A stretch of DNA of 64,000 nt from assembly GCF_009914755.1 (NCBI RefSeq), contig NC_060939.1; one strand, written 5' to 3'. The DNA is from the human T2T-CHM13v2.0 reference genome, Homo sapiens. Each line of letters opens with the position of its first letter. The first letter of the stretch is position 1. Under the pieces are notes generated by a model. It searched no databases, was not told the DNA's origin, and saw only the letters and a program-made list of their open reading frames with translations. This document shows, piece by piece, positions 1 through 64,000 of this stretch. The translations under genes were made by a program, and so were the position numbers.

Positions 1-300
1 TTGTATGTTAGTGGTCTATCTTTTCCTCCCAGTGATGATGTGATCTGATTTTTGATGATGTAGGAATTTGGCAAGTGGAGCCTTCCCATGTCAGCTGTCT
101 TCCTTCCCTACCAAGGATGCACACTCCTTGGTTAGTTTGGAGAAACAGAGCAGAAGTCAATGTCCTTTTGTTCCTAATTGTATTCTCTTTGTATTTTTTT
201 ATACATTTGATGCATGCTTTTGCTTATAGCCATGTCCATTTATTTTTCCCCATTAACTCATCACACATGTATCAAGGGCCTACCATGTGAACCTGGACTC

Positions 301-665
301 TGTATTAGTCTGTTCTCATGCTACTAATGAAGACATACCGGAGACTGGGTAATTTATAAAGGAAAGAGGTTTGATTGACTCACAGTTCCACATGGTTGGG
401 GAGGCCTCCCAATCATGGCGGAAGGCAAAGCAGGAGCGAAGGAATGCCTTACATGGCGGCAGGCAAGAGAGTGCTTGTGGAGGGGAAATCCCATCTGTAA
501 AACCATCGGATCTTGTGAGACTTAATTCACTACCACGAGAATAGTACGGGGGAAACTGCCCCAGGATTCAGTTACCTCCCACTGAGTCCCTCCCACGACA
601 TGTGGGAATTACGAGAGCTACAATTTAGAATGAGATTTGGATGGGGACACAGCGAAACCATAGCA
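301..665 (-). mobile_element. THE1-family solo LTR (ERVL-MaLR) inserted in a MIR
   Basis: Starts TGTATTAGTCTGTTCTCATGC, ends GGGGACACAGCGAAACCATAGCA; 5-bp TSD GACTC (296-300, 666-670). Confidence 0.9.
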
Positions 666-670
666 GACTC

Positions 671-865
671 TGAAGCCAGATTGCCTGGTTAATACCTCAG
701 TTCTACTGCTTAGTAATTCTGGACCTTGGGCAAGGTCCAGTGCCTCAGTTTCCTCATCTGTAAAATGAGGGTGATAATAGTACCTATCACGTAGGTTGTC
801 TTGAGGATTGCATGAGTTACAGATAAGGGGTTTAGAATGTTGTCTGACTCATAGTAAATACTATA
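671..865 (+). mobile_element. MIR SINE
   Basis: Core GCCTCAGTTTCCTCATCTGTAAAATGAGGGTGATAATAGTACCT. Confidence 0.8.
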
Positions 866-1045
866 TAGGTGGTGGTGTTACTGCTGTTGCTGCAACACAT
901 GCCAGGCCATGGAATTTACCTTGCTGGCACATAAACGTCCCTAAGACCAAACTCTTTAAAGTTGGGTACCCAAACATGTTTCTTCTCAAGGTACTTTCCT
1001 TCTATTGTCATGGGTACTATCTACCCAGGCCTGATTTATCCACAT

Positions 1046-1259
1046 CAGAGTTCCCCAGCCTTGAAACTGTTGGTTTTGTGGACCAGATAATTATTTCTTG
1101 TGGGATTGTCCTGTGAGCTGTTAGAATTTTAGCAGCATCCATGGTCTCTACCCAATAGATGCCAGTAAGAAACTCTTGCGTTGTGACAAGCAAAAAATGT
1201 CCCAGACTTTGCCGAATGTCCCTCTGGGGACAAAGTTGCCTGCAGTTTTGAGAACCATC
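1046..1259. mobile_element. MER20 (hAT-Charlie) DNA transposon
   Basis: GGACCAGATAATT...TTTAGCAGCATCCATGGTCTCTACCCAATAGATGCCAGTA...TTGAGAACCA resembles MER20 consensus. Confidence 0.75.
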
Positions 1260-4200
1260 TATTTAAACTGGTAAATCCGCCTGCAGAGGTGGCACTATAG
1301 CTGCCCCCTGCATTCTAAGGTGGCTGCTGGTTACATGTTGTCATCTTCTCTTTTCCCTGGGCTTGTTTTTGAAGAGTCATGTTAGATCTGCCTCTTAAAC
1401 CACATGTTTGGAGGCACAGGGTCATTCCTGCTGTTACACTGAGGTTTCTGTAGTAGGAGGGGCTCCTCTTTAAAGTATTCTCCCTCTTCTCAATCTCAGG
1501 ATTCTCTGGAAAGAGGAAGAAAGCACATAGCCTTCTTCAGACTTCTGATTGTGGCTACCCTTGAAGACAAGCCTCCCAGCCTTTGTAGCTTAAGGAATTT
1601 ACTGCTTATCACTACGGAAAAGAAGCAGGTGTCCCAAAATCTCACACTTGGGAAATCTTGCTGTGTGAGATGGGACAGCATGGTCCTTGGTCCAGGTTCT
1701 CCATGCCCCGTGCCCTTGTTAAGAGTTACACAGATGGTTAACTTTGATGGAATGCTCACCATGTCCCAGACCCTGGGCTAAGCACTTTATAAGGATTGGC
1801 CTGTTAACTTTTCACGTTTACCATCTAAAGCAGATATTTTTGTCTCAATTTCATAGATGAGGAGACCTCAGCCTAGAGACATTAAATCCACTGCTACCCA
1901 GAGGTAGAAGCATGGATTTAAACCCAGGCATCTGGCTGCAAAGCTGAACCCCAGTGATGCATATCCTCCCATCTGCTCACATGGCACCATCTCCCTTGGT
2001 CTCTAGAAAGTGGCAGCTTCCTCCTTGGACTGTCCCCTGTTCTGCTCTAGTTAGATTTAAGCTCCTACATTCCATCCTGGTCATATACAACTGTCTATCA
2101 TTAGGTTACCCTCACGCTGTCCTGAAATGTGATGGAAGTAGTTTCGTTTTGTTGTTTTGTTTTGTTTTCATGTTAATAATGTCACTGAGACCCACCCGCT
2201 CCCCAAACCCTTTGGTTTTTTTTGGCTCTCCCTATGCTGAACACTAAACCCATTTCTTCCCTGCCTTTAGGCTGACCTTGAGCTTCTGCTAACTGATAAG
2301 TCTCCTTTTGAGGCGTAAACCGACCTTTTAAATTGCATCAAAACCTTTGAGCTAAGCCCATTGGCCACAGAGTTTACCTTGCTGGCACCAGGTTTCCTAA
2401 TACCTACATTTCCTAAGACCAACTTCTTTAAAACTGTTAATTCTCTAAGCAAATAGTGGTCACTTTTAGTACACATTCAGCTCCATCCCAGATACAGGAT
2501 TCCTTATAAGCCAAATATAAAGATCTTAGGGTGGAAAAAGAGTTATACCTAATTTAAAGGGCCTTTACTGGAATTTTATTGTATTGAATATTGTTCAAAA
2601 TATGTTGGCCATTGGAAAGTGTGGTGTCTTTTTCCTCCTGTGACATTGGTAGTTTGTGTGAACAGGTTATGATTTGGACCATAAATCCATGCATTACCTG
2701 ATTTCTCTTTGGCCTACCTTGTTTTCGTTATGCTGAGGCCACATGGATCTGCTTTGATTTTCCAATTTCTATTACAACCGTGGCTTTGAGAGCATTGTCC
2801 TTAGAGTGAAAAAAATAACAACAATATCTGTAGAAAGCACTCAGAGAAAATGAAGGCCATAAAATGTCAAAGTACAAATGAATTATGTAGAATCTTTGAG
2901 AATATTTCTGAGTAGCATCGAGAACATTCTGTTCTCTTCCTTTATTTTCTTCCTGTGCCTTTCACAGGGAAGACGTGTCACAGAGATACAGACCCGCAGG
3001 AGGAGGGCTTATTGTTTAGTATGGATTTATTCGTTGATTCAGATAATGCAGGAGGTTTATTGAACACCTACTGTGTGCCAGGCACTGGAGATATGCTGGT
3101 GATGTACCCACCCCTCCCTGGAAGAGCCCGGAGCCTAATGGGGAAGACAGGAATAAACAAGTGCAGTGCAGTCAGGAGGTGCACTGCAATGGTTAAAGTC
3201 TGGCCAGAGTTTGTGATCACAGAGGAGAGTGACAATGATGACAGTGACAACCAACGTTTGTTAAACACTTTCTGTATGTTGGGCACTGTGCTTTCTACAC
3301 ATTATCTATTTTTTAATCCTGGCAACAACTTTGTGTCGTAGAAGCTACTATTGTCCCCTTTATACAGAGGAAGAAATTGAGACTCAAAGACAACATTTCT
3401 AAGCTGAATCTTAAAAGCAAAGTAAGAATTATCCAGGGACAATTTTGTAATTAATAAGTAAGATGCAATGGGGGGAAAAGAGGCATTATCCACAGGGAAG
3501 AAGGAAGGGGCCATGATTCTGGGATGAGGAATAGCAAATACAAAGACATGGAGGAAATGGATGAGATGACCTTTGTGTGCCAGGGTGGCAGTGGGAGCCA
3601 GGGCAGCTGAACCTCATTTACACAACCTGGTCCTGCCCATGGTTTTGGGATTTCAACTGTGTGACCTGTTGTCATGGAAGAGCAACCTGTGTTTCCCAAT
3701 ACCCGACTTCAGCTCTCCTTGCCCCTCAAGTGGCAGAGCCACTTAATTAGATAATGTTCCCATGTGATTGGGGTGACGAATTCAACCTTGAAGTGGTTGT
3801 TCCAGTGACTCTGAGATTAAGCTCAACAGCTGGGCCTCTCTGGGAAAGCTGGCAGGGCTGGCAGGATCCACAGGGATGTTGAGTTCTTAGTCTTCCAAGC
3901 TGGACTTCAAGGGGCCTTGAGCAAGTCACTTAACTTCTGTAACATTTGCTTTGTCCTGCAGATGGCCTGAAAGCATGTCTGGTTCAAGTCTGTATTCCCA
4001 GAACCTACCGCAGAGCCTAGTACATGATAAACTGTAAAATGGGGATACCAGTTATTATTGCAAGGCATTTCAGGTGATTAATGATATTTCCAATGAAAGC
4101 CTCTAAACTGCTCAGTGAAAGGTAAGGAATAAATGAATAGTCCCCTTTCTCAAGTTTGCTTAATTAACTAGTCATCATTGATCTAAGTCTTTCTATTTAG

Positions 4201-5234
4201 AGTTGGCAGATATTCGTTGTACTAGGAAAACCATCTTAGCCTCTGCTTCATGCAATTTTAGTTTGCAGTGGGTGGGTACAAACGAAAGCAAACCAGAGGT
4301 AGAAGTTTTTTCCATACATAGGGCATGCCTAGTGGAAAAGCAGCCTTTTCAGCAGAGGAAGGCGGGTCGAATGTGCAGCAGGACAGAAAAACCCAGAGCC
4401 CTGATTGTGCCCATTGTCCAATGACTGCTCCTTTGCAAGGGCTGATCCCTGACATTGAATGGCGGGAGGGTGATGACTGCATTGAAATATCTGCTAATAG
4501 GCAAGGCCCTCCCTTCCTCCACACCCTTTCTCCTCCGTTAAAGACTTTCTGGAAAACAGAGCAAAAACAATGCGGCAACCCCAAGGGTTGATGAGAATTG
4601 CATTCTCCCTGCAGCTTCTATTACTCTTGTGCCTTTGTCCCCGTGGACTTGGTGAAGGGTATAGCTGTCAGGTGCCTCTCTTCCCTGGTGCAGGGTAATC
4701 TGGACTGATTGACTTGTCCATTGTCCTAAGGTTGGAGCTAAAAACAAAACAGGAAAAGCTGCTTGATGAGGATGAAGAGGAACTTGGTGGCCAAATGCTG
4801 TTGCTTTCCAGGCATTGGACACAAGGCTCATTCTCTCTGAGAAACTTACATCCAAAGGCAGTGACTTTGAAAGGACCGTGGCTGTGGAATTAGAGACAGA
4901 TGCGTAGCTGACCATGAGTAGATATTAAATTGTATTAAACTATGCAAACCGCATTTCTCATGCAAGGCTTGTTTCTACCTTACATCAGCCCTTGAGCTGC
5001 ATTTGCATTTCTATAGAGAACGAAATAAAAGCAGCATGTCACTTACTCATTTCTATTCATAACTGTGAGCTGTTATTCTAGCTCTCATCTACCCTACACA
5101 GCACTGCCAGATTAATCTTCCTGAACCTCCATCAACAGCGAGTTTGGTTCCCAGCATTTCACTGAATCAACTCATGTTTATAAGGCCCAGGTGCTGAGAG
5201 GGATATAAACAGACTTAAGACGGGACTAATTTTA

Positions 5235-5366
5235 AGGTAACCAGACATCCTGCTTTGTCTGGGACAATCATTGCTTATGCTTGTTATCCTGATACAATTA
5301 TTAATAGTGCCTCTTTTCACTCTCAAAAGTGATCCTGATTAGACAATGAATTACAAGGTTGCCCTA
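5235..5366. mobile_element. MER94-like (hAT-Blackjack) element
   Basis: AGGTAACC...GGGACA...TTTCACTCTCAAAAGTG...GGTTGCCCTA with terminal inverted repeats. Confidence 0.6.
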
Positions 5367-6677
5367 CTCATGTCTGTCAAGTGTTCATAAGATAAAAGGG
5401 GTGGAAAGGATGAAGGTAAATACGGTAATTTCAAAACAAGGTAGAGATTGGAGGTAGAGGAGTTAGGTGTTTGCAGAAGGAAGGGAGCCATTGAGGCTGA
5501 GAGTGATAGGGGAGGCTCATTTAATTCTAGGACTTGGCCTTGGCTTCGAAGGATGATGATGACTCAAAAAAGGGGAGAGAGGCTGGCGAAGGTGTGGGAG
5601 CCGTGAGAGTTAAGGGTGTATTCCATGACTCTCAAAGGGTCACCTAGATGGAGCTTCCTCTGGGAAGAGGAGAGCAGGAGCTGTGAGATGGGAGGGACAG
5701 ATCTGGAAGGCTTGAAAGGCAGGTGAGGAACTTGTGCTTTACCCTGGGGGCTGAAGGAAGCCATAGAGATACTGGTGTGAAATAGCCAAGGTGAACAGGA
5801 GGATTCAACTGGTCCTGGCGTAGGACTGGTCATCTCATCACCAGTGAAGACAGAGGATCTGACCTGCAGAAGCTGCCTCCAAACCATCACACCATGCTGC
5901 CTGCCCCTCTCCCATGGCCTGCATGATTTCCTAGGTAAATTAAAAATTTTCACCCATGACAGGGTGAGGCAAATGGATGTTCTGGTGTCTTGGTTTCCAG
6001 AAGCCTCCAGCCAAGAGTTGACATGAGCTTGCTGTTTTAACATCAGTTAAAATAATTATTGTAGCATGATTTCTGACAGGAACAAAACAAAAGGATACAC
6101 TTACAGGAGCAGGCTGTGCAGTCAGGACATGCGCGATCCTTCAGAGGGCCTTTCGGGAGTGAGTGACTCGCCACAGGGTGTTTATCTGTCATCCATATGG
6201 GGAATCATCTTCTTCATAATTTTGCTCAACTGGAATCAGAGCTAAGGCTCCATGTGCACAGCGGAGAGATTCATTTTGTCTTGTGCCTGCCTCTTCCTCC
6301 TTTCTTCCTTCCTTTTTTCTTTCTTTCAACTAGAATCATTGAGTACTCAACATATGGACACACCCTAAGCCAGCTGCTCTTACTCCGTGGTTGCCACAGC
6401 AACCCAGTCTCGTGAGATCAGAGCATCTTCATTTTGCAGATGAAGAAAATAAGCTTCTGAGAGGGTAGGAGAACTGCTGGAGGTGACCAGCTATATGCAT
6501 TGTTGAGCACCTTGCCAGGGTAATTACATCAAGCAGGTCTCTATGAATAGTTTGATTATTTCTAGTAATGCTGTTGAGGAAATGAAACCAACAGAGAGCA
6601 ATACTAGGTCAGTGGTATTCAAGCCTGACTGTGCATTAGCACCATTTCAGCACCAGGTGCTTAAAAAATACGTTTCT

Positions 6678-7029
<352 letters not shown>

Positions 7030-9194
7030 TTAAGAATCTGTGCATTGTTTTTTTAAGTCCGCTAGAGTAATAGTTCTTCAACCACAGTATGTATCCATTG
7101 TTAAAACACAGATTCTGGGCTTCCACCCCTTGAGTGTCTGATGCAGGAGGCCTCTGGTGGGCCTAAGCATTGCATTCCATACTGCTACTCTGAGGAGGAT
7201 ACTCAGAACTGCTGCGGGAGAGGCTGCTGATGCTCATCCCGCCCACGCACTGCTGGGGTGGAAGGCTCCTGGACTCTGCATGCTCAGATGGTTTGAGTCT
7301 ATTTTGTGGAGGGCATGCTAGGATTAGAAGAGCTAGACCCGGGATGGCTACATATGAGCCATCCTCCCTTTCTCGAAACCTGGGGTAGACATCATTTACT
7401 GACCACTGTGCTCTTTTTAACTGAGTCCTGGCTCAAGGTCCCTCTCATCTCTCTGTAGCCTGCCCATACCAATCAAATGGTGTTGGCTCACAAGCCAAAC
7501 CTTTTATTGTTTGCTAAGCTAGACATTCTAACCGACACTTCCAAAATCAGTCATTGAAAAATTCTGTTTGTTTGTGGAACGTGTGCCTTAATTGTTCATG
7601 AGAGGGAACCCCCTGGGGAGTGGTTCTTGACATTGGCTGCACATTAGAATCACCTAGGAAATTCAAAACAAAAAGAAAACCAGACTATTGGGCTCCCTTC
7701 CATGTCTGAGGTGGGCTCCAGCTGCTAGCAGCTTTATGAGCATTACAGGTGATTCTAAGGTACGGTTAGGGCTGACAGCTATCGGACTGAGGGGGTTGCT
7801 AGAAGCTGTGCAAACTCTAAAACTAGTTGCTAACTCCTGTCCTGTCGCTGAAGATTCCCCTTGCAGAGCATCCCCTTTTCTTCTATGCATCTCTTTATTT
7901 TTCTGACAAACAGAATAGAAAGGAGAAGCAGCCAAAGGCCTGTTGACACCATTTTTGTCTCAGAGGCTTCCTGACAGGAGGCTGAAATGGGTGGTAGCCA
8001 CTGTCCTAGAATAGCTAGAAAGGAACCATTTTTCTGGAGCAGTTCCCAAAAAATTCGTCTCTAACAGCAGAAGGTGTCACTCCCCTCGCTTTCTTACCTT
8101 TTGTGAATTTTGGAATGCAGAAGGTCCCATCGAGAGGAAACGTTTTCACACAGAGACTCCCCAACTCTCAGCCCCATGGTTTTCCTCTCTGCTCAGTGCC
8201 AGCCCTCCCAAATTTAGACTCGCGTCCCCCTTCATGGCTGCCACTCATGCTTTACTAAATTGCTCTTTGTGGAAGTCACCAACACACCCTAAACAGCAAT
8301 TCTTCTCTTTGTTCTCCCTGAATCATCCGACTCTGTTGATCACTCTCTCTGTTCCTGGGAACGTAATTTTTCTGCTTCCTCTCCATTCCTTCTCTGTGTC
8401 CTTTACTAACCTCTTTGCCTTCTCCTGCTCCTTAGTGGGAGCATTTCCCCAGGGCCACCATCTTTGTCCCATAGCACTTTTCTACACACCGTCCTTCCCC
8501 TGGGATCCCTTCCCCAGATCCATGGCACAGGTCTGACTGATGTTCTGAGTCCCAGTCTCCCAACAGTGTCTGTAGAACTTCTTGTGCCCACCAAATTGGC
8601 CCTGTCTCTGGACTCCCCTATTTTTCTTCTGGGCACCAGTGTTTATGCTGATCTCCTAGACCTGGGCTGTTGGTCGCATTAAACTCTGTTATCCGGTTCA
8701 TGTCTGGTTTGCCTTTCCTTTGTGCTGCCTCTCACATTGGCCATTCGTGCCTTTGCCCATCTGTTAATTATTTGCTGCGTGCCAGGCATAGTGCTAAGTA
8801 CATCTGTTATTCTACTTAAACTTCACAGCAACCTTATGAATCAGTAGGCAGGATTATTATCATCCCTGTTTTATCTCTGAGGAGACAGCCTTTGAGATGG
8901 ATAGGAACCTTGGCTGACTAGTGGTGGAACAGAAATTCAAGCTCATACTGAGCCCCTGAGCTCTCACTCTTCAGTGCTGTACTTGGTTGTTCCCTCCTTG
9001 CCGCAGCCCACTGTTGCAATCTCATCTCCTTTTACCCTTCCACATATGAGTCGGCCCCACATGAACCGGTTTACTCCCAGGTCTCCGGGTCTCTTCATTC
9101 TTTTCCTCCTCTACATTTTTGCCCAAATCCTTGGTGATATCTGATACCCCAAGGGCAGCACCACCTCCTATGCTTTGCCTTCTTCTTCTTCTTC

Positions 9195-9485
<291 letters not shown>

Positions 9486-9566
9486 TTCTTGACCTTTCCA
9501 AACTGTCCAAATTCCAAAAGCCTTTTTTTGATGTGTACTGTCTTGTGTTTTAAATTCCTTTGGTGG

Positions 9567-9870
<304 letters not shown>

Positions 9871-10833
9871 TGAATTTTGAAGTGAACCTGTTCTCGACAG
9901 TTTTTTTCCAGGTATTTCAGCATTATTCTCCTAGACGGGTTATAAACTCTTTAGGATAGGAACTAGACTTATTTCAGTGTCCTGCAGTTCCTAGCATGCT
10001 TCCTTGCTAGAGCTGACCTTCCTAGAGTTGACTTATTTTGACTTCATACTCTTGTCCATGACAACTGTCTGTGTGCAGGACAATATGAATAAGGATGTGA
10101 GATGCTGCCCTACCCTCGGGGAGCTGTTCTGCTAAGGTGCCCGGATTCCCTAACAGCCCTCTGCACAGCTGTAATCTCTTGTTAGATTAGTTTTCCATCC
10201 TTCATGGGAATCGTTTTTCTTCCTACGTTTCTGTTTTTAAAGTTTGCATAAAATGGAGACTTGGCTGCACACCAGGGAGGTTTAGGAGAGAAATGAGCAG
10301 TGGGACCTCCCCAGCCAAACCTGGCTGCAAACCGCTGACTGCACAGGAATACGAATGACTTCTAGTGGGATGGGCGGGGATCCTGGGGGGATGCTCTTCA
10401 TTCCTGCTTTTGATCAGGAGCTGGGCCAGCTTTGGAAATCTGAGTGTTGGCACAACTCTCAAATGGTCCTGCTGCTGTTATTGTCTGGGGTTTCTTACTG
10501 GGCGTCCACACTCAGAAAGGACCCCCTCTTTCCTGTAAGCTTGCTTCTCACTGACTGGCACAGCTTGGTGATTGGGGTGGTGGTAGAGACGTGGGCCATA
10601 CGGAACTAGGAGCATAATTTTCACAAGCACTTAAACTTGAACAGAACAAGATTAGCAATATTAACACGCATTACACTGAGATATGACGCACAGGGAAATA
10701 CCTCTAGGTACCCTTGGGATAACTGTAATGATCCATGACTTAGGATTTCCAGATCCTCCTAGCTGCTTGGACTGTGGTTCCAGGCCCAGGTCACAGAACC
10801 TTGGTTACCTAAAGGAAGAATGGCCAGGGTTGG

Positions 10834-11504
<671 letters not shown>

Positions 11505-13217
11505 GTTGGTGAGAATATGGAAGTACAGTCTAGCTATGTTCTGTTTCTTCTGTCCAATAGATGACAGAAACAGATGCCTCCATCTGTTTTCACAAACCGA
11601 GGTTGCTCTTCTTGCCACTGAGTAGAAGTTGCCTCCTCCAGCTTTGCCCCAGCCACCTGCTACTGAGAAGCCCAGCCCACTCAAGTCCTTGGTACTAAGG
11701 GCACTGCGGAGGGGTCTGGAGATAGTTTGCCATTTCCACACTCAGGGTCGGGGCATGGATTTGGCCCCTCTGGGCACCTGTGGGAGTGTAAGGGTATAAT
11801 TTCTCTAGTGACCCCATCTCATGTGGCCTGTTGCCCTCCTGGGCCCGGTTCCTACGTGTCACTCATTCTCTTACTGAAGACAAGGCTTGACCTTGCATGC
11901 AGGTCCCATTTGGAGAGGCCCCTACAAATTCATTTAGATCCTACCAGTCCCATCTCCAAAGCAGCCCCTGGTTCATGATATCCCTTAAGTGCCTCAAAAA
12001 CTATGCATAACTCTGGCTTCTGGACACCAGCTGTTCCTGGTCTTCAGTGCACATTCACTTCGGTGGCTCCCACCTGCACTGTTGGATTGTAAGACACAGC
12101 CCATGGCTCTTCTGCAGAGGAATGAAAACTACACATAGTTATACCTTGTGGGATGTTACATCTGGAATTCCAGTTGGAGAAGCTGCCCTGGGAAAGTCGG
12201 CGGCCACCAGAGAAGCAGGAACAGGAATGAAGCACAGCCTGGTGTTCCGAAGCCCAGCACGGGGCTGGGACCATGTCTGTCATAGTCCACCATGTGGAAT
12301 GGGCCCTCCACACTCTCACTAGGGGCTGTTTTTCCAAATCAGTGAATATGTATCCACTACTTTTATGGGCAAGGCCTCGTGTTAATTCATTGTAGAGGGT
12401 AGAAAAGCAATAATGTTTGGGAAGGTACGTAACTGTACTCAGTCTACGGGAGACATTAAGAAATATTAAAATCTATAGAGATGTATATGCATCCCTATAT
12501 GGGTTGTTTTCCATCCCAAAATATTAAAAGAGGATGAAGTCAAAATAAGTCAATCCTAGGAAGGGCAACTCTAGCATATATAAAAAGGCAATGGAGAAAT
12601 GTTGAGTTTAGCAAAAGACAACCTCTCTGCTGGGATGCAGAGTGGTTTGGGATGGCAGAAATGGGAAAAGTCCAGTAGATGGAGCCAGGGAGGAAGGACA
12701 TTTATCTTGTCACTAGAAGGGTGTAGTGGGAAGGTGAGAATGAATGAGGTTTTCTGACAATACCAAGTGGACCCCTCTAGGGGGCACAGAAGGAATTTGT
12801 GTTTGTAGATTGGAGGTAGGGGGTGGCCAGGGGAGGGCCAGTAACAAGTCCAGTTAAAAAGGCAGGTTGAGTCCATACTAGAGAGACCTTAGATACCAGG
12901 TTAGGCGAGATAGACTTTATCCTTCTGGTACTGAGGATCCACTGAAGCCCTTCGAGCTAAGGGGGAGACACTGATAAAAGTGGTATTGTCGGAGGGTTGC
13001 TCTGGAGGTGTGTGTTGGGTGGATGGGGTTGGGGGAAAGACTGGTGGCAGGGAGACCACCTGGGAGTCATAATAATACTGGTGATAGCTACCAATTATTG
13101 AGCATTCCCTACATGCAGGACACTGTACAATGTGATATCTGTCATATTCAATAACCTGCAAGCTGAGTACACTTGACCAATGAGGAAACTAAGGCTTATT
13201 CATGTTGAATAACCACT

Positions 13218-13584
13218 GCATCCACCCATTTGTGTTGCTATAACAAAATGCCTGAGACTGGGTAGTTTATAAAGGACAGAAACTTATTTCTTACAGTTCT
13301 GGGGGCTGAAAAGTCCAAGTTCCAGGTGCTAGCATCAGGTGAGGGCCTTCTTGCTGCATCCTCACATAGTGGAAAGCAGAAGGGCAAAAGGGCCGACTGC
13401 TGAGTCCTCACAGGGCAGAAGAGCAAGCCAGCTGAAGGTGGCAGAAGCCTCTTTTATAAGGCCTTTAATCCCATTCATGAGGGAGGGATCTTCAAGACCT
13501 AATTACCTCCTAGAGGCCCCACTTCTTAATATTATCACATTGGCAGCACCTGAATTTTGAAGGAGACACATTGAAACCATAGCA
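13218..13584 (-). mobile_element. MST/MLT1A-type MaLR LTR
   Basis: TGTGTTGCTATAACAAAATGCCTGAGACTGGGTAGTTTATAAAG...ACATTGAAACCATAGCA. Confidence 0.8.
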
Positions 13585-15255
13585 GCCACCCAGAGTCCCA
13601 GAGCTTATAAATCACAGAACCAGCGTTTGAACTCAGGACTGCTTGCTTTCAAAGCCAGGCTATAGTAGGTAAAGTTTTCCACTAAGAACTGTACGATCCA
13701 AATTAGGGGAATTATAATCAAATTGAAAAAGAGAGATTATTGCAAGAATCCAGAAGACTCGATAACTGACCAGGTTGGAGGAGTGAAGGAGACAGAGAGA
13801 GAAAAAGAATGACTCCACTTTGTAGCTGTGGCTTTAGGGACAGTGGCAGTATTGCCACCAGACACCAAGTATCATAGGAGGAGGTGCTCTTGAGTGGGTC
13901 AGATGAGAAGATAGTGAGATGAGTTTCAGAAATGTGGCAATCAAGATGGTGGCAGAAATGCCAGGCAGCTATTGTCAGTCATATTCTCTGGCTTACATTC
14001 TAGACAAGCTGTGAGCATGGGCAAGCAGGAACACGGGAAAGAGAAAGCTTCTGGTGTTAGGGGGAGATTCTGGAGGAAGTAAAATGAGGAATAGCAGCAG
14101 AAGCAGCTGTCAGAGAGGCAGGGAGAGGAGGAAGATGGCATCATGGTATGCGTGGCAGAAACCAGTGGAGGAGTTGGTTCCAGGTGGATTGTCAAGACTG
14201 CCATACATTTCAGGGAAGTCAAAGCTAGGACTCCTGCATGAAGGTGGAAGGACTCATTCAACCCACTATGCATTCATTAGGTAGCTTCCATCTGCCTGGC
14301 CTTGTATTTGGGCAAGAGAAAGAGAAAAACAAGTCTCTCTGCTCTTGAAAGCCCCAGGAAACCTTCTTAAAACAGACCTGGGTCGCAACGTGCCCTTCAG
14401 CTTAGTGCAACAGAACTATTCTCTGAGCTTCTGTTTCCTCTACAAACCTAATGCGACCTGCCCCACAGGGTTATCCTGGGAATCAGGGCTGATGCATGGC
14501 CAACACTCAGCACAGTACCTAGAGTGTGATAGCTCGATTATGCTTAGAACCCATAAGGACAAATAAGAGAGGAAAGGACTGTTTCTGGGGCCTTCCTGCC
14601 AGATGCAGGGAAGCCTGCCTTCCTTGGAAGTGGCCATCTCTTCAATGGTTTGGGCAGTTCAGTCCATCACCCTTGATTTCTGCTGCCTCATGTGGCTTTT
14701 CAGTACTAAAAAGAATCTCCTGTTTCTAGAACTCATGCCTTAAATGTGTTTTGAAGCCCAGATGTTCCAACAGTGCTCCCTTTCACTTTCATTTCCCAAG
14801 TTCAACGACCAGACCCCCTTCCACAAGTTGGTAGAGCTCTCATTTGTCATCGTGGGAAAGCACCCAGTGTGCTTCCTGGCAGATGAGAGGGTCCCCAGGC
14901 TGCTCCAAGGCTTAGGACAGCAGAGTGAGCTCCGCTGGCTGAACTCGGTGCTCCATGGGCTGTGTGGATTGGCCTTTGTTCTCCAAGGGCCACCAAGAAG
15001 AAGGTCGCATCTGCTGCCCCCACTGGACTGTCAGGTTCTCTGTTTCTCTGCCTGAGGGTCCCACTGAATACCTGCTGCCTGTCTGCCCCCTGAATATCCT
15101 TACTGGGCTCTGGGAAGTGAGCAAGTGGTTATAGGGTGCTGGCCCTATGTGTGTTTGGCACTCTTGGGTGATTGGGGTATGGGGATGGGGTTGATGCCAC
15201 AAATGGAAAGGCTCTCAGAGGAATATACATGTGTGGCTTAGAAGCTGGAGAATGC

Positions 15256-15561
<306 letters not shown>

Positions 15562-16673
15562 GGGCTGGAGAATGCGGTGGGGAAAAGAAATCAAAGCAGG
15601 AATGGGAAAAGCCAACAAGGTTGTGGTTCCTGAGGCTGGCACAGAAGACTGTGCTGCCCAAATGCCACTTTCTTCACTTGGCTCTTCCTGGCAGGCAGCT
15701 CTGTCCCCTTTCTTTGTAGTGAGCCTGTCTTAGGCCTATATCCAGGACACTGAGAATTCTTGCATATCAGGCTGGGAGGACCTTCAGGGGTCACCCATTC
15801 CTCCCCTACTCTCTCCTCTTCCTAGTTGAACAGTTGCCTCAGTTTACCCAAATCACTGTCTTAGTGTCACTTCAAGTGTAGCTTTGGCCTAGAGGGTGTT
15901 ATGGGTCAGAAGGATGCTCAAATCCATCGTAAGGAGGTTGCTAATCTTTCATGGTCTGCCTCCTCCTCCTGGCCAGGTATCCCTGGCATTCAGGAACCCC
16001 AGCTGGCATATGTGGGCTCTAGGTAGAGTTAAGTCTTGTAGCCATGCATGTGGGGACACTCCACCATTCACTGAAAGGGATGATCCCTATGTCTTTGAAT
16101 AAAACTTCACATATAACCCAATTATTGCAAGGGCTCTGCCTCTACCATTTAATGAATCAGAGCGACATTCCTTTTCATCCTACTTGGCCAGCCCTAGTCT
16201 GAGTATATTCACAATTTAACTTCATTAATAGCAAGTTTAGTCAACTGGCTTAAGAAGTTCTCCTAATAGTAGATTCCCTGGCAATCCCCTACTGTATATT
16301 TTATTAGTGACCTTGTTTAAAAATAGCCTATGTCAACAGCCACTAGTGATGCACCAAGAAGCAAACTGGCCTCCCTGGACTCTGCATGGATGCCACAGCA
16401 CATTAGAGGCAGACTCAGGGATACCACTCGGGGTCCCCATGTGTCCTCCCACAATCCCATTCCCTTTGGACCGTTTCTTTTTGGATCTTTGCTCCCTATG
16501 ATTTTGTGCCCCATCCCTTTCCTCCTTTCAGTTTCCGTCCCCTTCCTCCTTTCAATTGCGATGGCCATGCTCTGGGGACTAGATTCTTTTGCTTTTCTCT
16601 TCTCTGCACAAGTCAGAACTGGGGCTTTGCAGAGAAGGCTGAGAGGTGTTCAGGACATGCCTGGCTTATCGTA

Positions 16674-17943
16674 GAGTAGGTTTTCTCACCCTAGACACTG
16701 TTGACATTTTGGGCCAGATAACTGTGTGTGTGTGTGTGGGGGGGTGTGTGTGTGTGGTGTGTGTGTGTGGGGTGTGTGTGGTGTGTGTGTGTGTGTGGGG
16801 TGTGTGTGGGGTGTGTGGTGTGTGTATGTGTGGTGTGTGTATGTGGTGTGTGTGTAGTGTGTGTGTGTGGGTGTGTGTGATGTATGGTGTGTGTGGTGTG
16901 TGGGTGTGTGGTGTGTGTGGTGTGTGTGTGGTGTGTGTGTGTGATGCATGTGTGGAGGGTGTGTGTGTGTGTGGTGTGTGTGGTGTCTGGGTGTGTGGTG
17001 TGTGTGTGTAGTGTGTGTGTAGTGTGTGTGGGTGTGTGTGATGTGTGTGGTGTGTGTGGTGTGTGGGTGTGTGCTGTGTGTGTGCTGTGTGTGTGCTGTG
17101 TGTGTGTGATGCACGTGTGGGGTGTGTGTGTGTGTGCTGTGTGTGATGCATGTGTGGGGTGTGTGTGTGTGTGTGGGGTGTGTGTGGGGTGTGTGGTGTG
17201 TGTATGTGTGGTGTGTGTATGTGGTGTGTGTGTAGTGTGTGTGTGTGGGTGTGTGTGATGTATGGTGTGTGTGGTGTGTGGGTGTGTGGTGTGTGTGGTG
17301 TGTGTGTGGTGTGTGTGTGTGATGCATGTGTGGAGGGTGTGTGTGTGTGGTGTGTGTGTGGTGCATGTGTGGTATGTGTGTGTGATGCATGTGTGTGTGG
17401 TGTGTGTGGGTGTGTGTGATGTGTGGTGTGTGTGTGGTGTGTGTGGTGTCTGGGTGTGTGGTGTGTGTGTGTAGTGTGTGTGTAGTGTGTGTGGGTGTGT
17501 GTGATGTGTGTGGTGTGTGTGGTGTGTGGGTGTGTGCTGTGTGTGTGCTGTGTGTGTGCTGTGTGTGTGATGCACGTGTGGGGTGTGTGTGTGTGTGCTG
17601 TGTGTGATGCATGTGTGGGGTGTGTGTGTGTGTGGTGCATGTGTGGTATGTGTGTGTGGTGCATGTGTGGGGTGTGTGGTGTGTGTGTGTAGTGTGTGTG
17701 TAGTGTGTGTGGGTGTGTGTGATGTGTGTGGTGTGTGTGGTGTGTGGGTGTGTGCTGTGTGTGTGCTGTGTGTGTGTGATGCACGTGTGGGGTGTGTGTG
17801 TGTGTGCTGTGTGTGATGCATGTGTGGGGTGTGTGTGTGTGTGGTGCATGTGTGGGGTGTGTGTGTGTGTGTGTGTATGGCAGGGTGTCTGAATTGTCTG
17901 TTGTCTCCTGGTGGGCAAAATTGCCTCTGGTTGAGAACTGTTG
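16674..17943. mobile_element. MER20 split by a GT-rich tandem repeat
   Basis: 5' piece CACTGTTGACATTTTGGGCCAGATAA (16674-16722) and 3' piece GGGCAAAATTGCCTCTGGTTGAGAAC (to ~17943). Confidence 0.7.
16723..17876. repeat. Compound (GT)n/GTGG microsatellite-derived VNTR with higher-order duplications, ~1.15 kb
   Basis: Almost entirely G/T; rare landmarks recur (GGAGGG ~16955/~17333; GTCTGG ~16987/~17450; CACGTG 17112/17573/17782). Confidence 0.97.
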
Positions 17944-20859
17944 TTCTAGAAGCAGCCACAGTCATAGGTATTTCAGAGGCCTCTGTAGCCATCCCTAGGC
18001 TTCTCCTTCAGTCGGGAGTATCAGAGTGCTAGGGGTGGTGGAGAGCATTTTCCAGCGCTCCCTGCACATTCCTGGGTGCAGCATGCTTCCCTTTCATTTT
18101 TGTGACTCTTCTTTTAGCCAGAAACCACATTGCTTCTCACATAGGTCTGTTGTTCACCGAGTCATTGTTGGTCCAGACAGGCTGGTCTGCAGCTTCTCTG
18201 ACTTTGCACCTTATGTTGACTAGGGGGAGGGTGGTGGATGGAGCATGGGACATCCTGAGCTGCTGTCCTGGATTGGCTTCTCACTGGTGGTATGGCTCAG
18301 CGTGCTTTGTCTGTAATGTTGGCACTGGATCCTGGTGAGCTTTTCACGTCATCAGATGGTATTATGGCCGAGGACCCTGAAATGCCTGAAGCCTGCTTGT
18401 GGGATTCTCAAAGGAAAGAGAATCTGAGAATAGTAGCAAATGGGAAACAAAGTCTGATGTGTCTTGTAATAAGGCACTAGTTATGTTCCTGAGAGGTCTT
18501 GGGCTAAATATCAAGTGCTCAAAGCCATTGTTCCGAATAATGGTTCTGAAAAGGGTTAAGTGTTTGAAGGTTTTATACTTGCAGTAACCAAATAGTTTTT
18601 TTCTCTATGGATTTAGTTAATGCTTTCAGTGGCCACAAAGTATATTTTAGTAAACTTTATAGGCCATGACCATCATAATCCATTGTTATAATCAATAAAG
18701 TATACAATTGAAATAAGATGTGGGGATGCACAGAGTGAAAATACAATGCAACTCCATCCACAATCACCAAGGGCAACAGATGTGTGAGATGCCATATTGG
18801 TGGCAAGCCCAAAATGGAGCTGTGCCATGTCTCGCGAGCAGCCGCCTTTCCCATGCCCCAAGCTGGCTTCCCTTTGTGCCCTATATCCATGTGATGGTGG
18901 CTGTGCTCACTTATAATCATTCCCATTATACTGAGTTCACAGTAAGACTTACGCTGTGAATCAAATGCCTGGAAACACTATCTGGGTTGGTGCCTAATGA
19001 CCCCCAGTGCCGACTTCCATTAAAGTCAAGTGTCATGTGTAGCTTGAACTTGAGGCCTAAATAGAGCCTTCTGTCTTCTTTAGGCCCAATGACCAACACT
19101 CCCAAGTGGTTGTTTGAAAAAAAAAAGAGATGGAGGACCCCGTGTTGTAGAAGAAAGGGCCAGGAGGATGAGGGCTTTCATAATGGTACTTCTGCTCACC
19201 AATAAACATGGTCTATTTGGCCATCTGGGATGCTAAACAGATTAGCGACTCTCCTATGGATAAAATGAGGATGATATTGATCTCACAGGCTCAGGGTGTG
19301 GATTAAATGACTTTATGAATGTACTCATGTAGTATTTTTAAGATTAAACACACTGGATCTCAGGCCTCAGACAGCTAGAAAATCCAAAGTTACCTCCCAT
19401 CTCTCCAAACTGGTACTGCCTGTAACGTGGCAGAATCGGCTTGCCCACGCAGTGCCTCCAAGGGCACCTTTGGTCTCCCATGTAATTGACTGTGAGCATT
19501 GGAAATAGCTGTGGTTTTTAATACAGTGATATTTCCTCTTCAGGGACTCCAGCCCCTCGTCTAGTTTCAACAACTGCTAGCTCAGTCCCAAGGCGTGGTT
19601 CTTGTTTCTTCCTTGTCTAATGGAGAGAGTGTTTGCATTTGCACAGGGTTTTTAATGGGCTGTAAGCTGTTGGCTCTGAGAGGGATTCTTGGCTCGGAGC
19701 CAGGGGGACTTGAAATGTTTGGGGAAGCCTAGGAGGGCTGCTGAGAGAGGCTCCTTTCTGCTGTACATATGGTTCACGTCGACATGGGCAGAAGGCAAGA
19801 GGAGCCCGCCTTGGTAGCACAGGCACTGCTGCAGTGCTCAGTTCTTTGCCAGAGCAAGGAATCTGGCCTGGGAAACTTCTTCTGTGAATAGCTGGGGCCA
19901 GAAGGTTCAGATCAAGCCAAAGATCTGTTAAGAGGGGCCCCTTTTTCTCATGGCAGAAATAGTGGTGGGAGCTCCCAATTTGGCTGTTGGTGGTGGTCTG
20001 GACCGTAGAGTTCTTGAGATGGAAGTAATTTCCAGAGATTTTCTCTTTCAGGCGAGACCACACCTAAGCCATCCCTGAAAGACTGATCCGTTCAATCTGG
20101 AACTGCTCTGGGAAGGGGACTTTGCACATCCCCTTCCTTGGAAACATCATCTATTTGTAGTGATCTGTGTCTTTGCCTTGTCACCCAAATCTCTTTAGCT
20201 GAGGCCTGTTTACCTTTCTCTCTGTAGAACTGCTCTTTGTGGCCTTGAAAGTCGTTGTTTAGGGTGGTCATCTCTTGGCTACTTTCCTGTCTGCTAATTC
20301 ATTTCAACTCTAGCACTTTTGGGTAGTGGCCAGGACAGTGCAGTGCTTCTCAAACATCTCCACCAAAATGCCCCACCAGCAAAAGAGTGTGAATATATGC
20401 ACCCACACACACACGTACACAGATGGCCTGCAGAAGCCCAAAGTGGCCTACTGAATGCTGGGAATTTTCTTGAAGGCTACTGTTTTATTTAAACATTCCT
20501 CAGAATGTGACATCTGTTCCCAAAAGATAACTGGTTGTTCTAATTTTTAAAACAATGTTTTAAATTACTTATCATAAGAAAAAAAATTCAGCCGTTTTCC
20601 CCCATTTTGTAAAAAGCCCTTGAGGAATCTGATAACCTGGGAAGATGCCACATGCTTTGTTGGGGGACTCTCTGGCGCTTCTTGACATGCTGCTAGCAAC
20701 CCCAGCTAGAGAAGCCTGGTGGTTGCGGGGAGGGGGTGGGCATCTCTTGGCTTCTGGAGCAGGCCGATCTGAGTTTGAATTCTGGCAGCACTGCTTCCCA
20801 GCAGCGTAACCTTCAGCAGATTGCATCAGCCAGGTGACAGACTCTCTGTTAGAGAGAGC

Positions 20860-21610
<751 letters not shown>

Positions 21611-23810
21611 TACCTTTGGTGTTACAGGGAAGCCTGAGTGGGTGAGGGAAAGGCTAAGGCAGGGAATCCAGGTAAGGTCAAATCTCAATCCATTTGCAGC
21701 CTCTTTCACTCAGCAGGTGTTTGTTGAACACTTGCTGCGTGCTGTGTTCTCTGCTGGATGCTGATGCTTTCCATGAAAATGCTTTCGGCTTGCCTTTGTT
21801 AAGCGGCATGCTGAACTCAGGGGCTTTCTGGGGAGTGCTGAATATTGACCCAGATGCAGACAGCCAAGTGACCAGGCAGACTCTTCTGCTAGAAGATTGC
21901 TGTTCCCCGAATCAGCCTCTGGGTCCAGAAGCCAGCACTCTTTATTTCATGCATTACTCATTATTTTGACTGTCCTGGTTGGCTTGGGTTGCAAATAGCC
22001 ACTTGCCGTGGAGAGCATGAGGCTATCACAAAAACCACACCAGGCACTGCACAGAGACATCTGCTTCTGTTTCCTGAGTAACTGCACAGCAACACAGGGC
22101 CAAGTGGGTACCAAGGCACATGCCCTGTGTTATTTTCTAGTTATAACGAAGTACAGTTTCCATGTGGCTGGTGATGAAAGAGTCAGGTCAATTTCAGAAA
22201 GAAGAGTGTTTCCGATTATGCAGATCACATCCAAATATTTACCTCATTGCATCGTAGTTTTGGCTGGGCCCTGCTTTTAAAGATCATGGAAATCCATCCG
22301 GGCCTCCTTTGCACTGCGTTTAGGGAAGTTCTGTGCTCAGAGCCTCTTTGCTGGCAGTGGGGAGCCCTGGGTACAACCTGGGATTGCCTCTCCCTGTTGT
22401 GGTACTTGAAGCGAATCAATAAGTGGCAAGAAATGTAAGTGTGCTTCCAGGAAAAATCAGAGGCTGTTAGCACTGGAAGGGACCTCAGCCCTCATTAAGT
22501 CCAACCAGCTCAGTTTACTGATATGGAAACTGAGGTCCCGAGCCACAGACCAGCTGGCCTCAAATCACAAAGAGAGGGACGGCAGACTTGGGACCAGCCT
22601 GCAGGGTCCAGTCCAGAGCTTCCCACGAGTCCACCCTTTCCTCTTCTTTCATCTTTCTACATTTCCTGTTTGCTGTTATACCTCTTTTATTAAAAGTATA
22701 CGGTATTTCCAGTGGAATCTGCTTAGCTTACGTACCATGTGAGGGGCAGTTCTCAGTCCATGAATGTTTCCTTGTCTCGTATGAGAAATTCTGAGTTGGC
22801 CTCAACTTGAATGGCAGAAGTAGAAGGGGTGGTTCAAAATGCAGGAAATTTGAGGGTAATAAAATCATGTGGCTAGAGCATTTGGGGGCTAAGGAAGTAG
22901 CAGCCTATGAGCTCAGTTTAGCCCTTTTCTCTTTGAGTCGCCCATAGGGGTGTCCAGTGGTCAGTGATTCTCAAACCAGAGGATGCATTCAAATCACTGG
23001 GGAGCTTATTTAAAATGCATATTCCTGGGCCTTTCCCCAGAGGTTCTTATTCACTAGGTTTGGTGTAGGAACCAGGAATCTGCATTTCTCAAGTTATACG
23101 TCAGGTAGATTGTGTTGCACATTACCCCGTGGCTCTCACCTTGAGAAGCGTAGCACAGCAGCAGGAGAGATAGGGCAGGGGCATGTCCACGTGTTCAGGG
23201 TATACACTCAATAACATATACTTGGAGAAGTATGGTGCAGTTTGTGTGTCTGAGATCATTTACTGTGAGAATTCTCCAACTGGGAGGACACAGGTATTGA
23301 GAGAAAGCCTTCGGGTAGAGCTGGAAAGTGCAGAACACCAGACTCAGAACTACTTAGCTGCTGGGTGGCTGCATGTCAGTGGTGCTTTCCTCTGCATGGT
23401 TCATATTTTCTCTAAAGCGTGGCTGTCTCATTCCTCATTTATCTTGGTTTCCCTGGGCCTCTACCCACTCCTCCTTTATTTTGGTTTTGTGCAAATACAT
23501 CATTTAACTGTTCCTGAAATGCATTTGTAGAACTCATTTACATAATAATTTCTATTGGGGCAATTCTGATCCAATAATCAAGGCTGAATGTATTGTGCTC
23601 CCGTCTTCCATACTGTGAGGTTCTTACACTGATACTGCAGCTGCTGGCATTAACACGAATGCTGAAAGGTAAAATTTGGGGCCTTTTGCAATGTGTCATG
23701 TCAGAGTCTAGATAGTTGATCAAGATGTAACATTAAATCATCTGTCTCAGATGATTTATCACCATAGTGATAATACTGAATTTAGATCTGGCTGGAGTCT
23801 GGAGATTCTC

Positions 23811-24253
23811 TTTTTTTTTTTTTTTTTTGAGATGGAATTTTGTTTGCTGTTGTCGCCCAGGCTGGAGGACAATGGCACAATCTCAGCTCACTGCAACCTC
23901 CTCCTCCTTGCTTGAAATGTAAGGTTTCACTGGTTTCTAATTCTCTTTCTACAAAATAAACCTCCCATCTGTTCTTCATAGAAAACGAGTCACATGCAAA
24001 GTCTGAAATTCTAAAGTCTTGTTTCAAGTCGAAAGTCTCCTTCTTCAGGTTCAAGTGATTCTCCTGCCTCAGCCTCCCGAGTAGCTGGGATTACAAGCGT
24101 GCACCACCACGCCTGGCTAATTTTTGTATTTTTAGCAGAGACGGGGTTTCACCACGTTGGCCAGGCTAGTCTTGAACTCCCAACCTCAGGTGATCCGCCC
24201 ACCTCGGCCTCCCAAAGTGCTGGGATTACAGGCATGAGCCACCGCGCCCGGCC
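23811..24253 (-). mobile_element. AluS carrying a 138-bp foreign insertion (23908-24045)
   Basis: Alu text breaks at CTGCAACCTCCTCCTCC and resumes at CAGGTTCAAGTGATTC; TSD TGGAGATTCTCT. Confidence 0.92.
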
Positions 24254-24590
24254 ACGTTTGGAGATTCTCTATGAAGTGGTCCCACCTCCCCGAGCTCCTG
24301 CACAGGCCCCAGGTTGTCCTAGCTGAGCAGCCAGCTATATGTTCCTGCTTTCATTTGCTCTCAGGTTCCCAAAACTTTGTTCTCAGGGCTCAAACTCCAA
24401 GGTGTATTTTTGAAACGTTTGCTTTAGAGTGTTGACTTGGTTATGTGGCTAAAACTAAACCTACTTTTTCCAGTCTCTCTTAGAATGAGACTTTAGAATT
24501 TCAGACTTTGCATGTGACTCGTTTTCTATGAAGAACAGATGGGAGGTTTATTTTGTAGAAAGAGAATTAGAAACCAGTGAAACCTTACAT
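23917..24590. repeat. Perfect 103-bp inverted repeat (arms 23917-24019 and 24488-24590, 468-bp spacer)
   Basis: Base-by-base reverse-complement comparison gives 103/103 identity. Confidence 0.95.
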
Positions 24591-25483
24591 GATTTCACAT
24601 TAGTACAGAAACCAAATCCATTGAAAACATTGAGAGCTGTTCTGGTTATGAATTTACTGGTGGCGATGAGAAATTTCCAGGGTTTTCTGTGACAAGACTA
24701 TCACCAACTCTTAGTTCACTCTGTGCCTCCCACTCTCCACAATCTGCTCCAAATCTTTCTCCATTTAATCTATTTATTTTTATTTATTGAGCAAGCAATA
24801 TTGTAACCATGACTGAAATTTTTTAAATTACGAGAAAACTTATCCTGGGTCCAGCTTCAGTAGCAGATCGTATGTTTTCATTTTTCCATGTCACCTTCCA
24901 GGCTCTGTTCCTATGCTACAGAATCTTTACATTATTATAATCATGGTGTCGTTATAAGTTTATATTTGACATTTTTCAATTAATATTGTATTACAAGACT
25001 ATTTCCATATTGCTCTGTATTATTCATGATTATGATGTTTCATGGACTCATTTGACCCTCATTTATTTGACCATCCTTATATTTTGGTCATTTATGTTCA
25101 TTTCCCTTAAAAAGGCTATGATGAAGTAAACCCCATCCACAATTGCTCTGATAATTACCTCTCCTGTTCTTCTCAAAGCTCGCCTGCTGTCTCTCCTGTG
25201 AGCCTCTGATTCACTTGGCCCCATCATGTTTCATGGAGACCATGGTTCTGTAGTTACTCTGGCTGTGGTCAATTACTGCCGCTAAATGACTCTTTCTGCC
25301 CTGGGCTCGCTTAATCATGAGGCTTCTGCCAAGTCCAGACCACCTCCCTCTTCCAGCCTTTGCTCGTTCCAGGAGCTGCTTTCTGTCCTCCAAGTCCTGT
25401 GCCAAAGGCAGACCCAGTTCATTTCACATTATCTTGATTACCACATTTTATGCATATATTGTAATATTTGCAATCATTTAGAT

Positions 25484-25829
25484 CAGGGGTCTTCAAACCC
25501 TGGGCTGTGGACCAGTACTGGGCCGCAGCCTGTTAGGAACCCAGCCGCACAGCAGGAGGTGAGCGGCGGGCCAGCGGGCATTACCATCTGAGCTCCACCT
25601 CCTGTCAGATGGGCAGCGGCATTAGATTCTCATAGGAGCGTGAACCCTATTGTGAACTGTGCATGTGAGGGATCTAGGTTGTACGCTCCTTATGAGAATC
25701 TAATGTCTGATGATTTGAGATGGAACAGTTTCATCCTGAAACCATCTCTACCCCCGCCACCACCACATCTGTGGAAAAATTGTCTTTCATGGAACTGGTT
25801 CCTGGTGCCAAAAAGGTTGGGGACCACTG
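25484..25829. mobile_element. MER1B (hAT-Charlie), full length
   Basis: CAGGGGTC...GGGGACCACTG termini; perfect 8-bp TSD ATTTAGAT. Confidence 0.9.
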
Positions 25830-26424
25830 ATTTAGATATCATTTAGGGTTCTTTACTGCAAGCAACAGAAACTAACATAAGCGATAAGGAATTTACAATA
25901 ACGAGTCTAGGAAGCAGGTGGGAAGTGAGGCACATCAGAGAGCAATTGCACATGATTGGTCTCAGCATAAACAGCAAGTTCAAAGGAGCTGCTGCTGGAG
26001 CCAAGGACTCAAAGCCATTTGGTCTGCTGGTCAATTTGCTGGAAATTCAAATTCCAGGGAGGAAGTGTCCATTGATCCACATTGCCTACCTTGGCTTTAG
26101 CTGGCAGGGCCCCTGAATACATTTCCACCACACTTAATCCAATGTGGAGAGGTGACTACAGACCTAAGGAAAGGGGAATGCTGCCCCATATATACACCTT
26201 CCTATGGATATATATTTATGCAAATGTCCCTGCCTAACATTAACCAACACTTCCATAGAGCCGATCTCAAAATGTGGTCAGTTAGGGCATCCAGCTCCAA
26301 ATCCAAAGTCTTTGGCAGGGGTTTCAGTTTCCCTCTAACACTGTCACAGTCTCTTGCACAGCCCAAGTTGAGTTAAATGGGAAGGGGACTACACTGCTTC
26401 TCTAACTTCTCTAGGTGCTGTTTC

Positions 26425-26754
26425 TTTTTCTTTTTTTCTCTTTTCTTTTCTTTTTTATTTTTTTTTTATTTTGAGATGGAGTCTTTCTCTGTCGCCCAGG
26501 CTGGAGTGCAGTGGTGAAATCTTGGCTCACAGCAGTCTCTGCCCCCTGGGCTCAAGTGATAATCCTGCCTCACCCTCCTGAGTAGCTGGGATTACAGGCA
26601 CCCACTACCATGCCCAGCTAATTTTTGTATTTTTAGTAGAGACGGGGTTTCACCATGTTGGCCAGGCTGGTCACGAACGCCTGACCTCAAATTATCCACC
26701 CACCTCAGCCTCCCAAAGTACTGGGAGTACAGATATGAGCCACCGTGCCAGGCT
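26425..26754 (-). mobile_element. AluS
   Basis: Reverse Alu with long degenerate T-tail. Confidence 0.9.
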
Positions 26755-27648
26755 CTGGATGTCGTTTCTGTTTCCTGCTCCCTGGCTCATGGCCCATCAT
26801 GACTATTTAGAGAGGCACCATAATATCAAGCAGTAGTTTTTAAATGAGGAGGGGGATATCAGGTTTGGAGGATTTCATCCAAAATACATGGCCCCCTTAA
26901 CCCTAGCCTCACCCCATGCAGGGCAGGTCATAATCTCTTGGGGGAAGGGTCACGGCATGGCATGTGTGCTTTGAACAAGCTCCTCTTCTAATTCTGTTAT
27001 GTTACCCTGACACCCACCTCACCCCCATCCTTTAAAACCTCCAGTGAAGCGGAGAGAGCACTGATTTGATTCTTGGGTTGGACCTGTGTCTTACACATTA
27101 TAAAGCTTCTGAATGGTAGTGTACATTCTCCCAGTGAAGGGACAAAGTGGAGATTTCCTCTGTCCCTGCTGGGGGACATGTTAGATGCCTTACCTAGCCA
27201 TTTCATTTCATCTACCAAGTAATACTAGCAGATTCGCATTCTTTTATCTCACATATATTTTTAAAGCCCACATCATCCACTAGACCACACGGACACTCTG
27301 AACCTCAGTGACTACATCTGCAAAATGGAAATATACATCCTTGAAATGAATCTTGTGAGTATCAGAGAGTTTGTGTTAAAGTAGTTAGGGCAGATAAGGG
27401 GTATTTTTGCTCTTCCACTGGGCTTCTTCTGTCTGTAATCCTCCAGCATATCTCTTCCCTTCCCTCAGTGGCAGACCTTACCTCTTTCATAGAAGGCTGA
27501 AGCCATCCAATGTTAACTTCATCTTCCACTCCTTTCCTTACACCAACATGTCGTTTTCCATCATGGAAGATCTCTTTTGTTTGTTTTGTTTTTCTGATCA
27601 TTTAAATAACTTTACCCTAGATTTTCTTAGGACCCAGCAGTCTATGGG

Positions 27649-28000
27649 TGATATGGTTGTGTCCCCACCCAAATCTCATCTTGAACTGTATGTAGGTCCC
27701 ACAATTCCCATGTGTTGTGGGAGGGACCTGGTGGGAGGCAACTGAATCATGGGGGCGGGTCTTTCCTGTGCTATTCTTATGATAGTGAGTAAATTTCACG
27801 AGAGCTGATGATTTTATAAAGGGGAGTTTCCCTGTACAATTTTCTTCTCTTGTCTTCTCTTCTCTTGTTCTTCTCTCTTGAGATGTGCCTTTCACCTTCC
27901 ACCATGATTGTGGAACTGTGAATCCAGTAAAACTGTTTCTTTTGTAAACTGCCCAGTCTTGGGTATGTCTTTATTATCAGCATGAAAACGGATTAATACA
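27649..28000 (+). mobile_element. THE1-family solo LTR
   Basis: TGATATGGTTGTGTCCCCACCCAAATCTCATCTTG...GAAAACGGATTAATACA; TSD ATGGG/TTGGG. Confidence 0.9.
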
Positions 28001-28527
28001 TTGGGTATAAAGTCATTTAAACGCTATCACTCCAATTTTTGTGACCTTCTGTTCACATGTACACAGTGCAGAATCTTAGCTACCCCTAAGGTCACTCTAA
28101 TCGTTGCTGGAAATCACAGGAGGTATCCTGGGTGCTCATGAACTGTTACGAATTTTTTGAACTCTAGAAATAAACTCTAAGCCTCAGTTTTTCATCTGTA
28201 AAGGGAGGTGATGATAGTTTCTTTAGGTGGGTGTTTTGAGGATTAATTAGATAATATATATAAAGTAATTAGCCTTCGGTTGGCCTGTATTCTGTTACTA
28301 AATAAATAGTTGTTATTGGTGTCACTGTTAAACACCTGCTAATAGGCCTTGCCAGCTGCTGCAAGGTGTGGATGTGATCCCCAGGGCAACTGGCTAGTAT
28401 AGGAAGTTGGTGAGGGGTGGGTGATGAGGACACACTGCATTCTGCCTTATTTTTCTTGCTGCTTTGTTTGGTGGGAAAAGATTTTCTAGTTGGGCTCTGT
28501 TAGTTGCCAAGGTCAGAAAACTACTCA

Positions 28528-28627
28528 TATTAGATTGAATCATATGAAAGTATTAATCATATGAAATTGTATTTTTATAGATCAAAGATGGTCAAATATC
28601 AGTGATTTTTTAATGTTTCAACTGAAC
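28528..28627. mobile_element. MADE2-like mariner MITE with an internal duplication
   Basis: TATTAGATTGAATCATATGAAA...GATCAAAGATGGTCAAATATC...TTCAAC; AATCATATGAAA is duplicated. Confidence 0.6.
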
Positions 28628-28679
28628 ACTTAAAGAGTGATATCAACAAATAGGTTTATTCTCTTACACTGTCCTATAG

Positions 28680-29190
28680 TTTTGTTTTTTCACTAATTAA
28701 TATAGTGAAAAAATATATGGAGAGCTGTTCCTTTTAACAGATATAAATCTACCTCATCCTACCAGATAAATTACATTCCATTGTTTGGATAGATTTCATT
28801 CTAACCGGGCTCCTATTCATGAACATTTAGGTTGCTTCCTTTTTTTACTGTTGTTCTTACAAAATATGATGCAATATGTGTCTTTATGTATATATATATA
28901 ACTTTATATAGTATTTTTGAGTATATCTGTAAGATGAACTACTAAAAGTAGAGCTGCTGGTGAAAGAGTATGTGCATTGGAAATTGTGATAGGTATTGCA
29001 AAGTTCTCTCCCAAGAAGTTGCCCAAATTTAGATTCTAATCAGCAGTGAACATTCTTGCCATATCAGTATTGTCAAACTTTATAATATTCGGCAATCTAA
29101 TGGGTTTTAAATAGAATTTTGGTGCTTTATTTTGCATTATTTTCATTATATGTGATGTTAAACAATTTTCATATGTTATTTATTTTCCTG
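28680..29190 (-). mobile_element. Old L1M (L1ME-like) fragment
   Basis: GAACATTTAGGTTGCTTCC and TTTGCATT..GATGTTAAACA L1 3' motifs; AT-rich. Confidence 0.6.
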
Positions 29191-29191
29191 T

Positions 29192-29600
29192 TGTATATTA
29201 GCTTGAGCAGCTATAATAAACCATAGACTGGGTGCTTAAGCAACAGGAATTTATTTCTCATAGTTCTGGAGGCTGGGAAGTCCAAGATCAAGGTGTTGAG
29301 CGATTTAGTTTCCTGGTGAGGGTTCTCTTCCTGGCTTGCAGAGAGCTGCCTTCTCCCTGTGTTCTCATATGGTGGGGTGGGGAGTGGGGCTAAGAGAGAG
29401 AGGGAGAAAACTGGTTTCTCTTCCTTACTCTGGTCTCTCTTCTGCTTATAAGGACATAAATCCTATCATGGGGGCCTCACCCTCATGACCTCATCTAAAC
29501 CTAGTTACCTCCCAAAGGCCCCACCTCCAAATACAATCATACTGAGGATTTGGGCTTCAATATATGAATGGTGGGGAGGGACAGGTTCAGTCCACAACAC
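29192..29600 (-). mobile_element. MLT1A-type MaLR LTR
   Basis: ATTTATTTCTCATAGTTCTGGAGGCTGGGAAGTCCAAGATCAAGG...CAGTCCACAACA. Confidence 0.8.
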
Positions 29601-30954
29601 CTGTGAACCACCTGTTCATACCCTTAGATCCTGTCTCCACTGGGTTGTCTGTTTCTTATTGATTTGTTAGAATTATTTATAAATGAAGAAAACCAGCAGT
29701 TTAGGGTGCATTTTAGAACAGGTTTTCTGCTTTGGTCTTCACATGTCAGTATGTATTGGGGACGGAGCAGCACGCTGGCAGGTTATAAAGCTTCGAGGTT
29801 CAATTATTTTTGTCTCTTACCATGATTTATTATTTGGTTTTGCTGCCTGTCACTAACAGAGGTCCTGTTAGTTCGTCCTAATTTTAGGAATATTATGTCT
29901 CAAAACACTTGAAAGTTGTCCCATCTTGCATCTTGCCTTACAGAAAACTCCTTGACTATCAGAACAGAAGAAGGGGAGAGGGTTGTCAGGAGGATCAGGA
30001 AGGAGTGGAGGGAGGCTGGGTGGTCAATGCAACTAGCAGGCTAACATCTCAAGCCCTCATCCCCTCATTTTTTCTTTGATTGGCTTTTTCTTCCTTTCTC
30101 TTTCTGTTTCTACTCCTTCGTTCCTTTCTGTTTTTCTGTGTTTTTGTTTGTTTGTTTGTTTCTGGCTACATACTATAAAAATGCAATTCTGGAGCATGTG
30201 GTTAGTTTCTCACCATGGGGACTCAGATGGAATTTCAAGTCACTCACCATAATTCGACTATAAATTAGAGAATTATTATGAATAGAATAGGACGGAATGT
30301 GGCTTCATGTTTTCTTCCCCCAGGGACCTGCCCAATTTGGCAATAGGAACTAAATTAAGGGTGAGATTAGTTCTAGGAAGTGGATTTTGAGTATAGCTGT
30401 ATGTCTAATCCAAGTATTATAGGCAGTGTCTTAGTTATCTGTGTTAATGAGAGATCAGGAGGCGGTGGATAACTGAAATCTCCAAATGTGCCAGAAACAT
30501 ATTTCTGCCTTTGTTCGTTTATCCCAATGATCCTTCCACCAGGACAATTGTCGAAGTGGTTTTATTTCTTCTCATTTTAACCTTCTGTTTTCTAGCAACA
30601 ATGTAGGCAGGGAGGCCACATGCTGCAGGGAGAAAAATGAATTTAGACCAGAAGTCGGGAGACAATTTTAGTCCTGTCTGTGCCCTGCACTAGCCTGAGA
30701 CGGAGGACAAGACATAAAGTCTCCTAGGTTCTCAGTTTCTTCCCTCTAAAAGGAGCCATATAACATCAACCTCTCTGGGTGGCTGGGGGAGCTGAGGGGC
30801 CCTGGAAAGTGTTAACTGGCGCTAGTGCTGCCTGTGTCACAGAGCCGGGCCATTTACACATGTGCCATCTGGGCAGCATGGGACACAGAGGAGGAGTGTG
30901 GCCCGTGCCTGCCCATTTTCCTTCCTTGTTCTCCAAGTATGAGCACACTCCATT

Positions 30955-31292
30955 ATTTTCCTAGGGCTGCCATAATGAATTACCACAAACTGGATTGCTT
31001 AAAACAACAGACATTTACTCTCTTGAAATTCTGAAGATCAGCAGTTCAAAATCTGTGTCACTAGGGCCACGCTCCTTCCAAAGTTACTAAGGGGAGAATC
31101 CTTCCTTGCCTCTTCCAGCTTCTGGTGGCTCCAGGAATTCCTTGGCTTGTGGCTACACCACCCCAATCTCTGCTTCAGGGGTCACATTGCCTTTGTCTCT
31201 GTGTCCGTGTCTTCTCTTCCATGTCTTATAAGGGCACTTGTCATTGGATTTAGGGTCCACCTGGCTTACCTAGGATGATCTCTTCTTGAGAT
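30955..31292 (-). mobile_element. MLT1 (B/C-like) LTR fragment
   Basis: GGGCTGCCATAATGAATTACCACAAACTGG...CCTCTTCCAGCTTCTGGTGGCT. Confidence 0.75.
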
Positions 31293-31897
31293 GAGCTATG
31301 TAATCTGGCACCGAGCAGGTGCCTGAACAATTACAGTTATGACTGTGACTCCCGTTTCCTCTTCTGAGGTCTTTTCAATTCTCCCCGCCTTCACCCTGCC
31401 CAGCCAGGACAGCCAGTCCCTTCCAAAAGCCTCCCACAATCTTGTACTGGCTGCATAGAGCTCATCTGCTGCTGGGTCTAAGCACTTGTGTGGACCTGTG
31501 ATGTGTTTTCCCTTGTCTTCTGGGCCTGGCTCAGCACTGGCATACAGCTGGTGCTCAGAGCATGTCTTCATAATGAATAAACTACAGTGTGCTTGCTCTT
31601 GGCATGGAGCCTGGCACAGTAGGTCTCTGAAATGACCAGTTAAATGAGGGTGTAGATCACTCTTTGGATAGAGCTTTTGAACCTTCTGACATTTTTCACC
31701 TCTTCCAAGTCACCATGGCAGCAGGGACATTATTGTCATTACTAACAAATATTTGTTTAGTGCCAAGCTCTCTGCTATGCACATGGATGGCCTAACCTAA
31801 ATCCCCTTACAGCTTACAAGGTAGGTACTGGTACTATCCATCTTTAAAGCACAGTGAGCCTCAGAGAAATTCAGAAACTTCCCAGTCACACTGCTAT

Positions 31898-32523
31898 TGA
31901 GAGGTGAAGCCAGGGGGACTTCCTAGGTCGAGTGGGGACTTGGAGAACTTTTCTGTCTAGCTAGAAGATTGTAAACGCCCCAATCAGGGCTCTGTGTCTA
32001 GCTAAAGGATTGTAAATGCACCAATCAGCACTCTGTAAAAACACACCAATCAGCACTCTGTGTATAGCTAGAGGATTGTATATGCACCAATCAGCACTCT
32101 GTAAAATGGACCGATCAGCACTCTGTAAAATGGACCAATCAGCAGGATGTGGGCGGGGACAAATAAGGGACTAAAAGCTGGCGACCCGCCCCACTCCCTC
32201 CAGTCCCTCCAGTCCCTCCCAGCCAGCAGCCGCAACTTGCTGAGGTATCTTTGTATGCTGTGGAAGCTTTGTTCTTTTGCTCGTCATAGTAATTCTTGCT
32301 GTTGCTCACTGTTTGAGTCAGTGCTACCTTTGTGAGCTGTAACACTCAACAGCGAAGGTCTGCGGCTTCATTCTTGAAGTCAGCAAGACAACGAACCCAC
32401 TGGAAGGAAGAAACTCCGTGACACCACCTTTAAGAGCTATAACGCTCACTGTGAAGGTCCGCAGCTTCATTCTTGAAGTCAGTGGGACCACGAACCCACC
32501 GGAAGGAACAAACTCCGGACACA
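31898..32523 (+). mobile_element. LTR12F (ERV9/ERV1) solo LTR, sense to THSD4
   Basis: TGAGAGGTGAAGCCAG start; tandem CCAATCAGCACTCTG units; duplicated GAAGGTC(T/C)GC(G/A)GCTTCATTCTTGAAGTCAG; ACTCCGGACACA end; TSD CTAT/CTAG; inserted in a MIR. Confidence 0.92.
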
Positions 32524-32929
32524 CTAGGAAGTGGTGGCAGGGGTGTAATCATAGGCAGTCTGGCTCTAAAGCGGTGGCCTCTCAACCACAGTGTCCATCC
32601 AGTTCCTTGCCTTTCCGGCAGGGTGACACAAGGCATGTCTTCCTTGCAGTTTATGGGAAGTCCAGTCCCTCTGGCGGGAATCCGGAAGACCGAGTTGGAG
32701 GTTAAAGGGGACTCCTGAAACCGCGTGAGCCCTCCAAGGCCATGACACCCAAAGCCAGGGCCGCATTATGACTTTCGCGGGGCCTAGGCATTTTTGCCTT
32801 CGCGGGGCCCTCTTTCCTCCAAAAACCGACTCTAAGCCAGGCTGGATTGTATTAATACTTATCTTTGAAACAGACTGTGCCTACTTGTGCCTGATGGATA
32901 AGTCGACCCTGCTCAAAGCTTTTCGGGTG

Positions 32930-33430
32930 AAGAGAGGAGCGGTGTTCTGGTCCCCTAACCTGCCTCTGTCTCCGCAGGTCCCGCAGCGGATGGCGGCGGA
33001 GGGCGCCCCCGAGGACGACGGCGGCGGCGGCGCCCCGGGAGTGTGGGGCGCCTGGGGCCCCTGGTCGGCCTGCTCGCGTAGCTGCAGCGGCGGCGTGATG
33101 GAGCAGACGCGGCCCTGCCTGCCCCGCTCCTACCGCCTGCGCGGCGGCCAGCGGCCTGGCGCCCCTGCGCGCGCCTTCGCGGACCACGTGGTGTCGGCGG
33201 TGCGCACGTCGGTGCCACTGCACCGGAGCCGCGACGAGACGCCAGCGCTGGCCGGTACGGACGCCAGCCGCCAGGGCCCCACGGTGCTGCGAGGCAGCCG
33301 GCACCCACAGCCCCAGGGCCTCGAAGTCACTGGGGACAGAAGGTACACGCCCGCCCTTGTCTGTGCCGCTCCCCGTCCCTGTCCCAGTATCTGCCCCTGT
33401 CCCTGCCCCTGCCTCGCACGCTGCTCTGCA
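32930..33430. promoter_or_regulatory. Intragenic CpG island over the coding exon
   Basis: Very high GC and CpG density (ggcggcggcggcgcc, gcgcgcgcc, many CG) against a CpG-poor background. Confidence 0.8.
32978..33342 (+). CDS. THSD4: THSD4/ADAMTSL6 internal coding exon (likely exon 4), N-terminal half of split TSR1 (VPQRMAAEG...WGAWGPWSACSRSCSGGVMEQTRPC...EVTGDR)
   Basis: Branch-like CCTAAC, pyrimidine tract and tccgcAG acceptor ending 32977. Donor AG|GTACAC at 33343. Encodes the TSR signature WxxWxxWxxCSxSCxGG..RxC; peptide recognised as THSD4. Phase 0 start, phase 2 end joins in frame with the 60584 exon. Confidence 0.96.
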
Positions 33431-34752
33431 CCACAGACAGTGCGACTAATGCATTGCTCTGCCAGGTGGCAAGGAGCTCTGGGCTCCACGAAGCTCCTTT
33501 CACCTTTTGATTTATTTTGCAGCCTTGTAAAGTGTTGAGGCCACTCCCACCTCACTCTGTGGTTCTGAATAATCTTCAAAGCCAGGCTAATTCTGAGAAT
33601 GCCCTTAGGAAGAATTTTAGGGAGGCCTCCTAGAGGGGTGAAAGCAGGAGGGGAGTGCTGTCCGGGTGCCGGGAAGGAGAGATCCTCAGCCTGTGTGGAT
33701 TAAAGCTGAGGACACAAGACGAGAAGAAGTGTGTCTAACCGGAAAGCTGATATGAGTTGCCAATCCTAGGATAAGTTGAATGTTTGGAGCCTTAGAATGC
33801 TCCCAAGCTGTAGGCTTCCAGATTCTGTGAACTTTTCTAGTAAGTTTCTCCGAAGTTTTTTGAGTCAACACATTGGTTTGAGGATATGTCTAAGGACCTA
33901 AACTGTTTCAGAGTCATAAAATGTAAACTCTAGAAATGGCATAGTGTCATCAGAATAGTGGTATAGCTCTAAGAAGCATAAATATGCCAAAGTAGGCATT
34001 GCGGTGCTGAGAAGAGCTTGTCAGTGAGTGAAGCAATAGATACTAACAGATCACTGCATTCATCCGGCAGTATTTGTTGGGTGTCTTAGTGCCTAGGTTC
34101 CTGATAGATCCTGGGAGAATACTAATGCAAAAACAGTAACAAAAAACAAATATGGACAAGAACAAAAAGTGTAAGATGTGCTCTCTTTGCTTAAGAAATG
34201 CATAATTCATTTGTCAAGCCCTGTTAATGCCCAGCAGGCAGGGCCTGAGCTTATCAGGTGGGCTGCCTTGCCCCCTTGCCCACTCACAGTTCAGCATCAG
34301 TCTCCATGGCCACCCTTTGCCACGGTGGCCACTTGCTGCATGAGAGTCTGTCTTAGCTCAGTGATGGAAGCTGTCACTGCCAGCCGCCTGAAGGTGGAAA
34401 GGAGATGCGACACATCCAGCCTCCCCAGCCACATGCTCTTTACCTGGTGCAGTAGGGGTTTGGAGAGAGAGAGGACCATTTCGGGAAGAAGGGTTCTTCA
34501 GCTGAATTCTGAAGGATGAGTCAAGTTTGAGTAGACAGAAGAGAGGAGTGAAGAACAGTGAGTTCCAAGACTGAGCATGGAGGGGGAAGGAGAGAGGCAG
34601 CCCCAAAGGAATGCTTCCTTCTCTCTCTCTTTCTACATGGGAACCTGAGCACCCTCTAGGACGGTCTGCTCCTAAAGCCGAAGGCTAGATGTACGTTGTC
34701 TCTTTTGATCCCAGCCACAATGCCGTAATAGCATAGCTCCATAGTCCCTTAT

Positions 34753-35039
34753 TTTTTTGAGACAGAGTCTCACGCTGTCACCCAGGTTGGAGTGCAGTGG
34801 CACCATCTGGGCTCACTGCAGCCTCCAACTCCGGGTTCAAGCTATTCTCATGCCTCAGCCTCCCGAGCAGCTGGGATTACAGGCATGCACCACCATACCC
34901 AGCTAATTTTTGTATCTTTAGTAGAGGTGGGGTTTCGCCATGTTGGCCAGGCTGGTCTTGAACTCCTGACCTCAAGTGATCTGCCCACCTCGGTCTCCCA
35001 AAGTGCTGGGATTATAGGCATGAGCCACTGCGCCTGGCC
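34753..35039 (-). mobile_element. AluS
   Basis: Reverse Alu; TSD CATAGTCCCTTAT. Confidence 0.92.
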
Positions 35040-35278
35040 CATAGTCCCTTATCTGAAATGCATATGGCCAATATGTTTTGGAATTCAGAACTGCCCAGAT
35101 TTTAGAAAGGTAATTCAGACATATTTCACATGTTAATAGCATTTCTTCCGTCGTATGGGACAGCATCCCATAATCAAACACATTATTATTTCTGCAATGA
35201 AACATATGGATGTTCTCACCAAGCAGGATACAACAAAAAGATCATAAGTAGCCTGATATCGGTTAAGATCAGGTTTGA

Positions 35279-36014
<736 letters not shown>

Positions 36015-38489
36015 TCCCCAGGCACTGTTCTTATCACTTTACACTCATGGTCCTATAAGAGAGTTGCTAATAGCATCTTCATTTTAGAGGTAAGGAAATA
36101 GAGTCAGGCTTGAAACCCAGGCCATCGTGGCTCTAAGGACGTGACCTGATGAAGTAGATGTTACACCTGAGGAATCAGAGGACCTAGAGCCAGTGGACAA
36201 GCTGAGTTTTGAAGGCGGTGCTGCTCACCCCCAGATCCCTGCAGTACTCATCCTCCTGCGGGTGCCAACTGAAGGGATGGAGGGCTGGATTTGGGTGAGG
36301 TCTGAGTGGGAAAGAGGCTTCTTGAAAGCCTCTGTGGTGGAGAACCTAGAAGAGCTGCCTGAGGATCAGGCTCTTGTTGGCCACAGGCCTGTGCTGCAGG
36401 CATTGTGCCTGTGTGTTTTGGCAGCAGGAAATTTTTTTCTTCAAATGTATTGACGGGGGCCAGTTAAACTGTTTACTATGAAGTTCCTGCAAGTTTTTAT
36501 CATGCTCTTGTGATTTGACAGTTACTGATGAAATAATCCAAATATTAGCCTAGGAGGCCTGTGCTGCCTACATATGTCATGCTCCTCCCGGCTGATGAAA
36601 ATCACATTTGCTTATATTCATCAGTCATTAGGTACTTGCATAGTATATTTGACCCCAAGGAGAAATGTCAGCATATTTTCAGGATGGCTGTCCGCTCCAC
36701 TCTCTGTTTCAGGTTTGAAGTTTGAGGAAAAGGCTGTTGGAGTTTAGATGTTTAAAAAATTGTTAGGTTGCTCTGCTAGGCAACAGGAAACTTCATTGGA
36801 GTCAGATAACAAATGAAGCTATTCAACCTTCCACCAGATATTTATTAAACATCTACTATGTTGTAAGGCCCTGGGACATACACAAAGGTGAATAAAAGCC
36901 AGGTTTTGGGACCTCATGGCTCTTACTGACAGGCTAGAGCAGTTGTTTGCAAAATTACCATTTTTTTTTTAAGCAGAAGAATCCGTTCTGCAAAATCAAT
37001 CTTAGATGGAGGCTCAGTTTATGTAATAACACACGTAAAATCTGAGTTGCTCTGGTTGAAGCCTCAGAGGTATTGCTATAGAAACCTGGGGTCAAGATCC
37101 AATGGAACAGTGGTTTTCAACCTTGACTGACTGTTAGAATTTTTTTTCCCATCTTTTAGAAACCCTGACACCCACGTCACACTCCAAACCAGCATCGGAA
37201 TCTCTAGGGGCCACCCTCAGATGTTGGTCTGATTCCAATCCAGCCAAGTTTGGGAAGCACTGGTCTGGATGAAGCTCTTTGGAGACTCAAGTTTCCATGG
37301 AAAAGATTTTGGGAATCAAATATTGTCTAGCAGAATTTTCCAAGTTTGGTGAGCACGTATCAGAATCACTTGCCGTGGAGTGGGTGGCTTGTTAAAAAGA
37401 GAGTTGCCAAGTCCCCACCATCTCCCATGCCTAATGGGGATTCTGATTTGTAGGTCAGTTATATGTTCTACGTTTCTTCATTTTAAATGCTTCTGATATA
37501 CCCTAGAGTTTGAGAACCACTCCTCTAGAGGGTTGGAAAAGATGCACATGTAAATGCCTTCAATATAAGGCAGTCTGATGAGATAGTAGTGACAATGGCT
37601 CCCATGTTGAAGCACGTCTCCTGTGCAGGCATTCTTTCAAATGCATGACAACATTTACAGTTACACAACCCTGTGAGGCAGAAACTATTATTCACATTTT
37701 ATAAACAATGAAACCGAGGCTGGGAGGAATGAAGTGACTTGCTCAAGATTACCACTTGAGAAGCAACAGCACTAGAATTCAAAAGAGGTCTGCCAGAGTC
37801 TGACACTAAAGTTCTTTTCACTGAAATGGGTATTCTGAAAATGAAGCTGCTGACTTCCAGCTGGTGTGTTCAGAAAAGCTGTGTGGAGGTTGGGCTGTCT
37901 GAGCCGTGTCTTGACAAACGGATGGGATTTAATAGTGAAGGCTTAAAATGAGCTGCATCTCTTCCTTTCAATGTTCAGCTCCTTTAACCAGGGTAATCTT
38001 CTTTGCATCTAATCCTAGGCATCACGTGAGTTCAAAAAAAAATTAGAAGTCACAGTCTCTATTCTTGGGGGCCTTACACTTTCGTGGTGGAGAAGGGCAA
38101 ACCCAAAAAACACTGCCCACTCTGGGAGATGGTAGAGATACGACCAGGGTTCAGGAAGAAGGAATCCTTGTGGAATGGAACAGTCAGGGAAGACTGCACA
38201 GAGCAGGTAGGATTTGATGAATAAATAGAATTTACTTAGCTGGAATATATCTGGAAACTTCTTGAGTCCACTTGCTTCCATATCAGGCCTTTGTCTCATT
38301 AAAACAAGCACATACGTAGTATAAATCCTACTCTAAAAGCCTCAAAAATAACGTCAATCTTCATTGGAGCTCTCCCAAGGATTCCGAGCTTAGGACAATT
38401 AAACTTCTCTGAGCCTCAGGGGCTTCATCTTTCAAATGAGAGTAATAATAATACCTATCATGTGGGGTTGTTGAATAATTCAATGAAAT

Positions 38490-38560
38490 AATACATTCAT
38501 ATTGCCTGGCCCATAGTGGACACTCATTAAATACATTCATATTGCCTGGCCCATAGTGGA
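38490..38560 (+). repeat. Direct duplication, period 40 bp (31-bp identical core), at a MIR 3' end
   Basis: AATACATTCATATTGCCTGGCCCATAGTGGA at 38490-38520 and 38530-38560. Confidence 0.9.
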
Positions 38561-39197
38561 TGCTCAAAGTGAACGCTGTAACTCCCATTATGGGTCTAAA
38601 GGCTGGTATTAGATAGTGTGTTAGAGAGAGTACCAGTTAGAACTCAAGTGCAGCAGAAGGGATCAGGTGAACTAGGGCCACTCAGGAAGACAGGGAGCCA
38701 GGAACTGAGCTCCCGTCCAGATGGGTGGGACTCTGGGAAGCATAGACTGGGTGCAGCCAAGACCCTAGTGTCTGTGCTCCCTGCTCTCTGCCCCTTCTTA
38801 GTGTGGCTTGCTCAGAAAAATCCTCCACAAAGGGTGGCATTCTCCTGTGATTTAGTGAGGGCAATGGCAGCCTGGGGAGGTTCCAGGCTAGGGGGTTCAT
38901 CCTTCAGGTCTTGGCCAACAGATTCCATAATGGCACTCAACCAAGTCATCTTTCACTCCAGGCCCAAGGCTGTGTCCCCGTGATGGCTAAAGGGGAAGGG
39001 GCGAGTAGGGAAGAAAGGTGTTTAGGTGAGTCCTGCAAAGCATGCCGCATTGTAGCAACTCACACTTGTGAAACTGAAGAGACTCCTTGGTAGGGGAGAC
39101 TTCCCCCTCAGTTTCTGGAAATGGGTACCTGTAGACTAGAGGGTGCTGGAAGGAGCCCCTGTTACTATAGGACTCCCCTTCAACTTTTCTTCCTCCA

Positions 39198-40005
39198 ATT
39201 ATTTTATTGTGTTAAAATACACATAACATAAAATTGACCATCTTAACTATTTTTAAGCATATGGTTCAGTGACACTGAGTATATTCATACTGTTATGCTA
39301 CCATCACCACCATCCATTCACAGAACTCTTTTTATCTTTCAAAACTGAAACTGTACCCATGAAACAATAACTTCACATTCCTTCCTTCCCCCACCGCAGC
39401 CCTTAGCCAACCACCATTCTACTTTCTTCCTCTATGATTTTGACTACTCTTAAGTATCTCATGTAAATTGAATGATACAGTATTTGTCGTTTTTGTGACT
39501 GGCTTATTTCACTCAACATAATGTCCTCAAGGTTTATTCCATATTGTAGCATATTCCTTTTTAGGGCTGAATAGTATTCCATTGCATGTATAGACCACAT
39601 TTTGCTTATCCTTTCATCCATCAGTGGACATTTAGGTTGCTTCCACATTTTAGGAATTGTGAATAACACTGCTATGAACATGGGTGTTTTCAGTTCTTTT
39701 GGGTGGAAATTGGGAAGTGGAATTTCTGGATCATAGGGTAATCATATTTTTAGATTTTTGAAGAACTGCCATACTGTTTTCTATAGCAGCTGTACTATTT
39801 TACCTTCCCACAACAGTGCACGAGGATTCCGTCCTCACCAACACTTGTTATTTTCTGTTTTTTTTTGATAGTGCCCATCCTAATGGGTGTGGGGTGGTAT
39901 CTCATTGTAGTTTGGTTTGCATTTCCCTAATGATCAGTGATGTTGAACATTTTTTTATGTGCTTAATGGCTGTTTATGTATCTTCTTTGGAAAAATGCCT
40001 GTTGG
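39198..40005 (-). mobile_element. L1MB 3' fragment
   Basis: Typical L1MB 3' end. The - strand ORF 39403-39681 (MFIAVLFTIPKMWKQPKCP..W.IH.MEYYSA) is a decayed ORF2p C-terminus. Confidence 0.88.
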
Positions 40006-42477
40006 AAAAAAAGTCCTTTGAAGACCTTCCCTTTTATAACTCTGAAAGCAGGGTGGATTTCTTCCCATTCCCAAAATGTCTGGGGAAAATGGCATCCAGA
40101 AAGACTCCCTGTGGCCCAGAACCCAAGTACACAACCTAACAGAAATGTGTTGTAAATGTCTGTTGGTCAGTTTCACCCAGCTTCCACAAAGACAGGGTAT
40201 GAGAGCAGTGCCCTCTCTTATTTGAGGACTTCAGGTGATTTTTTTCACCACTCTCATGCTAAAGGGCCCGATATCAGGCAAGCTTTCCTTCCCACTGGAC
40301 TTCCTTACATTTGCCTACATTAGCCAGCTTTTCTGGTCATTCATCACACTCATTAACCAGCTGGAATCTGGGGAATGGGATATTTGATGGCTTTAATTCA
40401 GATTTTCAAGTATGAATTTGAGCCAAGCAGTGCCAGGTTGACAACTTTCTTCTCCTGGAGACAGCTGTGGGTGGCTGGGATATGAAAGCCTCAACTATGA
40501 AAATCATGACCCTGTTCCCACTGAGGGGAGTGTGTCATATTCCTCAGGTGTTTGGGGGTGAAAGAGGTTGAGGAGGGTGGGCTTCCCAGAACTTCCCAGA
40601 GCAGTTTCCTATAGACGTTTTTCTGTGGAGCTGATTTCCTGTTGGGAAGGAGTCTGGTCGGGTGAGGAAAACTCTTGCCCAGGCGTGCAGACCCACACTT
40701 CAAGAGCAGTTTGTGGCCAGCTCTCAATGACTGGGGCTTTGAAATACAGTGCTTTATTAGAATCTAGAAGAACAGGAGCTACACACCCTGAAAGGCTGTA
40801 AACTACAGGATAGTTATGAGTGCAGCTTCTGGGATTGACAGGTTTGGATGCTCCATCTGACCCTGCCACTTGCTGGCTGTGTATCCTGCCGATGTTACTT
40901 AACTTTTCCCTGGTGGGAATAATAATACACCTACCTCACTGAGTTGCTGTGAGTTGGATAACTCACACCACATGCTTAGCACAGTATCTCCTGAGTGCTC
41001 AGTAAAGGCGTCTCAATGTCTTCCACCTGCCAGACACACTGGCAGTTGTTTTGACCTGCAGCATTTTATCGTGTCTTCATTACAACCTGTGTGACAGATG
41101 CGTGGTGTTCTCATTTATGGATGCCAAACTCAAGGGTCAGGGAGTAAATATCTCCTTCAAGGTCACGCAGAAGGCAAGCAAGAGAGCACAAGCCTGTGCG
41201 ACATCATGCTCCTTTCAGACCTGCTTTTCTAGAAAGCCCTTTTCAAAGTGAAAGGTAACACTCATTAATTTAGCTAAGTTTGATAAACTAACACCTCTTT
41301 GAGATGGAAAATGAAATATTTCTCTAATATTTATCCCAAAGCTTTTAGTGTTACATAGGAATACTGAAACTGGCTCTACTGTGAACTCCAGAAGCCCAGA
41401 GGAAACACTACCCGCTGTCATTAGAAGTTGGCCCTGCAAAGTCTTCATTCACATACTTATTTGCTGTTAAGGCTGCCTCTGGATCTCAGGGCTTAATAGA
41501 CATTGCCTTGTTTAAAGTTTTGTTGTCATTTGAATTCAGCCAATATTCTTTGTGTATTTGCTTTGGGCCAGGCACTGTGCTAAACACAGGAGGGGTAGAC
41601 AGGTGAAAGAGGCGTGGTTTTCCATGACCTCCATGTCTGATGAGGAAACAGCTCAGGTATGAATACCTAAGGGAGTGTGCTGAGTGTTCTACCTGGGGGA
41701 TGAGCCGAGGGCTGTGGGAGCAGAGAGGTGGGACTAATTCTTAGGGAACAAGGTCACTTCATGGTGGAGGGTACTTTCTTGAATGATTAGTTTGCATTTT
41801 TTAGGTGGAAAAGATGGGAAAGAGCTGGGAAAGGCTTGGTGTGGCTGGGGGATGTGGTGGTTTGCTGACACAAAGTGGAGAAGAAGTACTCCTTATCCTT
41901 GAGGGGCTCATGCTGGTGGGGTGGAGCAGGAAGACAAGCAGACATTTACAAGTCAAGTGCCCAGGGAGGAGAGGGGAAGACAACGGAGAACTGGAGGAGC
42001 CAGGGAAGGCTTCGGAGGAATAATTGAGCTGTGCTTTGAAAAGGAAAGATTTTAGCAGAGCCCAAGAGTGAGGAGGGCCTTCCTGCAAAGAGCAAATGGT
42101 CAGGGTGGAGACCTGGAGGCATGAGTGAGCATGTCATGTTCATAAATGGTTTGGTGAGGCTGGAGCACAGGCTGCAAATGAGGGAGTGTCCAGGCGAGAC
42201 TGGGGAAGTCCACAGGCTCCTTTCCAGAGAGGAACTTTAAAGCAGTCCTAAGGGGACTGAACAAGAAATTCTTAGAGTAAGACAGTCCCTATAAACATGG
42301 ATGGCCAACATTTTTTCCGTGAGATGATGTATACAGTGTAAAGCCCATCTAAATTTCTCCTTAATGCCTTGTGCTTTTCAAGCTGTTTGGCTATGCCATC
42401 TACCACCCCGTCTCTGTCAATCCAAGAAGCCGGGGTTAACTGGGGACTAAGGCTTGACCCTGTAGTTTTGTTACAGG

Positions 42478-42948
42478 TGTATTAGTTTCCCATTGATGTT
42501 GGAAAACTCACTACACACTTAGTTGCTTAAAAAAAACACACCAGTTTATTTGCTTACAGTTCTGGAAGTCAGAAGGCTGAAGTCAAGCTGCTAGTAGGAT
42601 TGCACTCCTTGTGGGGGCTTTGAGGAGAAACCGTGCCCTTCCCTTCTCCAGCTTTGAGAGGCTGCCTACTTGCATTGGCTCGTGGCCCCTCCTCCCATCA
42701 CTCTAATCTCTTGCTTCTGTAATCTCATCTCGTTCTCTGACTCTTACCCTCCTACCTCCCACTTATAAGGAGGACCCTTGTGATTACACTGGACCCACCC
42801 AGGTAATCCAGGATAATCTCCCATGTCAAAATCCTTAATTTAATCATCACCACAAAGTCCCATTGCCATATAAGGTAACATTCACAGGTTCTGGGGGTTA
42901 GGATGTGGACATCTTTGGAAGGGAGGGGGGACATTATCAGCCTACCAT
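42478..42948 (-). mobile_element. MLT1 (D-like) MaLR LTR
   Basis: TGTATTAGTTTCC...TAAGGTAACATTCACAGGTTCTGGGGGTTAGGATGTGGACATCTTT...CAGCCTACCA. Confidence 0.8.
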
Positions 42949-43469
42949 AATAGTACTTGCATTTTGGGGTCTTATGATTACTCAAGCAATAGGACAACTT
43001 CTGTGCCAGCAGGACCACCTGCCACTTTCCCCCATCCACTCTGGTTGTTTATGGGAAATTTAGTGATCCTGTTTCCCAGAAAAATGAAGAGGAAAAACCA
43101 TGCATCCCCACCCTACCCTTAAGCATTCTTCTTTAGAAGTGTTTATGAAGGAGAGTGACAATAATGAAGTTAAAAATAGTAAATGCCCAAGGCAGCCAGT
43201 ATAGAATAAAGAGCTTTGTATCCCAAGTTCAGAGTTCAGTCCTCAGCTCTTATGAATGCTTTGATCCTGGACAAGTCACCTCATTTCTCTGGGCCTGAGT
43301 TTCTACATTCATAAAATAAAGAGGTCCTTATTCTAGTTATTAAGGGGTCTTGCTTTTTATTGATGCATTATTGAGACCAACTGCTGTTTTAAATGTTCCT
43401 GTCATCTTTTCTGCCACCCAGAGTAATGAGAAGAGAAGGTGACTAGGAAGCACAGCTCTCAAACACATT

Positions 43470-43778
43470 TTCTTTTTCTTTTTTTTTTTTTTTTTTTTTT
43501 TTTGAGACGGAGTTTCGCTCTGTTGCCCAGGCGGGAGTGCAGTGGCACAATCTTGGTTCACTGCAACCTCTGCCTCCCGAGTTCAAATGATTCTCCTGCC
43601 CCAGCCTATAGCTGGGACTACAGGCACGTGCCACCACACTCAGCAAATGTTTGTTTTTAGTAGAGATGGGGTTTCACCATGTTGGCTAGGCTGGTCTCGA
43701 ACTCCTGACCTCAAGTGATCTGCTTGTCTTGGCCTCCCAGAGTGCTGGGATTACAGGCGTGAGCTACCGTGCTAGGCC
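43470..43778 (-). mobile_element. AluS
   Basis: Reverse Alu with long T-tail; TSD TCAAACAC.TTT. Confidence 0.9.
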
Positions 43779-45935
43779 TCAAACACCTTTCCAAACATGC
43801 TTCTGGAATGTGCTGGTTTTTCTCTGTAGATGCACTGACATTGTAACTCTTCAATTCCCTCCATTCAGACTTCTGTCTCATGAGTTTTTCTTTAAAGTGT
43901 TGTTCACACGTCTGTCCTCCTTTTGCTAGTCTCTTCTTGGACAGCCCCCTTCCATGGAAGGGATCACTATTTCGTGCCTTGTAGAAACCCCTGGGCTGGG
44001 AATCATTAGACCCCACTTCCTGTCTCAGCTCCATCATCTGCTAACTGGGTGGCCTATGGGAGTCACTTAATGTAATCTATAAAATATGAATAATTATATG
44101 TCCTCTGCCTACCACACAAGCCTGTTGTGAGGGTCAAATGAGGTAACAGCTGTAAAAGTACTTCAAAAAACATAAGACACCATTCAAAAACAACATGGCT
44201 TGATTATTTTATTACTATTGACTAGATAATTTTTGGGATTTAGAGACTTGTGTCCCTTTCTATAATTTGTTGTCTGTGTGTCCATGTTCATGTGTGTACA
44301 GGAGTACGTGTGTGTGTTTGCATGTGCACACATGGATGTATGTGTGTTTGTTTGAAAGGTTCGTTCATTTTGAAACAGGACAGCCTGGATCAGGCCTGGA
44401 TCACAAGTTTTACCCACACATTCCCACCTCCCCTGGAAACTGTCCCTGGCTGCAGGTAGGAATCATTTGTTTTTTCAGCTCCTCCTTTCCCATGCTTTGT
44501 TGGAGGCTACTTGCATTTCATCGGTAATAACTTTGGAGCAATATGTTGTTTCTTTCCTGGGGGCCCCTAGAGCTGACTGGGCCTCTTCGTGATGCTGGAT
44601 AGGAAAACTTGCTGTTAATTAAACTTCACAAAGCCACATGCCGATTTCCTGACCTTCAGTCAATACCCAGGGAGTCTTGTTACCTACAGGGGGGCAGAAA
44701 CCACATAGCAAGAAGTGAAATCTTTGGCCTTATCTGTGTTTCTCCTTGGAAAGCCTCCCTGGCCATCCTGGGTAGTTAGCCGAGAAAACGGATACAAGTG
44801 TTTGAAATGCATACTCCTTGTTTTTGGTATTTTTTGTTTTCCTACTTCAAGGGAATTTTTGTGTGTTTTTTTTTACCTTCTGAAGCAGGAATAGCACTTA
44901 GTCCCTGAATCGTTTGACAAGAAGTTACCTGTTGATGCTAAGCAGATAAACGGTGTTCCAATATGCTTTGATTTCTAAATCAGAAACCTTAGCCCTTTTC
45001 AGTAACAGAGTTTGTAGCAGAGCTAGGCCTGATGGTATGTACATTTCTGCCTGTAGGTTAGGAAGGATTGGAGCCAGATTTTAAGCTTGAGTTACTCTGA
45101 TCTCAGACAAGGCTCCGAAGAGCCCTTGTTCATTTCTTGCGGTATTTCATTAAGTGTCAGAAGTATTTCATTAGTTATCAGAACAAAGATCACATTCGCC
45201 GTAAGAATGCTGCATTGAACTTTCTCCAAGTCATTCATAACTCTGGTTCCAGAAGAAAGATGCGATGGGCTATGGAAAAAGCCTGACTGCAATATGTGTG
45301 TCCCAGAAGGGGGATCTCAGTTCTGCATCTGGAATCCGCTAGGGCTTTTCCTCCAGCGCACACCTAGTGCCAGCCTGCGATGCCTTCATATGAGGATGGG
45401 AGGAAGGAATTTCCCGCATGTGGGGGTTGCTATCGTTTCCTTTGCTCATCCTGCCTGCAGGAGCCTGCACATATTGTTGATTCAGTCATAGTAATCACAG
45501 CCATTTTTGCAGGACCTACTATGTGCCACATCATTGACATGTACTATTTGAACCTCAACCAGCCCCAGTTTACAGAGGACACTGAACTAAGGTAAAGAAG
45601 TCCCCAGCATCCTGCTCCAGGAAGGGACGGAATGGGATTTGAGTGCAGGGTTCCCTGACTCTAACATCCTTGCTCTTCTCATTGCCACCCCGAGCCCACA
45701 ATGTGGACACGGGTAATTTACGTGAGGTTTAGGGGATACCCGCTGTGGTTGACCTGTAATACACATGGCCTGCCTGTTGGTTCTCAGGATAAAGTGCTCA
45801 CATCCCTCAAGGGTTTTTTAGGTCCTCACTTGCTTGTCAATCCATAAGCCCTTTTCTGGATGTGTAGTCCTTTTGTCTTGTCTCTATTAATAGTAACAAG
45901 AGCAATGACAGCTGATGTTTGTCGATGGTTTCCTC

Positions 45936-46462
45936 TGTAGTAGGTTGAATAATTCCCTGCCCTCTCCCACTCAGTCCTCAAAGATAGCAGGCCCTAGTCC
46001 TGGAGGCTGTAAATGCTAACTTATTTGGAAAAAGGGTCTTTTCAGATGTGATTAAGTATCTTGAGATGGGGAGAGTATTCTGGATTATTCAGGTGAGTTC
46101 TATGTGCAATTATGAATGTCCTTATAAGAGACAAGCAGAGGGAGATGTAACATGCAGGCACACAACAGGGTGGCTGATGTGAAGATAGAATAGAGAGAGA
46201 CTTGAAGATGCAGCTCTTGAAGACTGGAGTGATATAGCCACAGCCAAGGCATGCTGGCGGCCGCCAGAAGCTGGAAGAGGCCAGGAAACAGATCCTCCCC
46301 CAGAGCCTCTGAAAGGAGCATGGCCCTGCTGCCACCTTGATTTCAGCCTAGTGATGCTGATTTCAAATTTCTGGCCTCCAGAACTGTAAAAGAATAGATT
46401 TCTGTTGTTATAAATCACCAAGTTTGTGGTACCCTGTTACAGCAGCTACAGAAACTAATGCA
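45936..46462 (+). mobile_element. MLT1C/D MaLR LTR
   Basis: TGTAGTAGGTTGAATAAT...CCAGAAGCTGGAAGAGGC...GAAACTAATGCA. Confidence 0.82.
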
Positions 46463-47276
46463 CTGTAAGAGGCTCTGAGCTAAACCTCATAGGACCCTTA
46501 TGCATAAACTATCTTTAGTGTGTCTTGTGTAACATGAGAAGAATTCTGTGCTTACAGCAACAATGTGATGAGCTCTGGGTCCCAGAGCCAGTAGGCTGCA
46601 GAGCAGGGATTTAAACCAGAGAACCTGGCTTTAAAGCCCAGCTTGTAACACTGAGTTATGCTCCCTTCCTGCTCCCAACTCCATTCTCGCCCTTATGCCC
46701 CAGGTCAGGCCTTGCCCCAGAGCCTTCCTTTCCCCATTTATGGTTTAGCTTCCAAGCACACAATATATTTTATCTTCCCTCATGAATCTTTTTTCATGCA
46801 GAAACATTTGGTTCTCTTGTGGGCCACATGGATCCAGCAGCAATTAATTAAAATTGCCCTTTTCCTCAGTGATTGGACCACAGTTCATTGTGGGCTAGTG
46901 CTGAAAACGTTTCCTTTCTCAATTTGGGGGGAAACAATAATTTTTCCCGTTTTCCAGTAAGTCCTCACTTCAAATAGTCTATCCCTGTAATCCTCTGTGA
47001 ATGGGAATTTGGTATTTAAAAGCTGTACTGTGTTGCAGTTGTTAAGCTCTTTAGAGGCTTGCCCTTATTCATTCAGTCACATTTGTTAATATCTGTTCAC
47101 ACAGACTTAGTAGCTTGGACAGGTTCTTCAATGTCTTTTAGACTCAGTTTCCTCATCTATAAAATAAAGTAACTTTGATCTTTGCAGTGATGGTTAAATG
47201 GGATTACACACATAATTCATTTAGCAGGTATTTGATACAGCATAGCCATCTACATACAGAATGTATTATTTAAATA

Positions 47277-47615
47277 CAGTTGTCCCTTGGTGTGCAGTGG
47301 GGATTGATATTGATTCCAGGACTCCCCTGCAGATACCAAAATCTGAGGATGTACAAGTCCCTTTTATAAAATGGTGTAGTATTTGTGTATAACATACACA
47401 CATCTTCCTATACTTTAAATCATCCCTAAATTATATATGATACTGATACAATGTAAATACTTTGTAAATAGTTGTACTGTATTGTTTAGGGAATAATGAC
47501 AAGAAAAAAGTCTATGCATGTTCAATATTGAGGCAACCATCCATTTTTTTCACAATATTTTTGATTCATAGTTGGTTGAATCCACAGATGCAGAACTCAT
47601 GGATATGGCTGACCG
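47277..47615. mobile_element. MER2 (TcMar-Tigger)
   Basis: TA|CAGTTGTCCCTTGG...TTGGTTGAATCCACAGATGCAGAAC...|TA with TA target duplication. Confidence 0.85.
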
Positions 47616-50600
47616 TACACTGTGCTAATTATTTTTATGGATAGGTAAACTCGAGTAGAGATCTCTCCTGGCTTTAATTAACTGAAGGTGACAGACCTGC
47701 ATCTAAATAACTTCCTCTAATGCAAGGAAGAAAGCTATGCCTCTTCTTATTATCATGATTGATAATTATGCTTGCGATGCTTCATACTTATAATAAAGAA
47801 AGAAATAGAAGTGATATAGAGTAAGTGGGTACATAGGCAGTGATATAGAAATTGAGAGTGGGAGAAACATCCAGCATATGAGAGAAATACCATTGCTTCC
47901 TCTACGAGCCTTTCACATAAAAGATGCTCAAGAAGTGTAGTTGTGTTATAATCATTATTGCTGTAGTATTAATGTATTCAGCAGAACTTACTGCTGAAAA
48001 TAGTTCTTCAGGTTCCTTCAACCTGCCGGGGGTCAGCCTCTAGGGCAGAGGGCACTGTTTGACAGTCCCTGGGAGAGAGGGGATAGGATCTCCATTTGCT
48101 TAGCACCCGCCCTGGTCAGGCACTGGACCCCACAGGTAAACTCATTTGGTCTCCTCTAACCCCCGTAGTCCTGGAGGGCCACACAGGTTCAGATTACAAC
48201 CCATACTAACAACAGGCATGACTCCTAAGAGGGCTCCTCTTAGTTACTCTGGAGAAATGAATGCATTTACTGTTCTTTCATGCAAAGCCGCCTCCGTACT
48301 CCTCAGTCCCATGTTTGGCTACCTGCCTCTGCAACAGTTCGCACATATCACATTGGAGGCTCTGTGTCTCTTACCTTCAGGGCAGTGCAGCCGTCACGGT
48401 AACTACCATTTACAGAGCGTTCACTGAGGGCCAAGCCCTGTGCTAGGCGCTTTCCCTGAATCATTGAGTTTATCTGTGCGACAGCCAGGGGAGGCAGGCA
48501 TTGTTATCTCCATTTTGCTGCTGGAGACAGGGTGTGGAATGACTTGCCCACAATAACACAGGTAATTAGTGGCTGATCTGGCCTGTCTGATGGAATACCT
48601 GGGCTCTCTCTACCATCCTATGTTACCACCTCTGTCCCTGTTGGTCTCTTCTTCTCTTCACCTTCAGAGATATCTTGCCCAGCACAAAATACAGCAAGAA
48701 AAATCATCTTTGCTCTGAGCTATCTAATATTCTCTCAGCCTTAGCTGGAAGCATCTCTCTTTTAAACTTCCACTGACTGATTTCTTACCTTTGTGCGAAT
48801 CCAAAAAGATGCCTCTTCCTCTGGTCAGATTCATCTCCTTGCTGGGAGGACACACTGGATTTCAACTCCCAGGTGTCCTTGTGCAGTGAGTAACCTGCTC
48901 AACTGTAGGTGGCATCCTTGCAGCCTCTCCACCATTGATTTCTGTGGCACTCAAATGGGTTCCTTGAACACTCACTCACTTGTCCGTATTCCACTCCTCC
49001 GGGCCCACACTGAATAAGGCACCTGAAGGTCAGTTCTGGAAACCCAGATCACTCTGATGCACAGCAGCACCCGTGAGCACTGTGGTTGGCTTGTTCTTAG
49101 GGAAACTTGGCTGATTTTCAAACACAATCTTAGAAGAAGAGAAGCCACCTGATGGCAATATCTGGGGCTGTGAGTCTAAATCATCTCCTGGGGTCGTTTC
49201 CCCCAGAAGGCCTGAGTCTTTTATTCTTAAGGTTGCTGCTCTGTTTTATTTTGGCAGCTGGGGTTGGGGGACAGCCCCATGGAACTCACATCCTGGGAGG
49301 CTGACGGGTGGGTCACTGAGTATAGGGTCTTCTAGAGGCTTGGCTTCCTGGTGCAAAAAAAGCCCTTTAACATCTGAGTGACTCTAAAACCACCTTTCTG
49401 CTTCCTCTGCCTAGGTGGCTTGCCTCTTGACTTCTGGAAGAGCTCCTGAATCCATCTGTGAAAAGACCTCTCTCTTTTCACTTTGTTGGAACACATTTGT
49501 CATTCCTTCCTGTGGCCATACCCCCCATAAGCCTGTGGGGTCCTTCTTTCCTAAAGGCTCAGAGCAAACCTGTCAGCTGATTCTCATGCTGGCCTTTAAA
49601 CTCGGGTCTTCAGCACATGGTGGGGAGCAGCAGCAGATCTAGTCAAACCTGCAGCTAACGTATGTGACACTGTGTGCTGCACAGTAGGCGACCAGGGAAG
49701 CTTTCGTTTTCATCTTCTTAATTTTTATTTCCCTAAGTGGTCAGAGTTTTGCCTCTTATCTTCTGTAGACACCAGATAATTTATTACCCAGAACAGCCCT
49801 GGCAGGAATTTCAGTCTTAGAACTTCTAAGAAGACATCTGCACTCAACCTAAACCATTTGCTCGCAGGCTCTTTGAACTTAGCACATGATATCCTTTCTC
49901 CCTTTGGCAGGTGATCCTAGTGGAACAGGGTGGGTTTTAGGAAAACAGGGCTCTCTTTCCAGCTCGAGGCTGCACACTCCCTTCCTCCCAGCTTGCCTTG
50001 GCTCAAGCGGCTCCTTGGTGAACACACACGTTTCTGGTCCTCAGCTGCTGCTCCCTCCCATTTTTCCTCCCTTTAATTTGGGCTCTCAGGTCGCTCTAGG
50101 TAGCCACTGGCTGCTGATCTAATTTTCCTAGCTCCCTTTAATTCCCACCCAGATGTGTGGGGCTGCCTTGACTTCTTGCATATGGAAACTCCTAGCCTTT
50201 CTGTCTCTTATGAATTAATCCAAAGCAGTAGCCTTTATTGACCCATTCGTTACAAATGCTGAGCAACGAGGCTCTGGGCCCACCCATATGTCACTTCAGC
50301 ATACATTCCCAGGGTGCCTCTGTGTCAGACTCAGAGCTAGTCTCAGGGATCATGCACACACCAATAAGAAACAGGGAGCATAGCCCTGGAGAATGAAACT
50401 TACTAATACAGTGTTAATGTGGTAAAGGGGTGTGCAGACTGCCCCCGAGAGTACTAACAGTGGGGAAAGCACATGGGCGCTGGTGTTTATGTTGGGCTGG
50501 AAGTACAGAAGTAGGTAGGGTAGGGTTCCAGGAGGGAGTCTTGCCGCACAAGAGCCCCATGTGTTTGGGAAATGGTGAGTCATTAGTGATGGTTGGGAAG

Positions 50601-52276
50601 GGTTGTGAGCAGGATACAGGGGAAGGGAGACGAAGACCGGAGTTGAATCTGGGAAGATAGACTGAAACCAGATGATGAAGGGTGGAATGTGACATCAAAC
50701 CAAATATGCCCTAAAACTGTCTTGGTTTGAACTTTATTTTCTAGGCAGAAATGAGCCAGGTGGGTCTTTCAAATAGAGAGTAATGACCAGGGCTGTGCAT
50801 AGAAAGACAAATCCAGTGGAGAGGGAAGTCAGAAGTGTGTGAGATTCCTTACTTGGGTACCTGACAGATGGGGATGCTCTTAGCCTACTGGGAATGTGCA
50901 CTGGGGTGTTTGTCATCACTGAAAAGATTGGACTGGACATCATAAAGTCATTGTTCTTCTTCCCACAGGCTATGAGATTCAAGCATATTCAGACTCTAAG
51001 AAGCTTCCGCCTCGGTATGAGCTTGATGCTGGTCTGTGCTGATCTAAAATCTTTCTGGGAGTATATGACTTTTCTGTTCTTGATGAGACAGTTCAGAGGA
51101 ATATTTTGTCCTTGAGCTATTTCTGTCCCTCTGGTCTTTGGGGCTTACAGTGTATTTATAAGTGGGCATTTTATGTCCAAATTGAAATGTCTGCATATTT
51201 AGGCGTTAAGATTACTGATTTGGTTTCTCTTTTTGACTCTGCTTACACAGCAGTATGAAAGGGTAAGAAATGACAAATGAGTCTGCTTCAACTGAGCCTC
51301 ACTGGGTCTACTGCCCAGGGGAAATCATTGCCCAGAGTTTCCTTTTGGTCAATTTGGAAATATATTCTGTATATACTGTGTACATTTTTCATATACTGTA
51401 TACATTTTTTCTTTAAAAAAAACACACACGCACAAATGAGAGCATGTTTAGTGTCCTCAGCTTAGTATCTTTACTGTTTTATTCTTTTTCACTTAACTAT
51501 GTTTATGAGAGCTTTCTATATCAGTATATACACAGCTGCCTCATTCTTTTAAACAGCTTCATAGTACTCCAATATCTGAATGCACCATAATTAAACTAGC
51601 TCCTTATTTTCCTGTTTAAGGATACTTAGATTGTCTTTCAGATTTACAATTTACAACCACCACTCAGGTATGCAGAACACAATTTATTTTTCTATAACTA
51701 GATGTGGTTCATGAGCCTCTGCTTCTATTGCTGAAGGAAAACTTTGCCAATTCCAGGAGACTCAGATGCTCAGACACTTCGTGTTAAGCATGATCAATTC
51801 AGGGTTTATGTTCAGCTCAGTTAGGACTCTCTCCTCTCTCTCCTCCCCTCTTCCCAGGAGGTGTGACCTGGATCCCCTGGTGAGGGGCTCCTGTGCAGGC
51901 TTGGCAAAGGAAGCAAGCTGTCGGCTGTGCTTCAAGCTGTTGGCCACCTTCCACCCTTGCTGTGGCTGCTGCTGAAATCTCTGCATGTACCCTCCTGGCC
52001 TTCTGTCACCAAGGGCCATATACTCTGTGGAACCACAAAGGGGTGATCCACCCACTCTCAGGTGGGCCCCTCCACCTTGATGCCTCCCTCCCACATCCTA
52101 GTCAGGTGCTATGTTGGACACTGGCTTCCCCATAAAGCGTGCAAGTCCCTTCTGTTCTCAGGCCCCTAAACACATCTGGGATTTCTACTGTTCCCCAGCC
52201 CAGGCCACTGCATTCTGTCCTAATCTCTGAATACTGCCTTTTGGTTCCTCCCTCATCTGCCTGCTAGTCAAACTCT

Positions 52277-52532
52277 CCACTCGCCCAGGCTGGAGTGCAA
52301 TGGCACGATCTTGGCTCACTGCAACCTCCACCTCCCGGTTCAAGCAATTCTTGTGCCTCAGCCTCCCAAGTAGCTGGGACCACAGGCATATACCCACCAC
52401 GCCCAGCTGATTTTTGTATTTTTAGTAGAGATGGGGTTTCACCATGTTGGCCAGGCTGGTCTTGAACTCCTGACCTCAGGTGATCCACTTGCTTTGGCCT
52501 CCCAAAGTCCTGGCGAGCCACCACATCCAGCC
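52277..52532 (-). mobile_element. AluS lacking its poly(A) tail
   Basis: Reverse Alu body between 15-bp TSDs TGCTAGTCAAACTCT (52262-52276, 52533-52547); no T-run. Confidence 0.88.
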
Positions 52533-53523
52533 TGCTAGTCAAACTCTTAATTTCCTTGGGTTCAGAAAGGTCATTCCAAGGTCATAACACTTCTTCATAG
52601 TCTGTAGTGTAAGCTCTACCTCTGCCTACTGTTTTCCAGACTTTGGCTCTTGACGGATAAAGCTCAGTTTTTCCAATTTAAAGAAACCTTTTCCCTCCTC
52701 ATACTGATCTTTGAGTCTTCCCTTCTCTGGCGCTATCATCCTCAGTCTCACTCTAGAAGAACTGTGTGGAAAGAAGGAATGACTGAAGTGCACTGGCCAG
52801 TTCCTCAGTTCGCCGTCCTGCTGTGGTTTCAGGTGTCCTGCCAGCTCCCCAGGGCTGCACTGAGGATCCCCACACTCACATCTCTGTGTGCTCTTACAGG
52901 CACTTGAGAAGGACTATTCCTCGGTATAATTTCTACCACCTAGTGTTGTTTTAATGTCTATAAAAACCTTTTTAAAAGATACGTGTGGTCATACGAAAGT
53001 ATTTTGGCAAAAAGCATTTCCCTTGATAGTCATTGTGAATTACATCTCCCTCCTCCCTCTCCTAGCTTAAAGTGCCAATGCTTTGTATCAATGCCAGGAG
53101 AAATAGAGGAGTATCTGTCCACATTTCGGAGGCTGGCATTGAGGCAGCCCTCAGATGCAGCATCCTCACATTTGTAACCAGGACCCTGTGATACTTAGTC
53201 TCCGGGAAATTTGCCCCAAAACATTGGCTTGGGAGTTTAGCCTTGATATATAGTAACAGTTCAAAGTGCAAATGTGGCATAAAGGCTCTCTTTAAGCCAC
53301 ATGGACATTATTCATTAGACATAGTAAAATCCAGTAGTATCTTAGATTTTCTCCACAGAATCTAGTACGGGGACTTAGATTCCCCACTATTCAGCTTTCT
53401 CCAACAATAAATAGGCTTTCATCTCATGAGCTTCCTTCTCATCTTCCCTATGGAAGAATTTATTTCTGTTTCTGTAGCAACTCAACTTAGGTAGCAAGAT
53501 GCAAGGAATGCCACCTCTCTCTC

Positions 53524-53828
53524 TTTTTTTTTTTTTTTTTTTTTGAGACTGGGTCTTGCTCTGTTGCCCAGGCTGGCGTGCAGTGGCACGATCTCAGCTC
53601 ACTGCCACCTCCGCCTCCCAGTTCAAGCAATTCTTGTGCCTCAGCCTCTCCCGAGTAGCTGGGACCACAGGTGTGCACCCATCACGCCTGGCCAATTTTT
53701 TGTGTTTTTAGTAGAGACGGGGTTTTGCCATGTTGGCCAGGCTGGTCTGGAACTCCTGGCCTTAAGTGATTCTCCCACCTCAGCCTCCGAAAGTGCTGGG
53801 ATTACGGGTGTGAGCCACCATGCTGGCT
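53524..53828 (-). mobile_element. AluS
   Basis: Reverse Alu; TSD GGAATGCCACC(T/G)CTCT. Confidence 0.9.
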
Positions 53829-55167
53829 GGAATGCCACCGCTCTTAATGCTATAAAACTCAGGACCTTCAAGGTTAAGCAGTGCAAGGAGACTTTCCACG
53901 CGGGCAGGGGTGGTCAGCCTCATTGCCTATCTGCCTTCGTGGAGTTCCACTTTACTGTGGGGTTCTCGGGCTCCACTCCTCTGGTTCCTCGAGGGCAGTC
54001 CCCGGGGCTGCTGCTCTGTGGGATGCTGTGGCCCGTGTGGGGTTCATGTTAGCACAGCTGAGAGAGGCAGGGCCCCTCAAAGGAACTTGCCTGAGCTCTA
54101 AGGGAAAACAAGATGGAAATAAACACGGAGAGCCTAAGAAACACAAAACAGCCTGGCTCCGGAGGGCGGGGCTCTCACTCTGCCCACTCCCCTCTGTCCT
54201 GGAAACTGAGAGGAGGTAGGAAGCCCCCCTATAGCTGCAGGCTGCTGACAGCTTTGCCTGGGTGGCTTTCCAGCTCTGACAGCTCTTGAGCTCTTAATTC
54301 TTCACTCCTTTTGAAAATAAAGGCTGAGTCTTAGCCCCTGCTGGGTCCCTCTCCATTCTGAGGACCTGTCTCTTCTCTAGGTGTTTGATACCAGAAATGC
54401 TCTCACACAATAGATGAGACTTTTGTTCCTACATAGAAGGAGGTGGCTTTGTCCTCAGGGCCATAATAGTTTAACAGTCTTTTAATAAGATATAATAATT
54501 CATATAACAGAAATTAAACAGGCACAATAATGATGAGGGGAGATTTTTCTCCCTTTGGCAATAGTGGTTTGAGCCATTCGTTTGTTATTTCAGCTTTTCT
54601 AGGGTCAATTAACTGAGCACCTATTATGTGCTAGTCATTGTAGTAGGCTATAGGGATATAAGAAATAAGACATAGTCCCTGCCCTGAAGGAGCCTGCAGC
54701 CTGGTCAACTAAGGCAGGTGTGCAAACAATAAGCATAATAGAAGATTGTGCTGTGACAGCTACATGAGGCCCAGTGGAAGGACAAAAGAGAAGGGCATCA
54801 GTTCTTTGAAGGAGAGGGTTGGAGGGCGGTTTGGACCAGGAAAAACTTCATTGACACCAAAATGCTTCCGTTGAATCCTGAAGGGTGACTAGGTCATTAT
54901 TTTGGGAAACGATGCTGGAGAAAGCAGCTGAGGAGGAGGAAACAGCATAGGTCAAAACATGGAGAATAAAGTCCCTTGGCCTACTGAGGAGGTACAAGTG
55001 GTGTGGGTGGTCCATGCAGGGCCAGGGCTGACAAGAGATGCAGCAGGAGCCAGGCTGTATAGGTTGAGTGGGTAAGCCAAGGAGTTTGGGTGGAATGCAG
55101 AGAGAAGGGGTGGGTGGAAGAGCCAGCCGTCTTCAGGGGATGGTGGTACTTGGGAGTAAGACAGAAC

Positions 55168-55351
55168 AGTGGTTCTCACTGTGGCCCACAGACCAAGAGC
55201 ATCATCATCATCTGAGAACTTGTTAAAAATGCAGATTCTCAGGCCGTGCCCTAGACCAATTGAATCAGAGTTTTTGCAGGTGGGGCTTCACAGTCTTTTG
55301 TAACAAGTCTTCTAGGTGAGTCTGATGCTTGTTCAAGTTTAAGGACTACTG
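55168..55351. mobile_element. MER5A (hAT-Charlie) inserted in L2-derived sequence
   Basis: CAGTGGTTCTCA...AAATGCAGATTCTCAGGC...AAGTTTAAGGACTACTG. Confidence 0.8.
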
Positions 55352-56239
55352 AGATAGAGAATATGGGAAGAGCTAGAGGGGCATCAGTTTTGTGGAGGAA
55401 AGATGGTCAATCCGGACTTGAGTGTGTTGACTTCGAAGTGACACGTGGAGCTATCAAAGTGCAGTCCCAGGACCCACCACATCAGCTTCATCTGGGAGCT
55501 TGTTACAAATGAAGCAGAGGCCTGTGCTAGACCCGCTGAAGCAGAAGCTGGATTTTAGTGAGACCCCCGGGTGACTTATGTGCACTTTTCAGGCTCTAGT
55601 CTGGAGGTTAGCTAGGCACATGGGGTTGATGCTCGGGAGAGGGATCTTGGCAGGAAACAGAAAGGCGGGAGTTGTCAGTTCCAGGTGATGATTGCAGATG
55701 ACACATTTCCAGGGTGAGTGTGTAGGGAGGGAGACTGGATGGAGTGACTTTGCTTGAGTCATGCTGACTGCTTAGCATTATCTTTGTAGAGCTGTGGAAG
55801 ATCACACATAACCAGCCCTGGATGGCAGCCAGCCTGTTGTAAGGAAAACATGCTGTTTGCAGCCATTATCTCAACAACTATTATAGCAACAGCAATTTTC
55901 CCAGACGCCCGTTGGATGAACTGGGCCTGGAACCTGGACTTAGAACCCTTACTGTGCACTGTCATGTTCTTCTCATAGAGCCCTACTTTATGGTGGTGTG
56001 GGGGCGGGGTGGGGGTGTTCCATGTACTTACGTTGTCAGGGCTGGAAATGTGAACAAGTGGAAAAAAAAATCACACATGATGCTCAATAGGCACTCATAG
56101 AAGTTGCTCAATAAAGGTTTGTTAAATATTGTTGAAACAAATCATTAAAAATTGCTTTCAGATTTAAAAAATGCATTTCTATCAGTAAGTTCAATTTGAC
56201 TTTACAACATCCTTGTAAGTAAACATGCTTTCTTAAAAA

Positions 56240-56937
56240 AAACTTTATTGAGATATAACTTACATACCGTAAAAATCACCATTTAAAAATACTATGTAAC
56301 TCAATAGTTTTTGGTATATTTACAAGGTTGTGTGACTATCACGACTATCTAATTGCAGAACAGTTCCATCATCCTAAAAAGACACTCCATCCCTTTAGCA
56401 GTCACTCTCTTTTCCCCTCTCTCCCCAATCCCTGGAAACCACTCTCTGTCTCTATGGATTTGCCTATTCTAGACATTCTATAGAAATGGAATCATATGTG
56501 TCTGGCTTCTTTCACTTCTTTCACTTAGAATATTTTGTAGGTTTATCTATGTTACAGTATATATCAGCACTTATGGCTGAATAATAATCCACTCTGTGGA
56601 TATACCAATGTTTTATTTCTCTCTACATCAGTTGATAGGCATTTGGGTTGTTTCTGCATTTTTGGCTATTATGAATAATGTAGCTATGAACATTCATGTA
56701 TAAGTTTATATACAAATGTATGTTTTCATTTCTCTTGGGCATATACCTAGGACTGCAATTGCTAGGTCTTGTGGTAACACTACATTTAGTCTTTTGAGGA
56801 GCTCCGAGATAGTTTTCCAAAGTGACTACACCATTTTACCTACCCACTAGGAATGTATGAGGTTACCAATTTATCTTTCCCAACACACTATTATCTGTCT
56901 TTTTTGAGTATAGCCATCCTAGTGAACATGAAATGGT
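56240..56937 (-). mobile_element. L1MB 3' fragment
   Basis: CTTTATTGAGATATAA...CTATGGATTTGCCTATTCTAGACATT...ATAGCCATCCTAGTG. Confidence 0.85.
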
Positions 56938-58364
56938 CATGCTCTCATTTTACAGCTAAGAAAACTGAAGGTGCATTATTTGCCAAAGTTGGTAGAGCTA
57001 TTAAATAGCCAAACTAGAGCTTTTCTTACATAAAGGCAAATACTTGTATGATGCATACTCTGTGTGAAGCATTAGGTCATTTGCTCTTAAGTCATTTAAT
57101 CTTTGTAACTATCTATAACAAAAGTACTATTATTGTGTTTATTTGTAAATGAATACAAGGCCAGAACTGGGCTTGGAGTGCAGCTAGGGAGGTTCTTAGG
57201 GTGCAACATTTAAGAAGACATTACTCTCAGGTTCCTACCAGCACTTCCACGACCCTGACTGTTATCTCCTTAAATATTGCATCCTAGTTGCTTCACTGGC
57301 CTCATCTTAATCCTGGTCCTGTTTGAAGAAACTGAGGCATACAAAGATTGGGTAACTTACCCAAAGTTTCCAAACTAGCAAGTAGCAGAGCTGGGATTCA
57401 AACCCCAGAAAGCTGGCCTCAGGGTCCATGTCGTGAACCACTAGCCTACACTGACTCCCACATCTCTGATCTGCAAACTGTGCCTTTTCCATTTCTTTCT
57501 CAAGACATAACTTTCAGAAATTAGCCAGTGCTTTGACAAGTGGAGCACCTAAAGTAAAATCCCAGAGATGGGTTCTGGGGAGACTAAGCCGAACTACTCA
57601 ACAGCTCCCCTGGGCGCCTACCACATGATTCTCCTGAAGGAGTTTACTGGCCACACAGATCGCCTCGCCACATCTGTACTTATCATAGCTCTGCATAAAT
57701 CTCCCCAGTTCCGTGGAGGCCCCCCTGCAAGCGGCCAGATGGACTCTGTCCTGTTGGAGAAGAGGCCATTCAGACCCGTCAGGATTATTAGCTCTGACCA
57801 GCTGTAAGGAAAACAAACGTTCTCCTGGCCAAGCCAGAATGAATCTGCCACTTGTCCAAATGTTCTGAGTCAAATACCTAGAAATCAGATCTCTCATAAA
57901 CACACCCAATTTGGTAGCTCATGCTCTTTGGTCTTTTAGAATTAACTGGTCATTTGCATTCATTTCGTCACCTTTCCAATGCTGTTGCTCTGTCATTGGG
58001 TTTTGAATGGTTCTCCAATTTAGGCAGAGCTTCCCACAAGGCAATATGAATACAAAAATATACATTGGTGCTTGTATATTTTACCCCCTCAGGCCTTTGG
58101 GAAGATGTTTACACAAGTCATCAGCCAACAGCAGGTTCTTCTTCTGCTCCCCAAGAGGAAGCTCAAGTCAGTTTTGGTTCATCAGTGCTGAGTGAGCTCC
58201 AGCAGGGCAGCCTGTCCCGGGCCAGCAGATCTTTTGTATCTGCCTCAAACTCAGAGGTTTTTGGTTTGAATTTCATTGCCATTTTTCCTTCATTAAAAAT
58301 GGTAATTTGCAGTGTTGAATTTTCACCCTTTTGTTTGGAATTTCTATTTTATTCTATGACTGAT

Positions 58365-58525
58365 TATCAAAGCTGTGGGTCTGTGGACCAGCAGCATTGG
58401 CATCTCCCAGGAGCTTGTTGGAAATGCAGACTCTCAGGCTGCACCCTAGATGTCCTAGATCCAGAATTTGCAACTTAACAAGATCCCAGGTGATGCCTGT
58501 GAACACTCAAGTTTGAGAAGTGCTA
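58365..58525. mobile_element. MER5A1-like element
   Basis: GTGGACCAGCAGCATTGGCATC...GAAATGCAGACTCTCAGG...AAGTTTGAGAAG. Confidence 0.7.
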
Positions 58526-58722
58526 TTCCACATGTCCATTTCTCTGTTACCTTCAGCTAGGGTCTCCATTCAGTACTTACTTTGAGGCTAAAATTTTTTG
58601 GTAGACTTTCAGATCTTAAAAAAACACACATACGCAGAAATTCTTTCCTTTGCCTTTGCATGATGTCATTCATTTTACCTGGCCTGCCACAAGAAAGAAA
58701 AAGGCAAATTATATCCAAGTTT

Positions 58723-58734
58723 TATATATATGTG

Positions 58735-58780
<46 letters not shown>

Positions 58781-58789
58781 CATATATAT
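58723..58789. repeat. Compound (TA)n(CA)n(TA)n microsatellite
   Basis: About 18 uninterrupted CA units flanked by TA runs. Confidence 0.95.
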
Positions 58790-59521
58790 GACTAACTTCT
58801 TAATTGCATCTCTTAAAACCCCCATCATTAACAGAGTCCCAAGTGTTGCCAAGATTAATTGAGAAAGACCTAAATGCAAAATAAACACTGTGGCGTGGTT
58901 TAATTCCATATCAGCTAAGAATGAAGGTGCAATTAGTAATAAAGATGTTAATAATTAGTTGTGGTCTATTAAATTTTATGTTCAGTAATTATGTGGAGAG
59001 TGAAGAAAGAATTTTCTCATGAGGGCAGAAATCAATGTTTCACCTTGATTGCTATTTTAATGTGCTTATTTTAATGGGGCCATCCTGTAGAAACCCTTGG
59101 GCACATTTCCAATTTTACGTAAATGTAGAATTAATTATTATGGAAGCATATAATTTTAGAGTTGGAGCGACCTTGGCGGTCATTTAATCCAGCTCAGTCA
59201 TCTTAAAAGTAAGTAAGAGTTAGTTGACTTACTTAAGTCCTTCCACAGAGATTTGGAACCTGCGCTCCTCAACTCTAATGCCAGTGAAGGCGAAACCTTT
59301 TCTGATCCCTTCAGACAGAAGTGCTTTTTCTTGCCTCAGAATTTCCCAAAGCAACATTTATTGTATGGCCTCTAAGGCCCTTACCCCGCCCTGCATTGTG
59401 ATCTAGTTGCTTTCAGTTGTAAGGTTGGGGTCTTGAAAACTATGGATGATTAATTTTTGTATTTCTTCATCATTGCTAACTCTGTGTTTTGCAAACAGTA
59501 GTTGCACAATAAATATTCATG

Positions 59522-59652
59522 CAGTGGTGTTCTGGAGCTGGTTTTTACCTGCTCACCAGAGCTCACTGTGTCTTCACATTGGTAGCTTGATATCAGCCAT
59601 GATGGAAGTATTTACACCATAGGAGTGGGCAAATGCTACAAATCAGGGCTTC
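59522..59652. mobile_element. MER63-like (hAT-Blackjack)
   Basis: CAGTGGTGTTCTGGAGC...GTATTTACACCA...GCAAATGCTACAAATCAGGGCTT. Confidence 0.7.
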
Positions 59653-59729
59653 TACCCTGTCCTGCCCACGTCCCCCGCCCCACCCCACCTCAGGGCAGTG
59701 GGTCTTTACAAAAATCTAAAGATCTAAAC

Positions 59730-59920
59730 CAGGCTTGTCCAACCCATGGCCCATGGGCGTCATGTGGCCCAGGATGGCTTTGAATGCAGCCCAACACAAA
59801 TTCGTAAACTTTCTTAAAACATTATGAGATTTTTTTTTGCAATATATTTTTTTAGCTCATCAACTGTCATTAGTGTTAGTGTATTTTATGTGTGACCCAA
59901 GACAATTCTTCTAAACCAAT
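59730..59920. mobile_element. MER30 (hAT-Charlie)
   Basis: GGCCCAGGATGGCTTTGAATGCAGCCCAACACAAATTCGTAAACTTTCTTAAAACATTATGAG. Confidence 0.82.
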
Positions 59921-60583
59921 GTGAAGATGGCCATTTACCCATTGCTTTGCCTGGGCTACTTCAAGAGTGGTGAAGGAGCCAAGTATTTAACGCCCTTGAA
60001 TATTTTCAGGATTAAAGTCAGTGCAAGTGAGGCCTTGGGACTGCACTAGAATTTGGTTGCTTATCTAAGTTCCATTACGTAGAAAAGCTCTTTGAGTATG
60101 AATAGTGAAGGAAACAGGGTCTGAAATATCACAGTTAGTTGAAGGAGCAAAAAATACATGATTAGAAAAAAAAAGTGAACAGGAAAGTTTCCTGTGGCTG
60201 AAATTGCAATCATATGTTTGTACTTCTCTGAAAACCTTCAGTGGCTCCCAGTGACCTACAAAAATGCCCAGACTCTTTGCATAAAAATTACACGCTGACC
60301 ATAGTTTACTGTTCTAATCTCATTTCCAACCACTTGCATCATCCACTGTTCATCCTCTGTTGATTCCCTCTTTCATTCTACTTTCCAACTTCTGTGGAGC
60401 CTCTGTTCCAGCCTCCATGATGGTGCCTTCTAAAATGCGTTCCCCCTGCTTCCCAGTTCTACCATAGACCCTTTCCCAAGCTTCCGTTCCTACCTGGTCC
60501 TCTCTACCACGGACCAGAGCTTCTGAGTTAACATGAAATTCATCCGACTCTGATCATCTCCTCTCTTGTCTATCTCTCTTTAG

Positions 60584-61031
60584 GAGCAGGACCCGTGGTA
60601 CCATTGGCCCTGGCAAGTATGGCTATGGTAAGGCCCCATATATCTTACCACTGCAGACAGACACTGCACACACGCCACAGAGGCTCCGGAGACAGAAGCT
60701 CTCATCCCGCCATTCCAGGTCCCAGGGAGCATCTTCTGCTAGGCATGGCTACAGTTCACCAGCCCACCAGGTCCCCCAACATGGGCCTTTGTACCAAAGT
60801 GACAGTGGCCCTCGCTCTGGACTGCAGGCTGCGGAGGCCCCCATCTACCAGCTACCTTTGACCCATGATCAAGGCTACCCTGCAGCTTCAAGTCTCTTTC
60901 ACAGCCCAGAAACAAGCAACAACCACGGTGTGGGGACCCATGGGGCAACTCAGAGCTTCTCTCAGCCTGCCCGATCTACAGCAATCTCATGCATCGGGGC
61001 CTATCGGCAGTACAAGCTGTGCAACACCAAC
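60584..61031 (+). CDS. THSD4: THSD4/ADAMTSL6 internal coding exon (likely exon 5), TSR1 insert plus C-terminal half of TSR1 (RSRTRGTIGPGKYGYGKAPYILPL...SCIGAYRQYKLCNTN)
   Basis: Long pyrimidine tract and ttTAG acceptor ending 60583. Donor AAC|GTGAGT at 61032. 448 nt with no stop in the frame set by AG+G=Arg. Ends in C-x-G-x3-Q-Y-x2-C-N, the TSR closing motif. Confidence 0.95.
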
Positions 61032-61669
61032 GTGAGTACACACAACCCATACCCGGCCTGGAAACAGCTGCCCCTCGTTTTTCTGTCATTTGGCACTAAG
61101 CATGATGAAGACAGCAAGGATATGGTGTCTGGGCCATGTTAACACACCTTTTAATCTTCCTCCTTTCTCTTTGCTTTCCATGTATTCTCCCTACATAGTT
61201 TTCTTTTTTTTTTTTTAAAGTTATTGCTTTAGTAACTTATACATTGCTTCTTGAATTGCTTATTGACAATCGCTTAATGGTGGTATTAATTATTAACAGC
61301 TATTGCTGCAAAACAACCTCCAAATTCTCAGTGACTTATATTAACAATATTTATTCTTTGCTCAAGTGCAATATATAAGTTTCCCAGAGGTTCTCTGCTA
61401 TTCCAGGTGTAAACACTAGGTATTGTAGCATGAAGAAGTCTGAGAGTGAAGTTGTGAAGAGTCTTCTCTTAGGGGAAGAGCTGGGACAGCTAAGGTGATA
61501 GATGGCACACAGAGGCCTCTGGGCAGCAGTAAGTTCCTAACTGGTGTGGAAGTATGTTGTTATTTTAAGGACCTGTATAGCTGTACTCATGCATATATAT
61601 ACAGGTATACCCACTTTGGATATCAGTTCAATAAATATTTATTGATTTTATCTTCATGCATTTACATAA

Positions 61670-62020
<351 letters not shown>

Positions 62021-63337
62021 TGTGCTCAGCACTTTTTCTACTAACTCCATTTCATCTCCTTAACCATGAGTTTGCTCTTCTCTTCATTTTATAGTTGCAA
62101 AGAGAGGTAAAATAACTTGCTGAAGATGCCACAGCTAGGGAGTAGTAGAACCAACTATCAATGTTAATTGTATATGGTGACCAAAGGAATTTTTTAAAAT
62201 ATCAGTTTAAAGACTGCGTATTAAAGAGAAGTGAATGAGAGGATGTTAAGAGGTTAAATTTCTGAGCCAGTATATTTTTCATTAATAATTTAATCTGCCT
62301 TAATACTCTGTTGCTGGGTAACAGGACAGCTGTTCTATATTAGCTTCAATTTCCTCATTAAAAATATATTTCCTGCTATAGAGTCCATAGAAATGACTTA
62401 ATTTGTGATCTTAATAATTTCATTGAATGCCTGGGTTGCTTTTTAGCTTATTCTTCCACTGTCAGACTTCAGGAATCATTAATTTTAAAAAGCAGTAATT
62501 TTTCTAAGGCCATTGCTGATCAGTCAACCAGTAAGTCTTCACTGAGCATCATTGCTTGTCTTGTAACAGAGTAGGTGTCACGGAGAATAACAGAAAAGTC
62601 GTGGTATCTACCTCCTAGCATTGCTTTGAGGATCAAATGAGGGATGGTAGGAAAGTGCTTTGTAAATCAAAAAGTAAAGAATTGTTTGGTTTCATGGTCA
62701 GACATGCCCTTGTTCCTGAATATCTGTTGCTGTTCTTTTAAAACGAAATGAATTCATTTGTAATATACAACATATTCTCCCATTGAGTAGTGTATCTCTT
62801 AATTTTGAAGACCAAGCAAACCATAGAGAGAAAGTAAAAGAGAGGGCATTTGGCATCCGTGTGGAGCTGATGCCCGCTTAGCATTCCTTGCATTTAACTT
62901 ACATTTGTAAAGCCCGCCCCTTTTGCCAGACCTGTGCTGCCAACGGCAGGGTTGTTCTCCCCATGTAGAAGCTGTGGCTTCCCTGAGTGCTGGGGTAATG
63001 GCACCACTGAGGAGACTGTATTGCAAGGAATCCCAGGAAATTCTCGTGAGGTCATGGTGTCTTCTGGCATTTTGGATGAAGGCAAAATAAAGCCTCCAAC
63101 CCAAGCCAAAGAAGTACATGTTGACACGGGATTGTATAGGTGTAGTTCCCTTCTCTTCCCTGTGACATGTGCACAGTGTCCTCCCCAGTGCACCCCACTG
63201 TTCCAAGTCCACATCCTGCTTACCCTTATTGAGAGATGTCATTCCTTAGAGGTTCCATTATTGCATGTATTTTTTTCATAAGCCCATGTCTTCTTGTGAC
63301 TTGGGCCACACCCCCATGATCTCTTTAAAATTCCCTC

Positions 63338-63870
63338 TTTCAGAGGTCCCCAAGACCATTCCTGGGTTTGATGATTTCCTAGGAGGACTCATAAGACTTA
63401 GCATATAGTCACACTCACAGTTACGACTTATTACAGCCAAAGGATTGAATAAACAAAGCAAAATCACTAAAGGAAAGGCTCATAGGCCGAAGAGCATAGG
63501 AAACCAGGCATAAGCTCTCCAGAATCACAGTGGAGCCACATAGGACTTGCTTAATTCCTCTGCAATGACTTGTTATAACATGTAAAAGTTCTATACCAGA
63601 GAAGTCTCCCCTGTGCCCGGGGTTTTTACTGAGGGCTGGTCACATAGGCACCCTCTGCCTGCCACATATCAAAATTCCAGACTCCTAAAAAGAAATCAGG
63701 TGTTTAGCATAAGCTATTTTAGGCACGGTGAGCCACTCCTATCATTTAGGGAGTGGTGAGAACTGCCCTGAAATCCAAGTTCCCAGATGCCAGCCATGGA
63801 CCAGCCTTGCAAACAGGCCTTTCTAAGGGGAGCAGTCTCAGTTCAGCTATGTTGCTTTTTTTATATACTC
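63338..63870. mobile_element. MER68-like ERVL LTR
   Basis: GGTCCCCAAGACCA...GATGATTTCCTAGGAGGACTCA...CCAAGTTCCCAGATGCCAGCC motifs of the MER68/MER21 group. Confidence 0.7.
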
Positions 63871-64000
63871 CCCAGATGGACCCATATGCCCCAGCATCTC
63901 AGCATCAATGACCTCATGTAGACATTTATCTGTCCTCCCCAGTGTCCAGCATCAAGAGAGGACATGAATGACCCAATTATGTAAGTATTCCTACTGAAAG

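What the first reader, a model, noticed from the sequence alone, without database searches (positions are those of the whole stretch)
23908..24590. Perfect inverted templated insertion inside an Alu: a repair scar that creates a 103-bp pre-mRNA stem
Seen: an AluS is broken between CTGCAACCTCCTCCTCC and CAGGTTCAAG by 138 foreign bases, with essentially no Alu sequence lost. Bases 23917-24019 are the exact reverse complement of unique sequence 24488-24590, 468 bp downstream. The junctions are patchworks. On the left, TTGCTTGAA+ATGT resembles both the donor flank (rc TGAAATC) and the reverse complement of the Alu's TTCAAG. On the right is iterated AAAGTCT-TGTTTCAAGTC-GAAAGTCT-CCTTCTT. There is no TSD or poly(A), which argues against retrotransposition. 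Established: short locally templated, often inverted insertions with iterated microhomology junctions are the signature of polymerase theta-mediated end joining or replication template switching. Inference: 100% arm identity against a diverged host Alu implies a recent, possibly polymorphic event. In THSD4 pre-mRNA it would form a perfect non-Alu 103-bp duplex (ADAR/Dicer/PKR substrate) and in DNA a cruciform- or inversion-prone site.
Basis: partly seen in the sequence, partly recalled or inferred. Interest (0 to 1): 0.8.

Follow-up and report, generated by a model that had tools for sequence, protein, structure and literature searches.

The report
Fold-back repair scar inside an Alu
An old Alu in a THSD4 intron was later split by 138 bases, most of them an exact back-to-front copy of nearby DNA, which is an unusually long but ordinary kind of DNA copying scar.

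Summary
Window 23917-24019 is the exact reverse complement of 24488-24590 (103 of 103). These are the only two copies in the whole assembly. The copy lies in a 138-nt insert (23908-24045) that splits a minus-strand Alu with no Alu base lost. The Alu's own target-site duplication is intact.

New here: the last part of the insert (24032-24044) is a second, 12-of-13 copy of the donor edge (24482-24494). This fixes the direction as donor to Alu and shows re-priming. A general "patchwork" test of the fillers was no better than shuffles. Only targeted, post hoc tests were positive.

I read it as a one-off fold-back or template-switch insertion, a known kind of mutation. It is longer (103 nt) and further from its template (441 nt) than published scans look for.

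Perfect arm identity bounds its age only to under about 14-30 My. It gives 5-10% odds of an event under 0.5 My.

The 103-bp RNA stem forms in a local fold. In a 3.4-kb fold it loses by 72 kcal/mol to pairing of the host Alu with an upstream inverted Alu.

Presence in apes or other humans, and RNA editing, could not be tested.

The parts
23797..23811 (.). Left target-site duplication of the host Alu (15 nt)
   Evidence: Direct repeat family D4, 14 of 15 identical to 24256-24270.
23812..23907 (-). Host Alu, left part: the rest of the T18 tail (23811-23828, which is the A-tail on the minus strand; its first T is counted with the duplication) plus the 3' part of the Alu body up to the break
   Evidence: Aligns column for column with 12 other window Alus. 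It is 86% complementary to the sense Alu at 21532-21589 (pair I11).
23908..23916 (.). Left filler, 9 nt. Its last 6 nt are an inverted copy of the break-proximal Alu 24050-24055. An equally good reading is that 23913-23918 copies donor flank 24592-24597 after a 3-nt skip.
   Evidence: sequences. 661 of 10000 shuffles reach a 6-nt match, so on its own this is not significant.
23917..24019 (.). Main templated tract: exact inverted copy of 24488-24590 (103 nt, 34% G+C, one CpG)
   Evidence: 103 of 103. Only these two copies exist in the genome.
24020..24031 (.). Middle piece, 12 nt. It holds a 7-nt direct copy of Alu 24050-24056 and is 7-nt complementary to the left filler.
   Evidence: 165 of 10000 and 30 of 20000 shuffles respectively, both post hoc tests. 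The whole 26-nt right filler has no other copy in the genome at up to 3 mismatches.
24032..24044 (.). Second, short inverted copy of the donor edge (donor 24482-24494), 12 of 13. It overlaps the part of the donor used by the main tract and reaches 6 nt beyond it.
   Evidence: 8 of 10000 shuffles and 5 of 2030 window tiles reach its score.
24045..24045 (.). Single unassigned T before the Alu resumes
24046..24255 (-). Host Alu, right part (the 5' two thirds of the Alu on the minus strand)
   Evidence: Alignment with 12 window Alus. Rfam Metazoa_SRP hits on the minus strand: 64.2 bits at 24136-24252 and 36.4 bits at 24024-24117, the latter running on into the insert's last bases.
24256..24270 (.). 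Right target-site duplication of the host Alu
   Evidence: family D4.
24482..24590 (.). Donor: unique intronic DNA used as template (24488-24590 once, 24482-24494 a second time)
21311..21614 (+). Upstream sense-oriented Alu. In the pre-mRNA it competes for the host Alu and so against the 103-bp stem.
   Evidence: Inverted pairs I4, I9 and I11, 85-89% complementary. Duplex energies are -121.8 and -357.5 kcal/mol with the two host halves. It takes the host Alu in the 3361-nt minimum-energy fold.

Best explanation
This is a mutational scar with no shown function.

What happened (inferred):
1. An Alu had already inserted into this THSD4 intron.
2. Later the Alu was broken between 23907 and 24046.
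3. Resection left the 3'-ended bottom strand on the right of the break single-stranded for at least about 550 nt.
4. That strand folded back on itself and was extended using its own sequence as template. It first copied 13 nt at 24482-24494 and let go. It then re-primed and copied 103 nt (24488-24590).
5. Bits of the break-proximal Alu (TTCAAG) and 1-3 unassigned bases lie between the pieces.
6. The extended end was unwound and joined to the left end without microhomology.

The product is a 138-nt insertion with no loss of Alu sequence and a perfect 103-nt inverted repeat with a 468-nt spacer.

What is shown and what is not: the anatomy, the donor-to-Alu direction and the re-use of the donor edge are shown. 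The break, the fold-back and the enzymes are inferred.

Odds:
- About 0.9 that it is a single template-switch event of this class.
- About 0.5 that it happened at a double-strand break with fold-back plus end joining. The enzymes would be of Pol theta and/or Pol delta type, as in the yeast hybrid mechanism.
- About 0.35 that it happened at a replication fork without a break.
For: - Exact 103-nt inverted copy of unique DNA 441-683 nt away, with only 2 copies in the genome.
- The insert postdates the Alu. The Alu's target-site duplication flanks both halves, and no Alu column is lost.
- A second 12-of-13 copy of the same donor edge reaches 6 nt further into the donor flank. This shows re-priming on the same template and fixes the direction of copying.
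- Three of the four assignable pieces can be read from one and the same strand right of the break: both donor copies and the left filler's 6-mer (my reading).
- 1-3 unassigned bases sit at each junction, and no microhomology is seen at the final join (sequence).
[quoted passage not shown] Stem-loop priming by Pol theta needs only two terminal base pairs (abstract of PMC11292364).
- It also fits the yeast fold-back mechanism, which uses Pol delta synthesis plus NHEJ capture. That mechanism gives inversions of 2 to about 150 bp with 0-5 bp (median 2) of microhomology at the capturing end (passages of PMC11724301).
Against: - A 103-nt tract and a 441-nt fold-back loop exceed what Pol theta alone usually makes, about 30 nt. 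They also exceed the 41-nt loop of the yeast system.
- Zero bases lost on both sides is at least as natural for a fork-based switch that returns to where it left.
- One filler piece (24023-24029) has the wrong polarity for a pure intrastrand fold-back.
- The general tiling test of the fillers was negative, and the positive filler tests were devised after seeing the matches.
- No outgroup or second haplotype was available, so the empty site is inferred from Alu alignment only.
Confidence: 0.5

Rival explanations
1. Replication-fork template switch without a double-strand break (template-switch mutation, FoSTeS or MMBIR type). A nascent strand copying the top strand leftwards stalls at 24046. 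It switches to the other arm of the fork, or to itself, at 24482/24488 and copies about 100 nt. It then returns to the original template exactly where it left.
For: - It gives the same product.
- It explains the zero loss of Alu bases.
- Tract lengths of about 100 nt and more are on record for such events: the longest was 318 bp, and 90-125 bp events occur in variant data (passages of PMC9435742).
- A T18 tract lies 79 nt from the break. Poly(dA:dT) tracts are reported near such events (introduction passage of PMC7954356).
Against: - No microhomology is visible at the return junction or at the priming sites (sequence).
- 1-3 unassigned bases at every junction suit end-joining polymerases better than a switch primed by annealing.
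- The switch distance lies beyond the 100-250 bp within which these events have been catalogued. That limit is a property of the scans, not of the biology.
Confidence: 0.35
2. Assembly or sequencing artefact: a fold-back chimera carried into the consensus.
For: Fold-back chimeras have this general shape (my own knowledge, no call).
Against: - The junctions are complex and carry a second short templated piece, unlike a simple chimera.
- The insert sits precisely in an otherwise complete Alu.
- A finished telomere-to-telomere consensus rests on many reads (my own knowledge).
- Reads were not available.
Confidence: 0.03
3. A mobile element with 103-nt terminal inverted repeats spanning 23917-24590, or a retrotransposed or captured fragment.
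For: A perfect inverted repeat at both ends of a 674-nt segment.
Against: - The segment would contain the right two thirds of an Alu whose left third and left target-site duplication lie outside it.
- There is no flanking duplication and no poly(A).
- There is no other copy in the genome.
Confidence: 0.01
4. An older inverted duplicate whose arms are kept identical by selection for a hairpin RNA or by gene conversion between the arms.
For: - 0 of 103 differences, with the CpG intact in both arms.
- The stem is strongly stable locally: -179.7 kcal/mol for the duplex and z = -16.6 for the 751-nt fold.
Against: - Zero differences is expected by chance for several million years.
- No RNA family matches the arms.
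- The stem is not in the minimum-energy fold once the partner Alu is included.
- No annotated feature lies here (the hub's gene table).
Confidence: 0.04

Closest known systems
Template-switch mutations (four-point model of Loytynoja and Goldman; great-ape and human surveys)
   Same: - One event writes an inverted copy of nearby sequence into the DNA and creates a perfect hairpin.
- Such events are mostly intronic or intergenic and are common in primate genomes. Surveys found 4017 significant events across six pairwise great-ape comparisons and 872-1121 high-quality events per person.
- They are known to create RNA hairpins and new miRNAs (abstracts).
   Different: - Catalogued events are short. 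The expected copied length is about 10 nt.
- They are searched for only within +/-100 nt or up to 250 bp.
- Here the copied tract is 103 nt, the template lies 441-683 nt away, the event is a pure insertion, and filler bases sit at both ends.
MMBIR-type templated insertions (MMB-TI; Osia et al. 2021, PMC8421209)
   Same: - Inverted insertion copied from a nearby template.
- Multi-template 'complex' forms exist.
- They occur as germline variants, about 100 per person at 25 bp or more.
   Different: By definition these are flanked by microhomology, with the template within 100 bp. Here no junction microhomology is visible and the template is 441 nt away.
Fold-back inverted insertions at double-strand breaks (yeast; PMC11724301) and Pol theta snap-back synthesis
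   Same: - One resected end folds back and is extended. [quoted passage not shown]
- Sizes run from 2 to about 150 bp.
- Pol theta mixes untemplated, cis-templated and trans-templated extension (abstract).
   Different: - In yeast most events are under 14 bp and the loop is 41 nt.
- Pol theta alone gives up to about 30 nt.
- Here the tract is 103 nt and the loop about 441 nt.
- The enzymes cannot be read from the sequence.
Intronic inverted-repeat dsRNA (ADAR substrates)
   Same: 103 contiguous pairs and a 468-nt loop resemble edited non-repetitive dsRNAs. Their medians are 144 bp in length, 30 contiguous bp and a 509-nt loop (Table 1 of PMC11838218).
   Different: - One arm is embedded in an Alu whose halves pair better with another Alu.
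- No editing data were seen.

Membership tests
Alu (7SL-derived SINE), as host of the insert | 7SL homology, dimeric body about 280-300 nt, A-rich tail, flanking target-site duplication | tested here: met
   - Rfam Metazoa_SRP hits on the minus strand.
- Column-for-column alignment with 12 window Alus.
- T18 at 23811-23828 and a 14-of-15 target-site duplication.
- The subfamily (AluS) was not tested.
Template-switch mutation (four-point model) | The copied fragment is the reverse complement of nearby sequence on the same chromosome | tested here: met
   103 of 103 inverted identity to DNA 441 nt downstream; unique in the genome.
Template-switch mutation (four-point model) | Switch points lie within the short range used to define and catalogue the class (+/-100 nt to 250 bp) | tested here: not met
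   The distances are 441 nt (24046 to 24488) and 683 nt (24590 to 23907). This is an operational limit, not a mechanistic one.
Template-switch mutation (four-point model) | The ancestral state without the event is seen in an outgroup or another haplotype | not testable with these tools
   No primate or second human assembly is held. The empty site is inferred from the alignment with other Alus.
MMBIR templated insertion (MMB-TI) | Inverted insertion of 10 bp or more, flanked by microhomology, with the template within 100 bp | tested here: not met
   - Inverted and 10 bp or more: yes.
- The template is 441 nt away.
- Junctions carry 1-3 unassigned bases and no visible microhomology.
Pol theta-mediated end joining with templated insertion | Short templated tracts (to about 30 nt) from near the break, often with repeated use of one template and untemplated bases | tested here: inconclusive
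   - Re-use of the donor edge and mixed filler fit.
- The 103-nt tract from 441 nt away does not (size statement).
- Dependence on POLQ cannot be tested.
Retrotransposition or transposon insertion of the 138 nt | Own target-site duplication, poly(A) or terminal inverted repeats, and other copies in the genome | tested here: not met
   None is present.
ADAR-type long dsRNA substrate | A long, near-perfect intramolecular duplex that actually forms in the transcript | tested here: inconclusive
   - It forms in the 751-nt fold.
- 0 of 103 pairs form in the 3361-nt minimum-energy fold, and forcing them costs 72 kcal/mol.
- These are pseudoknot-free thermodynamic models only.
ADAR-type long dsRNA substrate | A-to-I editing observed on both arms | not testable with these tools
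   No RNA-seq or editing database is held. THSD4 and chr15 were not found in the one supplement held for PMC11838218.

The most novel reading that the evidence does not exclude
The insertion is specific to the human lineage, perhaps still polymorphic, and its 103-bp perfect duplex forms in a fraction of THSD4 pre-mRNAs in competition with Alu:Alu pairing. That would give a non-Alu ADAR/Dicer substrate that alters local editing, small-RNA output or intron processing. More broadly, it would stand for a class of long-range (over 250 bp) fold-back insertions that current template-switch scans cannot see, because they search only within 100-250 bp.
Probability: 0.08. Interest if true: 0.5.

Novelty: new member of a known kind. 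Interest (0 to 1): 0.3.

Why it matters
The host Alu acts as a built-in "before" picture. It shows to the base where the DNA was opened, that nothing was lost, and what was written in. That makes this a clean natural specimen of a multi-step fold-back or template-switch insertion.

Its tract length (103 nt) and template distance (441 nt) lie outside the search ranges of the published human and ape scans, which are +/-100 nt to 250 bp. Events of this size may therefore be under-counted.

It also shows how one mutation can create a long perfect hairpin in a transcribed intron, and why local folding overstates such stems when inverted Alus lie nearby.

The mechanism class itself is known, and no function is indicated.

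Tried and rejected
- **General test of the 'patchwork' junctions.** I looked for the fewest pieces needed to tile each filler from local templates. The result was no better than shuffles: 1278 of 2000 (left) and 1592 of 2000 (right) with templates close to the break, and 1987 and 1831 of 2000 with templates over about 1.5 kb. The broad claim is rejected. Only the donor-edge re-copy and the post hoc break-proximal matches are kept.
- **A third-locus template for the 26-nt right filler.** The only match in the genome at up to 3 mismatches is the filler itself.
- **A known RNA family on the arms.** None was found. The only hits were Alu-derived SRP and mir-1268 matches within 24024-24254, all but the first few bases of which is the Alu part.
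- **Transposon with terminal inverted repeats, or retrotransposition.** Rejected.
- **Earlier findings of this scan.** One search failed on a missing argument.
- **Literature for this locus.** One search with THSD4 plus inverted repeat, RNA editing, templated insertion and structural variant listed no paper holding THSD4 among the 12 shown.
- **Supplement look-ups for THSD4 or for positions near a GRCh38 coordinate.** The coordinate (about chr15:71.20 Mb) I only recalled and extrapolated. All look-ups were blank:
  - PMC11838218.
  - PMC9435742. Eleven of its 22 files were not searched.
  - PMC7954356.
  These blanks are weak, because the coordinate is uncertain and those scans would not detect an event at this distance.
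- **Dating.** Identity of the arms gives only an upper bound.

Full report
**1. The observation**

- Window 23917-24019 is the exact reverse complement of 24488-24590, 103 of 103 positions. Identity ends abruptly at both ends.
- The repeat finder gives 112 nt at 96% because it runs on into 9 bases of which 5 match.
- A search of the whole 3.1-Gb assembly with the insert region found two places only: the insert and the donor. The sequence is therefore unique DNA, not a repeat family. A perfect 103-nt inverted match cannot be chance.
- In the whole 64-kb window, 12 inverted pairs of 40 nt or more lie within 5 kb of each other. This one reads 96% over 112 nt, which is 100% over its 103-nt core. 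The other 11 read 81-92%.

**2. The host**

- The surrounding sequence is an Alu on the minus strand.
- Rfam finds 7SL/SRP homology on the minus strand at 24024-24117 and 24136-24252.
- A run of 18 T lies at 23811-23828.
- A 15-nt direct repeat flanks the whole element, at 23797-23811 and 24256-24270, with 14 of 15 identical (family D4).
- I aligned the host with 12 other Alus taken from the window. They were the 12 of the 20 listed masked stretches that are about 300-340 nt long, and I did not check that every one is an Alu beforehand. The host shows one block of 138 extra bases (23908-24045) between ...CCTCC and CAGGTTCAAG, and no Alu column is missing.
- The Alu was therefore whole when it landed and was split later.
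- The host differs from the majority consensus of those 12 copies at 7.8% of non-CpG positions and 11.1% overall. I did not test the subfamily.

**3. Anatomy of the insert**

| Position | Length | Content |
|---|---|---|
| 23908-23916 | 9 nt | Left filler |
| 23917-24019 | 103 nt | Inverted copy of 24488-24590 |
| 24020-24031 | 12 nt | Middle piece |
| 24032-24044 | 13 nt | Second inverted copy of the donor edge (24482-24494), 12 of 13 identical |
| 24045 | 1 nt | T |

Only 8 of 10000 shuffles of the filler reach its score against the donor edge. Only 5 of 2030 63-nt tiles of the window do, counting the filler itself and the true site.
- The second copy re-uses donor bases 24488-24494 and reaches 6 nt beyond the main tract into the donor's flank. 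Two things follow. The downstream copy was the template and the Alu-borne copy the product. And the copying machinery let go and re-primed on the same template.
Shuffled fillers can be tiled from local sequence with as few pieces in 1278 of 2000 (left) and 1592 of 2000 (right) trials with templates close to the break. With templates over about 1.5 kb the counts are 1987 and 1831 of 2000.
- Narrower tests, devised after I had seen the matches, were positive:
  - The left filler holds an inverted 6-mer of the Alu 24050-24055 (661 of 10000 shuffles).
  - The middle piece holds a direct 7-mer of 24050-24056 (165 of 10000 shuffles).
  - Both together: 25 of 20000.
  - The two fillers share a complementary 7-mer (30 of 20000).
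- These narrower tests are suggestive only.
- The left filler can equally be read as a 3-nt slip along the donor, with 23913-23918 matching 24592-24597.
- The 26-nt right filler has no other copy in the genome at up to 3 mismatches.

**4. Mechanism**

The product is what results if a 3' end with the sequence of the bottom strand at 24046 is extended using the bottom strand further right as template.

*Reading at a break.*
- A double-strand break in the Alu is resected.
- The right-hand 3' tail folds back on itself. It copies 13 nt, dissociates, re-primes and copies 103 nt.
- The extended tail is then captured by the left end.

*Reading at a fork.*
- A nascent strand switches to the other arm of the fork and returns.

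*For the break reading.*
- Every junction carries 1-3 unassigned bases.
- The final join shows no microhomology (sequence).
- This matches the yeast hybrid mechanism of Pol delta fold-back synthesis followed by NHEJ capture, which gives 2 to about 150 bp with 0-5 bp (median 2) of microhomology (passages of PMC11724301).
- It also matches Pol theta's mixture of untemplated, cis-templated and trans-templated extension (abstracts of PMC4912351 and PMC11292364 as listed).

*Against a simple Pol theta event.*
- Pol theta alone is said to give up to about 30 nt.
- Here the tract is 103 nt and the loop about 441 nt.

*For the fork reading.*
- No base was lost.
- Template-switch events of about 100 nt and more are on record: the longest is 318 bp, and 90-125 bp events occur in variant data.
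- Germline inverted templated insertions drawn from up to five templates are also described.

*My odds.* About 0.9 for a single template-switch event of this class. Within that, about 0.5 for a break with fold-back and end joining, and 0.35 for a fork. The sequence alone cannot name the polymerase.

**5. Age**

- The arms are far younger than the Alu. At the Alu's own non-CpG divergence about 16 differences would be expected (my arithmetic), and none is seen.
- Yet 103 bp is too short to show recency. With 0.45-1.0e-9 substitutions per site per year (rates from my own knowledge) and one CpG per arm:
  - The chance of zero differences is still 50% at 3-7 My and 5% at 14-30 My.
  - A flat prior over 35 My gives 5-10% for under 0.5 My and 49-76% for under 6.5 My.
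- 'Possibly polymorphic' is therefore possible but not implied.
- No ape genome or second human haplotype is held here, so presence or absence could not be checked.

**6. RNA and DNA consequences**

- The site is intronic in THSD4 and on the sense strand (the hub's gene table).
- Folded alone (751 nt), the arms pair completely. The minimum free energy is -311 kcal/mol, with z = -16.6 against 20 shuffles.
- The duplex itself is worth -179.7 kcal/mol.
- The host Alu has an inverted partner 2.2 kb upstream, at 21311-21614, which is 85-89% complementary.
- Pairing of the two host halves with that partner is worth -121.8 and -357.5 kcal/mol.
- That pairing crosses the arm-arm pairing, so a nested fold cannot hold both.
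- In a 3361-nt fold the Alu:Alu pairing wins and 0 of 103 arm pairs form.
- Enforcing the arms costs 72 kcal/mol: -1260.8 against -1332.7.
- The host's right half is also transcribed before the donor arm.
- The stem is therefore plausible but not assured. This is a thermodynamic, pseudoknot-free model, and cells may differ.
- By shape it resembles edited non-repetitive dsRNAs, whose medians are 30 contiguous bp and a 509-nt loop.
- In duplex DNA, a 468-bp spacer makes cruciform extrusion unlikely. Widening an inverted-repeat spacer from 12 to 100 bp lowered recombination 300-fold in yeast, and from 12 to 200 bp lowered rearrangements about 20-fold. Distant repeats do interact once single-stranded (passages of PMC10164571).

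**7. Comparison and novelty**

- This is a new, unusually large and clean member of a known kind: template-switch, fold-back or MMBIR-type templated insertions.
- It fails the operational limits of the catalogued families:
  - Template within 100 bp for MMB-TI.
  - +/-100 nt for the great-ape scan.
  - Up to 250 bp for the human scan.
- It also lacks the flanking microhomology of MMB-TI.
- I found no mention of this locus in print. One search was run. Three supplement look-ups used a coordinate I only recalled, and only 11 of 22 files were searched.

**8. Verdict**

The class of mechanism is right. The recency, the RNA-stem certainty and the cruciform claims are overstated. No function is indicated.

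Noticed in passing
window 10005-10053 and 12528-12576: A second local inverted duplicate of unique, non-Alu DNA: 49 nt, 44 of 49 complementary, with 2474 nt between the arms and sharp edges. These are the only two copies in the whole genome. It looks like an older event of the same general kind. Its right arm lies 37 nt before the annotated silencer at 12613-12907.
   Followed up: partly
window 21311-21614 (sense Alu), aligned: This Alu is the inverted partner of the host Alu. It carries about 8 extra bases that look like a small tandem duplication (...TGAGTTCA before AGGTTCAAG). They sit at the same Alu position where the host Alu was broken. This may be coincidence or a fragile spot, and was not tested.
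   Followed up: no
window 23840-23855: The host Alu has 5 extra bases relative to the 12 other window Alus, near its tail end. This is a small separate indel.
   Followed up: no
window 23896-23907: The left edge of the break is a short all-pyrimidine CCT run (CCTCCTCCTCC), and a T18 tract lies 79 nt upstream. Either could favour stalling or bending. Poly(dA:dT) tracts are reported near template-switch events in PMC7954356. No test was done.
   Followed up: no
window 24068-24119 and 24203-24254, minus strand: There are sub-threshold Rfam matches to the mir-1268 precursor family inside the Alu: 52 and 28 bits against a gathering score of 83. This is expected for an Alu-derived miRNA family and is not evidence of a miRNA gene here.
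   Followed up: no
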